Positions 1 to 64,000 of a DNA stretch of 64,000 nt are shown here, one piece after another. The DNA lies in the NCBI RefSeq assembly GCF_009914755.1, contig NC_060927.1; one strand, given 5' to 3'. Position 1 is the first letter of the stretch; each line of letters starts with the position of its first letter. The translations under genes and the position numbers were made by a program. This stretch comes from the human T2T-CHM13v2.0 reference genome, Homo sapiens. Under the pieces are notes generated by a model. It searched no databases. It was given only the letters and a program-made list of their open reading frames with translations, and was not told the DNA's origin.

Positions 1-367
1 CTTTAGGTGCCTTAGTGCCTTTGTAAACTGCATACTCAACCATCTAGCCATCTTTTCCATCCATCTTACTAGCCCATTACGTTTCTCAGTTTGATCCAAG
101 TAGTCTTAAATGTCTTCAGAGGGCACAAGGAAGATTACAAAGACTATTTTAAGGTGAAGAGTAGCCCATTACTTCCACTCAAATTCTATTGGCCAGAAAT
201 CATTTGCATGGTGGAGACATGCAATGTTCCCTTACTCCCAGGAAGGAGGAACCCTAGTGAGTAGACACTGTGTGCTGCACTAACATAGTACTGGCCCAAG
301 ATAGGCACTCAATATTTGCTGAATGAATAAACAATGAGGAATGTATAGAGTTGGGGATTGTAAGTAA

Positions 368-844
<477 letters not shown>

Positions 845-1734
845 AGATCGCAGCTTTAATTGACCAATTTTGTTTTCTACACTGATTTGCTCTCTCCACA
901 TAATGATACTGTGCCATTCCTATGTCATCCCAAAGTGTGCCAAATATCTCATCAGGTGGGGTGAAGGGAGAGGAATGGAGGAGTTTGCTTGTTAAATTCA
1001 CATTGTATATGGATTTAGAAGTGTTTTACTCTCAAGACTAAGCAGTTCAGAAATAGATGAGGGGCAATATTTTCCTTTACTGGAAAAAAAATATTTTTAC
1101 ACTGAAAGTCACATATATACAAGTGTATGTATGCATCTATCTGCCTAAAGAGGAAATCATTATGAAATCTTGTTACCACTTTATTTACCTGGTTTTATAT
1201 TTTCATGGGCAAATATAGCATGGAAATTTACTAAATTTACTCTTGAGTATTTTAGAGGCAGTGGCTACCCAGTCTGGAGAAACTTTTCTGCAGGACCCAG
1301 CTGTGGATGGGGCTCTGGGAGCCAGTCTTCCTGACACTGCTTGGTAGGATCAAAGTGTTTTGTTTAAAGGAATATTTTCAGAGAATTATAATGTAAATTT
1401 AAAAATGGGATTGGCAATCATCATAGATTTAGAATGCAACTTAAAATTTTTTTTAAAAATCTAGGCTCACCTTTCCTTGAATACTTCTTTGATACTGATA
1501 TTTCCTTGATTGTGGGGAAGATTTTTCAAAATCTTATTCTGCCTTGAGGTAATCATTATGAGCATCAATCATCATCATGTGGATATAGAGCACTGGCAAG
1601 GCCAATGTTAGATAAAAGAGAGTTTCTAATGCCTCCTCTAGGGTGTGGTTCTGTTTTCAAGGGACTTGCCATTACATCCTTGAACTGAATTTTACTGGAC
1701 TTGAAAAAAATTTGCATGCAAATTCCTTATTAGG

Positions 1735-1905
1735 GTTACAATCTTGGGCAAGCCACTCAATCTGTCTGTACGTCACTTTCCTCGTCTGTAAGATGGAGAT
1801 AATGATAATTCCTACCTCATAGGGTTATCATGAAGATTAAATGAGTTAATGCACATAAAACATTCAATAGAGTTTCTGGCACAGAGAAAACTTTAGCTAT
1901 TATTA
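1735..1905 (+). mobile_element. MIR SINE
   Basis: ttgggcaagccact...tttcctcgtctgtaagatggagataat...cctacctcatagggtt...gattaaatgagttaat. Confidence 0.9.
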
Positions 1906-2964
1906 TTTTCTCATTATTTTTAAACATATGTATTACTGAACAAGCATACCTTTGGAGAAATTTATGGTTTCCATTTGTAGTAAAATCAGATGTAAGTTGG
2001 CATCTAATGTTGAAGATAAAATATTTAGAGAAAAAATATTAAAATTTAAATACTATTCAGACTCTGAATTATTAATGCAAAGCAGCTTTCACTATAAATA
2101 TTTGGTCTCTGAGTTTCAAGATAAATGGAAAAAATAATGAAAACCAAACTCACAAATGCCCTCCAGACATGGGGATGCTAGGGCTAGTTAAAATATGACT
2201 GTGGATGCATAATGATTTGGGGGTCTTTACGGACAGGATGAAAGGGGTCAAGCAGATGCTGAGGAGGGCAGGGTGTGAGAGGGCAGCCTGGCTCTATCCG
2301 CAGGCCCAGTGGCCGGCCAGTCCACCCAAGTTAGAGCATCAATGAGCTGTCAACTAGTTGGTTGATCTCAGCAAGTCACTGAAGTCCCAGTACCTCCCTT
2401 TTACCATCTGTAAAATGAGAATAATAATAATAGTCGCACTCTCTTCAACTTAAAAAGAAAACAAGGGAGAGAGAATAGAAAACACGTCAAAAGTTAAGGG
2501 TTAGAACATGTAATTCTTCTACCACAAACAAGCATTTCTATGGGAATAAAGAAAGACTTTGTGAAAGTTATTTATTAAGAAAAAAATGTGGCATGGTATA
2601 TGGACATATAAAGTTGACCTGATGTCATAGAAAAAGTGTGGACGTAAGCCTTAGAAAACCCAAGTGTCTGAAAAGTAGGACCAAGCACTTATTAACCTTG
2701 GGCAAGTCACCTAACTTTACTCAAGCTCAGTTCCTCTATTAGTAAAATTAGGACAATATTACATGCCCCATATGGTCACTGTCAGGGACAAAAAAGGCTG
2801 AAAATATATAAAGTCATCTGGCAATTAATAGGTACTTAAATGTATGTGCATAAGTGTATGTATGAGTGTGTATGTATATATGATCTATATGATGAATAAA
2901 TAATATATAATTTGGAGTTTGGTGTAGATTTGGGGTTATTTATATCTATGATCTAGTATCTGTG

Positions 2965-3115
2965 ATCCCCTTGGATAGATATCAAGAGGGTATGTGAATC
3001 CCTTGAAATTTACTTTATGCTTGTGCATTTTCTGGGGAGAGAGTCCTCTGTTATCATCATGTTTTCCATCCAAGGAGCCCATGACCTTGAAAAAGATTAA
3101 GCATCACCAGTGTAG
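2965..3115. mobile_element. hAT-Charlie MITE (MER117-like)
   Basis: cccttgaaat...cattttctggggagagagtc...ccatgacc...aaaagattaag; a similar copy lies at about 43775-43930. Confidence 0.55.
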
Positions 3116-4769
3116 ACAGAGAGATGGTGAGAGTGATGGGTAGCTTTGCTTCCATATTGCTCACTACCCATAATTCAGCATATCTATGCAGTGGTCATCT
3201 AGCGTGAGAACTTCCCCCGTTTAAATACACAAGGTTCTCCTTACCGGAGAAAAACTGGAACCTGGAAGAGGGTACTTGTCTTTGACAGGGACCAAAATTT
3301 CAAAGTAAATAGTGGGAAAGAGATCTGGGACTTTATCTTTAAAAATGAGACCAAAATTTTTGGAAATGAGTATATGTATATTATTTTTAATAAATTTTAA
3401 ACTGTAATTTCAACAACTTGCCAGTTTTATAAAGAACAAAGAATAAAATATGGGTTGATTTATTTGGCCCATGTCTTCCCAATCAGGTTGTGTGAGGGCA
3501 CCACGTGACCTCCTTTACTTTCATCAGTACAGTTGTTAACAGTCTTATTTTTTTAAGAGTCTGCAAAAAAATATTTGAGACATGTGCCACTTTCCCAAGA
3601 ACCTGTCATAAGCCTCTAACATCCAATCCCTCACTTTGAAGCCCTTGGGCTGTCATCATGCTTATTGGCTTTTCTTTTTAATTGATAACAAGTTATCTTC
3701 TTTTGTTAAGGAATTTGTATGTGACACAAAGCTGGCTTCCAAAATCCCTTTCATCAGCTTGATAAAGCCTTGCATCTTTTGAAAAATGTGCTGCTTCAAT
3801 TGGCAAGTGTTGTGCAATCTATTTTCACTGTGTTTCTTGATGCTGGAAACATCTGGATGATCCAGGAAAGACAGATGTACATAGAGTTGACTCTCGACAC
3901 AGTGGGGGGCCCACCGTTAAAACGGGAAGGATGTCTGAGTGGGGCTAATTTGATAAGTGGTCCATTAATTCATGAATGTTTCAATGTTATGACAACTTTG
4001 GCTTTCCTGCTACCTTTTAACCATCAACATTGGATAATGAATTTTCGGATAAGGGAAAACCAAGGTGAATCCCTCTACGGTTAGTACAAACTGGTACCAG
4101 CTTGGCGCAAGGAGAAGAGGGCCCTTTCAGTGCATTCTTCCAAAAAAGCCATGTTGCACATAGTGGCTGGTGAGGGGGAAATAATACATTTCAGGCAAGT
4201 GTAGGTTAAATAAGCCCTTGAGAATTAGTCTATGAACTCTACTCTAGTGGAAAATGAGGCCCACATTCCAAACCAATTTCACAACGCCCCCATCCCCCTT
4301 TTTAATAACAGCCCATTTTTACATAGGGGGTTGCCTATTCTGCAATTCTGTAATAGTGAATTTTTGCTTATTGTGTTTCTGGATAACAAGGTGCGCCTGT
4401 GTTTCTTTCTTGCATATCGGTTTGCAGAAAGTAATTGCCCTGCAATTCTTAATCCAACCTGTTCACGCATTCCTTTCTGCATTGTTCTTGTTCGTCATGT
4501 CTGAGCTGTCACCTGAGAGCTGATCTTCCTTTGCTAAAATCCATTCAAGAAGCATCTTTACCCTTCAAGATGTCTGGTGGAAAGATACACTGTTTTGACT
4601 GATGTAGCAAAACATTTACAGAGCATCTTTTTCCAAAGTATTATACTCTTGTGTTACTTCCCAAGAAAAAATCTGTTTGTAGAATAAAATGGTGGAATTT
4701 AGATGAATGATTGTCTTTTTGGGAGAGTGTTAGAGGGTTGTCACTTAGTAAATATAACCTAAAGAATAA

Positions 4770-5120
4770 TAATGCTAATATTTGTTCCTTTTTCACCGAA
4801 AATCTTATTATGTGTGCTAGACACTGTGCTAGGCATTTTGTATGCACAATCTATTTTAACCCTACTTATTACTGTCCCTGTAAGGCTTTTTCCCCCAGTG
4901 GAATGTAAGCTCCATGTAGACAAGGATTTTTGTCTTTTTATTTATTGCTACAACCCTGGTGTCTAGAACAGTGCCCGGAATAGACTAGATACTCAACAAA
5001 TATTTTCTGAATAATAAATGAATCCCCATTTTACAGATAGGAAAGCTAAGGCACAGAGAGGCCAGTTATATACAATTTACATAAGGTCACAACGGTAATA
5101 AGTGAAAAATCAGATTTCGA
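4770..5120. mobile_element. MIR (minus) interrupted by an L2 3' end (plus, about 4885-5022)
   Basis: The MIR text cactgtgctaggcatttt...aaccct breaks, is followed by the L2 tail gaatgtaagctccatg...tctagaacagtgcc...aaatgaat, and then resumes at ccccattttacagataggaaagctaaggcacagagagg. Confidence 0.75.
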
Positions 5121-6449
5121 ACAATATTTACTAGCAAAAAACCTACAGTCCTAAAAGATATGCTCCCTTTTTCCATCCAACACACACACACAAACACACA
5201 CAGGTGCACAACCACTCTCAGACGCATGCACAAAGAAGCCTGCCCAGTTCACCTGCTTCTTCAGCTCACCACAGGCCGACTGCTGAAGGACACATTTTTG
5301 TTACCCATCCTCCTCCTCAAACTGTCCTCTTTGAACAAAAATCCTCTGTAGGTTCCTCTGCTGGCAGTCTTCATTAGTATTTAGTGACCTCCCCTGCCCA
5401 GTTCTCGTTTCCTGCACTACAATCCCCGCCTCCCGATGAACTGTTAATTATAACTACTACAAAGTCTACACTCGCCTGGGAGACAGGCTGTTTGGCAGCA
5501 GCTGTGAAAGCCGAACTAAGTTCTTTGGGGATTAATCCGCCGCTGCATGTAGTCTTACAAGTACAGCTTTGGAGGAAAGGAAAGGAAGATAAAATGAGCT
5601 AATGCTGTTCGTATAAATGTGAACTTCTACATAACACACACAGGCGCACCCACAAATACGTTGACTGAAAGTTAAAATATGATTATCAAAGGATAAGAAA
5701 GACTTACAACTGTAATGTAAAACATTAAGAAATATACCCTGGCTTTCTGTGTTCTGCAGGGATACAAGTGTGCTCTGAGCCAAGGAAAATTAAAAAAAGA
5801 GAGAGAGAGAGACAGAGATAGCACATTGAAATATCTTTACGTAGACTTAAATATAGCTTCAGAGATTATAATTCAGATCAAGGCTAGAGCTCCATTTCAA
5901 CATTCCTTAACTGCTGGTAATATAACAAAGGTCTGCAAATTGGGAGGTACGTCTGCTTGGGAAGGGATGCTTATCTGATCTAGGCCCATCTTTCTTCATG
6001 TTTCAATCCCAGAACAGCTGCCCTTCCCTTGGTGAGAAACTCAGCGATGAAGGCACAAACCCAGCAAGCTGAAAGCGCAGCTGGCTGTGGTCCTGCTGCA
6101 GCCGCCTCGCCCTGTGGAGAGTGTGCGTTGGCGGGTGGAGCAGAAGTGGGCTACTTGGGGGAGTCCTTGGTGGCTGCTGGCAGGCAGCTGCATGCCCCGC
6201 AATAGGGTAGTGCCCATTTGTAACCCAGCGGGGGGTGGTGGTGGAATACAGCAAGACGATGGGGCCATAAGAAGGAGGCAGGGCCAGCTGAGCTTCCTGA
6301 AGCTGGGGATAGGTTGGAAGGGTTATTCTTCCCTTTCGTTCATTCCCTCACTCGTTCCTTCATTCATTCACTCCTTTTATCTTCATTTATTTTACTCCTT
6401 TTATCTTTCTTTACTTTCCCCCAAATTATTCATTCAAATATTAGTAGAG

Positions 6450-6700
6450 CAATGCAGTATTAAAATCAAACGCATGGACTTGGGGGACAGACTTGGGTGG
6501 GACTTCCAGTCCCCTCAATGTGCCAGCTGTGAGACTTTTGGGGAATTATTCAACCTGGATGAGCTTCAGTGTCCTCATCTGATTAGCAGACATCTTAACA
6601 GTGCCACATCTCCTAAGACTGCTGCAGGACACTATGATTCAGTGATAAAGGACTTTACGTGCTGCCTGGCACATGCTAAGTGCTCAATAAACAGCAGGCA
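6450..6700 (+). mobile_element. MIR SINE
   Basis: ccagctgtgagactttt...gcttcagtgtcctcatctg...tgcctggcacatgctaagtgctcaataaa. Confidence 0.8.
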
Positions 6701-7448
6701 TTAGGATGAGGATGACAGTTCTGTGGGAGCCACAGAGATGTGTCTCGCAGGCGGCTGCCTCCAAGGGCCACTTGAAAGATACCCAGTCTGCATGGTTGTC
6801 CCTGAGCAGAGGAGTCATACATGAGTAACAAGATAAAAAGTTAAAAAAGTAAGAGAGTCCCAAGAGGAAGGTGCAAAGAAAGCCCCATGGAGAAAGACCA
6901 TCAGATCCAGAGTTTGTCTATTAGAAGAGTATCCCTTTGCCCTGGTTCAGAGACATGGCTGCCGAGGACTGAGCCCCAGGCAGGAGAAATGGTATGTTAA
7001 GGGGCTGGCACACACAAAGCTCTGAGCCGACCCCAGACTGAGAGATGCTGCTTCTGCTTCTGTTATGCTCCCTCAGAAGACAGCTTTTTTGTGACAAGGG
7101 GGAGCGGCAGAGAGAGGGTACAAGTGGGACCAGGGAGGGGACACACACCACGGACACACTGGACAATTTGCCACTCTGTAGCAGTTGAACAAGGCCGGGC
7201 AAGGACATGAATGAAGATTCCCTTTCATCCCCCATCTCAGAACCTGGGGCTTATCCCACAGACCAGCTCCCCGAGTGTCCTGAGGAACAAAAGTTCTACA
7301 AGTCATCCTTCCCCAAACATTCCAGAGACACCTGCATAAATACACCTGTGACAGGCATAAGACTTCACTTCCCTCTAGGAGTCACACTGTGCTCATTAGC
7401 ACATCAAAAGCTCTGAGAAGTCCTGCATAGACAATCTGTTTAACTTGA

Positions 7449-7774
<326 letters not shown>

Positions 7775-8589
7775 AATAATTTTTTAAAATAATGCCTTTG
7801 TCCCAATCCAATGTATGCGTTTTATACATAAAGAAGTGCAGGTGCAGGGTGAAGAAGATGAGACTCTCTCGAGGCCACACAGTCAGTGAGGAGCTATGCT
7901 GAACCTGAATGCTAGCTCTGGTGAACAGCTCTTTGCCCTCCTCCTCATTTCCCCATGGAGCCAGGGCACCCCCGTCATGTGCCAGTGCTCCTTGGAATAG
8001 GTGGTGACAATGCTGACACTTCTGTCAAGCAGAAGTCATTCAAGGTGACTGCCTTTTAACACACTTCTAAAAACAAACTGTAAAAGCCTCTCTGAAATGT
8101 CTGATGGGGAACAGATTTTTAAATCCACGTCGCTGGAAGACATGCAGGTGGGCCAGGAGGCAGAGGGGCCGGCAGGGAGGGGCACAAGGCTCTGGGTCCC
8201 AGGTCCTGAATCCCGGCTCAGCCCTTCCACTGCCCTTGCTGGCCATGTGCCTCCAACCCTCCAAGCCTGATTCCTCACTGTGAAACAGAGGATTGTGTTG
8301 TCTTTTGGTCCTGGCTATTTATGACTGGAAAGAGAAAGGCTTGTCAGAATTCAGGTTGACTACTTGGCATTTGAGAGAGCCCCACATCCACCACTGAAAC
8401 GCCCACCCCACCACGGTGATTGTCATGCTTCTCTGCCTCCTTATTCATAGAGCGTTCCCTGCAAAAAGAGTCCTCGCAAGGCTCCCCAGTTCTCCTAGAA
8501 CATTCAGTCTACTGACTCTCACTTAAGGCTCAGTGCACACTGGATACCACCCACCTCTCCAATTTCATCTACCATCTCTCCCCCCATCT

Positions 8590-8915
8590 CACTTGATGAT
8601 CACCACCCTGGCCTGCTTCATGCTGGCTCCTTCTCATCCGAGGGTCACCTTCTCACATCAGCCCTTCAAACTATTTCGTCTGAGGCAACATCCTCCCCTC
8701 TTGGTCTCTTCCCCTTCATTTCCTTCTTTGTACTTACCACTGTCTAAAATCATCTTACTTATTTGTTCATTTATCTGCTTAATTTCTGACTCTCCCTGAG
8801 AGAAGGTAATCTATGAGGGCAGAGTATTGTTTATTGCTTCATATTTACTGCTTGTTTACCTGGCACAAAGACTGGCAAAAAGTAGGTGCTTATTAAACTT
8901 CAATTAAATGAATGA
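8590..8915 (+). mobile_element. L2 LINE 3' fragment
   Basis: ctatgagggcagagtattgtt...cctggcaca...gtaggtgcttattaaa...aaatgaatgaa. Confidence 0.75.
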
Positions 8916-9056
8916 AGAAATTCTCTTCCAGAAAAAAAGCCTGCTTACCCCTTCAAAGTCCATGTCAAATAAAGCCTTCTATGAATCACCTAGGCAAAAT
9001 TGAAAAGCCACCTTTTTTGTATTCCTACGGCCTTTGTGTCTGCCTCTCATAGGGTG

Positions 9057-9375
9057 TTTTTTTTTCTTTTTTTTTTTAGATGGAGTCTCTGGCTCTGTCA
9101 CCTGGGCTGGAGTGCGGTGGCGCGATCTCAGCTCACTGCAACCTTCACCTCCCGGGTTCAACCAATTCTCCCTGCCTCAGCCTCCCAAGTAGCTGGGATT
9201 ACAGGCATCCGCCATCACACCCAGCTAATTTTTTTTTTTTTTTTTTTTTTTTTGTAGTAGACACAGAGTTTCACCATGTTGGCCAGGCTGGTCACAAATT
9301 CCTGACCTCATGTGATCCTCCCACCTCAGGCTCCCAAAGTACTGGGATTACAGGCGTGAGCCACTGCACCTGGCC
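9057..9375 (-). mobile_element. AluS with an expanded middle A-rich linker
   Basis: TSD tgcctctcatagg at 9041 and 9376; T run of about 25 at 9228-9253. Confidence 0.95.
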
Positions 9376-10719
9376 TGCCTCTCATAGGATGTTATATGCC
9401 AGTCTGCCCTCACTGCTGTGAGGGCAGGGACCTGTGCATGTCATTCTGCAAGTCCACAGCCTCCGCCAGAGGCTAGCCCTCTGTAGGTCTTCCACAGTGC
9501 TTAGAGAATTAAGGAATTGCTCGTCTAGAACCAAACTCTCTCTGGACTCATACAATCAGGGCTTTGTTTGCTCTCCAGGAAAGTTCAGCCATAAGAGTTT
9601 TAAAGCTTACATTAAATTGTCTACATCTTCCTGTCCATGGGCCTTCCCCAAGAGAAACATCATCTGGAAGCCATGTGATCGAGCGGACACTGATTTTGTG
9701 TAAGCCCCACATCCTGGGTTCTAGTCTCAGGCTTCAGCTGGGGGATCTTGAACTGGGTCTTTCGCTTCTCTGAACCTTTATCTCTTTAGTTTATGAAAGA
9801 GATTGAAAAACCTCTGAAGACTGCCCCACCCAGCCCTTACTGGTTTTGAATATGTGGCTCAGTCTTTCATATTCTCCCTCTAGCAGTCCATACATGTGGT
9901 TTGATAAGGAGTAAGTCTACTAGGTATAGCCAAACAAGTATTTTGTCAATGAAATCTTACCCTCAGAGAAACAGGGGATCATCCATTATTCTCTGATTGG
10001 TGTTTTTAATTAGACTCATTCTGCCACACACAGGCTTATACCAAATGAGGGGATTTTTATATCTGTTAAAGGTCCAAGGCTTTTCACAGATTGCAAAAAA
10101 GGCAAAATCCCAGCAGCTCGGAATGCTGTTGCATTTCATTTTACCCAGCCTTGTAGATTAGCTCCAAAGCCTGCTTGGTCAGCAAACATTTCTGCTGTCC
10201 TGGAAAAGCTCTTCAGTTCTTCCCAATCCCTATCAAGACTGTGCCACCACAGCAATGAGGAGCGGGATAAGCCATTTTCCTTTCCTGCGAACATTTCTGG
10301 GCTCTGAGGCCTGCCTTTTTTCAGATTCTGTGGGCCTTTGCTAATTTGTGTGACAGCTTAAATGTAAATAGGACACATCTGCATGGGTTAAAAAAATAGC
10401 TGCTCGTTGTAAAGGGCAGTGCACTGTGTTTATTTATCATCTACAACTGGAAAGCAGGTTCTGTTTCTAGTCTGTAATAGCTGATGGTTTGCGACAACCT
10501 GAGGCATTCTGGAACAGTTTTAGTTGACTATTGACTTTTGACATTAGTCTACATTCATTTTATTTTATTTTTTTTCCCCCAACTACTTGGCTGGGAGAAG
10601 AGAGTGAGCACCTATAAAGGTGGACATTTACAGACCAGGTCCTTGAGGCACACACACCTGACCAGATGCCTGCTGTCTGCTGGTGATCACATACCTCTTC
10701 CTAACTCTACTAACCACTA

Positions 10720-11097
<378 letters not shown>

Positions 11098-11589
11098 CCA
11101 ATACATGTTATTGTTCTGTTTTGAGAAATGTAGAAACTGAGGCACAGACAGTTGAGCGCACTGACTGTGTACTGAAAAGTATCAGAATTGGTGTCTGAGT
11201 TCATGGCTTAGATTATTCTTAACCATCTATATAGTATCTTTCAGAAGTCTCACACTCATCTACCAAGTTGGGCTGCCAGTCAAGGGACACACACAAGCCT
11301 CAAACTAAATCTTGGTGGTAGGTGAAGGAATTCATTCAAGAAAAATAACTCACATATAGAAGTGACATCTTTAGTTTTATTCAGACAGCCCAATATCTCT
11401 CTTGAATTTCATTACACCATACATATATATTTTATGTGTGTGTAAGTGCATATTCAAAATCATCATTTCTGTAATCACTTTTTTCATGAATTTTTCCATA
11501 GTTCACTTTAATTCTATTGCATTCAACAGGTAAGATAATAAAAGATTACTCTTACTTGCAATAGTGATCACAGCAACAACTGCAAACAC

Positions 11590-11778
11590 CATAGGCTGGC
11601 AATTTGGAAAGCAATCTGAGAAGTCACCTCAAAAATTTTAACAAAGTATTATAATCTATCAAAAGAGCACCACAAAGCAATGACAGATTATACCGATGTG
11701 GAAAGAAGTCCACAATACACAAAGTGCAAAAGAGGGAGTTGTGGAATAATTTGTATAGAACAATCTCAAACCTGGTAA

Positions 11779-11812
<34 letters not shown>

Positions 11813-11940
11813 GCCTGGAAGAATCTCTGGAATGACAGAGTGCATAGATGTGGGGATGTTGCAGAAGGGACTTTCACTTTTCACTATATGCATCTTCTAG
11901 ACTGTTTAACTTTTTATGCATATGCATTTTTAATTTAAAA
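11590..11940 (+). mobile_element. Old L1 (L1ME-like) 3' fragment containing (GT)15
   Basis: L1ME 3'UTR-like text ggactttcactttttcactatatgcatc...tgtttaactttt. Confidence 0.5.
11781..11810. repeat. (GT)15 microsatellite
   Basis: Direct reading. Confidence 0.98.
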
Positions 11941-13069
11941 AGTGATAAAAATGACATTTAAAAGTGTTCCCAGCCAGCTGTCCCAGGCAGTCCAAGTCAC
12001 TATTGGTGCGCTCTCTATGGTGATTACTGCCATCAAGGCCATATTTGTTCCTCAGATCATCTACCTGCTGGCCCCAGCTCTTTCTTGGAATGCCCGCTCC
12101 ATCTCATGGCTGGCTAAGCCAGCTAAACCATGCCCAGCTGATTTTGAGCTATCTAGTTCTCCCTCCTCTTCCTCCTCATTCCTGGTTACATATTGTCATG
12201 CCCTTGCTCTTTGCATCCAAGAAGGCCCAGATAGCTGGGAAAACAGTTTGCACTCCAGAAAAGGATGCTGAACTCAGCCTTCTTGATGAGGAAGGCTTGC
12301 CCCAACCCAGCTGGTAAAGAGGAGATCAAAAGAAACACACAGGTCTCAGCTCCTCAGCTAAGTCATCCTCCAAACTTGATTCCTCTTTCATTCCAGGCTG
12401 TCTAGCAGGGCCACCCATGCTAAGCATGAACACCAGCAAACTGTATCACCTCACATGCTCAGCATTTCAGAAGGTGCACTGTCTGTCCTATCAGCAGGAC
12501 ACAAATCCAGTGTTGGGTGGTAGCACCTGCCAATCAAATGGCTTTTCTGTGTGTACTTCTCCTGAGCTTTGAGGATGTGGTTTCCAGTCTGACTTTCTTG
12601 TTTCAGAGCTGAAGTTTCAAGCATGCATCTGGACAAAATATGCTTTCCATATAGGCCAACAATTTATTTATTTATTGCTTATGACATTGTACTTGGCAGC
12701 TAAGGAGATATAAAACAATTTGAACCACTCTGCAGAAAACGGTTGCAGAGTTGCCACTGGAGACTGCGGTGGAAGATAACAGAGGAGAATGGAGTCTCGC
12801 AGATCTTTCTGTAATTGACAGGCAGAGCCTCTAGAGGCAAGCGCGGCCAGCAGACATTCCTGCAAGGAGCTCACATCTCTTTCCAGCCTCAACTCCTGCT
12901 TTGGCACGAGAAGGAGACCGGAGGCATGTGTTGGAAGCCTCCTCTGACAGGACAGATGGAGCCAGTATGAGGACCTTTGCCATCCATCCCTAATTGCCAG
13001 GTTAGATGGATGTTTTGGACATTTATTAATGCAGTGGGTGGTGGTGACCTGCTTCCTTCCTCTGCCTGT

Positions 13070-13540
13070 CTCTCATTGACACTGTGGGTGCCCCTTCCAT
13101 GGCCTGCTAGGCTCGACCATTTCAGTGTATGCAGCCCAACCTCTAACTGCCCATTCTTGCATGCCTTTGCCTGAGGGCTTCCCTGGCCTCTAAGGCTCAC
13201 CCTATACAGGCCTGTGGCAGGTGAGGAGTGTGAGGGTATTGATGCCCCTTGGAGCAGCCCTCGGCCGATGACCGTCAGGAATGAAGACACACATATCACA
13301 GCTCCCTCACCCCTAAAGTGGGATGACTCAGGTTCCACACTAGCCTCCAGCATTCCACAGCAGGACTAAGCTGCAGTCACCAGTTGCCCACAGTGGTGGC
13401 TTGACAACTCCCCCTTTATTGGCTTGCCTTCCCATTGCTTATTGATGTTTCCTGGGAACACATCCCCCAAGGACAGCTTGTACTACATCCTTGTCATGTA
13501 GTACAAAGAAGAGTCTGCTTCCAGGAACCCAAACTCAGAA
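13070..13540 (+). mobile_element. LTR16-like ERVL solo LTR
   Basis: ccccctttattggcttgccttcc...tttcctgggaacacatcccc...ccttgtc...gtctgcttccaggaacccaaact 3' end. Confidence 0.7.
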
Positions 13541-14293
13541 AACTCCTACGTATTTCTGCCCAGCCCTTAGATTATGGATCAAAATTAGAGGAGCCCCAAG
13601 ATTGTTTCCTGCACTTGGGCTGGTTGTTGGGCCTGCAGAGTGTTTAAAAGAATTGAAATAAGTTGCTATCATAAATAAATCTAGATTCTTGGATTCTATT
13701 GAAAAATGGCACAGATATGGCTATACTGAGCTTGCATTCCCTTATGGCATGTGGGGCTGAAGCTGACTTGTGATGCCCCTCTAACCAAGCCTCCCTGGCC
13801 CATTTCCCTCATTGACATTTCCAGACTGGACCCTATGGATAGTTGCTGGGTCAGCCAGGCCACCTATAAGGCCAGGTGCCTTCTTTCTCCAAGACTCCCT
13901 GCCTTCCTGAGGGTCTGAGTCACTGTATGGAACACTCAGGCCTAGATCATACATAGAAAAGTATGTGGATAGGGATGTGTGTTCATCCCAGGATGCAAAA
14001 ATATCAGCAAGAAGAGAGCCACTAACAGCTAATGAGTGCAACCACGTCAGGTGCCCTGCTAAACCCTTTGCATTCTTTTCTTTTCCATTTTAGTCTTCTA
14101 GCCACTCTGGGAGGCAGATCCTATTATTTTCTTCATGTTTTATCTGAGGAAACTGAGCCTTAAAGAGTTGGAAAACTTATCCACTTAGCTAGTAATGAAG
14201 CTGGGACTCCAGTTTAAATTTGTGGTGTTCTTTCTGTCTGCAAAGCTGCTTGGCCCCTCTCATCCAGGGCACAGGTATATCCATGGAATGCAC

Positions 14294-14294
14294 T

Positions 14295-14325
<31 letters not shown>

Positions 14326-14659
14326 TTTTTCTGAGTTTTGATTTAAAGAATTTTTTTTAGAAGAAAAAGTCTCACTCTGTCACCCAGGCTGAAATGCAGT
14401 GGTGCAATCATAGCTCATGCAGCCTTGAACTCCTGGTCTCAAGTGATCTTCCTGCCTCAGCCTTCTGAGTAGCTTGGACTACAGGAGTACACCCCCACTT
14501 CCAGCTATTTTTTTTGTTTTGTTTTTACTTTTTATTTTTTGTAGAGCTGGGAGTCTCACTATGTTGCCCAGGCTAGTCTTGAACTCCTGGCTCAAGTAAT
14601 CCTCCCACCTTGGCCTCACAAAGCATTGGGATTAACAAGCATGAGCCACCATTCCTGGT
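14294..14659 (-). mobile_element. AluJ with a (TTTA)n tail
   Basis: J-type gcaatcatagctca...gcagccttgaactcctgg; TSD gaatgcacttta on both flanks. Confidence 0.92.
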
Positions 14660-15655
14660 GGAGAATGCACTTTACATGGTAGCTATGCCATCACCCAGGC
14701 CTGGCCTTGAGTCCGGGAGGCTCTGAAACCTTCCTTGTCAGGCCACAGAAGAAGTACATCTCCAAAAAGGCAGCCTCCAGAGTAGCCAGCTCCTGTCTCC
14801 TTAGCATTACAAAATAGAGACCTTGTGATTATCTTATAAGGAGAACTCTGAAAGATGTATAGACCAAAAGATTCATTAGCTTCTGACCAACTCAGTCTCT
14901 TCTTGTAGGAAGTCACAGGGGAAACCAAGTTAGACTCCGAAGGCCAGCTGAATTTACAATGATATGAAACTATCACTGCAGAACCTGGAATGTCCAACTG
15001 TGGCAAGCACAGTCCCCTTCCCATAGACAACGGCCTCTAGGGAAGAAGAGGCCTAGAAATAATTTTAAAAGAGAGTAGAAGGGGTCACGATGAAGAGAAG
15101 AATGGCATCCTCAAAACTAGGGATGTTGGTTGAAGTAGTCATGTAAGGGCATCAGGCTAAGAGGCCCTGGGGAACTATTCCACAGCAGGATGGTGGCTTT
15201 GATGGAAAGAGTGACTGCTGGATTCCTGGCCCCACCTTCCCTCTCATCTCCCCCTAGAGATGGCCTGGCCACTGGGAAGCTCCGTGGCTATGACACCCAT
15301 CTCCTGGATAGTGGTATGAAGGGCATCCCCAAGATCCTCCTCTTTCACTCCCCCGCTTTTGCCTCCATGGTTGGCTGACACCTCTCCTGACATACCCTTT
15401 TTCATTTTGTTTTTTTTTTTGCTGTCAATACATTCAGGCAGCTAGATCTAGCCTGGCTGGCTGGAAGCTGTCCTGGCTCTGTAAGGCAACTTGGCAGATC
15501 TCTACTCCGATCTATTCCATTTTGCTTTCTTGGGTGTACAGTCTTATTTCCCTTACTTCCAAGTCCTTGAGATGGGAGGAAGTAACCTCTTTTGCCTGCC
15601 AGTGTGTAGACGATAACTCACATCCTCTGTCACTATTATTACTATATTAGACATA

Positions 15656-15963
15656 TTTCTTTTTTTCTTTCTTTTTTGAGACAGGGTCTCACTCTGTCGC
15701 CTAGGCTGGAATGCAGTGGCATGATCTCAACTCACTGGAATCTCTGCTTCCTGGGCTCAGGTAATTCTCCCACCTCAGCCTCCTAAGTAGCTGGGACTAC
15801 AAGCACACACCACCATGCCCGGCTAATTTTTGTATTTTTTGAAAATAGAGAGAGGATTTTGCCATGTTTCCCAGGCTGGCCTTCAACTCCTAGGCTCAAG
15901 CAATCCTCCCACCTTGGCCTCGCAAAGTGTTGGGATTACAGGTGTAAGCCACCGCACCCACCC
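15656..15963 (-). mobile_element. AluJ, full length
   Basis: gagacagggtctcactctgtcgcc...ctgggctcagg...ggctcaagcaatcctccc. Confidence 0.92.
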
Positions 15964-16259
15964 CTGGATGTATTTCTTAACTTCTCTGGTCTAGGTTTCT
16001 TTCCCTGTAAAGTGTAGATAACAATTTTTAATTAAAGGATGTGCTCAAAGGGTGAAATGAAATAATGTGTGTAAAGTGCTGAGGAGTGTCTGAAATGTCT
16101 AATAAATGGAATAATAACAATACTGGCAATGGCTGTGATTGTAGCACACCTCCTGTGCTCCCTGGAGCTCTGAGGTATAGCTCCCACCGTGGATCTTAAC
16201 AAATGCTTGCTAAATTGACTTGAGCCAGGACTCAATAAGGGATGCAATTTCTATTCATC

Positions 16260-16840
16260 TGGCCTCAAACTGACTTATGGAAAAAGGCATTTATTAGTTC
16301 TTGTAACTAAATCATTCAGGACTAGTCTGGCTTTGGGCACAGGTGAATTCGGGATCTTAAATGATGTCTTCAGGGATCTGTCTCTGCCTCTCTCTCCATC
16401 ATTCTTGTCTACTTTCCTTTTCCTTCTGACTTCATTTTCAGGTAGGGTTCTCTTCTCACTATGGCCCTGTCGCTCCCGGTACCCCAAATTTCATCACTCC
16501 AGCTTCTATTTCCATAGAGTAAACAGTTCTTTTTCCAAGCAATCTTAACTCAAAATTTAAGAACTGAGACTCATTGGTCTAGTTTGATTATGTGCCCATT
16601 TCTGAACCAATCACTGTGGCCTAAGGGATAGCTCCCTCTGAGTGACCAAGTCTAGGGAAAGTGAACTCTGATTGGCTGGCTTGAGTCATGTGCCCATATT
16701 GACATAGTGCTGGGTGAAGGGTAACTGTCCCAGAACTGCAAAAACTGAAAGGAATTCCCCAGAGAAACTTGGCCCCTGGTATCAAAAGATAGGGAGACAG
16801 ACACTGGGCAGACCAAAGCAATGGATGGCTGTACACCATT
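16260..16840. mobile_element. MLT1J/K-like MaLR LTR
   Basis: ctcattggtctagtttgattatgtgcccatttctgaaccaatcactgtggcc...ctctgattggctggcttgagtcatgtgccc. Confidence 0.75.
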
Positions 16841-16848
16841 AGCAGGCA

Positions 16849-17259
16849 TTAAATGCATTTTGCACACTTGCTCATGAATATCTCCCTCTCCCTGTTGCAG
16901 AGCCACATAATCAGAAGACTGAAGGACCATTGCTGTGCAAGTGAATCTGAGTAGTTCTGACTTGCCAGCCTGTGACAGGGAAATAGCAGCCACAGATGTT
17001 TAACTAAGCAAGTACTACCAGGCCCCAGGCCCACAAGCTCTTCCCCAAGCCCAGTCCCAGCTGACAGGCAGGCGTGACAGGACATGTCAAGGCCAAGAGT
17101 CAGGACACCTGTCAAGATGTCACAGTGCCTCAGGACACGTGGGTTGGGCAGGTGACAGCTGCAGTGAACCTTCCCGAGGCCCACAGAGCAACCTGCATCT
17201 GCCACCTTCAACAGGCAAGGCATCTTTCTTCTCAGAAAACAAGGAAAGCAAGCAAGCAT
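16849..17259 (-). ncRNA. ERC2-IT1: Probable ERC2-IT1 (C3orf51/Po42) intronic transcript; the 136-aa ORF is of doubtful coding status. Coordinates are those of the ORF; transcript ends are not determined.
   Basis: The ATG-initiated 136-aa ORF MLACFPCFLRRKMPCLLKVADAG... matches my recollection of the putative ERC2-IT1 product. Same strand as ERC2 and intronic. Recollection only, not verified by search. Confidence 0.6.
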
Positions 17260-17939
17260 TTGAAACTGTATATCCTTTCCTGTTTCATTAAGGGGTTGGG
17301 CTTTGTTTTCCTGAAAGCTTTTGTTCTTCTGTCAGCATATTCAAAACAACCAAAAGGCGTTACCTGCTCTGAAATCCCTGAGATGCCTATCCTCAGAGGT
17401 GCTTTTGGCTGTCTTATGCAGCAGAAGGAAGATTTGCTTCCTAGCTGATTCTCCAGTCCTCAGGACGTTCACAAATGGCAAATTATAAGCCTGTGTTGCC
17501 TCTGCTGACTGCAACTTGGGCCTGTCAGCCCAGAATAATATTTGCATGATGATTTGGCCAAATCAGGCCTGGCTGTCTGTCATCCTGGGCTCCCTTCTCT
17601 CCCTCCACCAGACGAACAAACCCCGTGGCCCCTCCTCCTCAGATAGCTCTGGAATCCCGCTGCTTTTCCCCATCCCTGATCTCCCCACCCTTCCTTTCTA
17701 CCCCCTACCACCTCTCTCAGGTCCCAATAGTCTCTGTGCTCCACTCACTCCCCTCCATCAATTCTTGGCTCTTCCACCAGAGGGGTCCTTCTAAAGCACC
17801 CACATCCGTCCATGCCACTGCTCAGCCTTTTCTTTCAATGGTTTCCAAGTCCCCTTATAATTAAGTTCAATCTCTTCAAAAAACTAGCAGAAAGGCTTTC
17901 TGACCTCAGTCTCAACCGATAGCCTGTTTGCCTCCTATA

Positions 17940-18340
17940 CTCCAGATGTATTTATGGACATAGGTAGGCTCCCAGATCAGATCTACATCATGACATCCCC
18001 TGGGGCTGGGCTATTCTCCTCTGCCGCCTCTGTACCTGGCCAACTCCTACTTATCCGTGAGGCCACAGCTCAAGGGTCACTACTTCTGGCTTCTGAATCT
18101 CGGTATGGCGTCTCTCCCATATTTGCTCTAGGCATCTAGTGCCTCCTCCACTACAGCACTTATTATACTATCCTGAAATTGCTTGCTTTTCTGTGCTTCC
18201 TTCATTAGCCTGGAGTAATGGAGCCTGGAAGATCTATGAGTATGGAACTCACCTTATTCATTACTGCATCATTAGCTTCTCATGCAAACCCCATCACATT
18301 ATGGAAGCTCAGTTCATATTTGTTAAATGTCTGAACAATG
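17940..18340 (+). mobile_element. L2 LINE fragment
   Basis: caactcctacttatcc...cagctcaagggtcactacttctgg...ggaagatctatgag...catatttgttaaatg. Confidence 0.6.
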
Positions 18341-18929
18341 TGAATGTTCATACTCAGACTTTCCATTGGCTGAATTTGAGGTCACAATTTCTGTACATGC
18401 AACTGAGAGCAAATTGGCACATCAACCCGCACCCCCACCTCCAGATAAAATGTAAGCAATAGCATTTGTTCCACCTGATATTCCTTTTGGCTCCTGATCT
18501 TTATGTCCAAGGTATAAAAATGTCTCCATCACAACTTCCACCCCTGGAATTGAGTGCCTGGTGCAGGGAAGGGGCACAATCTTTGACACAATCTAGAGCA
18601 AGTGAGACCTCCAAGGATTTGAAGAGAAATGTAAGAGTGTGCTCTGAGCTTTGGCTTGCAGAACCTGGGGGGTGGGGCGGGGGTGGCGTGGGAGTCTCCT
18701 ATTTCCTTGACCATCCAAATTTGATTTTTTTTCTCCTTGCTCAGCACCTAGTGGTGTAGTATTCCAAGGGCATTAAAACAAGGTTAAAGGGCTTTATGTG
18801 ATGAAAGGCATTCTTAGTTGTGAGTGTTTAGCAGGAGTTTAAATATCAGCAATTTTGTATATGGAAACATATTAGCTTCATATTTAATTGGGGTCGTGGT
18901 GCACTGTGAAGTATAGCACTTATGTGCAC

Positions 18930-19175
18930 AGACTTGGGTATGATGTCCCACAGACATGGGTTTGAGTCCCAGCCCTGCCATTAATAAGCCATGTGACACC
19001 TGCCCAGGTAGCTAACCTCTGTGAGCCTCAATCAGGTCCCTCACCTATAAAACAGGGATAATAACAATAAAAGCATAAATCCTTGTAGGGCTGTTGTGAA
19101 GAACAAGGTAAGAAATGCACATAAAGTACCGTGCACAGCACCTAAAATGAGGTAAGCACCTAGAAAATGCAAGCT
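18930..19175 (+). mobile_element. MIR SINE
   Basis: cagacatgggtttgagtcccagccctgcca...aacctctgtgagcctca...gggataataac. Confidence 0.85.
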
Positions 19176-19292
19176 GGTCTTCTTCATATTATAACATTGG
19201 GCCCTTACCCTGCTCCAGTTGCTAGAAAGTAAAAAATGCACCAGCTTGTCCTGTGGGCCAAGTCTCACACACAGATGTTGGTTCAACTCGTC

Positions 19293-19910
19293 TGTGCATT
19301 AGTTTTCTACTGCTATCCTAACACATTACCACACACTTAGTGACTTTAAAAAATATCTATTTATTATCTCACAGTTCCGTAGGTCAGAATTTTGGCACAA
19401 CACGGCTCAGTTCATTCTCTGCTGAGTTTCATGAGGCCAAAATCACCAGGTGTCAACAGGGCTGCAATCTTTTTTGCAGCTCTGAGGCTGAATTTACTTT
19501 CCAGCTCATTCAGGTCACTGGCAGAATTCAGCTCCGTCTGGTTGTGGGACTTTCCTGGCTGGCAGTTGGCTAAGCATCATTCTCAGCTTCTAGAGGCCAC
19601 CTGCAATCCCTGGCTCATAGCCCCTTTCCTTTTATCACAGCCTCGTCTCTCCTCTCCTCCCCCTTGGGACCTCTCTGCCTCTTCTGCTGCCTAATCTCTC
19701 CCCTTCCCTCTTCCACTGCACCACTCTGACTCTTAGACTTTCTTTCTCGACTTTTAAGGGCTAATGTCATGACATTGGGTCCGTTTACATAATCCAGGAT
19801 ACTCTCTCTATTTTAAGATAAGCTGCAAAGTCCCTTCGTCCAGTACCTGGTTAGTGTTTGAATAAAGCATGGGCATCTTGGAAAGGCATCTTTAGATTCT
19901 GCCTATCACA
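19293..19910 (-). mobile_element. MLT1E-like MaLR solo LTR
   Basis: The reverse complement begins tgtgataggcagaat. Contains cattaccacacacttagtgactttaa...ttattatctcacagttcc and ctcagcttctagaggccacc. Confidence 0.85.
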
Positions 19911-20439
19911 TCTTATTTGCTGCATTTTAAAATCTGAAACAAAACACATCTCAACACAGCACAGTCATTACGTGTTTAGTTTGGGCTATTTGTGGAGTTG
20001 GCTTAGCTGAGAAGAAAAACGTGAAAAGGTTATTTAAAAAAAAAAAGTGGGCCCACCTCCTTTCCTGGGAGACTAATGCTTTGTTAAATATGGACTTTTC
20101 AATCCATTTATCAGGGAAATTCCCTTAGATTTTCCCTTTTTCACTTTCTGTTTAATAAAGTCCATACCATTTTAGGGTATTTAAGAATTTAAATATTGCA
20201 AAGCTAAGGTTTTTATATATGAAGCTGAACTCCAGATTTCAAACTGTCAGCCAGCAGGGTCTGAACAGGGAGGACTCTTGGGGGCAATCCTGCATTAACA
20301 CAAACAGGACAGCGTGGGCTGGGAAACTCAAGACTCAGATTGGAATGTATTTGCCAATTGGCAACCAATCCTGTTCTCATCAGCTTATCAGATTTATTTC
20401 ATGTAGAAAATTAAAATTCTGGGTCTCTATTGTGCAGAA

Positions 20440-20905
20440 ATACTTGCACATACGCCCAAAGGCATATACACAAAATTATTTACTGCAGTCTTGTTTGTGA
20501 TAGCAAAACATGGCAAACTATCTAAATGCCCATTAACTGTGAGTGGCTAAAATAAACCTTGGCAGGGGAATTCCATGAAATACTTCTGTCGCTATTAGAA
20601 AATAAGGTAGGTCTATATATATTGAAACGGAAAGTTTACCAAGACATACTGTTAAGTGAAAAATGCAAATCACAGAAGAAGCTGAATAATATAATCTAAT
20701 TTGTGTTAAATGAATTATGTGTGCATTATTTGTAAATGCAGACAAAGGACATATCTACCAATTAATTGGGGTCTATTGCTTCTGGGGAGAAGTGTAGAGT
20801 TGGGGGACAGAGTGAAGGAGACATTCAGGTTTTAAGTTGTCTACTTCAATATAGCTTAAATATTTTATAATGAGAATTGAGTCATGAATGTAGATTATTT
20901 TAAAG
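20440..20905 (+). mobile_element. L1ME/L1MC 3' fragment
   Basis: tactgcagtcttgtttgtgatagcaaaacatggcaaactatctaaatgccca...actgttaagtgaaaaatgca. Confidence 0.85.
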
Positions 20906-22247
20906 AATTGGGTGAAAAATACCATGTTAGACATATTACTAAGGGTAGGGGCATATAGGTTATCTATCAATGGGACTTGAAATATGATGTTATTTGATGT
21001 TTCAGAAATTAAGGCCGGCCAAACAGCTAAAATGACTAACCTCTGAGCAATTCAGCTTAAATTCCATGCTTATTCATTGCTACAGTAGAGCCAAGTCCTG
21101 ATGAGACATGCTGAATGAGAGAGGGCTATTTAACTTCTAGTTTCTGGATGGCTGTGACCTTCCACAGACCTCGCACATAGAAGGTACTCAATAAATACTT
21201 GAATAATAAAACAAATGGCACTATTAAATTTGGGAAAAGTCTGGTATCTGCCTTTGATTAAATAAATCAAGCCTACTAAAATCACAGGAGACATATATAC
21301 AAGATTCAACCCACTGTCAAGAATGGATGAACGGAAGGGAGATGGTTTCCATTACAGAATACAGGCAAGTAAGATTTGGAATTAGACAATCGTTCTTTAC
21401 TTTCAAACAGAACCAAACAAAAAAATTCCCCAAAAAACAGACCTTAAAAACTAAATCCTAACCCTACACAGCCCCTGGAATAAAGCTTTTCCAATGTACC
21501 TGCCAGAGCAGCCAGTAGAGGAGAAAGGGGCTCGGAGGAGGAGGAACTTGCTGTCTGCAGCGCTGCCCCTTCATCAGTGAAGTGGGGCTAGAATCGATGA
21601 TGGCTAAGCTCCCTTTCAGTGCCAACTTTCTGGCAATCTGTAAGTGGCCACTCTGGTTGCCCAGTATCCTCAAAGGAGCTAGAATCAGTTCTTTCAGCTT
21701 CAAAGAAACAGACCCTTGGGTTTGCATGTCAAATGTCATTGTAAACCTATGCCCCAGCCCCCACCTCGTCTGCAGATCATCTATCAGGGTTGAGCTGCAG
21801 GAGGAATTACAGTGGCCCCTTCCTTTCGGAGGGCAAGTTGGAAAGGGAGGCAGAATGTGGCAAAATGCCTTCTTCAAGGCCCTCAACATTAAACTTTGCA
21901 TTGTTTTTAGCTCTTTAAAAAAATCTTTTTTTACTTTTATAGTTCTAAATTTACTTTGGATTTACCAATATTAACTAAGTGGCTAAGTAAATAAATATAT
22001 AAAGCAAACATGAGTACCACACTGTCCCCCAGGACTCTAAGCCTAGGAATGCAAGGAACCCTGTTTCTAACCATGTACACACACTCTTTGCTGCTATTGG
22101 TTTGTCTCTGCCTATAGCCAAGTCACATTTTGCAGTGCGACTATTCTGTAAACTACGCGCTTGTTTGTAAATTGTACCAGATGCTCAGCCACTAACTCAG
22201 CCTTATACTTTCATCAGATTTTTATGTCTTTATGATGTACATCTTTG

Positions 22248-22475
22248 CCACTCAAAGGGTGGTTCACACACCAGCAGCATTAACATTGCCTGGGAGAAGA
22301 GTTGCCAGATAAAATATAGGAAATTCAAATTTTACTGGATGTCAAGCCTTTCATTTTTTTCCCCCCTCTAAATCTGATAACCCTACCTGGGAGTCTGTTA
22401 GAAACGTAAAATCTCAGGCTCCACCCAGACCTAATGGAATCAGAATCTGTATTTAACAAGTTTATAGGTGGTTGC
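22248..22475 (+). mobile_element. MER5A-type MITE carrying a nested, internally deleted MER53 (22297-22385)
   Basis: MER5A ccagcagcat...cctgggag[insert]cctgggag...gttagaaacg...gaatcagaatctg. The insert ends are agagttgccagataaaat and aaatctgataacccta, with the 8-bp TSD CCTGGGAG. Confidence 0.8.
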
Positions 22476-23538
22476 AAAATCGACTTGAGTCTACTTAATT
22501 CCTGTGATACAAACCTTCTAAGTTCCACTGGCAAATTCTGATCTCACTCTGCATCAAATGTAGATGAAAAGAGTAAGCTGTCAACAAGCTTGGTTTCTGT
22601 GTTTTCCCCATTTCGTCATACATTCTGTTCGCAAATGCGCACATTTTTCAACCTGGGCACAGAGGGCACCCCCACTTTCAACCACTCCTGAGCCCGAGCT
22701 CACGAACCGCCATCGCTGCAGAGGAGACGCCAGGCGGTGTTAATTGCTTGCTGGGTGGTGGGGAGGAGGGGCTGGGTTACCATCTCGCCTTTGATCAGGA
22801 GGTAGAAGTAATGGTTTTACTTACATCCTGCTTTGTCTCTGCACAGGCTGAGAGCCAAGGATCCATTTCAGGCTCTCTCTTTCTTCCTAGTATTCTGTTA
22901 CTGCCTACATACCGCGGCCCAGAGCTTCAGGCGAGGTTGGGGGGAAACCAAACGCTCTTTGTGGTACACCCACATGACAGGCTTCAAAATGGAAACAATA
23001 TTTAAGTTTAACCTGGAAGATCAAGTTTGCTCAAATCTCGCAACGCAGGGAGCTTTTGAAAACTTTAGCAGTAGGTCTGCATTTGATGGAGAGAGGCAAG
23101 CAGTGATGGAGAAATGAGGCCTTGTTAACAGACACTGAATCCCCACACGGGAGTCAACATTTCGCCTTATTCCTTATAAATAATGGGGATAATAATAACA
23201 CACTGAGACAGAGCCTTGAAAGCTTCAAGGTGTCTTTACAGCCACATTCTTCTGCAGTCTGCAGAATAATTTTGGGAAGAGGGTGCGCGGTGAAGGTGTA
23301 GAAGGTAGCCGTCATCAGCCCCACAGGACAGAGAAGACACATAATCAAGTAAACTGATTTTAAAAGTCAAAAAAATCAAGACACTTTCCTCAAGTAGCAC
23401 ATTTCCTGACTCTTCAAGCAGCGCTCTTTCCACTGTTCTCAGGGTTCCATTATTTGGTTGCCCCAAGCTACTCAGATCTCAGCCATTCCTCAAGGAATTT
23501 CAGGGCTGGAAGAAACCTTTAAATGATTCATAGAATCT

Positions 23539-23941
23539 TGTTATGGATTGAGTTGTGCCCCCTCAGAATTCATGTGTTGAAATCCTAATCCCTAGTACTT
23601 GAGAATGTGACCTTATTTGAAAACAGGGTTGTTGCAGATCTCATTTGTTAAGATGAGGTCATCTTGGATCCTGATCTTAGGTGACTGTTGTCCTTATAAG
23701 AAGGGGAAATTTGGACACAAGGAGACACATGCACTCAACAACGCCGGGAGAAAATGAAGACAGAGATCAGAGTGATGCATCTACAAGCCAAGGAACACCA
23801 GAGATTGCCACCAAACCACCAGAAACTAAAGGAGAGGCATGGAATAGATTGTCCCTCACAGCCCCAGAAGGAAGTGCGCCTGCCTACACCTTGAACAAAG
23901 CCTGCAGAACCTTGTTATGGCAGCCCTAGAAAGGAAAGACA
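23539..23941 (+). mobile_element. MLT1B/C MaLR solo LTR
   Basis: tgttatggattgagttgtgcccc...gaatgtgaccttatttg...ctacaagccaaggaac...ttgttatggcagccctag; TG...CA termini. Confidence 0.92.
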
Positions 23942-24750
23942 AATCATAAGGTGGGAAGTGTCATCATGGTGCTAATGCTGATGAGAGTTTGCTGGGCTCC
24001 AGAACTGGGCAAGGGTTCACTGCATCATCTCATAGCTTCCATACATGGACTCTGCCAGGTAGGCACTAGAAATGAGGGCTTTGAGGCTCACAGAGGCTGA
24101 GCTACTCAGTCAAGATCACACAGCTAGCATGTGGCCAAGATGGATTTAGACTTGGGCAGTCTGAGTCCAGACTCTGTTGCATTATCCCTTAAACATCACA
24201 GCCTCAGGTGGGGTGGCCAGGACAACTGATTAGCATCTATGAAGCCCTTTCTCATGTAGAACCTGTAAGGGGCTCACACCACCACCATGAGGTAGACACT
24301 ATTGCCTAGGTTTTGTAGGGGAGGAAACAGGCACTCAGATTAAATCACTGACCCAAGGTCACAGAGCTCATCAGCGGTGGAGCGGGGATTTGAATCAAGT
24401 CTGTTGACTCCAGCAGGAGCTCTCAATCACTGCGCAGGAGACCAGCAAGTTCAGATTTGCTGGGTTCTCAGTGGCAAGTATGTCACCCTTTCCAAATTAC
24501 CATCTCCTCCCTCTGTACCTCCACCTGCCATGCACACCTTGACTGTTGGTCCCCTCTTCCATGTCGTAACACACACATGGACATTTTCAATGTTCACTTC
24601 CCTTCCCTCCCTCTGTGAGAAAGCTCTGCTTCCTCTGAGTAGTGTCAAAGGTAAGTTTCAGACTGTAAAGTCTGTGAGGTTCCTTCAATCTGCGGGTCAA
24701 ACTCTGATAATGTTCAAAGTCAAATCCAGGAATGACATGTAGGGGAAAAG

Positions 24751-24980
24751 CAGTGGTTCCCAACCAACCAGGAGCCATGTTGCCCCCCAGGGGACATTCA
24801 GCAATCTCTGGAATCATTTTTGGTTGTCACAACTAGGGGCTGGGGGTGGGGTGGCAGGGATGCTATTGGCATCCAGTAGGTAGAGGCCAGGGACTCTGCT
24901 AAGTATCCTACAACAGACAGGATGCAAGACAAAGAAGTATCCAGCCCTAGATTCAATAGTGCTGAAGCTGAGAAATCCTG
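24751..24980 (+). mobile_element. MER20 (hAT-Charlie MITE), full length; a truncated inverted copy lies at 26078-26263
   Basis: cagtggttcc...tgccccccaggggacatt...tttttggttgtcacaact...tagaggccaggga...tgagaaatcctg follows the MER20 consensus. Confidence 0.9.
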
Positions 24981-25129
24981 GCATAGAGCGTGTTCTCCAG
25001 GGGCAAACTGCCCACTTCTCAATTCCAGCTCCATCACTCACTAGTTCCGCAACTTGGAGGCAACTGTCGTAAACTCTCTAGGGTCCAGTTTTCTTCTCTT
25101 TAACATGTAACTAATAATAGCACACGCCT
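24795..25129 (+). repeat. Left arm of the 335-bp inverted repeat
   Basis: Base-by-base reverse complement of 25929-26263, except g24990 versus t26068. The ORF track shows mirrored ORFs (24798..25037- and 26021..26260+). Confidence 0.98.
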
Positions 25130-25849
25130 ATTAATACATAATATTAGTTATTATGTAACGAATAATAGCACATACCAATATCTTATATGTATACATTATT
25201 ACATAACACATGTTGTATATTATATGTTAAACATTGTGTTAGTTTCCCAGGCTAATCCACAAAAACCTATATCATGTTGTCATGTTGCTAAAATTCCTAT
25301 GCTTGTGGAGAGGGTTGGGGAGGATAATGGAAGATAATATAACAGCTAAAACATAATATGAAAAACAATACTGAATGAAAACTTAACAGCATTGATTGAT
25401 CTCAGGGCCACATACTTCAGGAGAAGTGGCCTTGTTTAGAAAGAACAAGGGAAGATAGTGCTCATCTTATGATGCTGTTTTGAGAATTAAATCTGTTAAA
25501 CCATGTAAACCGTCTAGCACATTGTAAAAGTGATGTAAATGCTAGTTGCATAGATAAATGGAGACCTTTAAAAAGATTCCAGAGGGAATTTCTGAACTCT
25601 TTTAAAGTGAAACCTTTAGAGAGTGATCGCCTAAATTATTTATACTTAATTTCACTTTAAAACAAGAGTTTCCTTCTACATTGCACCTGGCTATTTGTGC
25701 ACATGCTAAGTGCCTGAGTCTGCCATTCATCATCCTGAGACCGCCTGCTGCAGCTAAGATTGCCAGCTAGTGCAGCTGAGAATCAGCTATGGAAGCCCCA
25801 CAGTCAGATGCTTACCTTCCAGTTTTGGAAATAATAAGGGTGCCTCTCC

Positions 25850-26040
25850 TAAGCAATTACACCGTGCCCAGCACTTCACTTAGTGCCTGGCCATACACTA
25901 ACTCACTTTGCCCCCCAACAAATCCAGGAGGCGTGTGCTATTATTAGTTACATGTTAAAGAGAAGAAAACTGGACCCTAGAGAGTTTACGACAGTTGCCT
26001 CCAAGTTGCGGAACTAGTGAGTGATGGAGCTGGAATTGAG
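25850..26040 (-). mobile_element. MIR SINE spanning the inner boundary of the right IR arm
   Basis: The reverse complement aatagcacacgcctcctggatttgttgggggcaaagtgagttagtgtatg...agtgctgggcac is colinear with the MIR core and 3' consensus. Confidence 0.75.
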
Positions 26041-26263
26041 AAGTGGGCAGTTTGCCCCTGGAGAACATGCTCTATGCCAGGATTTCTCAGCTTCAGCACT
26101 ATTGAATCTAGGGCTGGATACTTCTTTGTCTTGCATCCTGTCTGTTGTAGGATACTTAGCAGAGTCCCTGGCCTCTACCTACTGGATGCCAATAGCATCC
26201 CTGCCACCCCACCCCCAGCCCCTAGTTGTGACAACCAAAAATGATTCCAGAGATTGCTGAATG
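25929..26263 (-). repeat. Right arm of the 335-bp inverted repeat
   Basis: Reverse complement of 24795-25129 at 334/335 identity; the spacer is 799 bp. Confidence 0.98.
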
Positions 26264-28209
26264 CATAATAAATTATATATCTCTCTCACTATATACATAT
26301 AAGATATATAATGCATAATAAATTTTATATATATATATGTATCTCACTATTTGATTTCCCAACCATGAGTTAGCTGGCTCATAAACTCATCTGGGGAGAG
26401 ACTTTGGCATGTGGTTTAAGGAGCTGGGTCTGAATAACCCCTTGCTATATCAGATAGCTAGCGGTGGCCACATAATACTGAACAAAGAACACGGAATGTG
26501 ATGGGGAATGACAACTGGGTTACAGTCTGGGTTCTTCTACCTCTGAGTTGTGTGACCAAGATGTAATTTAGCCTCTCCTCTGTAAAATGGGGCAACCTAA
26601 GACCCACATGGTGGGGCAGAGAAAGACTAAGTAGAGTTACACATGGACAAAGGAAGCCTTCCTTAACGGTTGTGCTCCACTCCAGGACAAGTTATGCTCA
26701 TCGTCATGACTTGGATTCCATGGCTACAAGTCTCACAGGACTCCATTGGGGTCTGCCGGCTGATGACAACACCTCATTCCAATGTGGTAGTATCACTTTC
26801 CTATCTTCTTTTTAGTGCCTTTGTGTGTTGCCCCTCTTGACCTCTGGGACTGGTGTTCAGGCCACACCACACAGCTCTCAATGCCAGCCTGTTGAATCGC
26901 CCATGCTAATCTATATCTATACAGAATTGATGGCAATTATAGATTATGCAATATAAAGTTACCCTGTGCTAACCTCCAGAGTCCTTGAATTCTTCTTATG
27001 ACCAGAACCTCACATTGAGAGATGAGTAAGAATATACTTAACTTGAGTAAAACTACTCAAGGAGAGCAGGAACTTGAATATTTAGCTTCTGTTGAGTTGC
27101 ACATAGCAGGTACTCAATAAATATTTATTGAACTAACTGCTAAACAGGTAAGTATTAGTTAAGTGCTACATAGCATAGTATGCAACGGTTATCCCTCCCA
27201 GTGTCTTCTTTCATTTCTTTTCAAATAATCTGAATAATTTGTAGGCAGGAGCACAAGAGCTTAGTTTTTCATCTCATCAACAAAGAACCCTCCAAAGAGG
27301 AGACATTCCTTTGGCCTTGGTTGTTGGCATTTCAGGTATAATTATATTTTTCACCCTAAAATTTCCCAACAAGATTAAGAGTTACACACAAAGTCTCCTT
27401 AACCTTTGGCTCGGAAGTTTGCACAAGGAGCTCTGCCCACTTTTCACGTGATTTCTGAAAGATGCCAGCTGCTGGCAGCCATGAAACATGAAACACAAAG
27501 AACCCATAATCTGCTAGAACATACCCTGCTTGCACAATTCCTTGAAGCCTCTCTAAGAATACACCAAAGCCTGCAAGTGTGTACATGCTTTTCTCCAGGC
27601 AAGGAAGATGCAACATTGCTTTCTCAACAAGCTGTTTCCAATATTTTAAGTAACTATTCTGGCTCGGCCAAGATAAGAGAGTACAAAGATCTAGGGAAAA
27701 GACAACTTTCACATTTTCTTTGTAATTTCACTTGGTTGTGGCCTCTGTTGAAGTTTCGCCTACTTCAAAACATGATGGTATTTCTTGTAATGGCTGAAAA
27801 GTTTTAAGCTTCTTCATGTACCTAATTCCAATGGGCTATTAACTGGGCTAGTTTATTGGCACTGTGGATGGAGGGCTTTTGAACTTGCAGGCATATATTT
27901 TTTATTGGCTGGACAGTTTGCTTGACTCTTCGAGAGCTATATCCAACCCATCCCAGCCAGGTGGTTTTTGGTGCATAGCATGAAGTCTCCAGGGAGAATG
28001 GTTCCATTTGTTCCCTTGGCCGTGTGTGCCAATGCAAAGCCCAGCACTCAATGCTCAACCTGATTCAGGAGACATGGAGCAAGTAAACTTTTAAAGCTTT
28101 ATAACACATAGTAGATACTTGATAAATAATTACAGAGATATTGACGTGGCAAGCCTGTGAGAGGTGATCAATGTAGAGTAGGTAGTGGTAGGGAAGAAAA
28201 TAAAAACAA

Positions 28210-28430
28210 CAAGGCTAGTATTTATGGAGTGCCTTACTATGTACTAGCACTGGGCTCGCATTTTACACCACTATTACGTTTGATCTTCACAAGAACTCCA
28301 TGAGGGAGGAAAATGTAAGAAATCGCTTTCCCCATTTTCCAGATGAGGACATTGGAAATTCAGAGAGATTAAATATTGTGCCCAAGGTCACACAGCTTTC
28401 AGGGACAGATCTGGAATGCAGAGCTCACAC
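28210..28430 (-). mobile_element. MIR SINE
   Basis: cttactatgtactagcactgg...cccattttccagatgagga...cccaaggtcacacagct. Confidence 0.85.
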
Positions 28431-28739
28431 TCTTACCCCATGAGATCCTATATGCAGACTGGACATTCTACTCATGAAAAAAGGGAAGAACAAAAGGAGG
28501 AAGAGGTGGTGAAATAAGATGTGAGAAGAAAGCAGAGAAGTGGTCAATGGAGAAAACCCCTAAGGTGGAGAGGACGAAAATGGACAGAGCCCTTGTTGGC
28601 TGTCTTCACGATTCTTAAAGAAATGGGCCCATCTTCCCCTTCCCATGAGGGGAGTTTGTTGGGGAGCTTGAAGACTACAGCAGAGATTGAAAAGGGTCAC
28701 CATGGGGAATGCAATGTGAGTCAGTGCAGACAAGCAACC

Positions 28740-28935
28740 GCCCTGCAGCTCTGGAGTCAGACATACCTGGGTTCGGATCCTAGCTCTGAGATTTTGGAGC
28801 TTTGTGACTTTGGGCAAAGAGCTTTCCCTCTCTGTGTCTGAATTTCCTCATCTTGAAGACAGGATCATAGTGGTACATACCACATACGGAGACATCAGGA
28901 TGAACAAGATGACCAATGTGAAAGCACTTAGAATG
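28740..28935 (+). mobile_element. MIR SINE
   Basis: ctctggagtcagacatacctgggttcggatcctagctctg...gtgactttgggcaa...gtgaaagcacttagaa. Confidence 0.85.
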
Positions 28936-29652
28936 GGGTGGCAAATAATGGCCCAATAGGTCAAATTCAGCTAGCCACTGGTTTTTGTGTGGTCTGCAAG
29001 TCGAAAATGGGTTTTACCTTTTTCAACAGTTGGGGGGGAGTTTTTTTAAAACGAATATTTTGTGACACATGGAAATGATATGAAATTCAAATTTCACTGT
29101 CCATAAATATAGTTTACAGTGGAACACAGCCATGCCCACTCGTATGGTCTCTGGCTGCTTTTGCATGGCAATGGCAGGGTTATGGAGTTGCAGCCAAGAC
29201 CACACGTGGCACACTCATGGCTTTGCACTGCTGTTCACACACTACAAATGGCAGCAAGGTTGCTCTAACTTGACCAGACTTTGAGTGTCATGCATATCAC
29301 CTATCTGTATGGACAGATATTTTTAAAGATGAAATACATAAAATACCATTACAGATCATCATTAACAGATGAACATTTGCAATATATTTTGATAACAGAG
29401 AATACTAATTTTGATCCCCAATAAAGTGACATGTTATCCCCTAAAAGAAACCCACTCTCTTCTCATTAGTAGAGGTATATTACAAAAAATTATACTCATT
29501 ATATTTTGAATTTCTTCAATAAAAAAATCTATGAACATTTGTTTTCTTTCTTGTTATATAAACATCTATATCTGGATTTTGCCCACAGATTTTGGACCAC
29601 AAAACCTAAAATATTTACTATCTGGACATTGCAAAGTTTTCTAGTAAGCCCT
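28935..29652 (+). mobile_element. hAT-Charlie (MER58-related) element with a transposase C-terminal remnant
   Basis: MER58-like aatttcactgtccataaatatagtttacagtggaacacagccatgcccac. 29341-29382 reads KYHYRSSLTDEHLQ, resembling the hAT dimerisation region. Confidence 0.75.
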
Positions 29653-30262
29653 AACTTGGGACAGTGGTGGGCACGTGGTCATCGGCACAGGAGAGGAAAT
29701 GCTAGCCTCTCCTTTGCCGACATCCTTTGAGAAAGGCCCCAAGTTCCTTTTTATTTGTCTCAGTCTTCTTGAACAGTGAATATATATGCCCATTAAGCTC
29801 CACATAAGTAAGCACTTGGCAAAACATAGTTGCCAAACATAGAAAAAGAAAAGCCTAATGGTGGTGCTAGGCTATCGGCCTTCTCCTTTTCAGGCCAATT
29901 CATCATTTTTGGCATGCGGTTGTCCAGGCTTCGTGTTAACCACCTCAGTCAGTGGTGGTAGCTCCACCTGCTTGGAAAATGGCTCATCCTATAGTCCAAG
30001 AGAAGTCAGGCTGCAGCAAAACTTTCCCCAGATATATTCTGTGCACCCTAATTCTACATGAGGGTGTGAGAAGAAAAGGGGCTGTGAGCAATAAGCACAG
30101 CAAACGCTGTCTCTCTGGAGTGTGACAGCTGACTGGAGGACCCTGGCCTATTGAAGGCTCTGAGAAGGCCTGCAGTGGAGAAACCTATTAATGCTGTTTA
30201 ATCCAGCTTTGCTCAAACTTATTTGAACACCATATGCCTTTATGACTATTTTTTAAAATAGT

Positions 30263-30558
30263 GGCCAGGTCGGGTAGCTCATTCCTGTAATCTCAGCACC
30301 TTGGGAGCTGAGGTGGATCACCTGAGTCCAGAAGTTTGAGACCAACCTGGACAACATGGCAAGATGCCATCTCTAGGCCCCCCACCCCTACACAAATAGC
30401 CAAGTATGGTGGTGTGTGCCTCCTAGCTACATGGGAGGCTGATGTGGAGGATCTCGCTTGAACCCACAAGTCTGAGACTGCCGAGAGCCATGATCACACC
30501 ATTGCACTCCAGCCTCGGTGACAGAGGAGGACCCTATCTCAAAAAAAAAAAAAAAAAA
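30263..30558 (+). mobile_element. Diverged AluJ, apparently inserted in a MER103-like remnant
   Basis: Alu consensus with A tail. The flanks aatccagctttgctcaaacttatttga and gaggaacaccttagggaa resemble MER103. Confidence 0.88.
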
Positions 30559-31504
30559 GTCTTTTAATATCCAACACCATCAGTGCACTGAGGAACACCT
30601 TAGGGAATTACTACTATAGTGGAAGGAGTAGCTGGCCAAGAGTCACATGTTTGAAGTTCACGTACTAGTTCCCCTGTGTCTCATCTGTATAGCCCTGGAC
30701 AAACCTCCTTTTCTTACTCTATAAAATGGGCATGGTGTCACCTGTCTGCCCTCCTCGTAGAGCTGATGGGAGATCAGATGAAAATCAGGGACACAGGGCA
30801 TTTTCTCTAAACTGGCAAGGGTGCTATGTGAGTGAGACAGAAGTAGAAGAAATGGCAGTGTCAGCTCTTGGAACTTTAAGGTGTTTTCCCTAAGATGAGT
30901 GAACTAGGCAGAAAGCCACTGTGCTGAAGGCCCCCTCAGTGTTTGTCAGGACAGCAGTGACCTACAGAGGGGCAAACGCCAGAGTCCATCCTTCCCTGTC
31001 CCCAGTCCCTGCCATGGAAATGCAACCCAGCTACATAAAGCTCCTGCAGGCTTCGGCGTGTAGGAGTCTCTTGCATGGAGTCAGGCCCTCACATGAAAAA
31101 ATGGCTCAACAGTCCGGGCTCCATCAGCATGTTGGTGCATTCATAATTTTTAAAAATAATAACATGGAGAAAATTCATCTGGTGCATCTTAGCTGGCACC
31201 CTCACACATCGTCACCTCCTTATCTGATATATTAGATTTCCCTGTGTCCCAAGCCTGTTATATAATGAGGGACAAAGATTGCTCTCTGGCTCTAGAAGAC
31301 TTCCTCATTCTCCCTTTCTCATTCCACATTCCGTGAGGGGGAAGGACAATTCTTTGCAGTGGCCAATTGTACTGAGCCCAAATCATGTTTCGGATCAGCT
31401 GGGGGAAACACTGTTAGCCCTGCAAGCCCTTCCTCTCTGAGAAGAAAACAGGCTTGCCATGAGTTTCCCAATGTGTCACCTGCCTTCAGACAAAGGGGAG
31501 CAGA

Positions 31505-31954
<450 letters not shown>

Positions 31955-33520
31955 TTACAATCCAGTGCCGTGGGCCAATGGGGAGACTCCCTTTTTAATT
32001 ACCAAGTTTTTTTTTTTTTTTTTTTTTTAGTAGAGTGATTTGTACAGAAACTCCTTTCAAATAACACAGTGACTTCAGGGATCAAGGTGCACAGAAAGAA
32101 GAACAGCAGAGGCTGGGGGATCAGCAAGGTTGCTAATTCCATCACACGCTGACTCAGGGCAATCAGAGGCACTCCTCTGACACCTGAGCAGGGAACAATG
32201 AAGCCTCATGCCACTGCCAAGAACAAACCCAATGGGCAACAGTGTACTCTTCCCAGCCTCTGCATCCAAAGGGCTCTAGTGTGCGTGGCCACTCCAGCCT
32301 GCCCTGACCTCCCGACTGCCCGATGCAGAGCATATCTTAAAATTATAAACAGATGTGAAAAACAGTCATGTAATGCCAAGTAAATGATAACACCACCAAA
32401 AACAGTCTTAGCTACCTTTAAAGGCTTAATCCATCAGGTGGGAGTGGTGGAACCAGTATTTGAACTTGGTCTGTGAGGCTCTAGAGCCTGGGTACTGCCC
32501 AACCACTCTGCGCCAAAGATTATGCAAAGACAGAGATTCCCATCTCCATCAAGTACATATTTACAAGACCATCTGCATAGGAAAAATATGGCAAGATATA
32601 TACTGAAAAGTTAAAAATGATGCTTTCTCTGAATGAGGATTTTGAGAAAATTTTTTTCCTGATATACTTATTAAATTTCCTAAGTTTTGTAAAATGAGCA
32701 TAAAAGTAATACATGAGGAAAATGAATTGGTGGCTGTAGGAAGCTCAGATTTCCCAGTGAAAGCAATCTGCGATTATTATTTCAGGGCCTCGTCTTATGT
32801 TTGCCCTCTGATGGACAAAGATACAATGTGCAGCGAGGGGTCTTTCGCCACATATGGGAGTCTGCCTTTTTATTCTGGATCTAATAGGTTTAACTGAGAA
32901 ATCTTCTCTCGAAGAGATTATAACAATCTTTCTTCTTCAAACTTCCAGGGGCTCTGTTTCTACCTCTCTGCATATACACAGTGACTGAGGAACTAAGGAA
33001 ATGTTTGGGGACTGGCAGATTTTAAAGCTACCCTTGCCCTTCAACCACCCACACAAACCTAAAAGAAGGGACCTGATTTATTAAGGTGCACAGCAGAAGG
33101 GCACACGGTGAGGTTGCAAACGCTGACTCTTAGGCTGAAAGAAATGGCAAGGAGTCTCCTTATAAAGGCTCAGCATCTCAGTGATTTTGTCACCATGGGA
33201 ACAACCCTGTGAGCTGCAAGGCATGCATGGACCCATGTTTACAAGTGCAGGATCTGCTTCAGAGGGATGGGGGCCTGACATCCCAATTTTACTCCACTCA
33301 AGATTGAACACACGAGCACCTTAGATCCTGACCTGGCACAGTGGAAGTTCTCAGTTGCTGTGTGCTGTTGTTCTCAGCATTTACATTATATTTCCCAGAA
33401 AACAAAGCTAGAGGACATGTATATTCCCAGAATACATTCCCATCTCAAAGTCTCTGACAAACATGTTCATGGGGAAGCCACAATGAGGGTTGCAGTAAGA
33501 GTTTCATAAGAACACCAGGT

Positions 33521-33538
33521 AGCCACCAGATGGTGGAC
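33521..33538 (+). promoter_or_regulatory. Candidate CTCF site
   Basis: AGCCACCAGATGGTGGAC resembles the CCASYAGRKGGCRS core with a C-to-T deviation. Confidence 0.4.
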
Positions 33539-34084
33539 TAGCAATTTTCCTGCAGAGATCATGTGACTCTGGAGAAGGAATATATGGGGGAGGCCTGAGG
33601 ACAGAGTTAAGGTACGTCTTGGTAAGGCTAATGACCTCCAGCCAATGGATGCTCCAATAGCAGAAAGGAATCTAGCCATTCTGATTGATACACCTAGTGG
33701 TGGCCATAATATGTGCTCTGATTTTAGATGTCGTCTTGGTTTTCCCCTTTGGTTGGGGCTGTGGAGATGGTTGGAAAGAGGTGGGGCTGGAGTTGCTTTC
33801 CCTGAACCAACAAGACAATTCTGACTCAGAGCATTACGTTGGCCACCAATTGGATGGCTCCCCAAAGAGGCCTCTGAGAAGTATCTATTCTCAGGCTACA
33901 AGTCTCAAAATGAAACCTGTGAGCCTTCTCAACCCCACATTTGCATGTTCTAGAGCAATACCTTCTGGTCTCCCTGAAAGTGCCATTATGGCCATTTTCA
34001 AATGTTATTAATAATTCTTTTAGAAGCTTTGGTTCTGCCTCCAACATTAAATGATGCCCTGCATCGTTTAAAAACCCTTTCCAT

Positions 34085-34430
<346 letters not shown>

Positions 34431-34559
34431 TTTCTTTCCATCTTTCTGATAACTTGGGTGATCCTCTGAGATAAAGCATGTATAATATTGTGATGTCCCA
34501 GGTGTAAGACAATTGTCACATAAGATCACGCATGTCTCTCTGGCACCTGCTAACACTGA

Positions 34560-34649
34560 CAGTGCTAACTACCAAAGGCACCTCTCTCCCTACTCTCACC
34601 CATAGCAGACTTTTGGGCTGGCTGGTTTCGCTGATGTTTACTGAGCTGC

Positions 34650-34687
<38 letters not shown>

Positions 34688-35200
34688 TTAGCATTCAGCT
34701 TTTCATATCCCTCCCACCCATTGGTATCTGTGTCTCAGATTAATTTTCACCAGATGTGAGTGTCTGGACTTCTCCAAGATTTGTTATTTTCCCTCCATGT
34801 TCCTAACCTTCTTCAGGCCATTTGTGTGATTTCTCTGACCTCACTAGTGTTTCCAACACCTTCCAAATTAGTGTCATCTGTGACTTTCCTTCACATGCTC
34901 TTTTCTCCCCTTTACAGATCATTAATAAAGAGGTTAAACAAGACCAGACCAACAGCATACTCTAAAGCAAATGACAAAAGGGTGGGAGAGCCAGCATGCT
35001 CCCTGTGCGCCAGCCCTGGCACAGGAAGGATGTAATGTAATGTAACAACACTCTGCTAGACGCCTCCCGCCTCTGGCCCAGTGGTAATTTATCACCACTG
35101 TTTGTTTATGATTTCTCAGCCAGATTTCAGGTCCTCAGAGTGTGGTCATATCTAAGCCAACATGCATTGCTCTGCCAGGTAACCCTTATGAGCTCCAGAG
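34560..35200 (-). mobile_element. L3/CR1 LINE reverse-transcriptase fossil
   Basis: The minus strand at 34935-34861 translates NLFINDL*RGEKSM*RKVTDDTNLE, colinear with CR1 NIFINDL...KFADDTKL. Confidence 0.85.
34650..34686. repeat. (TTA)12 microsatellite
   Basis: Direct reading. Confidence 0.95.
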
Positions 35201-36989
35201 AAACCCACAAGAACTTATTTACTGCCCTCCAATCTCCTTAAAAGCTTCTACCTTGGCCCCCAAGTCCATCACCCTTGAGAGCAGAAAGAGGTGGACTGAG
35301 ACATTATTATCCTTTTCTCTCTTCCAATTCATTAGCTCGCAATTAATTATTTGTTAAATATTCATTGGCTTTCATGTTACTCATTAGATTTTTCTTTAAG
35401 CCGAAAGAAACCCTCTGCTATAAACAGGGACTAATTCATACTCTCCAACAATCAAACTTTCCTTTGCTATACCCAAGTGTTATAAAAATCAAAGGTAACT
35501 GGAGAGGGTATGTTTATAGGGTAAACATGCTTTAAGTAAGGCCTGCTATGTAGGTGGCTTGGGTGTAGCTATGGCCATAGGAATAGATTACCTTTCTTTT
35601 GCCTTTTCTTTTACCTCCCAAATTCAACAACCCCAGTATCAACCACTTTCCTCTGTTTATGGATACAGTACACTTTCCTGAGCCCAGAAGTAACAATAAT
35701 AGTGATATACTGATATTCTACCCAGGGTTGAATACTCACTGTGCACCAGGCATGACTTGGCATCTTACTCAGCTCATCACAGCCCTGGGGGTGTCACAAC
35801 CTTCCTCAAAGAGAAAATGGAGGGGAGAGACGGAAGGTGACTTACCCACGATCATCCAAACCTAGGTCTATCTGAATCCAGAGACCACACTGTTAGCCAC
35901 CCCACCATAGATGAGGGTCTTCTTCACTTTTTCTGAGTCACTGGCCCCTCTATCTGCTGAGGAACATAAATAAATACTCTCTTTGTGGGGATGTGCATAC
36001 ATCCACATTGAAGCCTATTAACCATGTCAGGGGATTTGCAGAGCCTCCAGGGCTTATGGACGCCTGCTTGAGAATCTATGTACTACTCTAAGCTCCTCGA
36101 GGGTAGGAATCACACTTTGTTCACTACCTTGACTCAGTACTGAGATGTATATCCAGTACATCTCCAGTACTAAGATGAAGAAATATTTTTTGAATAAATT
36201 ACTAATTGCAAAGACTGTGAATAGGATATTCAAGTTGAAGCTCTAAACAGCAGCTTTGTAAGCCTGAATAGAAGATATAAATATACAGACACCTTCCAGA
36301 GGAGTAGAAGAGCAAAATAAAAGGAGGAAGTGGGGACAGAGATAAAGCAAAAACATCTTACTTTGCCCAGGAATCGATTTTGCAATTGGAAGTAGGCAGA
36401 GACATTGTCATGGTGGTTCTAAAACACCTCGTAGCTACTTCTGGTTAGTTCTCATATTAACTCCTGAAAAGAGATTATTGAAAGCTTCTTCTGCAGAAAA
36501 ATAATATACTTAGAATTTCAAGATGAGAAGTCAATTATCAAGAGCAATCAAAATCTCATGTTGTACCCCTTAACTGACAGAATTCTTGATCCCTGGAGAT
36601 CTCAGGGGGAACTACAAGAGCCAATGGCAACTTCCTTCTCTCTAGGTCCCTCTAGTCCCTAGGTCCCTTTCAACCTCCTACAACTCTGGGGTTTTTGTTT
36701 TTCCACAGATTGCTACCCCTTACATGTCTTCTTATTCTATAACTACTGATTTTGCTTTGCAATCTCCTTTTCTTCAAGAGTTGGAGGAGCCACCCACTCT
36801 TGAAGTTAGACTTCAGACGTGCTTTAAACTTGTCAGCCTGCACATTACTGCAATAAGAGGCCAGAGATTCCCCTGCTGATATGCAGGAACATGGAAAACA
36901 GCCAAGGTCAAAAGCCTGCCCTTCCCTTGGCCAGAGCGACTGGACATCTGGGGAAACCAGAACTCTGAGTTCCCTCTCAGTGCCCCCAC

Positions 36990-37850
36990 CACCACCAATA
37001 ATGGCCTGCTCCAGCTTTGACACCCAAGGTAGAAATCTGGAGGCATTCTCAATTTTGTCCTTTGTCTTACCTCCCCATCCAAGTCCTCCTGGCTTCACCT
37101 TCCTAGTCTTATCTCCAATTTATCCACTTGTCTGCATCTCCACTACTGCTGCCCTGGGTCAGTGCCATCAATTCTCTCACAGATCATGGAACAGCCTCTA
37201 CTTCTGCTCTTCCTGCCACGACAATTCATCCTCTACACAGCAGCCAGGGTTGTTCTACAACATAAATCAAATCATGTCATGTCCCTGCTTAAACTCCTCT
37301 GATGTCTGCTCAGTTTTCTTAGGCTTAAAATCTAAACTCTCTACCTCGCCATAAAAGGCCCTACGTTTTCTGGTCCCTTCCTTCTTCTCCATCCTCATCT
37401 CACTGTTTTGTGCTCTACCCAGAGTTATGGTCTTCAAGCCTCTTCAGCTTATAAACTCCTTCCCACCTCCAGCTTTTGCATGCCTCCCGGGACCACCTCC
37501 CAAATGCACGCCTTGGCATGGATACCTCCTGACTCTCCCCTTTTAAGACTTGGCTTAAAACTTACTTCCTTGGAGAGATGCTTGCTGAACATCCTTCCTT
37601 AAGTAGGTTCCTCAAGTTAATCTCAGTATCTTTCTGGTTTCCATCAAAGCCATGACCAAAACGTGCAAGGTTTCTATTGAGATGTCTAATTATTTATATT
37701 CTGTCCCTTGACTAGATGGCAAGATCCACAGGGGAGCAACCATGGCAATCTTATTCGTCACTGGTTTCCTAGCATCTAACTGAGAACTTAACCGTTTGGT
37801 GAAAGAATGGACAAATGAGTGAATAATAAATGAATGAATGAATAAATGAA
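36990..37850 (+). mobile_element. L2 LINE 3' region
   Basis: catctccactactgct...atcatgtcatgtccctgcttaaa...aaaatctaaactc...aaggcccta, ending in (aatg)n. Confidence 0.85.
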
Positions 37851-39074
37851 AGTCTTAGTAGCCAATGGCACAAGAAAGAGATATATCAGATCCTCAGTTA
37901 TACAAAATCTAAATTGCATTAAAAGCAGCAGTAGCTACCCCTGTACAGGCGGTGTGAAAGAAAACCTGCACTTTGCATAGAAACCACCACTTTGTATAGA
38001 AACCTCTGCTTTGTGTAGAGCTCAGAGCTCTTTCCTTGATTTTCTTTTTGCAGCCATTAAATTTCTCTAGTTCCAGGACAAGCACAGGCCTAGTGTCCAG
38101 ACCCTGTCCGCTAAAAGAAGGCAAGTCAGACCTGAACTTCCTAGCCACAATAAAACATCTCCTTCCTCCTTCTTTCATTCTTCCAGAGGGGAGGCATGGC
38201 AGGGAGTTCCACTGGGCCATCCAGCACTGCTTTTATTTGTAAAACACCACTTCCTCGTGTCTAAATGTTCTGGGATTCATATTTTTACTCACCATAACAT
38301 TGTCCATGAGCTGGTGGCAGACAGCTACAATTCTTCATTTTGAACAGGCTGCATCTACTAGCATCACAGCCTCATGCCAAAACTTGTTAATGCCACATCT
38401 GTATTTTTATGAATCGGGTCCTAAAAATTTGCATATGTTTTCAATCAAAAAAGACTAATTCCTTTCTAGTGGTTTAAGAAATAAAAACTTGTGTTCTATC
38501 TTTGCTCAATTACAAGAGTTCACAGTAAGAGCTCAAACATTCAAATGTCGAGGCAGAGGTGGCACTAAATCTCACAAGGTGCCTCGATTTGCTCCTCCAT
38601 TGCCTACCTCATTGATGTTCGCAAACCCGAATGCCTCTTGGGGGATCCATGGAAAGCACCTTCATTCAATGTAAATGAAGAAGTATTTGCTGACACAAAT
38701 GATACCTACATTAAGTGGATTTTCCTGAAGAACAATTATGGAGAATTGAGGAGCTGCTTTTTCTGCATTTTGCAAGGCAAGATAGGGAATACAGTTAGGC
38801 CTCCAAGAGCACATTTTCACAATTGAAAGTATGTGTGAGTGTGGGGTTTGGGGGGTTGGTGGTGAGAGGACAGTGGTTGAATATGCTTTGCCAGGGATGC
38901 CTATGATGGCAAGAACTTGCTGGAAAAGTGATCCCGTGGAGTCTCTAGAAGAAACCCAGAACAATGAGGCTGGCCACAGGTAAATCTTAGGCATAAGAAA
39001 ACAAGAGTGTGGATGATCCAACAGGGAGGGGGAGTATAAAGAGAATTGGGAAGCAGAATATAGGAATATATGTT

Positions 39075-39260
39075 TGGTGTAGGCAGCATAGACTACATAA
39101 TTAGTGGCGCTGAGGGCAAATGAACATGTGAGGCCCCTTCTTTGAAAAACATTAGGAATTTCAAGACAGTGACAGCAGAGTTTTAACCTAAGAGTGAAGC
39201 CCTTCCAAGTGTAGGGCCTGTGGACTGCACAGGCCATACGCTGATAAATCCAGGCCTGGG
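39075..39260 (+). mobile_element. MER45A (hAT-Tip100 MITE)
   Basis: cataatt...gcaaatgaacatgtgaggcccctt...aggaatttcaagacagtgacagcagag...actgcacagg. Confidence 0.8.
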
Positions 39261-41966
39261 TGTGAGGTTTAAGAGGGGAAAGGCTAGCTCTAGGGGGTGT
39301 CAAAACTCTTTAGAAAAGTAAACTTTCCCCGGTCCACCGTGTGCTCGGAAAATACCACTCTTGAATGACCATAGTGAGACAAATAAATCATGTCTGGACT
39401 TAGCCTCCAGAAGTGGCAAAAAAGGGAGGAGCTGATGGGGTTGTTATGCTAATTCCAATTTGTTGTAATTTTTAGAGTGACTTTTTCTAAATTATGTTCA
39501 TTTCAGCACCAAAACTCCAGATTCAAGTCAGAGCCTTCCGATGCTATTATGAGCATATTACTGATGTCTAGTAAAATAACATCTTGTGATGTTTCTTTTA
39601 TAGGGGCCATAAATCAAAACATTGAAAACAGTTAATTTTTAATGTACCACTATTATCCATCTTTAGTTATAAATTTAATGTCTCCTAAGGCCTCATGGAT
39701 TGTAATGCAACTCAAAACATGCAACGGCTGCTCAAAAACAGAAGGTTCCCCCAGTATCTCATTATTTAAATCCTTAAAGATATGGTTTTAAAAGCCTGAG
39801 GATATCTAAGCAAACTTGTTTAAAGGAGTCATAAAGAAAGATAAGTAGTTTTCCTCTGAAGCATATGAAATTTATTACAGCATACTAAAGTAGGATTATA
39901 TATTGACTAAATTTCTAAAAACATTTATTTTCTGGTGTGCATGGCATTTGGGGAAATTCACGAAGAAATAAAGGGGATAGGGCTTAATACAATCGTCTGC
40001 ATTTGCCTTAAGCAAAGCAAGATTTCCTACGGGTCTTGGAGCCAATTCCATCCTGAGGATAACAACACTGTTCATATCTCAGGGTGTCATGAATCTTGTG
40101 AAAGAGCAATACAAAATCTTCACTATTCAGGAGGAAACACAAGTGCAGCCTAGCGCCCTGATACTCATGATGGCAGAAGTAGCTTCACAGAAGAGCCCCA
40201 AGTAGGATCTACACTTTTCAAGACAACTGCCAAACTCTTAGAACTTTCCTTTACCTACCTCTTCCATGCATGTTTGAGGCAGGCTTCATGTGTTTGCTTT
40301 TTAACGCTATAAAACGCTTTCTTCTCATTTCATATGACTTTAGGTCAATTGCCACTTTTATTAGCTTTTCTCTGTGAGTAAATGTGACATTTCTCTTAAT
40401 ATTTTCCCTACATAGGGAGAGAGTTGCTCCCATAGACATCCAGAACTTCTCTGATTTCCCCACTTCCTCATACTGACAAGCTTTCCTGCAGAATGACTTT
40501 GCATCTGGAAGTGTTAATTCCAGTGCCGTTTTCCCCTTTGCCAAGAAAAGGGAGAAGAGATGAGATACTTCTGTATTAACATGAAGCAGGTTTTACTGGC
40601 AGCAAATGGATCCAGGAGGCATTACATCTTTACTATGTAGAAAGATGTCGTACCTGAAAACCACCATCCTGTGAACTGCCCCCTCAGTACCAAAAAAAGC
40701 AAACTGACCCATTAGTGGGACATGTAACAGGTTCAACTAAGAAGTAAAACACAACAATGAAACGTCACCCACAGGCCAAACGTACCAGCTCTTGGTTAAA
40801 CTTCACCTGAAGCACTACCTGCCATGCTATTTGAAGGCAAGACTCGGGGAAAGACATACATGCTAAGTTATCCCAAAGAATTGTCCCACACCTGTTGAAT
40901 CTCCAGCACTGTGTCATTTCATGCTTGTCCCAGAATAAAGAGCTATAGATTGAATACTTTCTGATCAGAAAAAAATCACCATGGCACACAATCAACCACA
41001 TTCCTTGTTCTGAATAAAACATCATATGCAATGTTATCAAGTTTAATACCATATTCCATGTAACCATGTGTATATTCAACTCCAGGGAGTTTGTGACTTG
41101 GTGTTAAACAGCCTGCAGTATAGAGGAGAGGTGTAATTCCCAGCAGCAAAAGTTGCTAGACTTCAGTATTCCATTCATAACCATGTGGTAATTACATGTG
41201 TCACTATTCAATCGTAATGCAGACAGGACGTAAATAAAGGGTGGATTCTCAATAGCTAAAGATCAGCTTTTAAAATACAAAACCCTCTGATAAATACAAT
41301 GTGTATAATTTCTAATGCAAAGCCTCATAGAAGTATAATTTTTAAAAAGCAACAGATAAAATGTCACTAATAAGACCTGCTAATATGAATGTTTCTATTC
41401 TAATTCATTTAAAGAGTTACAGTTACCCATTCACCATTACTATGCCTTGATCCTTGTGTTTTCTTCAGAACTGCCATAGAAGAGATAGCACAATCCATTA
41501 AACGGCCTTCTTAGAGATGATAGTTTCAGCTCCATGAAGATACATATTTTATTTTCCTTATTCCTTGCCAAACATTTGACACAACCAGAAGGACGTGAGA
41601 GTCACACCACACTGGCATATCTGGTGAAAGCAAGCAGTCGGCTGAAAACCACGACTGGAGAATTGCGACAATTTCTGAGTCCACAATCATGCCTTAAAAA
41701 GTGTGTATAAATCCTAGTAAGGGCACAGTTTACATCTTAAATAACACAGAAACATTTGAATCGTGCTAAACCCAGCCCCAACAAGGCAGAGCAGTAATGT
41801 GGTTGTGGGGTGGGGAGGTGAGGTAGGATGGAGGGGGCTCTTGGGAAGGGTCAGGGCACGCGGACATTCTGCGCTCACAGAACACAGTAGCAAACACAGG
41901 GCACAATTCACAAACATCAGCGAGCACAATCGAGCACGCACACAATACAACACTAGAATGCAATTT

Positions 41967-41972
41967 TTTAAT
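41967..41972 (-). terminator. Candidate intronic polyadenylation signal ATTAAA with a downstream GU-rich element
   Basis: Minus strand reads ATTAAAaaattgcattctagTGTTGTATTGTGTGCGTG...TGTTTGTG, starting 28 nt into the intron. Confidence 0.5.
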
Positions 41973-42000
41973 AAAAATGATATAAAAGATGGTTTCTCAC

Positions 42001-42039
42001 CCCTCAAAACAAAACTGGAACTTTGGTTTACAGGCCCGG
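42001..42039 (-). other. ERC2: 3'UTR part (39 nt) of the ERC2 stop-codon exon, ending at a splice donor
   Basis: After TAG the minus strand reads ccgggcctgtaaaccaaagttccagttttgttttgaggg|GTGAGAaac, giving a total exon of 66 nt. From prior knowledge ERC2 has a distant non-coding terminal exon. Confidence 0.85.
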
Positions 42040-42066
42040 CTATGCCCATATGCCCTCCTCGTCATC
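42040..42066 (-). CDS. ERC2: ERC2 last coding segment DDEEGIWA* (C-terminal IWA ligand of the RIM PDZ domain)
   Basis: Minus strand reads ggccgcag|GAT GAC GAG GAG GGC ATA TGG GCA TAG. It is in frame with the upstream 135-nt exon and gives the known ...SPDQDDEEGIWA terminus. Too short for the ORF track. Confidence 0.97.
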   Translation of the reverse strand, partial: DDEEGIWA

Positions 42067-42140
42067 CTGCGGCCGGCCCGAGGTGGGGAGGTGCACAGAG
42101 AGGAGGGGAGCACCAGAATGAAAGAAGAGAAGGTTAGTTA
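42067..42140 (-). promoter_or_regulatory. 3' splice site with a distal branch point (aaCTAAC, branch A at 42134) and a long polypyrimidine tract
   Basis: Minus strand reads taactaAccttctcttctttcattctggtgctcccctcctctctgtgcacctccccacctcgggccggccgcag. There is no AG between 42152 and 42069. Confidence 0.7.
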
Positions 42141-42265
42141 CACCGAGATGCACTGGAAAGGCACACTAATCTTCACTTTGTTTTTTAATCTTCAAGACTG
42201 AAGAAAAAAATCCATAGTAACTTAAATTCCACATCACCGACTTGTCAAATACATAACCGGGTTTT

Positions 42266-42279
42266 GTATCTATGGCAAC
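42266..42279 (-). promoter_or_regulatory. Candidate RFX X-box
   Basis: GTTGCCATAGATAC: one perfect GTTGCC half-site plus a degenerate half-site. Confidence 0.45.
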
Positions 42280-42514
42280 CCACACACAAAAACATTCCAC
42301 CCACCCAGCTCTGAGTCTGTGTCAAAATCGGATTAGAAGATTAAAATTAGTCTACATTAGCAGATGATTATTTTTTTGGAAAGCATGCAATCTGAATTGC
42401 ATATGCCTAAGGAGTAGATTAAACCTTTTAAGTAAGCAGAGAAGTAATTATAGTAATCAAATACCCTTAATTTCTCTTAAGCTTAAAGTATCAATAAAGG
42501 CTGAAGAATTAAAA

Positions 42515-42547
42515 ACACACACACACACGCACACACACACACACACA
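42515..42547. repeat. (CA)n microsatellite with one interruption; reads (UG)n in ERC2 pre-mRNA
   Basis: Direct reading. Confidence 0.95.
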
Positions 42548-43184
42548 ACTCCATCTACTGGGGTGGAACAAACTTTTTCAGCATGCGATAATTCATATTG
42601 GTTATTCCACAAAGGCTCAAACATGCTGCGATCTTCTTAGTTGACAGATTCTATTTTGCTCTCAGCATGAAAGAGGATGCACTGGCGATGGTATGATTAT
42701 ACAGTTGCATGGAATGATTATACATTTGCAATCAAATAAGTTTCAAAGAAAAGAGAGGTAAACTTTCAATTCAGTAGAATGCTTGTAGAAAGAAAGTTTT
42801 GCTTAACTTAAAATTGTGTTCAATTATGGATAAACTGAAACTTCTTTGGTTGGAATTCTTGTTGAAAAGTGTTTCGAAAATAGCTCTGGTGACTTTCCTC
42901 ACTTAGTGAAGTGGCTAATATAGAGGGAAATGGAATCTTTGAAGACAGAAGTATATCCCCAAAGCAAAGTCCCTTTTTTGAACAATTCTCACAGTTTACT
43001 GCAAGGATTGAAACATACCCTGGTGTCACACATAGTTTGAGAGCTGTGCCTTTTAATAGGTCTCCAGTGAAGTCAGATTTTTCCATAATTTGCTTCTTGT
43101 TTTGAAAATCAGGAATAGAAGAAAAAAAATAACCTGGAACATTTTCTCATTATTTGACTCCTTATTGGTTAAGTTGTTACACTC

Positions 43185-43263
43185 TTAGGTTGAATCCTAT
43201 GAAAATGCCAATATTTGGCCATTTTTACCTAGAAAAATAGCAGTTTCATACAGTTCCACCTAA
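43185..43263. mobile_element. MADE2 mariner MITE (about 80-bp imperfect palindrome)
   Basis: ttaggttgaatcctatgaaaatgcc...agcagtttcatacagttccacctaa terminal inverted repeats. Confidence 0.85.
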
Positions 43264-43329
43264 TCCGGCCAATAGGCCTAGTCATTTTTATCTACTCAAA
43301 GATTTATTTTTCAACTGACTTTCAATACA

Positions 43330-43455
43330 GTTTATTTCCTTTGTATTTCTATGTATTTTATTTTATGCATTGAAAAAAGTATTCTGAGAAGAGATCCAGA
43401 GAGTTCATCATACTGCCAAAGGGATCCACGGCCCACGAAGGTTACAAATCCCTGA
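43330..43455. mobile_element. hAT-Charlie MITE terminal fragment
   Basis: ttatgcattgaaaaaagtattctgagaagagatcc...actgccaaagggatcca...aaggttacaaatccctg. Confidence 0.6.
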
Positions 43456-46400
43456 CTGACTTGAGTCAATGGAATGATTTGCACAGAGTCTGAACTGGAC
43501 AACTCAGTATGAATTTTCACTTGACAGCTTAGGTAGGAATATTCTGGCAAACAATAAAACACATTGATCATTTTAGCTGGGCCTTCTTATGTAAAAATTA
43601 TCTGTGTTTATTTATTATTAAACAGTCTAATAATTGCTCTTGCCAAGAAACTTCCCTTTTCCCTATGTGACTTAGGAAAAATGTATTTTTACATTCATTT
43701 AACTTCCTCTCTGTCCCTGGAGAAAAGAAAATTTGATGCTCCTTTTCATCTTCATGAAGGAGGGAAGTTTACACCATGAGACCCTAGGCCATTCATAAAT
43801 GGGTTTCAAGGGGCCTAGCAACCCCTTGAAATTCAATGAAGAATGTTGTTGAGTATGTGTGCAAATATATGTCTCTGGATGGAGGCCCTAGCTTTCATCA
43901 TATGATTCTTGACCCCCAGAATCGCTGCTGTAGAAAAACTCCAAGCATAGAAGGATGCTATGATTTGCCAAAGTCACAAAGCAAAATAGGAGGCTTTCTC
44001 TAAAATACAGCCTACGGCCACTGCCGACTTCTTCCTAAATAGCTATAAAATAACTTGCAGAGCAGTTTATTTCATTTCACATTTAAAACCCAACATATAT
44101 ACATTCATTTTGTTCCAAATCCATTCCTATCAGGTTTTAATTTTTAAAAGAGAAGAAAGTAAGCAAAAAGAAAAGCCACTGCCACCAAAACCTACTACTA
44201 TTTTCTTAACAGTGGAATGTGGTCTAATGCAAATCACTTTTAGCAAATTAAATATATTAAAAAGTGGTAATTAATTATGATTGAAACAGACAGGAGTTGT
44301 AGTTTGAAAGTACACGCTGCCAATATCACTACTACTGTTCCTCGTCCACCATAGGAATAAAAAGGGGCTCCCAGATGTCGAGGGTTATTAAAAACCAGAT
44401 GTTCAGATCGACATCTTGTATGCTAGTGAATAAAGTAAAGAAATATGACAGTCCAATGTAAACTTTGCTAACATTTAATGTGGCAGAAATGTGGATAAAT
44501 TCCTTTCATGAACTCAGAATATTATGCATTTTTAAAAGTTTTTAGTTTTTTAAAGTTTAAAGTTTTTAAAAGAAAATAGAGAAGTGGTGGCTCTTTCTGG
44601 TCTCTCTAACCTTCAAAGCTTAAACATGAATTGACCCTCATCGCCAAATGATCTGGGTCAGAGTGAGTGTCCGTTTGGGGAATAAAAAACAAAAATGCAG
44701 GAGCTAATCAGTGCGGGAGCTCCAAGTCTTTCCAAACATATGCAGCTGTTTCACTGCTGCGCTGCCTGCATCTCTGTATGCAAATATTAATTTGTTCAGC
44801 AACCTTACTGCACAGAAATGTAAATTTGGGGACCCAAAAATAAGAAACAGACAAGTATCACTTGATCCTTAACTTCATGCTAAGTTGTTGAGAAATACTT
44901 GGCATTTTAAAATGCATCTATCAGGCCTGGGAGAGTCTGTTTCCTTTCCTTGTTTTTCTGTTTCCAAATCTACTTTGCAGTGGCTGTTCTGAATGCTGCT
45001 CGGTGTTTGATCCCTTGTGTGTCCTTTGTGAGTGATTGTTCTGCCACCAGTTGCCAAAATATCTGGATGGGAAGAAAGACTCTAGTCCATCAGTCATCTG
45101 CATGCTTTTGTTCATCTGGGGATGGGAACATCCAAGGTGGACCGAAGCCCAGAGAGCACAGTGACCACAAAACCCAGCAAATTCTGAAGGGGAGGAGGTT
45201 TAACTATCAAATAACCTCAGGACACATCTACAGTTCCAGGGATGACGTGACAGACAAGGGGGTCTTGATGGAAATCCTGTAGTCCCAGATGCTGCGCCCT
45301 AATGGGATTCTGTAAATATTGAGATAAAACAAAATTCCTCACCGATGGGCTGCTCACAGCGGCTATGTTGATGACAAGCTCTAAAGGCAAAGGGACTGAG
45401 TCATCGTTGACAAGACAAGAGACTTGTTGTTGTGGGGGGGCATTTATTAGCTCCAGCAAAGAGGCTCTGAGAAGAAACTCTATAATCTGACATGATAAAT
45501 GAATGGCCCAGTGTAAACCTTTAATTGGTCTCTATTTTGAAGTATTAGGTATAGCCAGCAGGCAAACCTGAGGCCACCACCGGATTTTTTTTTTTTTAAA
45601 ACACCTGAAATTCTCTTTGAGTTGATAGCTGGCTTTTTTTCTTGAAATCAAAGAATTAAGTTCCTAATGGGGATCTTACTGTCACTCCTGTCCTAGAAAG
45701 GAAAGCAAGTAGAACCAGCGAAGTATCACTTTCAAATAGCCTACTGCCTTTGTGGGAACTCAGCCACGGTCTCTGCCTGGAAGGTCCACCTGGCTACCTT
45801 GCTGGAAGGGGTGCAAGGAGATGATCCTGGTTATAACTAGGTCTGGTGTGGGCAGTCTTCAGACTCGCCTCCACCCCTAATTCATTCATGGCTTCTCTAA
45901 AGCTTCTGAAACTTCAAGCCCCAGGACTTTGCAACGTTTGGCTGCACAAGTCATGAAAGCAAGATCACAGTGTGGAATTTATGATGTGCCCTGAGCCTGG
46001 GCTCAACCAAAGCAGATCCTGTTAGCATTTCCAACTGCAGGCTTGGCCAGAGCCGGGAAAAACAGACACATCTGTAAAGGAAAACAATAGGCTTAGGCAT
46101 GAGCCTGCAAATGTGGGGCACCGAGCCTCATCAGGGTACTAGTAGGTTTTCTGCTAAGGTCAAGTCCAAACCTTCCCTCTGGAGACCATTCATTCTGTCT
46201 TTTATTTCTCCTGCTTCCTGGAATGCTTAGTCCATGGATGAATGTCTCTGTTCAGGTGATGGGGTCAGGTATGGCTATAAACTCTTACATGACTTGTATT
46301 TATTATAATCTCTGGGGCCCATTTGCAGGTAAGATCCCCCGCCAAAACAGGAAAGTCCTAGCCAGGTTCAGAAATCTGCTTCCTGCTCTTTTAAAAATAA

Positions 46401-47875
46401 GCGTTAGCTTATTTCTGAGCTGGGATAGAAAAGAGCCAGTATGTATTTGCACCTCCTCCAGGTTAGAAAGAGTGCTGACGGCTTCTGTGTTTCCTCCCTG
46501 AGGCTCACCAAGGCCCAGTGACACAGGTGTCAGGAGGTTCTTTGTGCAGATATGGAAAGGAAGGCTCAGGGAGGGAGGTCAGGTAGCTCACCAAAGGACA
46601 CCTGGCCAGCAGCTGGGGAGCCAGGGTCAAATTCCAGCCTGTCTAACCACAAAAGTACACCCTTCTGACTCCACCATATGAGCCGAGAAGCCACAAAAAG
46701 AAGAGTTCACTTTGACCCCAGAAGACATTTGTTGGTTCTGCTTAGCTCAGCTCTAGAGTACGTTGAACTTGGTCCTGCCTTCTTTCCAAGCTGTTGAAGA
46801 CCATGGTTGGAACTAGAAGCTACAATTTAGTTGGGTCCCTCTGGCTCTTGGAAGAAAGGGGTCTTCATATGCAAGTGGAAGCTATTTACGTGGACATATC
46901 AGCAGCACCCCAACACATTTTAAGATCTCTGAGGGGAAAGGCAGCACCTTCACCTCCTTCATACTGTGCCATGATTCTCAGATGTGGGAACTTAGATATT
47001 TCTAAATGAGTAATTATGGAAGGCTCAGTTCTCACTGTTTTGAATGACTGGATTCCTCTGAAGGAATATGCTTCCTGGATTCCCAGAGTTCCTTACGATT
47101 GCCAAGATTGTGTTGACTTGTGTCTTCTCAGAATGACTCTTCCCCTCTTCTATCGCACGAGCCACATCTCTGGTTTATTCTTCTACACCCCAGTGGTGAA
47201 AGCGAAACTTCATTGGCTGAGGGGGATCACAGTAGGAGATGTCCATATTTTAAAAGACACACTGGGGTGTCTCTCAAGGGAGAGGCAGGTACTGGAGAAT
47301 CTGTGCAGCCTGGATTGGTTCTTCTCAGCAAGTTCACCTCACTAGGACACGCTGAGGCAGGGCAGCCACCTGAGACCACTTTGTCAAGCCATCAAGAACG
47401 TTATAGAAGTTTGGGTGGCCTTTTCCTCCACTTCTAATATAACATCTTTAAGTGCTTCCTCAATTTTTTTTTTGCATCGTCATTATAGGGCAAATTGAAG
47501 AAACTAGTTTTCTATTTCCTTCAAGCAAAATAGCTGTGACAAACTAGTCTTTGGTGCACTGTGCCAGTTCATTCAGCTCAAGGACATCAGATACCCAGCT
47601 GAAGATGAGAATGGTCGAAGCCTCTATGTCGGCCAACAATATTGTTTGGGAGCTTAAAATCAACATCTGCTAAAAGCGGAACCATTGCCAGATAACCATA
47701 AAAAAGGGTGGGAGTGAAGACAGGCTTTATTTTCGCTCCTTCATCGATCAGTCATTAACACTTGGCTTTGTTAAACAAAGTGAAAATTGTGTTTTTAACA
47801 TGACTCTGGTTCTGCCATTTCCTTCATGGTAGGCAATCAAATTTCCTTTTGACTCTTCATTTCCTCAGCTGCTTA

Positions 47876-48088
<213 letters not shown>

Positions 48089-49748
48089 TTAAACCCAAGA
48101 ATGTAAATTAAACCACTTTGTGGATGTTACAGACTTAGACCAATATAACTAGACATATCATCCCTGTTGGTAGCATTAAGAGTTGATTACTAGTAAAACA
48201 AATTATTTGATATTACACTAAAGCTGAAGGCAAAATGGTGTGTCTAAAAAGGATCTGATGGGGTACAAAATGATTCTTAAATATTTTAGAGTCTCTGGGC
48301 TGTTCAAAATTGACATTATTAAGATCATTAATAGATGGATGCCCAAATCCGAATTTTTAAAATGCTATTGGTCTGTAAGGTGGTTTCCTGCAATAACAGA
48401 CTTTGTGAGTGTGTGCAGGGTATGTTTAAAGGATGCTTCCTACTCCCTTTCCTCTGCTGGTCCCTTATCTTTGGAGTGCTGCAAGTGCCTGGAGTGTTGT
48501 AAGTCAAACATGATCCCTATTACATCAGTTATAGAAAAAAAGAGAGGCAATGGTGTTTAGCAATATAAAATGGATTTCCCTGCTTCCCGACATTTCAAGG
48601 TTGGCCACCCCCTCTCAGTGGGGGAGCTAAAGTGCTGCCTCTTAGACAAATGCGACTGGATTAAAGCAGCAAGTTGAAAAGAAATCAACCCTCCAATGTT
48701 GCCAAGATGCGTTGCATCTGTAAGCTGGAGAGTGCAGGCTATGTCTGAAAAACCCCTGTTGACTCAAAGGATACTGCAACAAATCTCTTAATGTAACCCT
48801 AATACTGCAAACAAGGTGTAAAACCTAGACAAATCAGTAAAAGAAAAAAAAAACACTCTACCCCAAATAGCATAAGACTGAATGAAATCTTCAGTAGGCT
48901 CAAACCTCCTTTAAGGAAAAATCCTTTTCTAACAGGAGGATCCTGATGCATTAAGCAGCTCTGCATTTTTCCCATACTCAGTGAAGACCCTACCTGGCAG
49001 GGCTTATTAATCATGCCCTCATGTGCTCACATGCAGGGAATTAGCATCGCACCCAGATTAAAGGGCTTTGACAATAACCTGCTCATCTGCAAAGCCAGCT
49101 TCCCAACTGCTGCGTAACTCCGCCTCCCTCCCTCTCCTGTAGCTCTTAATGGTTGGGTGAGCATGTAACTGCTGGTAGAGGAAGGAGGCAGTTAAATACC
49201 TCCCACAACAACAGTTCAGACATTTGTCCCCATTTCCTTCTTTACCTGTGGCCTCACAGAGAGCCACTGCAGGGTTACTCTACAGCTTCTGCTCTTAAAA
49301 ACAAGCAAACAAATAAACTGCCCCTTTTATTTCCCAAGGGTGGGAAATCACATATGCCGTCTGGCTCACTTTCTAGTAGTTTTGGGGATTTTTAGTAGTC
49401 TCTGAGGGATAAAGAAAAAAGAGACATCTGCGATATCTTTCTATTTCTTAACCTGCTAAACACAGTATCCTCCAATCTACTTGTGAGAAAAGAAGTATTG
49501 GGAAAGAGGCAAGTGGCTCTCAAGAGCTATTTCAAAATGCATGCCAGGATATCCTTGGCTACAGTTCTGAAAGGACTGGCCCAGGAGTGGCAACGGTCAA
49601 AACTTCTGAACCCTTCTCCCATGCAATACACATCAGCACCAATAAGAGGTTTCTTCATGGGTTGTTGAATCTGAAGGCTTCATCCCCACGTGAAACAAAA
49701 CTCAAGGCTCCTTCCAAGAAGTGGGCCATGACATTAGATTTGCAATGC

Positions 49749-49788
<40 letters not shown>

Positions 49789-49790
49789 TA
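49749..49790. repeat. A18(TA)12 compound microsatellite
   Basis: Direct reading. Confidence 0.95.
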
Positions 49791-51700
49791 CTGTCTCTTA
49801 TCTGGGCAAGCTTTAGACATACTAGCTTGGTTGGAAACTGATATTAAAAGCCTAAAACATGTAACTTTTCTTATCAGGTTACTATCATGGGGAACTAAAG
49901 ATTCCTGGTTTTTTGTATGTTCCATAACTATACTTTAGTAAGCCCTGATATACGGTGTTAATTTTTCTTCAGTGAAGGAAACATGAAGATATATTTATGT
50001 GCACACATACATATATATGTATATATAACGTATATTCAAACATGCACTCAGAGGAAGTTAGGGAGAGAAGTTTCTAGCTAAACATGATCTTGTGAAATTC
50101 TTCCATATGTGGAAAAGTCGTCAGTTCATCTGACATAGAGCAATACATACATATATACACACAGGATGCTATGTATACATTTATCCCACATTCATTTAAC
50201 CTCAAAACATAAAATAAATTCTTTTTATTCCTCCCTAAGCAAAAGCTAGGAATAACAACTCTATATACAGAATTCATCTTCTGGGGGCAACAGAGCAGGT
50301 TGGACCCCTTGCCTGTCTGTCAGAGTTCAAAGGGCTGCACATTGACTAATCTGTTGGTGAAAGTGCAAGGGAAGCAGAGCATCAATCAGAAAAGCTGGCC
50401 CTGCATTCACAGAGAGGGGCTCAGTGGGAGTACGGGATCCCACGGCCTCAAGCTGGTGCCCCAGGAGGGGCTGCTGTGACTGCTTCATTCTTCTGTTGGA
50501 CTGTGAGGCCCCACCAACTTCTTGTGGACTAAGCATAAAATGCAGAAGGAGGACAAAAGCAGGTGGGTTTTATGAAAAAAGAACTAGGGCCAGGAAACAC
50601 ATGGGCCTGGAGCTGTCACCTGCCTCCAGCCACAACATCGATGAGGACATAATTGCAGGGATGGCTGGAAATTCCCCTCTTTAAGGAATGCTCTTATAGG
50701 ATGCTGACTAATTCTACCTGAGAGCAGTACCCAAGGCTCAGGTGTATGCAGAATGGACAGAGGTAGGAGGTGAGAGAGCAAAAGCCCTGCTTTTCTTTTC
50801 TGAGCCAACTCTACCTTATGGCTCTTTTGCCTGTAGAAAGAGGGGAGAAGGGACATATTTAGGGACCAGAAATCTCAAAACCAAGGCAGTGAGTGCTGCA
50901 GCCTCTCTGAAGCAGAGTATAGGTTCAGTACTGTAAGCATCTGCCTATATGCAAGAATCCAGAATCCAAACACAGAAAGGAAAAGCAGATTCCTATCAAC
51001 CATTATAAATTAGGTCACTGGGATCATTTTACTGTATCTTAAAATACAATCTGTGTATCAGTTCTGTGACCAGAGTTTGAAGAGAAGGCCAAATCTAGGC
51101 ATGGGTTCTTTAGTAACCAAGAAATTTGATGGCTTATGGCAAAACAACATGTGTCCCAAGTAGAATTCTATGGGAATTTTCAGCAGAAAATGGAAGTGAA
51201 CATTCAATGCTCTGAAATATGTCCAATGGTACAAACACGCACTTTGGCTGAGAGCCAACACATGCTGGGACCACACAGTCATCAGGAGCAGCAGAGAAAG
51301 CACCAAGGATTACTATTTATATCCACAGACAGATTCTGGAAATTACCAAGTAGAGTGGATAATATTTAGGATTAGGGCAATCAATTTCCTAGGACAAGAT
51401 CCATAGAATGGACAGACACCTTAAAGTTCAGAATGCAATAGGGAAAACCTAGCTTCTACCACAGAAAAGTCACTCTCTGAAAGTACCCCTAGCACCCTGG
51501 CTGACCTGACAGCAGCCCTTAGCAGAATAAAGCATCCTCTGTTTTGCTCTGGGGGCATGGTTTGCTCCAGATCCTTACATGTTCAGAGGCTCAGGGGAGA
51601 GTGAGCAAGGGAATGTGAGTCTTGGCAATCCACTGCCAAGAACCCTCTGTGACCCAGAGCAGTTCCCCTCCCTCCCCGGGCCAGTCTCTCCACTACTTGA

Positions 51701-52200
<500 letters not shown>

Positions 52201-53974
52201 TGACATTTAATTCAATTTTGGAAAATAAACAAAATAGGATAAAATTTACTACAATTCCATGGGAAAGGGAAAAAGCACATTTGCACTCAAGAATAAGTGG
52301 ATCCATCATAGTTGTGCAATCATAAATACACGTGGTTGCATAGATGTATCCAAGGGGTTTGCCACCAATGTATAGTACTCAGAGACTCAGGATTTCATCT
52401 GGGGCCTGTTGACTTTCAGTTTTGTGACTCTGGATCATTAACAACCTCTGAGTTTCTTTATTTATGCAATGGGGATACTTCCATCTGCCCTTCCTACTTC
52501 CCGAAGCTACTATGGGAGCAGTTCATTCAACAGACATTTACAGAGTACCTCGTAAGGGCCAGACATGTGTGAACATGGGACAAAGAATCTGAATATAAAA
52601 TGTGAAATTCAACCAAATTTTTCTGTAACTGATCACATAAGTATCATGTCTCCATGCTCCTAAACTCATAGCCCTCATTTAGAAGTTGGTTTTCTGTAAG
52701 TAAAATGTGAAATTTAAAATTTAAATACTATCAGAAAGTCTCAAAGGTGGTCAAAATCCCTCGAGCTCTCCAACACCTATGAGCGAGTATTTGCATTCAA
52801 TGAAGGAGGAAGAGGAGAGAAGAGTTTTCTCTTGGGCTTTCAAAAGTGGCCACCTATTCTGAGGTTTCCAGCCCCAAAATATTTAGGTTCTTTGCCATTT
52901 AGGCCCTTCCCAACTAGAATCAGAGCGGCAAGTGCTTTAACACATAGAAGTACATTTTGCACAAACAAGCAGTGAGATCAGGGTCCTTGAAGACCTAACA
53001 CCCAACCCAAGACCCGGGAAGAGAAATGTGAGTCCTAGATGCACAAAGGGTAGCCTGCATGGTGCCTGGCATTTTAAGTTGGCTGGGGTGTGGACCTCAT
53101 GCTGATGCTGTGCTTTTCTTATTCACCAGGTTAGTCTATACCTGGGAGCCAATGGAATGAGCTTAATAAAATATGACTTTTACTGGGACAGTAAAACTTG
53201 TATGATGCCTAGAAAAAGGAAAGTAGAAAGACTTGGTATCACTGATATGTTTTAAGGCAGAGAAGGAGATGCTATTTAAAGAAAATGACAGATGAGACTG
53301 ATGACAACAGATACAGAGAACATTTAGGAAAAGCTGAATTTCTACTTGGCTTTGTGAAATCAATCTTGGTAACCTAAGAAAAATCTCTAATGTGTCTCCA
53401 GCATGTTTCATTTACTCTTTGGACTTTATTGTTTCTCAAAACACACCAGCAGCTTGTGTCATGGGAAATATTTGTTGTCTGCCCCCATGGCCACTTCTTG
53501 CTTTGAAGGATTTCCCAAGTCATTACTGGGATTTGTCTAGATATTCTACTTGGACATATTCAATGGCTGTGACCATCCTGGGGGTCACAGCCCACCAGCT
53601 ATTAAATGCTTCTCTCTCAGGTAGGGGGCTAGATTCTTGAGCTGCCACACTGCACTGACTTCTCTTACATCTTCTCCAAATCTTCCCACCCCCTCAGTAA
53701 TCCCTCAAGGGCTGTGTATTTATGACTATTCTTGATATCCTGGGTCCTCAACCTTAATGACTCCCTTAGTTTAGATCTACTGGGTTATTGGTGGGATCAC
53801 TCTTTCTCAGATATTATTGCCTTTAAGAAGGTATCCCAGGAAATGAATGGAAGAGGCACTTCCATTTTCGGTTGTGCAAAGCAAGAAGCTGCCGGAAAAT
53901 CCCACCTTCTGATAAAAAATACTGCTGGAAACTGGATCAGTCATGTTATAAAATGGGTAGTCTCTTTTTTCACC

Positions 53975-54258
53975 TGATACTCTGAGAACAATATTTCTTA
54001 CAGCACAGATGTTACTTGAAAGAAAAAAGAAATCTACAATCAAATAAGTCTGGGAAATACTGGATTAAATTAAATTGGGGAGCTTTCTTTCTTATATGAC
54101 TTTTTAGATCCTTTGATCTACTAATTGCCCCAGGACGCTCGAAGATAGAGTTGTAATATGGAGCACTTTCACAAAATACTTTGCCCAGAGAATCTTTGTT
54201 TCAAGGCTTTCCTCATGGGACTAATGTTCTAAAAGTTACTTTGGGAAATGCTAGTCTA
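53975..54258. mobile_element. MER103-like hAT-Charlie remnant
   Basis: caaataagtctgggaaatactggattaaa...actttgggaaatgctagtctag. Confidence 0.55.
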
Positions 54259-56156
54259 GACTTATAATACTTGGATTCAGTTTCTCTTAAGGAGCAAGAA
54301 AAATCATAGTGAAGGAGAAAGAAACATGGAAGAAATGGAAAAAGAATATAATTCTGTAAGTACCTGGCAATACTCACGTAATTGAATTACCTAAGGTAAA
54401 ACGAGTTTTTCTGGAAAAGTAACAAGGCAAATGATTTTTCATATTTCTCCATTTTCATGTGTTCTGATCTCTTAATAAAGTTCAAGAGGCAATATCAACA
54501 TTTTGTAGCCCTTCTTCCATAAGTCATTGTTGGTCAAGCCTTTAAGGCCACAGGAAGGCCAGGGCTGGAAGATTCACAGAAAGGGAATCAGGAATCCCTG
54601 AAAGAGACCTTTCCCCTTTAAGTCAGGTCAGCTAACATTATGTACATTATGAACATTTAGTTAAAATCTCATCCACATCACCCCATTATTAGGACTCTCA
54701 TGCTTTCATATGGCTGTCATTTTTCTCCTAAGAAGAAACATATACTCATATGTACCCTGTATCTATTAGTGTATGTGGTCTACACAATTAAGTGTAGGGT
54801 TTGTAATCAATTGGGAAAGATAACTATTGATAACTATTATCCATTGATAACGACTTTATTCTGGGACTTAGATTTATAACAGTACATATACTGATATATT
54901 AGTTATTGGTTACCAAATCTCAAATCTCCAGTATAGGACAAGGTATCATTCCACTAGACCTGGGATGCCCAGTCAAAAGGGGCATCCAGCTCAGGAGATA
55001 TAGCCATCTCCAGCACTGGTGCCAACCTACTCTCACACTAGGGTTCCTTGCTTAATCTCTCCTTCTCTAATTAAAAAAGTCTAGCAAAGGAGCCTTACTG
55101 ACTTGATGACTTCAATTTAAAACCACAAAAATATCCTTGTGGTCAAGGGTATTTTACTTTCACAGTGACCCCCACTGCAGAATAAGTTTCTAAGGTATGG
55201 GCCCCTAATTAAGTTGGAGCTACCTTTTATCTGCCTTGTTCTGATTGACATGAACCAGAAAAGAATTGAACAAGACATCAGACAACCTGGATTCTTATTC
55301 TAGGACTAGACAGCAAATGCCTTGAAGACAGGGGTTCTGTCCATCATGCTCTTCCCCAAGTGCCACATAGTGGCTGCCATGGAATTAGGTTAGGAACTCG
55401 GAACAGGATTCCAGCCTATTCACCCACTTCCCGGGCTCCAGATTTCTCATCTGGAGAAGGCGATGAGGTTAACTGCCTCTATGTCCATGGGTTGCTTAGA
55501 GTGTTCACTGAGATGGTGGATGTGAAAGTGAAAGACCATCACCATCTTCCTAACAGTAGCAGTGAGAAACATGTGCCAAAGGTCTCAACAACGTGGCTTA
55601 GCCAGACACTCTTCAAGGAATGCTAACTCTTCTGGGAAGGACACCACCCTATGACAAACTCTAGTGTCAGTGGACAAACATAAGAGTCAGTCAAGTGGAC
55701 AAGACACCCTAGTTTGTGATTACACCTCTCTGGAAAAGTAGCAGGAGCCTAGCTTTTGTAAGAAATACCATTCACAAAGCAGATAGATGTGCTCTAGTGC
55801 CTCATTCCCAGTAGAACATATGAGCATATGTGTCTCTGTGATGAGACAAGCTGGTTTGTTATCTCAGCAGGTCCCTGGATGACCTACTCCCCTGACTTGG
55901 CTCCAAATCCTTCTTTCTACTCTTATGGTACTCTCTGTTTTTGTCTCTCTGTTGGGGTTTGAGTGGGGGAACTCAGGATGGTCTTCTAGCATGTGTGGCT
56001 CAGAATGAATGGCCAAAGTGGGGACTGCAGGCTCCCACCAATAAAACCTCATACTCACCCTATCTGGGAGAATGCCAAGGAGAAAAAGGCAGGGACCAGG
56101 AATGAGAACGAGTTGGTTTAGTTAGCAGGATGCCAGGTCTACTGGAGCAGGCAGAG

Positions 56157-56200
56157 GTGGGGAGGTGGTAGTGGTGGTGGTGGTGATGGTGAAGGGTGGT
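56157..56200. repeat. Imperfect (GGT)n repeat
   Basis: Direct reading. Confidence 0.85.
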
Positions 56201-57565
56201 AATTGAATAAATAAAACCAAAACACAGACATACAAGATAATGACATGAAATTGACACCTCTCTCCACATTTCAGATCTCCAAATCAAGAGCAATATTTTG
56301 GGAGCTAAAACATGAAATCATGCCCTGTCTGTACTTGGCTTCGGAAATCTAGATTTTTTTCTGTGTGAACACCTTCAGCAATGTTGGGGTCTCGGAGGGC
56401 AAAAGCTTCCAGGTACAAAGGTCAGGTCAAGCTCAGGGGCTGGGGAGCCTCCTGGTGCTGGCTGCCTCACTGCACAGCTCCCAGGAGAACTTCTAATGCT
56501 GTGTTCTATATAAACAGCTCCCCCAGGACTTGTACTCCAGGTAAAACATCTTGGAAACTTCAAATCTTAACCTCTTTGGGATGCTAGCAACAGGAGGTGA
56601 AAAGGAAACAGAGCCACGTGAAAAGTTTTCGGAGCATCACAAGTACCTCCTCCCCCAGCAAACAATTAAACTGCCTCTTCACACAGGTAATTCTGACAAC
56701 CCCTCACCCTGCCATATCCAAAGGAGTGCATACTTATCCAGATGGTTCTATTTTGTTACCTATTGCTCCCATCTATGGAAATGTATCAGTTACACTAGGA
56801 TCACCAAAAACGGGGGCAGGGGGAGGCAGGAATCTTAGTACAACAAAGTAAGAAATATTGCTCATATTGACTATATTATCCTGCTAGTTTGCATTTAATT
56901 TCCTAATTTCCATAAAATTCACCTTCAAGAGTTTTAATACTAAACATTGTAAATAGTTTTTGCATTTGGTGGGTGAATGTAAATATTGCTGTAAAACCAC
57001 AGGCGGTTTTTGTTTTTGTCAATCCATCTTTTCACATGCGTTACTTAGTCAAGGGAGGAGATAGGGTCCAAATCAAATAAACCAGACTCCTTGACTTCAC
57101 TGGCTAAAACGCAGGCAAAACGGATTTCTCTCCTTGTTGTTTTACCTCACCATTAATTTGCATCACTAAAGAATTTTCTAGGAAAGTGCTCAGCGAACTC
57201 AAGGCTTCTCTGGTTGCCAAGCTCATGGAAACAAAGTGCTTTCTCTTAAAACTCTGAAAGAGACATTCCAAAGTAACCCGCCATGAGATACCGAGCCAGC
57301 AATAGACTACATATCTATGAAAGAAGAAAGGAGGGGAGGAAAGAAAATGCATAACATAAACAAGAAAAGACAAAACCTTAAAGAGGAAGGAGAAAGAAAA
57401 ACATTTAGATTCCTTGACTGATGGAAATAAATACCAAAGCTATTAGTTTCAGTTCAAAGAACGTATCACTTTATGATGTTTATTATTTCTTGAGGATTAT
57501 TTATTTTATCTTAAAATATCTAAAGGGTAAAAGGGGTCTTGGAGGTAAGCAGCGATGAAACTGAC

Positions 57566-57700
57566 CTGGTCCGGAGAGGGCCTGTGATTGGAATGTTGCG
57601 ACCTCCCAGGAGATCGATGGTGGTGGTGATGGTGGTGGTGGTGGTAATGGTGATGGTCATCATCATAGTTGTCTGCCATCAACTTCATTCTGTTCTGGGT
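57566..57700 (-). CDS. ERC2: ERC2 penultimate coding exon (135 nt, phase 0/0), 45 aa including the poly-His tract
   Basis: Minus strand reads ttctgcacag|ACCCAGAAC...CCGGACCAG|gtcagt. The translation TQNRMKLMADNYDDDHHHYHHHHHHHHHRSPGRSQHSNHRPSPDQ lies within ORF 57506..57754 and matches the known ERC2/CAST1 C-terminal region. Confidence 0.97.
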
Positions 57701-58529
57701 CTGTGCAGAACAAAAACCAAGGAAGATTCCATCAGGAGCCAGAAGATCAGTCAAAGAGATTCAGGGCATAATTACAGTACCTATAGGGATCCCTTTGTTC
57801 CTAATTCAGGAATTTTCACTGTTAGTCAAGTTGAAACTTAATAAAGAAAGCACCATGACATTAACTTTGGTGAAAAGAGCTCTGTCACATCCTTAAAGCT
57901 ATTATGTTACATCTGTAAATGTTAATGTACTTCCTTCTTGTGATTTAAAAGGGAAAAAATGGACATACTCTAAGGTGCTTTGCTTTACATTATCAAGCAA
58001 TCACAGAGATCCAAGGTGAGCTTGCAATTGCAACAATTATGACTGAGACTCTAGACCAACACTCTAGAGCAAGCTGGAGATGGAAGTCCTGTATGGAAAG
58101 ATGGGAAGGGCTGGGTAGAAACACAGAACTACAGATAAACAATGGTCTCACAAGACAAGGCAGAAAAATCCACTTGAACGCTGCCAAATGCAAAAATACT
58201 GATGGAGATGGTTTACTGCTATGATGACTTCTTGGGAAATGGCTCTCTACGGACATTTTAACCGATTTTGTTCCTTAAGGGAACTGAGCAAAAGGTACAA
58301 AGTCAATGGGAAAAGAACTGACCACTCTAATTTACAATCCACGATGCCTGTCACATGAGGCAACTTGGAGTCATGGTTAAACCCCCAATGCAATAGAAGT
58401 GTACTGCTTTATTATGCAGGGCAAGAAATGGACCAGTGATGAGTTGGCCTGACAGGCTCTCAGAATCTAGAAAAATGCCTAAAGACCACGGGAAAAAAGC
58501 AGACAAAATTATCCAGCTCAGAAAGTCAG

Positions 58530-58745
58530 GAAATGAGGGTTTGAGGACAGACCTGCCTGGATTCAAGTCCTGGCTCCACCTCTTTGCTGGTTATGTGAAC
58601 CTAAGAGAGTAAACTATTTATAAACCTTAATTTCCTCAACTCTAAAATGAGAGGAATAGTGCCTCTTTCCTCGGGGTTGCCGCTAGGAGCGAATGATACG
58701 ATGGACTTCAAGTGTCAGTCCAGTAACTGGCAATGAAAGTCAAAT
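58530..58745 (+). mobile_element. MIR SINE
   Basis: cagacctgcctggattcaagtcctggctccacc...tttcctcaactctaaaatgaga. Confidence 0.8.
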
Positions 58746-61329
58746 GCTGTCATTACTATAGTTACTGCTGTTGTTGTTTGCTGTAAGACATTTTTCCTCC
58801 TTTGTATGTGCTGCTTCCTTTGCTTGCAATGCCTCCCTAGCCCCCTTTCTTCACCTTTAACTTCTATGTCTGGCTAACTCAAACTATTTAATCTAGGAGC
58901 CTTTTCCTCACCCTGTCCTGGAGGCTGGGTGACACGTGCCTCCTGCATACCATGGCTCTATAACCACAGATTTATCCGTCCGTATGTCTGTAGACCTTGA
59001 AGCTATTTCTTTCATCTGCCTCTCCCTAGAATCTCGCATAGGGCCTAGCAGATGTAGATATATAATACATGCTGCTGTAATGAGTGACCAAAAGAATGAA
59101 GGGGCCATGATTTTGAGGGATGCTGCCATCCTAGAGACAAGCTACATGTTTGTTTTCAGCAGGGAAGGTCACGGAGAGTTGAGGACATTTCATGAGTTGC
59201 CATAACAATCCCACTGGTGGCTCAAGATGACAATGAACCAACAATACTTTCAGAGAGCCAGAAGTCAGTGGTTGGCAGAGCCTCCAACCAGTTGGAGTTT
59301 TATTATGTAATATAAATAATACACTGACAATAAAGAAAAGTCTGGACCTAACATTGTGCATTCTTAATAGTATTTTTCACATACAATCTAACTTATTCTC
59401 AATACTTTCCCAGGAGCAATTATTACTATCCTCATTTGGCAGCTAGAAAAGTAAGGTGTAGATTTCAGCCCCAAGAGTCTCTTTCTTGACATAGAACATG
59501 GAGATTTTCTGGGTCATCCAATTCTCAATCTCTAGGCTTTTTTCCTTGTCTTGCTGCTAGCAGAAAAGGCAAACAGCTAAACAGGTAGAAAGAACTTTCC
59601 CATAAAATGCTTTGATTCTGTTAAGTTTTGGAAACACCTCACATCCCAATTCTATCTGCCAGAGGATGTCTTATGATTTACTCACTCCATTTTTAAAAAT
59701 GTGTACAATATTTGAAAGGCCCCAAAGTGAATGTTAAAAAAAAACTGTCTATATGAATAAAAACAATAAAAATAGAGGGAAAGAGCCACTTAAAATTAAA
59801 TAAAAAATCCCAGGCAACCTCTGGCAGCTGAGAGCATTTCCATCCTTCACTTGTCCACTTAAAGTGTCAGAAGACCCAATGGGCAAGTTATGCCTTGTGA
59901 GAAAGAGCAGGTCAGTGGAGCTGCTGCAGACTAAGTACTGAGATTCCCCTCAGCCAGCCTGCCATTGCACATGAGATTCTGAAATTTGGCGTTTACACCT
60001 AAAATTCCAGTATTGTCAGGATCCTGTACTTTTGAACTCATGAACTAATAAATCTGGAATTGTTTCTTCTAAATAGAATTCTGAGAGCCTGAGGGGAGCT
60101 GTAAGATCTGCTGTGGGCAAGAAGGAAGGGACTCGCTCAAGAATGAAGGATGGAGCCTAAATGAACAAATAATAATTCTGCTATTGTAAACATCGTAATA
60201 TCCTCATCCTTTGGGGAAGCTCCTGTGATTTTATGAGATTATTTTCTTACCAGCAACAAGCCTAAAGTTCCCTACCTTTGAACTGTATCCCATAAAAGAA
60301 TGTACAAGCTAAACAAGATGCTATATGCAGTCCTAAATGTGTCTGCTAAAATGAGGTGTTGGAGAGTAGGCATGTCATGGGATAAAGACTGTAAATGAAT
60401 GATGTCATCTTTCCAATTTGGTGCTGAAATATAAATAAACCACGTTGTTCATGTGAATACCAGATCTGGGGGAAATGTACACAGAGCAATTGTGAGCGGA
60501 AGAGGCTTCTTTTGATTAGTCTGGGCTGGAAGAGAAGAGTGTGAAACAGAGATGAAAAATGAGAGTTTGGTCTGATACTCTAGACCGTTTTTATTTATCT
60601 TGCTTGTAACATATCCCCTAAACTGTGACCGATTTCTTACCGGCTAGTTGCTGGTGTTCTCTCCTATAAAAACAGTTTGACCAATCTTGATCCTTTAATT
60701 GTCAAATTTAAAATGGATCTCTTTTAAATTTCTTTTTTTTAAGTCTGCACTATCTAGCTTCATCCCCACCCAATTATACCGGTTTACACATAGACAAGGG
60801 TCTGGAAGGACAGGAAGTCACAAATAACACTCCCTAACAGTCAATGAAAGAAAAACTACAGAAATTTGTAACAAGGATTGGACAGGGATACTGTTTGTTC
60901 AAATAACTCTAGGCCAACTTACCAGGTGATCCCATACATAATGGTCCACAGCCCTGTAGCCTCAGATGCTTGAGGTGCCCGCTGAAAAGCCTGAAGCAGC
61001 AAATCTTCTGGGCAGGCAAAACTAAACACCCAGGAATACTAATATAGAGTTGGAGAGGGATTGCTTTCCACAGCATAGCACTTAGGAACTCAGGGACTCA
61101 TTTAGCGATTCACTGAGGCCCATTTTTATTTCCTTTGCGGTGTCTACCAAACTGCTGACCAGACACCTTTGCCTTTGGCTAACTGTGTTATACTCTTTTT
61201 ACTATATTACGTCATGACTGTGGAGACAAATCTAATCAGATTTCATTTTCTACTTCCTCTTTCTTCAAGGCGCCACCTTATTTCTCTGGGGCCATCGCCT
61301 CCTAACAGCTCTCCTGCTGCACTCTCACC

Positions 61330-61890
61330 TCCCATTGAACACATTCCATAGCCAGAGTGACATCAGATTTCTGTTCCTCCCTGGATTCAAGTTCTTGGGA
61401 GGCTCCCGCCACACTCAGGAAAACAGCCTGGGTCTTTGACATGCTTAGGCATCTCTTGCTAGGTGACTGCTAGTTACTTCCAGAGTTACACCTCCCAGTC
61501 TCCTTGTCCCAGCCTTGGGACATGCTGTTCTCTCTCTCGGTCCTGCTCTTCATGCTCTACCCCTTAAACCTGAGTTATATCCATTAGTTCTCTGGTCTTA
61601 GCTTCAATGCCATCATCTCCAGAGACAACTTTCCTAAGCCCGCCTCTTCCACTGCTTTCAGCAGAATCCTGTAGCCACCCCCCTGGGTCTCTGCCATCAC
61701 AGAACTTATCTGAACCAATGGTAACTAACTGCAGGTTCACTTGGCTTTCTCCACCACTAGGTTGAAAATCTCTTGAGGGAAATACTATGTGTGGATTGCC
61801 CTTGCACTCTCCATCTAGTGCAGAGTCTCATGTCTTAGCTGTAAGTAAAAGTGTGTCAAAGTATATGAGTGTAAAAATGGATGGATGGAG
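61330..61890 (+). mobile_element. L2 LINE 3' region
   Basis: catagccagagtga...catgctgttctctct...tcttagcttcaatgccatcatctccagaga...ccactaggttgaaaatctcttgaggg. Confidence 0.7.
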
Positions 61891-63029
61891 AGGGCACACA
61901 GGCTACTGTGGAACACATAAGAGGGAAGATGGGAGTCTAGGATGAGCCAGTTGAGTATTTAACTTTTGATGTGGCAGTTTAACTTTTCCTGTTTATTTGT
62001 TTTTGTTTGTTGTAATTCTTGGGAGTGGCGAAGGAAGAGTATGTGCATAGCTTTGGAGCTGTTAGGCAAGTCGAATTGGTCTTCTTCAAGAAATATGCCA
62101 TTCCTTAGCTAATTGGACCCAGTGCAATACTCTACCACCTCCCTGATTACTTACCTCACTAAGAATAAGGGGTGTTGGGGTGTTATTAGTTTCATTTCTT
62201 ACTATCCCCTAGCGTTTGGGGGAGCAGGAGCCTTTAGAAAACCTCTGTTAGTGCCAAAAGTCAAACATGGAAAACTGAAACTTTATCCATTAACTAAAAT
62301 ATCTGATGAGCACCATCTGTGAAAAGGTGCCAGATACTCCAACTCTTTTGACATTTCTGAAGAGTTTATCCAAGGAGCTCTTGAAACAAAATGAAAATCC
62401 TTGATCGACTAGTAATAGACTCAATAGCCTAATGGCAATATGGAGTGATAAACACATTGAATTAAAACTGCTTTTAAAAATATTTTAGTAAGGTGGCAAT
62501 AACAAACTTTGCTTTGATCAGTCATCTGGATCAAGTTAACAATAAAACCTTCATGAATACGGTTTAAATAGAAAAAAATATAATAAGATCTGTTGCTATG
62601 GGATATGGAGATAATACTGTACAATAGCAATTACTGTTTTATTCTATCAGGCTTTCTTTTCTGTCCCTGTTTCCCACTAGGGAAATCCCAAACGTTCAGG
62701 AACTCTTCTACTGTCTTGTTTCCACCTAATCAAAGCAAGGTGAACAGCTCTTGTCTCCAAGTAAAAGATGAGCAAACCAGACAAGAATGGGATGGCTAGG
62801 AGAGGAGAGATTTCCTGACCATCCACTAGACTCACATAGCAATGAATCATAATTGAGTAGAATCTAAGTTGCAGCACTCAGGTCACAGTTGGAGGACAAA
62901 ATGAAGCCAGAGGATGCAGAAGCTATTAAAGGAATGCGCGGCATTGGGGAACTTTCTGGGAGTATGTAAGAATAAATGATGTAAAGGCTTCTACTGTGGA
63001 CACTGCACTGAAATTCACTCAACGCTTAC

Positions 63030-63230
63030 TGAACATCTGCAACTGCAATGATGCCAAGAATAATTATGTGCCAGGCTAAGTGTTTGGCCAGCATTCTCCT
63101 GCTGAATCCTCACTCCTGAGATGGCTATTCTTGGGGCCCTCTTTGACAGATGAGGAAACTAAGCCCATAACTATTCAGCTAGTGAGTAGAAGAACAGAAC
63201 TCAAACCCAGATGTCTGACTCCAGAGTCCT
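63030..63230 (-). mobile_element. MIR SINE
   Basis: tatgtgccaggctaagtg...acagatgaggaaactaag...cagctagtgagtag...aactcaaacccagatgtctgactccagag. Confidence 0.85.
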
Positions 63231-64000
63231 ACAGCAGTGTCATGAAGGGTAAGGTCCACTCCAGGTGCAGGGGTGAGGCAAAGATGAATAGGACATGAGG
63301 AAATAGAAGCCTGACTATAAAACCGTATAAGAAGAGGAGGAGGAGAGAAGGGTATGGTTTAAATGGATGTTCAGAGGCAACAGATCCCCTCCAGCTGAGG
63401 GCAGAGGCATCAAATAAGGCTCCATGGGTCAAACGCCCCTTGAGTTAAGATTTGAAAGTTGGCTTGGCTATAGGTATAAGGAGAGTACACTGGGGAGATC
63501 GCACAGTAAAGTGGCCCTCTAATCACCTTGAGAGGAAAGCAGGTCAATGAGGGGAACTAGAACACCAAATGTGAGATATGCAAGTGTGTGTATGCGTGCG
63601 GGCTTCCTTCATTCCTTTACTGGATGTGGAAAGAGCAGGAAATGTATGTGAGATGAAAATTCACCACCTTATTTTTCAAAATAACATCAACCTGTGGCAT
63701 TTGGAAGGAATTTAAGACAGAGCCACAGCCATATACTCACCCATGTCACACTGTAACATCTCTGGGAAAATGGGCCAGGCTCTTGGCATCTGTGTGTTTA
63801 CAGATATCTACACAATCCACTGCTATAGCATCAGTCCTTCCCTGAGCACTAGTCTGATCTCCCCAAATTCATTCAGCTGATCCATCCTTCCTGCCCCTCC
63901 TCTATAGCAGAACAGAACACTGGTCGGACTCTCCCTCCCAACTTTGTTAAAGGTGGCTCTCTCTCTCGGTCCCTATTTACAGACAGAAATTTAGTAGATC

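What the first reader, a model, noticed from the sequence alone, without database searches (positions are those of the whole stretch)
24751..26350. 335-bp near-perfect inverted duplication whose TE fragments record an inversion of the 799-bp spacer
Seen: the arms 24795-25129 and 25929-26263 are reverse complements with one mismatch (a CpG-type transition). They are built from old, diverged MER20 and MIR sequence, so the identity cannot come from two independent insertions. The MER20 is intact across the OUTER edge of the left arm (starts at 24751) but is cut at 26263. The MIR is intact across the INNER edge of the right arm (continues to about 25850) but is cut at 25129. The two cut ends both abut TA-rich sequence. 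Inference: the ancestral order was MER20-arm-MIR tail-..., and the spacer now lies inverted, giving A-B-rc(D..C)-rc(B)-D-E. This is the pattern expected from a staggered-break or template-switch inversion with duplicated breakpoints. The event is either very recent or the arms are homogenised by gene conversion, and the arms could mediate recurrent, polymorphic flipping of the spacer.
Basis: partly seen in the sequence, partly recalled or inferred. Interest (0 to 1): 0.85.

Follow-up and report, generated by a model that had tools for sequence, protein, structure and literature searches.

The report
Small inversion with duplicated breakpoint, ERC2 intron
Inside an intron of the human ERC2 gene, a 335-base stretch made of two ancient transposon fragments is present twice in opposite orientations, and the way those fragments are cut shows that about 0.8 kb between the copies was flipped in a single, fairly recent rearrangement of a well-known type.

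Summary
Arms 24795-25129 and 25929-26263 are reverse complements, 335 nt with 1 mismatch at a CpG. They are the only near-identical copies in the assembly.

The transposon-continuity argument also holds. An old dispersed repeat runs across the left arm's outer edge and stops at 26263 on the right: 12 of 13 other copies align past the edge on the left, 0 of 13 on the right. A MIR-like repeat runs across the right arm's inner edge to about 25882 and is cut at 25129 on the left. Both cut ends abut TA-rich sequence, 78% and 84% AT.

The most economical reading is one inversion of the 799-bp spacer with duplication of one breakpoint segment. This kind is known from Drosophila inversions and from human "dupINV/INVdup" complex variants.

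- No primate outgroup or second human haplotype was available, so the ancestral state is inferred, not shown.
- Age is about 1.5-3 Myr, with an upper bound of 8-17 Myr without gene conversion.
- One 41-genome inversion call set lists nothing here, so recurrent flipping is unsupported.
- Staggered breaks and template switching cannot be told apart.

This is an ordinary but clean example. Interest is modest.

The parts
24747..24794 (+). It lies outside the arm and is continuous with it.
   Evidence: In one search, 37 of 38 other genomic copies start upstream of the arm edge, the earliest at query position 48, which is window 24747. In one search, 12 of 13 copies align 6-53 bp beyond the edge.
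24795..25129 (+). Left arm (B), 335 nt. It consists of the dispersed repeat to about 24988, a short unique linker that carries the CpG mismatch site at 24990, and a MIR-like fragment at 25001-25129 that is truncated at 25129.
25130..25177 (+). Junction 1 region, 48 nt. It holds an 18-nt AT-rich stretch followed by a diverged direct copy (25148-25179, 26 of 32 matches) of the arm's own inner end (25100-25131). It is either a pre-existing short homology or an imperfect templated insertion.
   Evidence: (D3, I2): the 20-mer is exact only at this locus in 3.1 Gb.
25130..25250 (+). TA-rich tract at the cut inner edge of the left arm, inferred to be the inverted distal end (D) of the flipped segment.
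   Evidence: 77.7% AT against 57.3% for the window. The 16-mer at 25178-25193 is the exact reverse complement of 26292-26307.
25130..25928 (.). Spacer, 799 nt. It is unique in the genome and is inferred to be inverted as one block.
   Evidence: One search finds only a self hit. The inversion of the whole block is inferred by parsimony.
25882..25928 (-). Segment C: the continuation of the MIR-like element across the inner edge of the right arm.
   Evidence: the profile without the query reaches model positions 4-179 on 26056->25882; a single-sequence hit reaches 25835.
25929..26263 (-). Right arm, the reverse complement of B, 335 nt. The dispersed repeat is truncated at its outer edge, 26263.
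   Evidence: 0 of 13 family copies align beyond 26263.
26264..26355 (+). TA-rich tract (E) at the cut outer edge of the right arm. It holds two imperfect tandem units of about 50 nt. The arm's last 4 nt, AATG, recur at the start of the second unit, which may be 1-4 nt of junction microhomology.
   Evidence: D1: 26260-26305 versus 26310-26355, 72%; 84.1% AT over 26264-26345.

Best explanation
This is the scar of one structural mutation in an ERC2 intron: an inversion of about 0.8 kb in which the 335-bp segment at one breakpoint was copied, so that it now flanks the flipped piece as an inverted duplication.

The ancestral order was A-B-C...D-E. A is the start of an old DNA-transposon fragment. 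B is the rest of that fragment plus the first part of a MIR-like element. C is the MIR tail. D and E are the two halves of one TA-rich tract. The present order is A-B-rc(D...C)-rc(B)-E.

The two novel joints are 25129|25130 and 26263|26264. Such a product arises in one of two ways. The first is a pair of staggered single-strand breaks on either side of B plus a break in the TA-rich tract, followed by fill-in and end joining. The second is two replication template switches, onto the opposite strand at D|E and back to E after B has been copied a second time.

The event happened within roughly the last few million years, or the arms have been kept alike by gene conversion. It sits about 15 kb from the nearest listed ERC2 exon and is most likely neutral.

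Shown: the duplication, its uniqueness in the genome, and which edges of which arm keep their transposon context. Inferred: the ancestral order, the inversion of the whole spacer, the mechanism and the age.
For: - The arms are 335 nt with 1 mismatch, and complementarity stops sharply at all four edges.
- These are the only two near-identical copies in the 3.1-Gb assembly. Other copies of the embedded repeat are 70-78% identical.
- The dispersed repeat is continuous over the left outer edge: 37 of 38 copies, and 12 of 13. It is cut at 26263, where 0 of 13 copies align beyond the edge.
- The MIR-like element is continuous over the right inner edge (model positions 4-179, score 76.7) and cut at 25129 (model positions 3-130, score 47.4). 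In a script-only reconstruction with the spacer flipped and the second arm removed, it again scores as one element, 76.7.
- Both cut ends abut TA-rich sequence at 77.7% and 84.1% AT. That is what follows if the second breakpoint split one TA-rich tract.
- The pattern has precedent. Ranz et al. 2007 (PMC1885836, passages read) found inverted duplications at 17 of 29 Drosophila inversions. Twelve inversions had a duplication from only one breakpoint region, and the median duplication size in D. yakuba was 321 bp.
- Collins et al. 2017 (PMC5338099, passages read) list dupINV and INVdup among human complex-variant subclasses.
Against: - No outgroup or second human haplotype was examined, so the ancestral single-arm state is not observed.
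- The orientation of the spacer apart from its last roughly 50-90 bp is not independently fixed. The TA-rich tracts align about as well in either orientation: scores 20 flipped versus 25 as-is, and 25 versus 23.
- Junction 1 is not clean. A diverged copy of the arm's end sits 18 nt inside the spacer, and a plain two-break model does not predict it.
- A 335-nt staggered break is long for a vertebrate cell.
Confidence: 0.75

Rival explanations
1. Multi-step origin. A copy of B plus the MIR tail was first inserted in inverted orientation into the downstream TA-rich tract. A later deletion then removed the original MIR tail, starting from the end of the left B. On this reading most of the spacer is in its native orientation.
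For: Nothing in the window fixes the orientation of 25130-25850. The complex junction 1 shows that more than a simple join happened there.
Against: It needs three or more independent breakpoints. The deletion would also have to start at exactly the base where the duplicated segment ends (25129 corresponds to 25929). That coincidence is automatic in the one-step model.
Confidence: 0.1
2. Fold-back (hairpin-primed) inverted duplication without any inversion. A broken or stalled 3' end folded back on a short inverted homology and copied B backwards.
For: A short homology to the arm's inner end exists at 25148-25179. In the ancestral orientation it would be inverted relative to B.
Against: A fold-back leaves one arm intact on both sides and the other cut on both sides. 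Here each arm keeps its natural neighbour on one side only: the left arm on its outer side and the right arm on its inner side. The homology motif is also present in addition to the arm's own copy, not as a single hybrid at the joint.
Confidence: 0.04
3. Artefact or private event. The second arm is an assembly error, or a rearrangement that arose in the CHM13 cell line, and is not part of the normal human sequence.
For: Only one assembly was examined. No read-level data were available.
Against: The whole structure, 1.47 kb, is far shorter than the long reads behind such an assembly (general knowledge, not a call). The arms differ at one CpG site, and the junctions carry non-trivial sequence. 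This looks like an aged germline event rather than a chimeric read. A call set of inversions in 41 genomes mapped to this same reference reports no difference here. That fits those genomes sharing the structure, but a missed call would look the same.
Confidence: 0.04
4. An old event kept young. The inversion with duplication is tens of millions of years old, and the arms stay 99.7% identical through repeated gene conversion. Occasional crossover would then flip the spacer, giving an inversion toggle.
For: The 335-nt, 99.7%-identical arms are the only substrate the window offers for such exchange. That arms of this length are near the lower limit for homologous exchange in mammals is my recollection, not a call.
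Against: No polymorphic inversion is listed at this place among 11 chr3 rows of the T2T-based call set. The arm edges are perfectly sharp, whereas long-running conversion tends to blur or shift boundaries. No outgroup data were available.
Confidence: 0.07

Closest known systems
Inversions with inverted duplication of breakpoint sequence (staggered-break model; Ranz et al. 2007, PLoS Biol, PMC1885836)
   Same: A non-repetitive segment from one breakpoint is present at both ends of the inverted piece in opposite orientation. [quoted passage not shown] The size is similar: median 321 bp there and 335 bp here.
   Different: Those are large, cytologically mapped Drosophila inversions whose duplicates average 88% identity. 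This one is 0.8 kb, in a human intron, with 99.7% identity. The ancestral state there was read from outgroups. Here it is read only from cut transposon fragments.
dupINV / INVdup complex structural variants of human genomes (Collins et al. 2017, Genome Biol, PMC5338099)
   Same: An inversion flanked on one side by a duplication, listed there as a recognised subclass of complex variant.
   Different: Those were called from discordant read pairs in living people and are mostly much larger. This one is seen as a fixed, or at least reference-haplotype, structure. I could not check whether it is in any catalogue beyond the two supplements I searched.
Replication template switching (FoSTeS/MMBIR) products with inverted segments
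   Same: The order A-B-rc(D..B)-E is what two switches between opposite template strands give. There is possibly 1-4 nt of microhomology (AATG) at junction 2, and an imperfect copy of nearby sequence sits at junction 1.
   Different: Microhomology at junction 2 rests on assuming that the lost unit resembled its neighbour. Junction 1 shows no microhomology.
Inverted-repeat-mediated (NAHR) polymorphic inversions of humans (Aguado et al. 2014, PLoS Genet, PMC3961182)
   Same: The result is an invertible segment between highly identical inverted repeats, which is the architecture that paper's title and abstract tie to recurrent inversion (listing and abstract seen; the passages read were about methods).
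   Different: In NAHR inversions the repeats exist first and cause the inversion. Here the cut transposons indicate that the repeat was made by the inversion. The arms are also short, and no polymorphism is listed here.
Long, nearly perfect intramolecular dsRNA in pre-mRNA (Barak et al. 2020, Genome Biol, PMC7006430)
   Same: The ERC2 primary transcript should fold the two arms into a 335-bp stem with one mismatch (MFE -911.6 kcal/mol). It meets that paper's class of >300 bp and >96% identity, which it describes as rare and sometimes heavily edited.
   Different: No expression or editing data were examined. ERC2 does not occur in the 3 supplementary files of that paper that I could search.

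Membership tests
Inversion with inverted duplication of one breakpoint (staggered-break / dupINV type) | Two copies of an otherwise unique segment in opposite orientation bracket the inverted piece. | tested here: met
   The arms are 335 nt with 1 mismatch and are the only two such copies in the assembly.
Inversion with inverted duplication of one breakpoint (staggered-break / dupINV type) | Each copy keeps its ancestral neighbour on one side only, and on opposite sides: one outer, one inner. | tested here: met
   The left outer edge is intact in 12 of 13 family copies and the right outer edge in 0 of 13. The right inner edge is intact to model position 179, and the left arm is cut at model position 130.
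Inversion with inverted duplication of one breakpoint (staggered-break / dupINV type) | The segment between the copies is inverted relative to an outgroup or ancestral arrangement. | tested here: inconclusive
   Only the 47-94 bp of MIR-like tail next to the right arm is shown to be inverted. The rest of the spacer carries no orientation marker. No outgroup genome is reachable.
Inversion with inverted duplication of one breakpoint (staggered-break / dupINV type) | The ancestral state has a single copy of the duplicated segment. | not testable with these tools
   No primate genomes or other human haplotypes are in the collections. Supplements of two ape-genome papers could not be read.
NAHR inversion between pre-existing inverted repeats | The repeats are independent older copies (transposons or segmental duplications), each with its own intact flanks. 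| tested here: not met
   The arms are composite: two different old repeats plus a linker. They are 99.7% identical, while other copies of the same repeat are 70-78% identical. Each arm is truncated mid-element at one edge.
NAHR inversion between pre-existing inverted repeats | Both orientations segregate or recur in populations. | tested here: not met
   No inversion is listed at chr3:55.70 Mb among the 11 chr3 rows of Table S1 of PMC10150506. This is one call set with limited power for an inversion of about 0.8 kb flanked by repeats.
Fold-back inverted duplication | One arm is intact on both sides with the spacer in native orientation. The other arm is novel on both sides. | tested here: not met
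   Each arm is intact on one side only.
Palindromic AT-rich repeat (PATRR-like) breakpoint | The breakpoint lies at the centre of a long AT-rich palindrome able to form a hairpin or cruciform. | tested here: not met
   The reconstructed 220-nt D|E tract has an MFE of -19.7 kcal/mol against shuffles of -16.5 +/- 3.0 (z = -1.06). No predicted pair spans the breakpoint.

The most novel reading that the evidence does not exclude
The duplication created one of the rare long, nearly perfect hairpins in a human primary transcript, inside a gene I recall as strongly neuron-expressed (recalled, no call). The stem is 335 bp with one C·A mismatch and an 0.8-kb loop. It could be a human- or hominid-specific hotspot of ADAR hyper-editing or of small-RNA production from ERC2 pre-mRNA. 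At the DNA level it could be a latent switch whose spacer flips by exchange between the arms in some lineages or cells.
Probability: 0.12. Interest if true: 0.55.

Novelty: new member of a known kind. Interest (0 to 1): 0.3.

Why it matters
It is a clean, self-documenting example of how an inversion can create its own flanking inverted repeat. Because the arm is built from two unrelated ancient transposon fragments, the ancestral order can be read from a single genome without an outgroup. That makes it a useful teaching or benchmark case for tools that classify complex variants or infer breakpoint mechanisms.

If it proves lineage-specific, it adds one small entry to the list of hominid micro-rearrangements. 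If the hairpin is transcribed and edited, it would be one of few non-Alu, near-perfect long dsRNAs in a brain-expressed gene.

No effect on ERC2 is indicated. The nearest listed exon sequence is about 5.5 kb away (other transcripts, 31757-41620). The nearest exon of the selected transcript is about 15.7 kb away. The nearest RefSeq enhancer feature (22713-23213) lies about 1.5 kb upstream of the structure. All three positions come from the annotation supplied with the finding.

Tried and rejected
- **AT-rich palindrome at the second breakpoint (PATRR-like fragile site).** I rebuilt the D|E tract inside a script and folded it as DNA. It is no more stable than shuffles (z = -1.06) and no pair spans the breakpoint. 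Rejected.
- **TA-rich tracts as an orientation marker.** The flipped spacer end aligns to the right flank with score 20 and the unflipped one with 25, against shuffles of 15.6 +/- 2.7 with a maximum of 29. With the 48-nt junction segment removed the scores are 25 flipped and 23 unflipped. Uninformative, because the sequence is nearly its own reverse complement.
- **A third transposon split by the second breakpoint.** The spacer and the right flank have no dispersed relatives at the search's sensitivity, apart from five low-complexity TA-rich hits. Nothing usable.
- **Direct genome search for other MIR-like copies.** A search with the right-arm context found only the two local copies. I replaced it with an iterated nhmmer profile over the window and fetched loci.
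- **Outgroup or population evidence from papers.** The supplements of the ape T2T paper and the primate SV preprint could not be read. They may hold the answer on lineage. The 2022 human inversion paper is held only as a preprint with closed supplements (listing seen; a phrase search found nothing). The supplement of the 1,019-genome long-read paper has no 'ERC2' or matching coordinate strings. I do not know its coordinate format, so this says little.
- **Rfam.** No family matches in 23500-27500.
Full report
**What is there**

The window is human T2T-CHM13 chr3:55,676,001-55,740,000, as stated by the hub. One search confirms it by placing the arm at C3:55,700,795.

Positions 24795-25129 and 25929-26263 are reverse complements over 335 nt, with 799 nt between them. 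A base-by-base comparison finds one difference: 24990 G against A on the reverse complement of 26068. The left arm reads CG and the right arm CA. Complementarity ends abruptly at all four edges, and the 50-60 nt beyond each edge are unrelated. Chance cannot produce this.

**The arms are a recent duplication, not two insertions**

A search of the whole 3.1-Gb assembly with the arm returns the two local copies at about 100% identity. It also returns 38 other listed places at 70-78% identity, all confined to arm positions 1-195. The first part of the arm is therefore an old dispersed repeat, and the two arms are far more alike than any two members of that family.

These names fit my memory of the consensus sequences. 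No repeat library was available, so the names are untested.

**Which edges keep their ancestral neighbours**

*Left outer edge.* I searched the genome with 24700-24995. Of the 38 other copies, 37 begin upstream of the arm edge (query position 96), the earliest at position 48, which is window 24747. All end by 24988.

I then aligned 13 non-redundant fetched copies to both contexts in the same register. I had fetched 16 and dropped 3 that were the same genomic place fetched twice. On the left, 12 of 13 align 6-53 nt beyond the arm edge. On the right, 0 of 13 do (a first version with 6 copies is). The old repeat therefore runs intact from about 24747 into the left arm and is cut at 26263.

*Right inner edge.* A direct genome search with this part found no relatives. 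I therefore built a profile by iterated nhmmer over the window, with the locus masked, and over the fetched loci. I then rebuilt it from the 16 other copies alone. That profile matches the right copy over 26056->25882 (model positions 4-179, score 76.7). It matches the left copy only over 25001-25129 (model positions 3-130, score 47.4). The first single-sequence hit reached 25835.

The MIR-like element therefore continues 47-94 nt past the inner edge of the right arm and is cut at 25129 on the left. In a script-only reconstruction with the spacer flipped and the second arm removed, the element is again one piece with score 76.7.

*TA-rich ends.* 25130-25250 is 77.7% AT and 26264-26345 is 84.1% AT. 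The window as a whole is 57.3% AT and the arm 51.9%.

**What it means**

A-B is intact on the left, and B-C is intact but inverted on the right. The only novel joints seen are 25129|25130 and 26263|26264.

The arrangement A-B-rc(D...C)-rc(B)-E needs exactly these two joints. It also explains why both cut ends face TA-rich sequence: one ancestral TA-rich tract was split by the second breakpoint.

A fold-back duplication is excluded, because it would leave one arm intact on both sides. An inverted insertion followed by a deletion would need a deletion starting at the very base where the duplicated block ends. NAHR between pre-existing repeats does not fit either, because the arms are composite, nearly identical and each truncated mid-element.

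I therefore put 0.75 on a single inversion-with-duplication event.

What is not shown is the orientation of the spacer beyond the MIR tail. The spacer is unique in the genome. The right flank has only low-complexity relatives. The TA-rich tracts align about equally well either way.

**Mechanism**

Two known routes give this product.

- *Staggered breaks.* In the model of Ranz et al. 2007 (PMC1885836, passages read), nicks on either side of B leave overhangs. These are filled in and then joined in inverted order. In that paper 17 of 29 Drosophila inversions carry such duplications, 12 from one breakpoint region only, and the median duplication size in D. yakuba is 321 bp.
- *Template switching.* Replication switches onto the opposite strand at D|E and back to E after copying B again.

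The junctions do not decide between them.

*Junction 2.* It may carry 1-4 nt of microhomology. The arm ends in AATG, and the neighbouring tandem unit begins with AATG (D1).

*Junction 1.* It has no microhomology but is complex. Eighteen nt into the spacer lies a diverged direct copy of the arm's own last 32 nt, matching at 26 of 32 positions and at 19 of 20 in the core (D3).
- The 20-mer, with one free position, occurs exactly only at this locus in the whole genome: the two arms plus this copy. There are nine further hits with one mismatch, and one hit for the reversed control.
- A local-alignment test gives score 19 against shuffles of 11.0 +/- 2.1, with a maximum of 23.
- The copy is either an older short homology that lay inverted beside breakpoint 2 and helped bring the ends together, or an error-rich templated insertion made during the event. 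I could not tell which.

*PATRR-like palindrome.* My idea that the ancestral TA-rich tract was a palindrome with the break at its centre failed.

**Age**

One difference in 335 nt gives 1.5-3.0 Myr at 1.0 or 0.5 x 10^-9 per site per year. The Poisson 95% upper limits are 8.3 and 16.6 Myr.

The chance of seeing at most one difference is 0.36 if the arms had diverged by 0.65% and 0.09 at 1.2%. The event may therefore be human-specific, but it could also predate the human-chimpanzee split. Gene conversion would make it older still.

The left arm has 4 CpGs and the right arm 3. This fits loss of a CpG in the right arm, which is an inference.

**Polymorphism and earlier description**

Table S1 of Porubsky et al. 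2023 (PMC10150506) gives inversions in 41 genomes mapped to this same reference. It has 11 chr3 rows, including calls as small as 336-377 bp, and none lies between 28.4 and 60.9 Mb. That argues against common flipping, but it is one call set.

I found no paper that names an inversion in ERC2. The search returned no listed paper containing 'ERC2' together with the other terms. The supplement searches found no ERC2. Supplements that might settle the lineage question could not be read.

**A side consequence**

ERC2 is on the minus strand, so its primary transcript contains both arms. Folded as RNA, the 1,469-nt stretch forms the full 335-bp stem with one unpaired position (MFE -911.6 kcal/mol).

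Barak et al. 2020 (PMC7006430, passages read) describe duplexes of >300 bp and >96% identity as rare even in pre-mRNA, and as sometimes heavily edited. Whether this one is expressed or edited was not tested. No Rfam family matches the region.

**Verdict**

The event belongs to a known class, so it is a new member of a known kind. The decisive outgroup and population tests remain to be done. Interest is 0.3.

Noticed in passing
window 25148-25179 versus 25100-25131: A diverged direct copy (26 of 32 matches) of the left arm's inner end sits 18 nt inside the spacer. The core 20-mer is exact only at this locus in the whole assembly. It is either a pre-existing homology next to the second breakpoint or an imperfect templated insertion.
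   Followed up: partly
window 26260-26355: Two imperfect tandem units of about 50 nt (72% identity) lie in the TA-rich right flank. The first unit starts with the last 4 nt of the right arm, AATG (D1). The 16-mer 26292-26307 is the exact reverse complement of 25178-25193.
   Followed up: partly
window 27104-27142: A short self-complementary stretch (40-nt alignment, 85%) about 0.8 kb downstream of the right arm. It was not examined further.
   Followed up: no
window 24023-24170, 24241-24413, 26514-26595, and about 12 further places in the window such as 14008-14210, 28228-28446, 58545-58754: There are many copies of the same MIR-like family, in both orientations, including two directly upstream of the locus. 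This is a dense old-repeat neighbourhood, which made the profile test possible.
   Followed up: partly
L008 (G000:C22:33144965-33148134), locus positions 378-530, 552-619 and 1448-1684: Three adjacent fragments of the MER20-like repeat lie within 1.3 kb on chr22. This may be a local duplication or a nested insertion.
   Followed up: no
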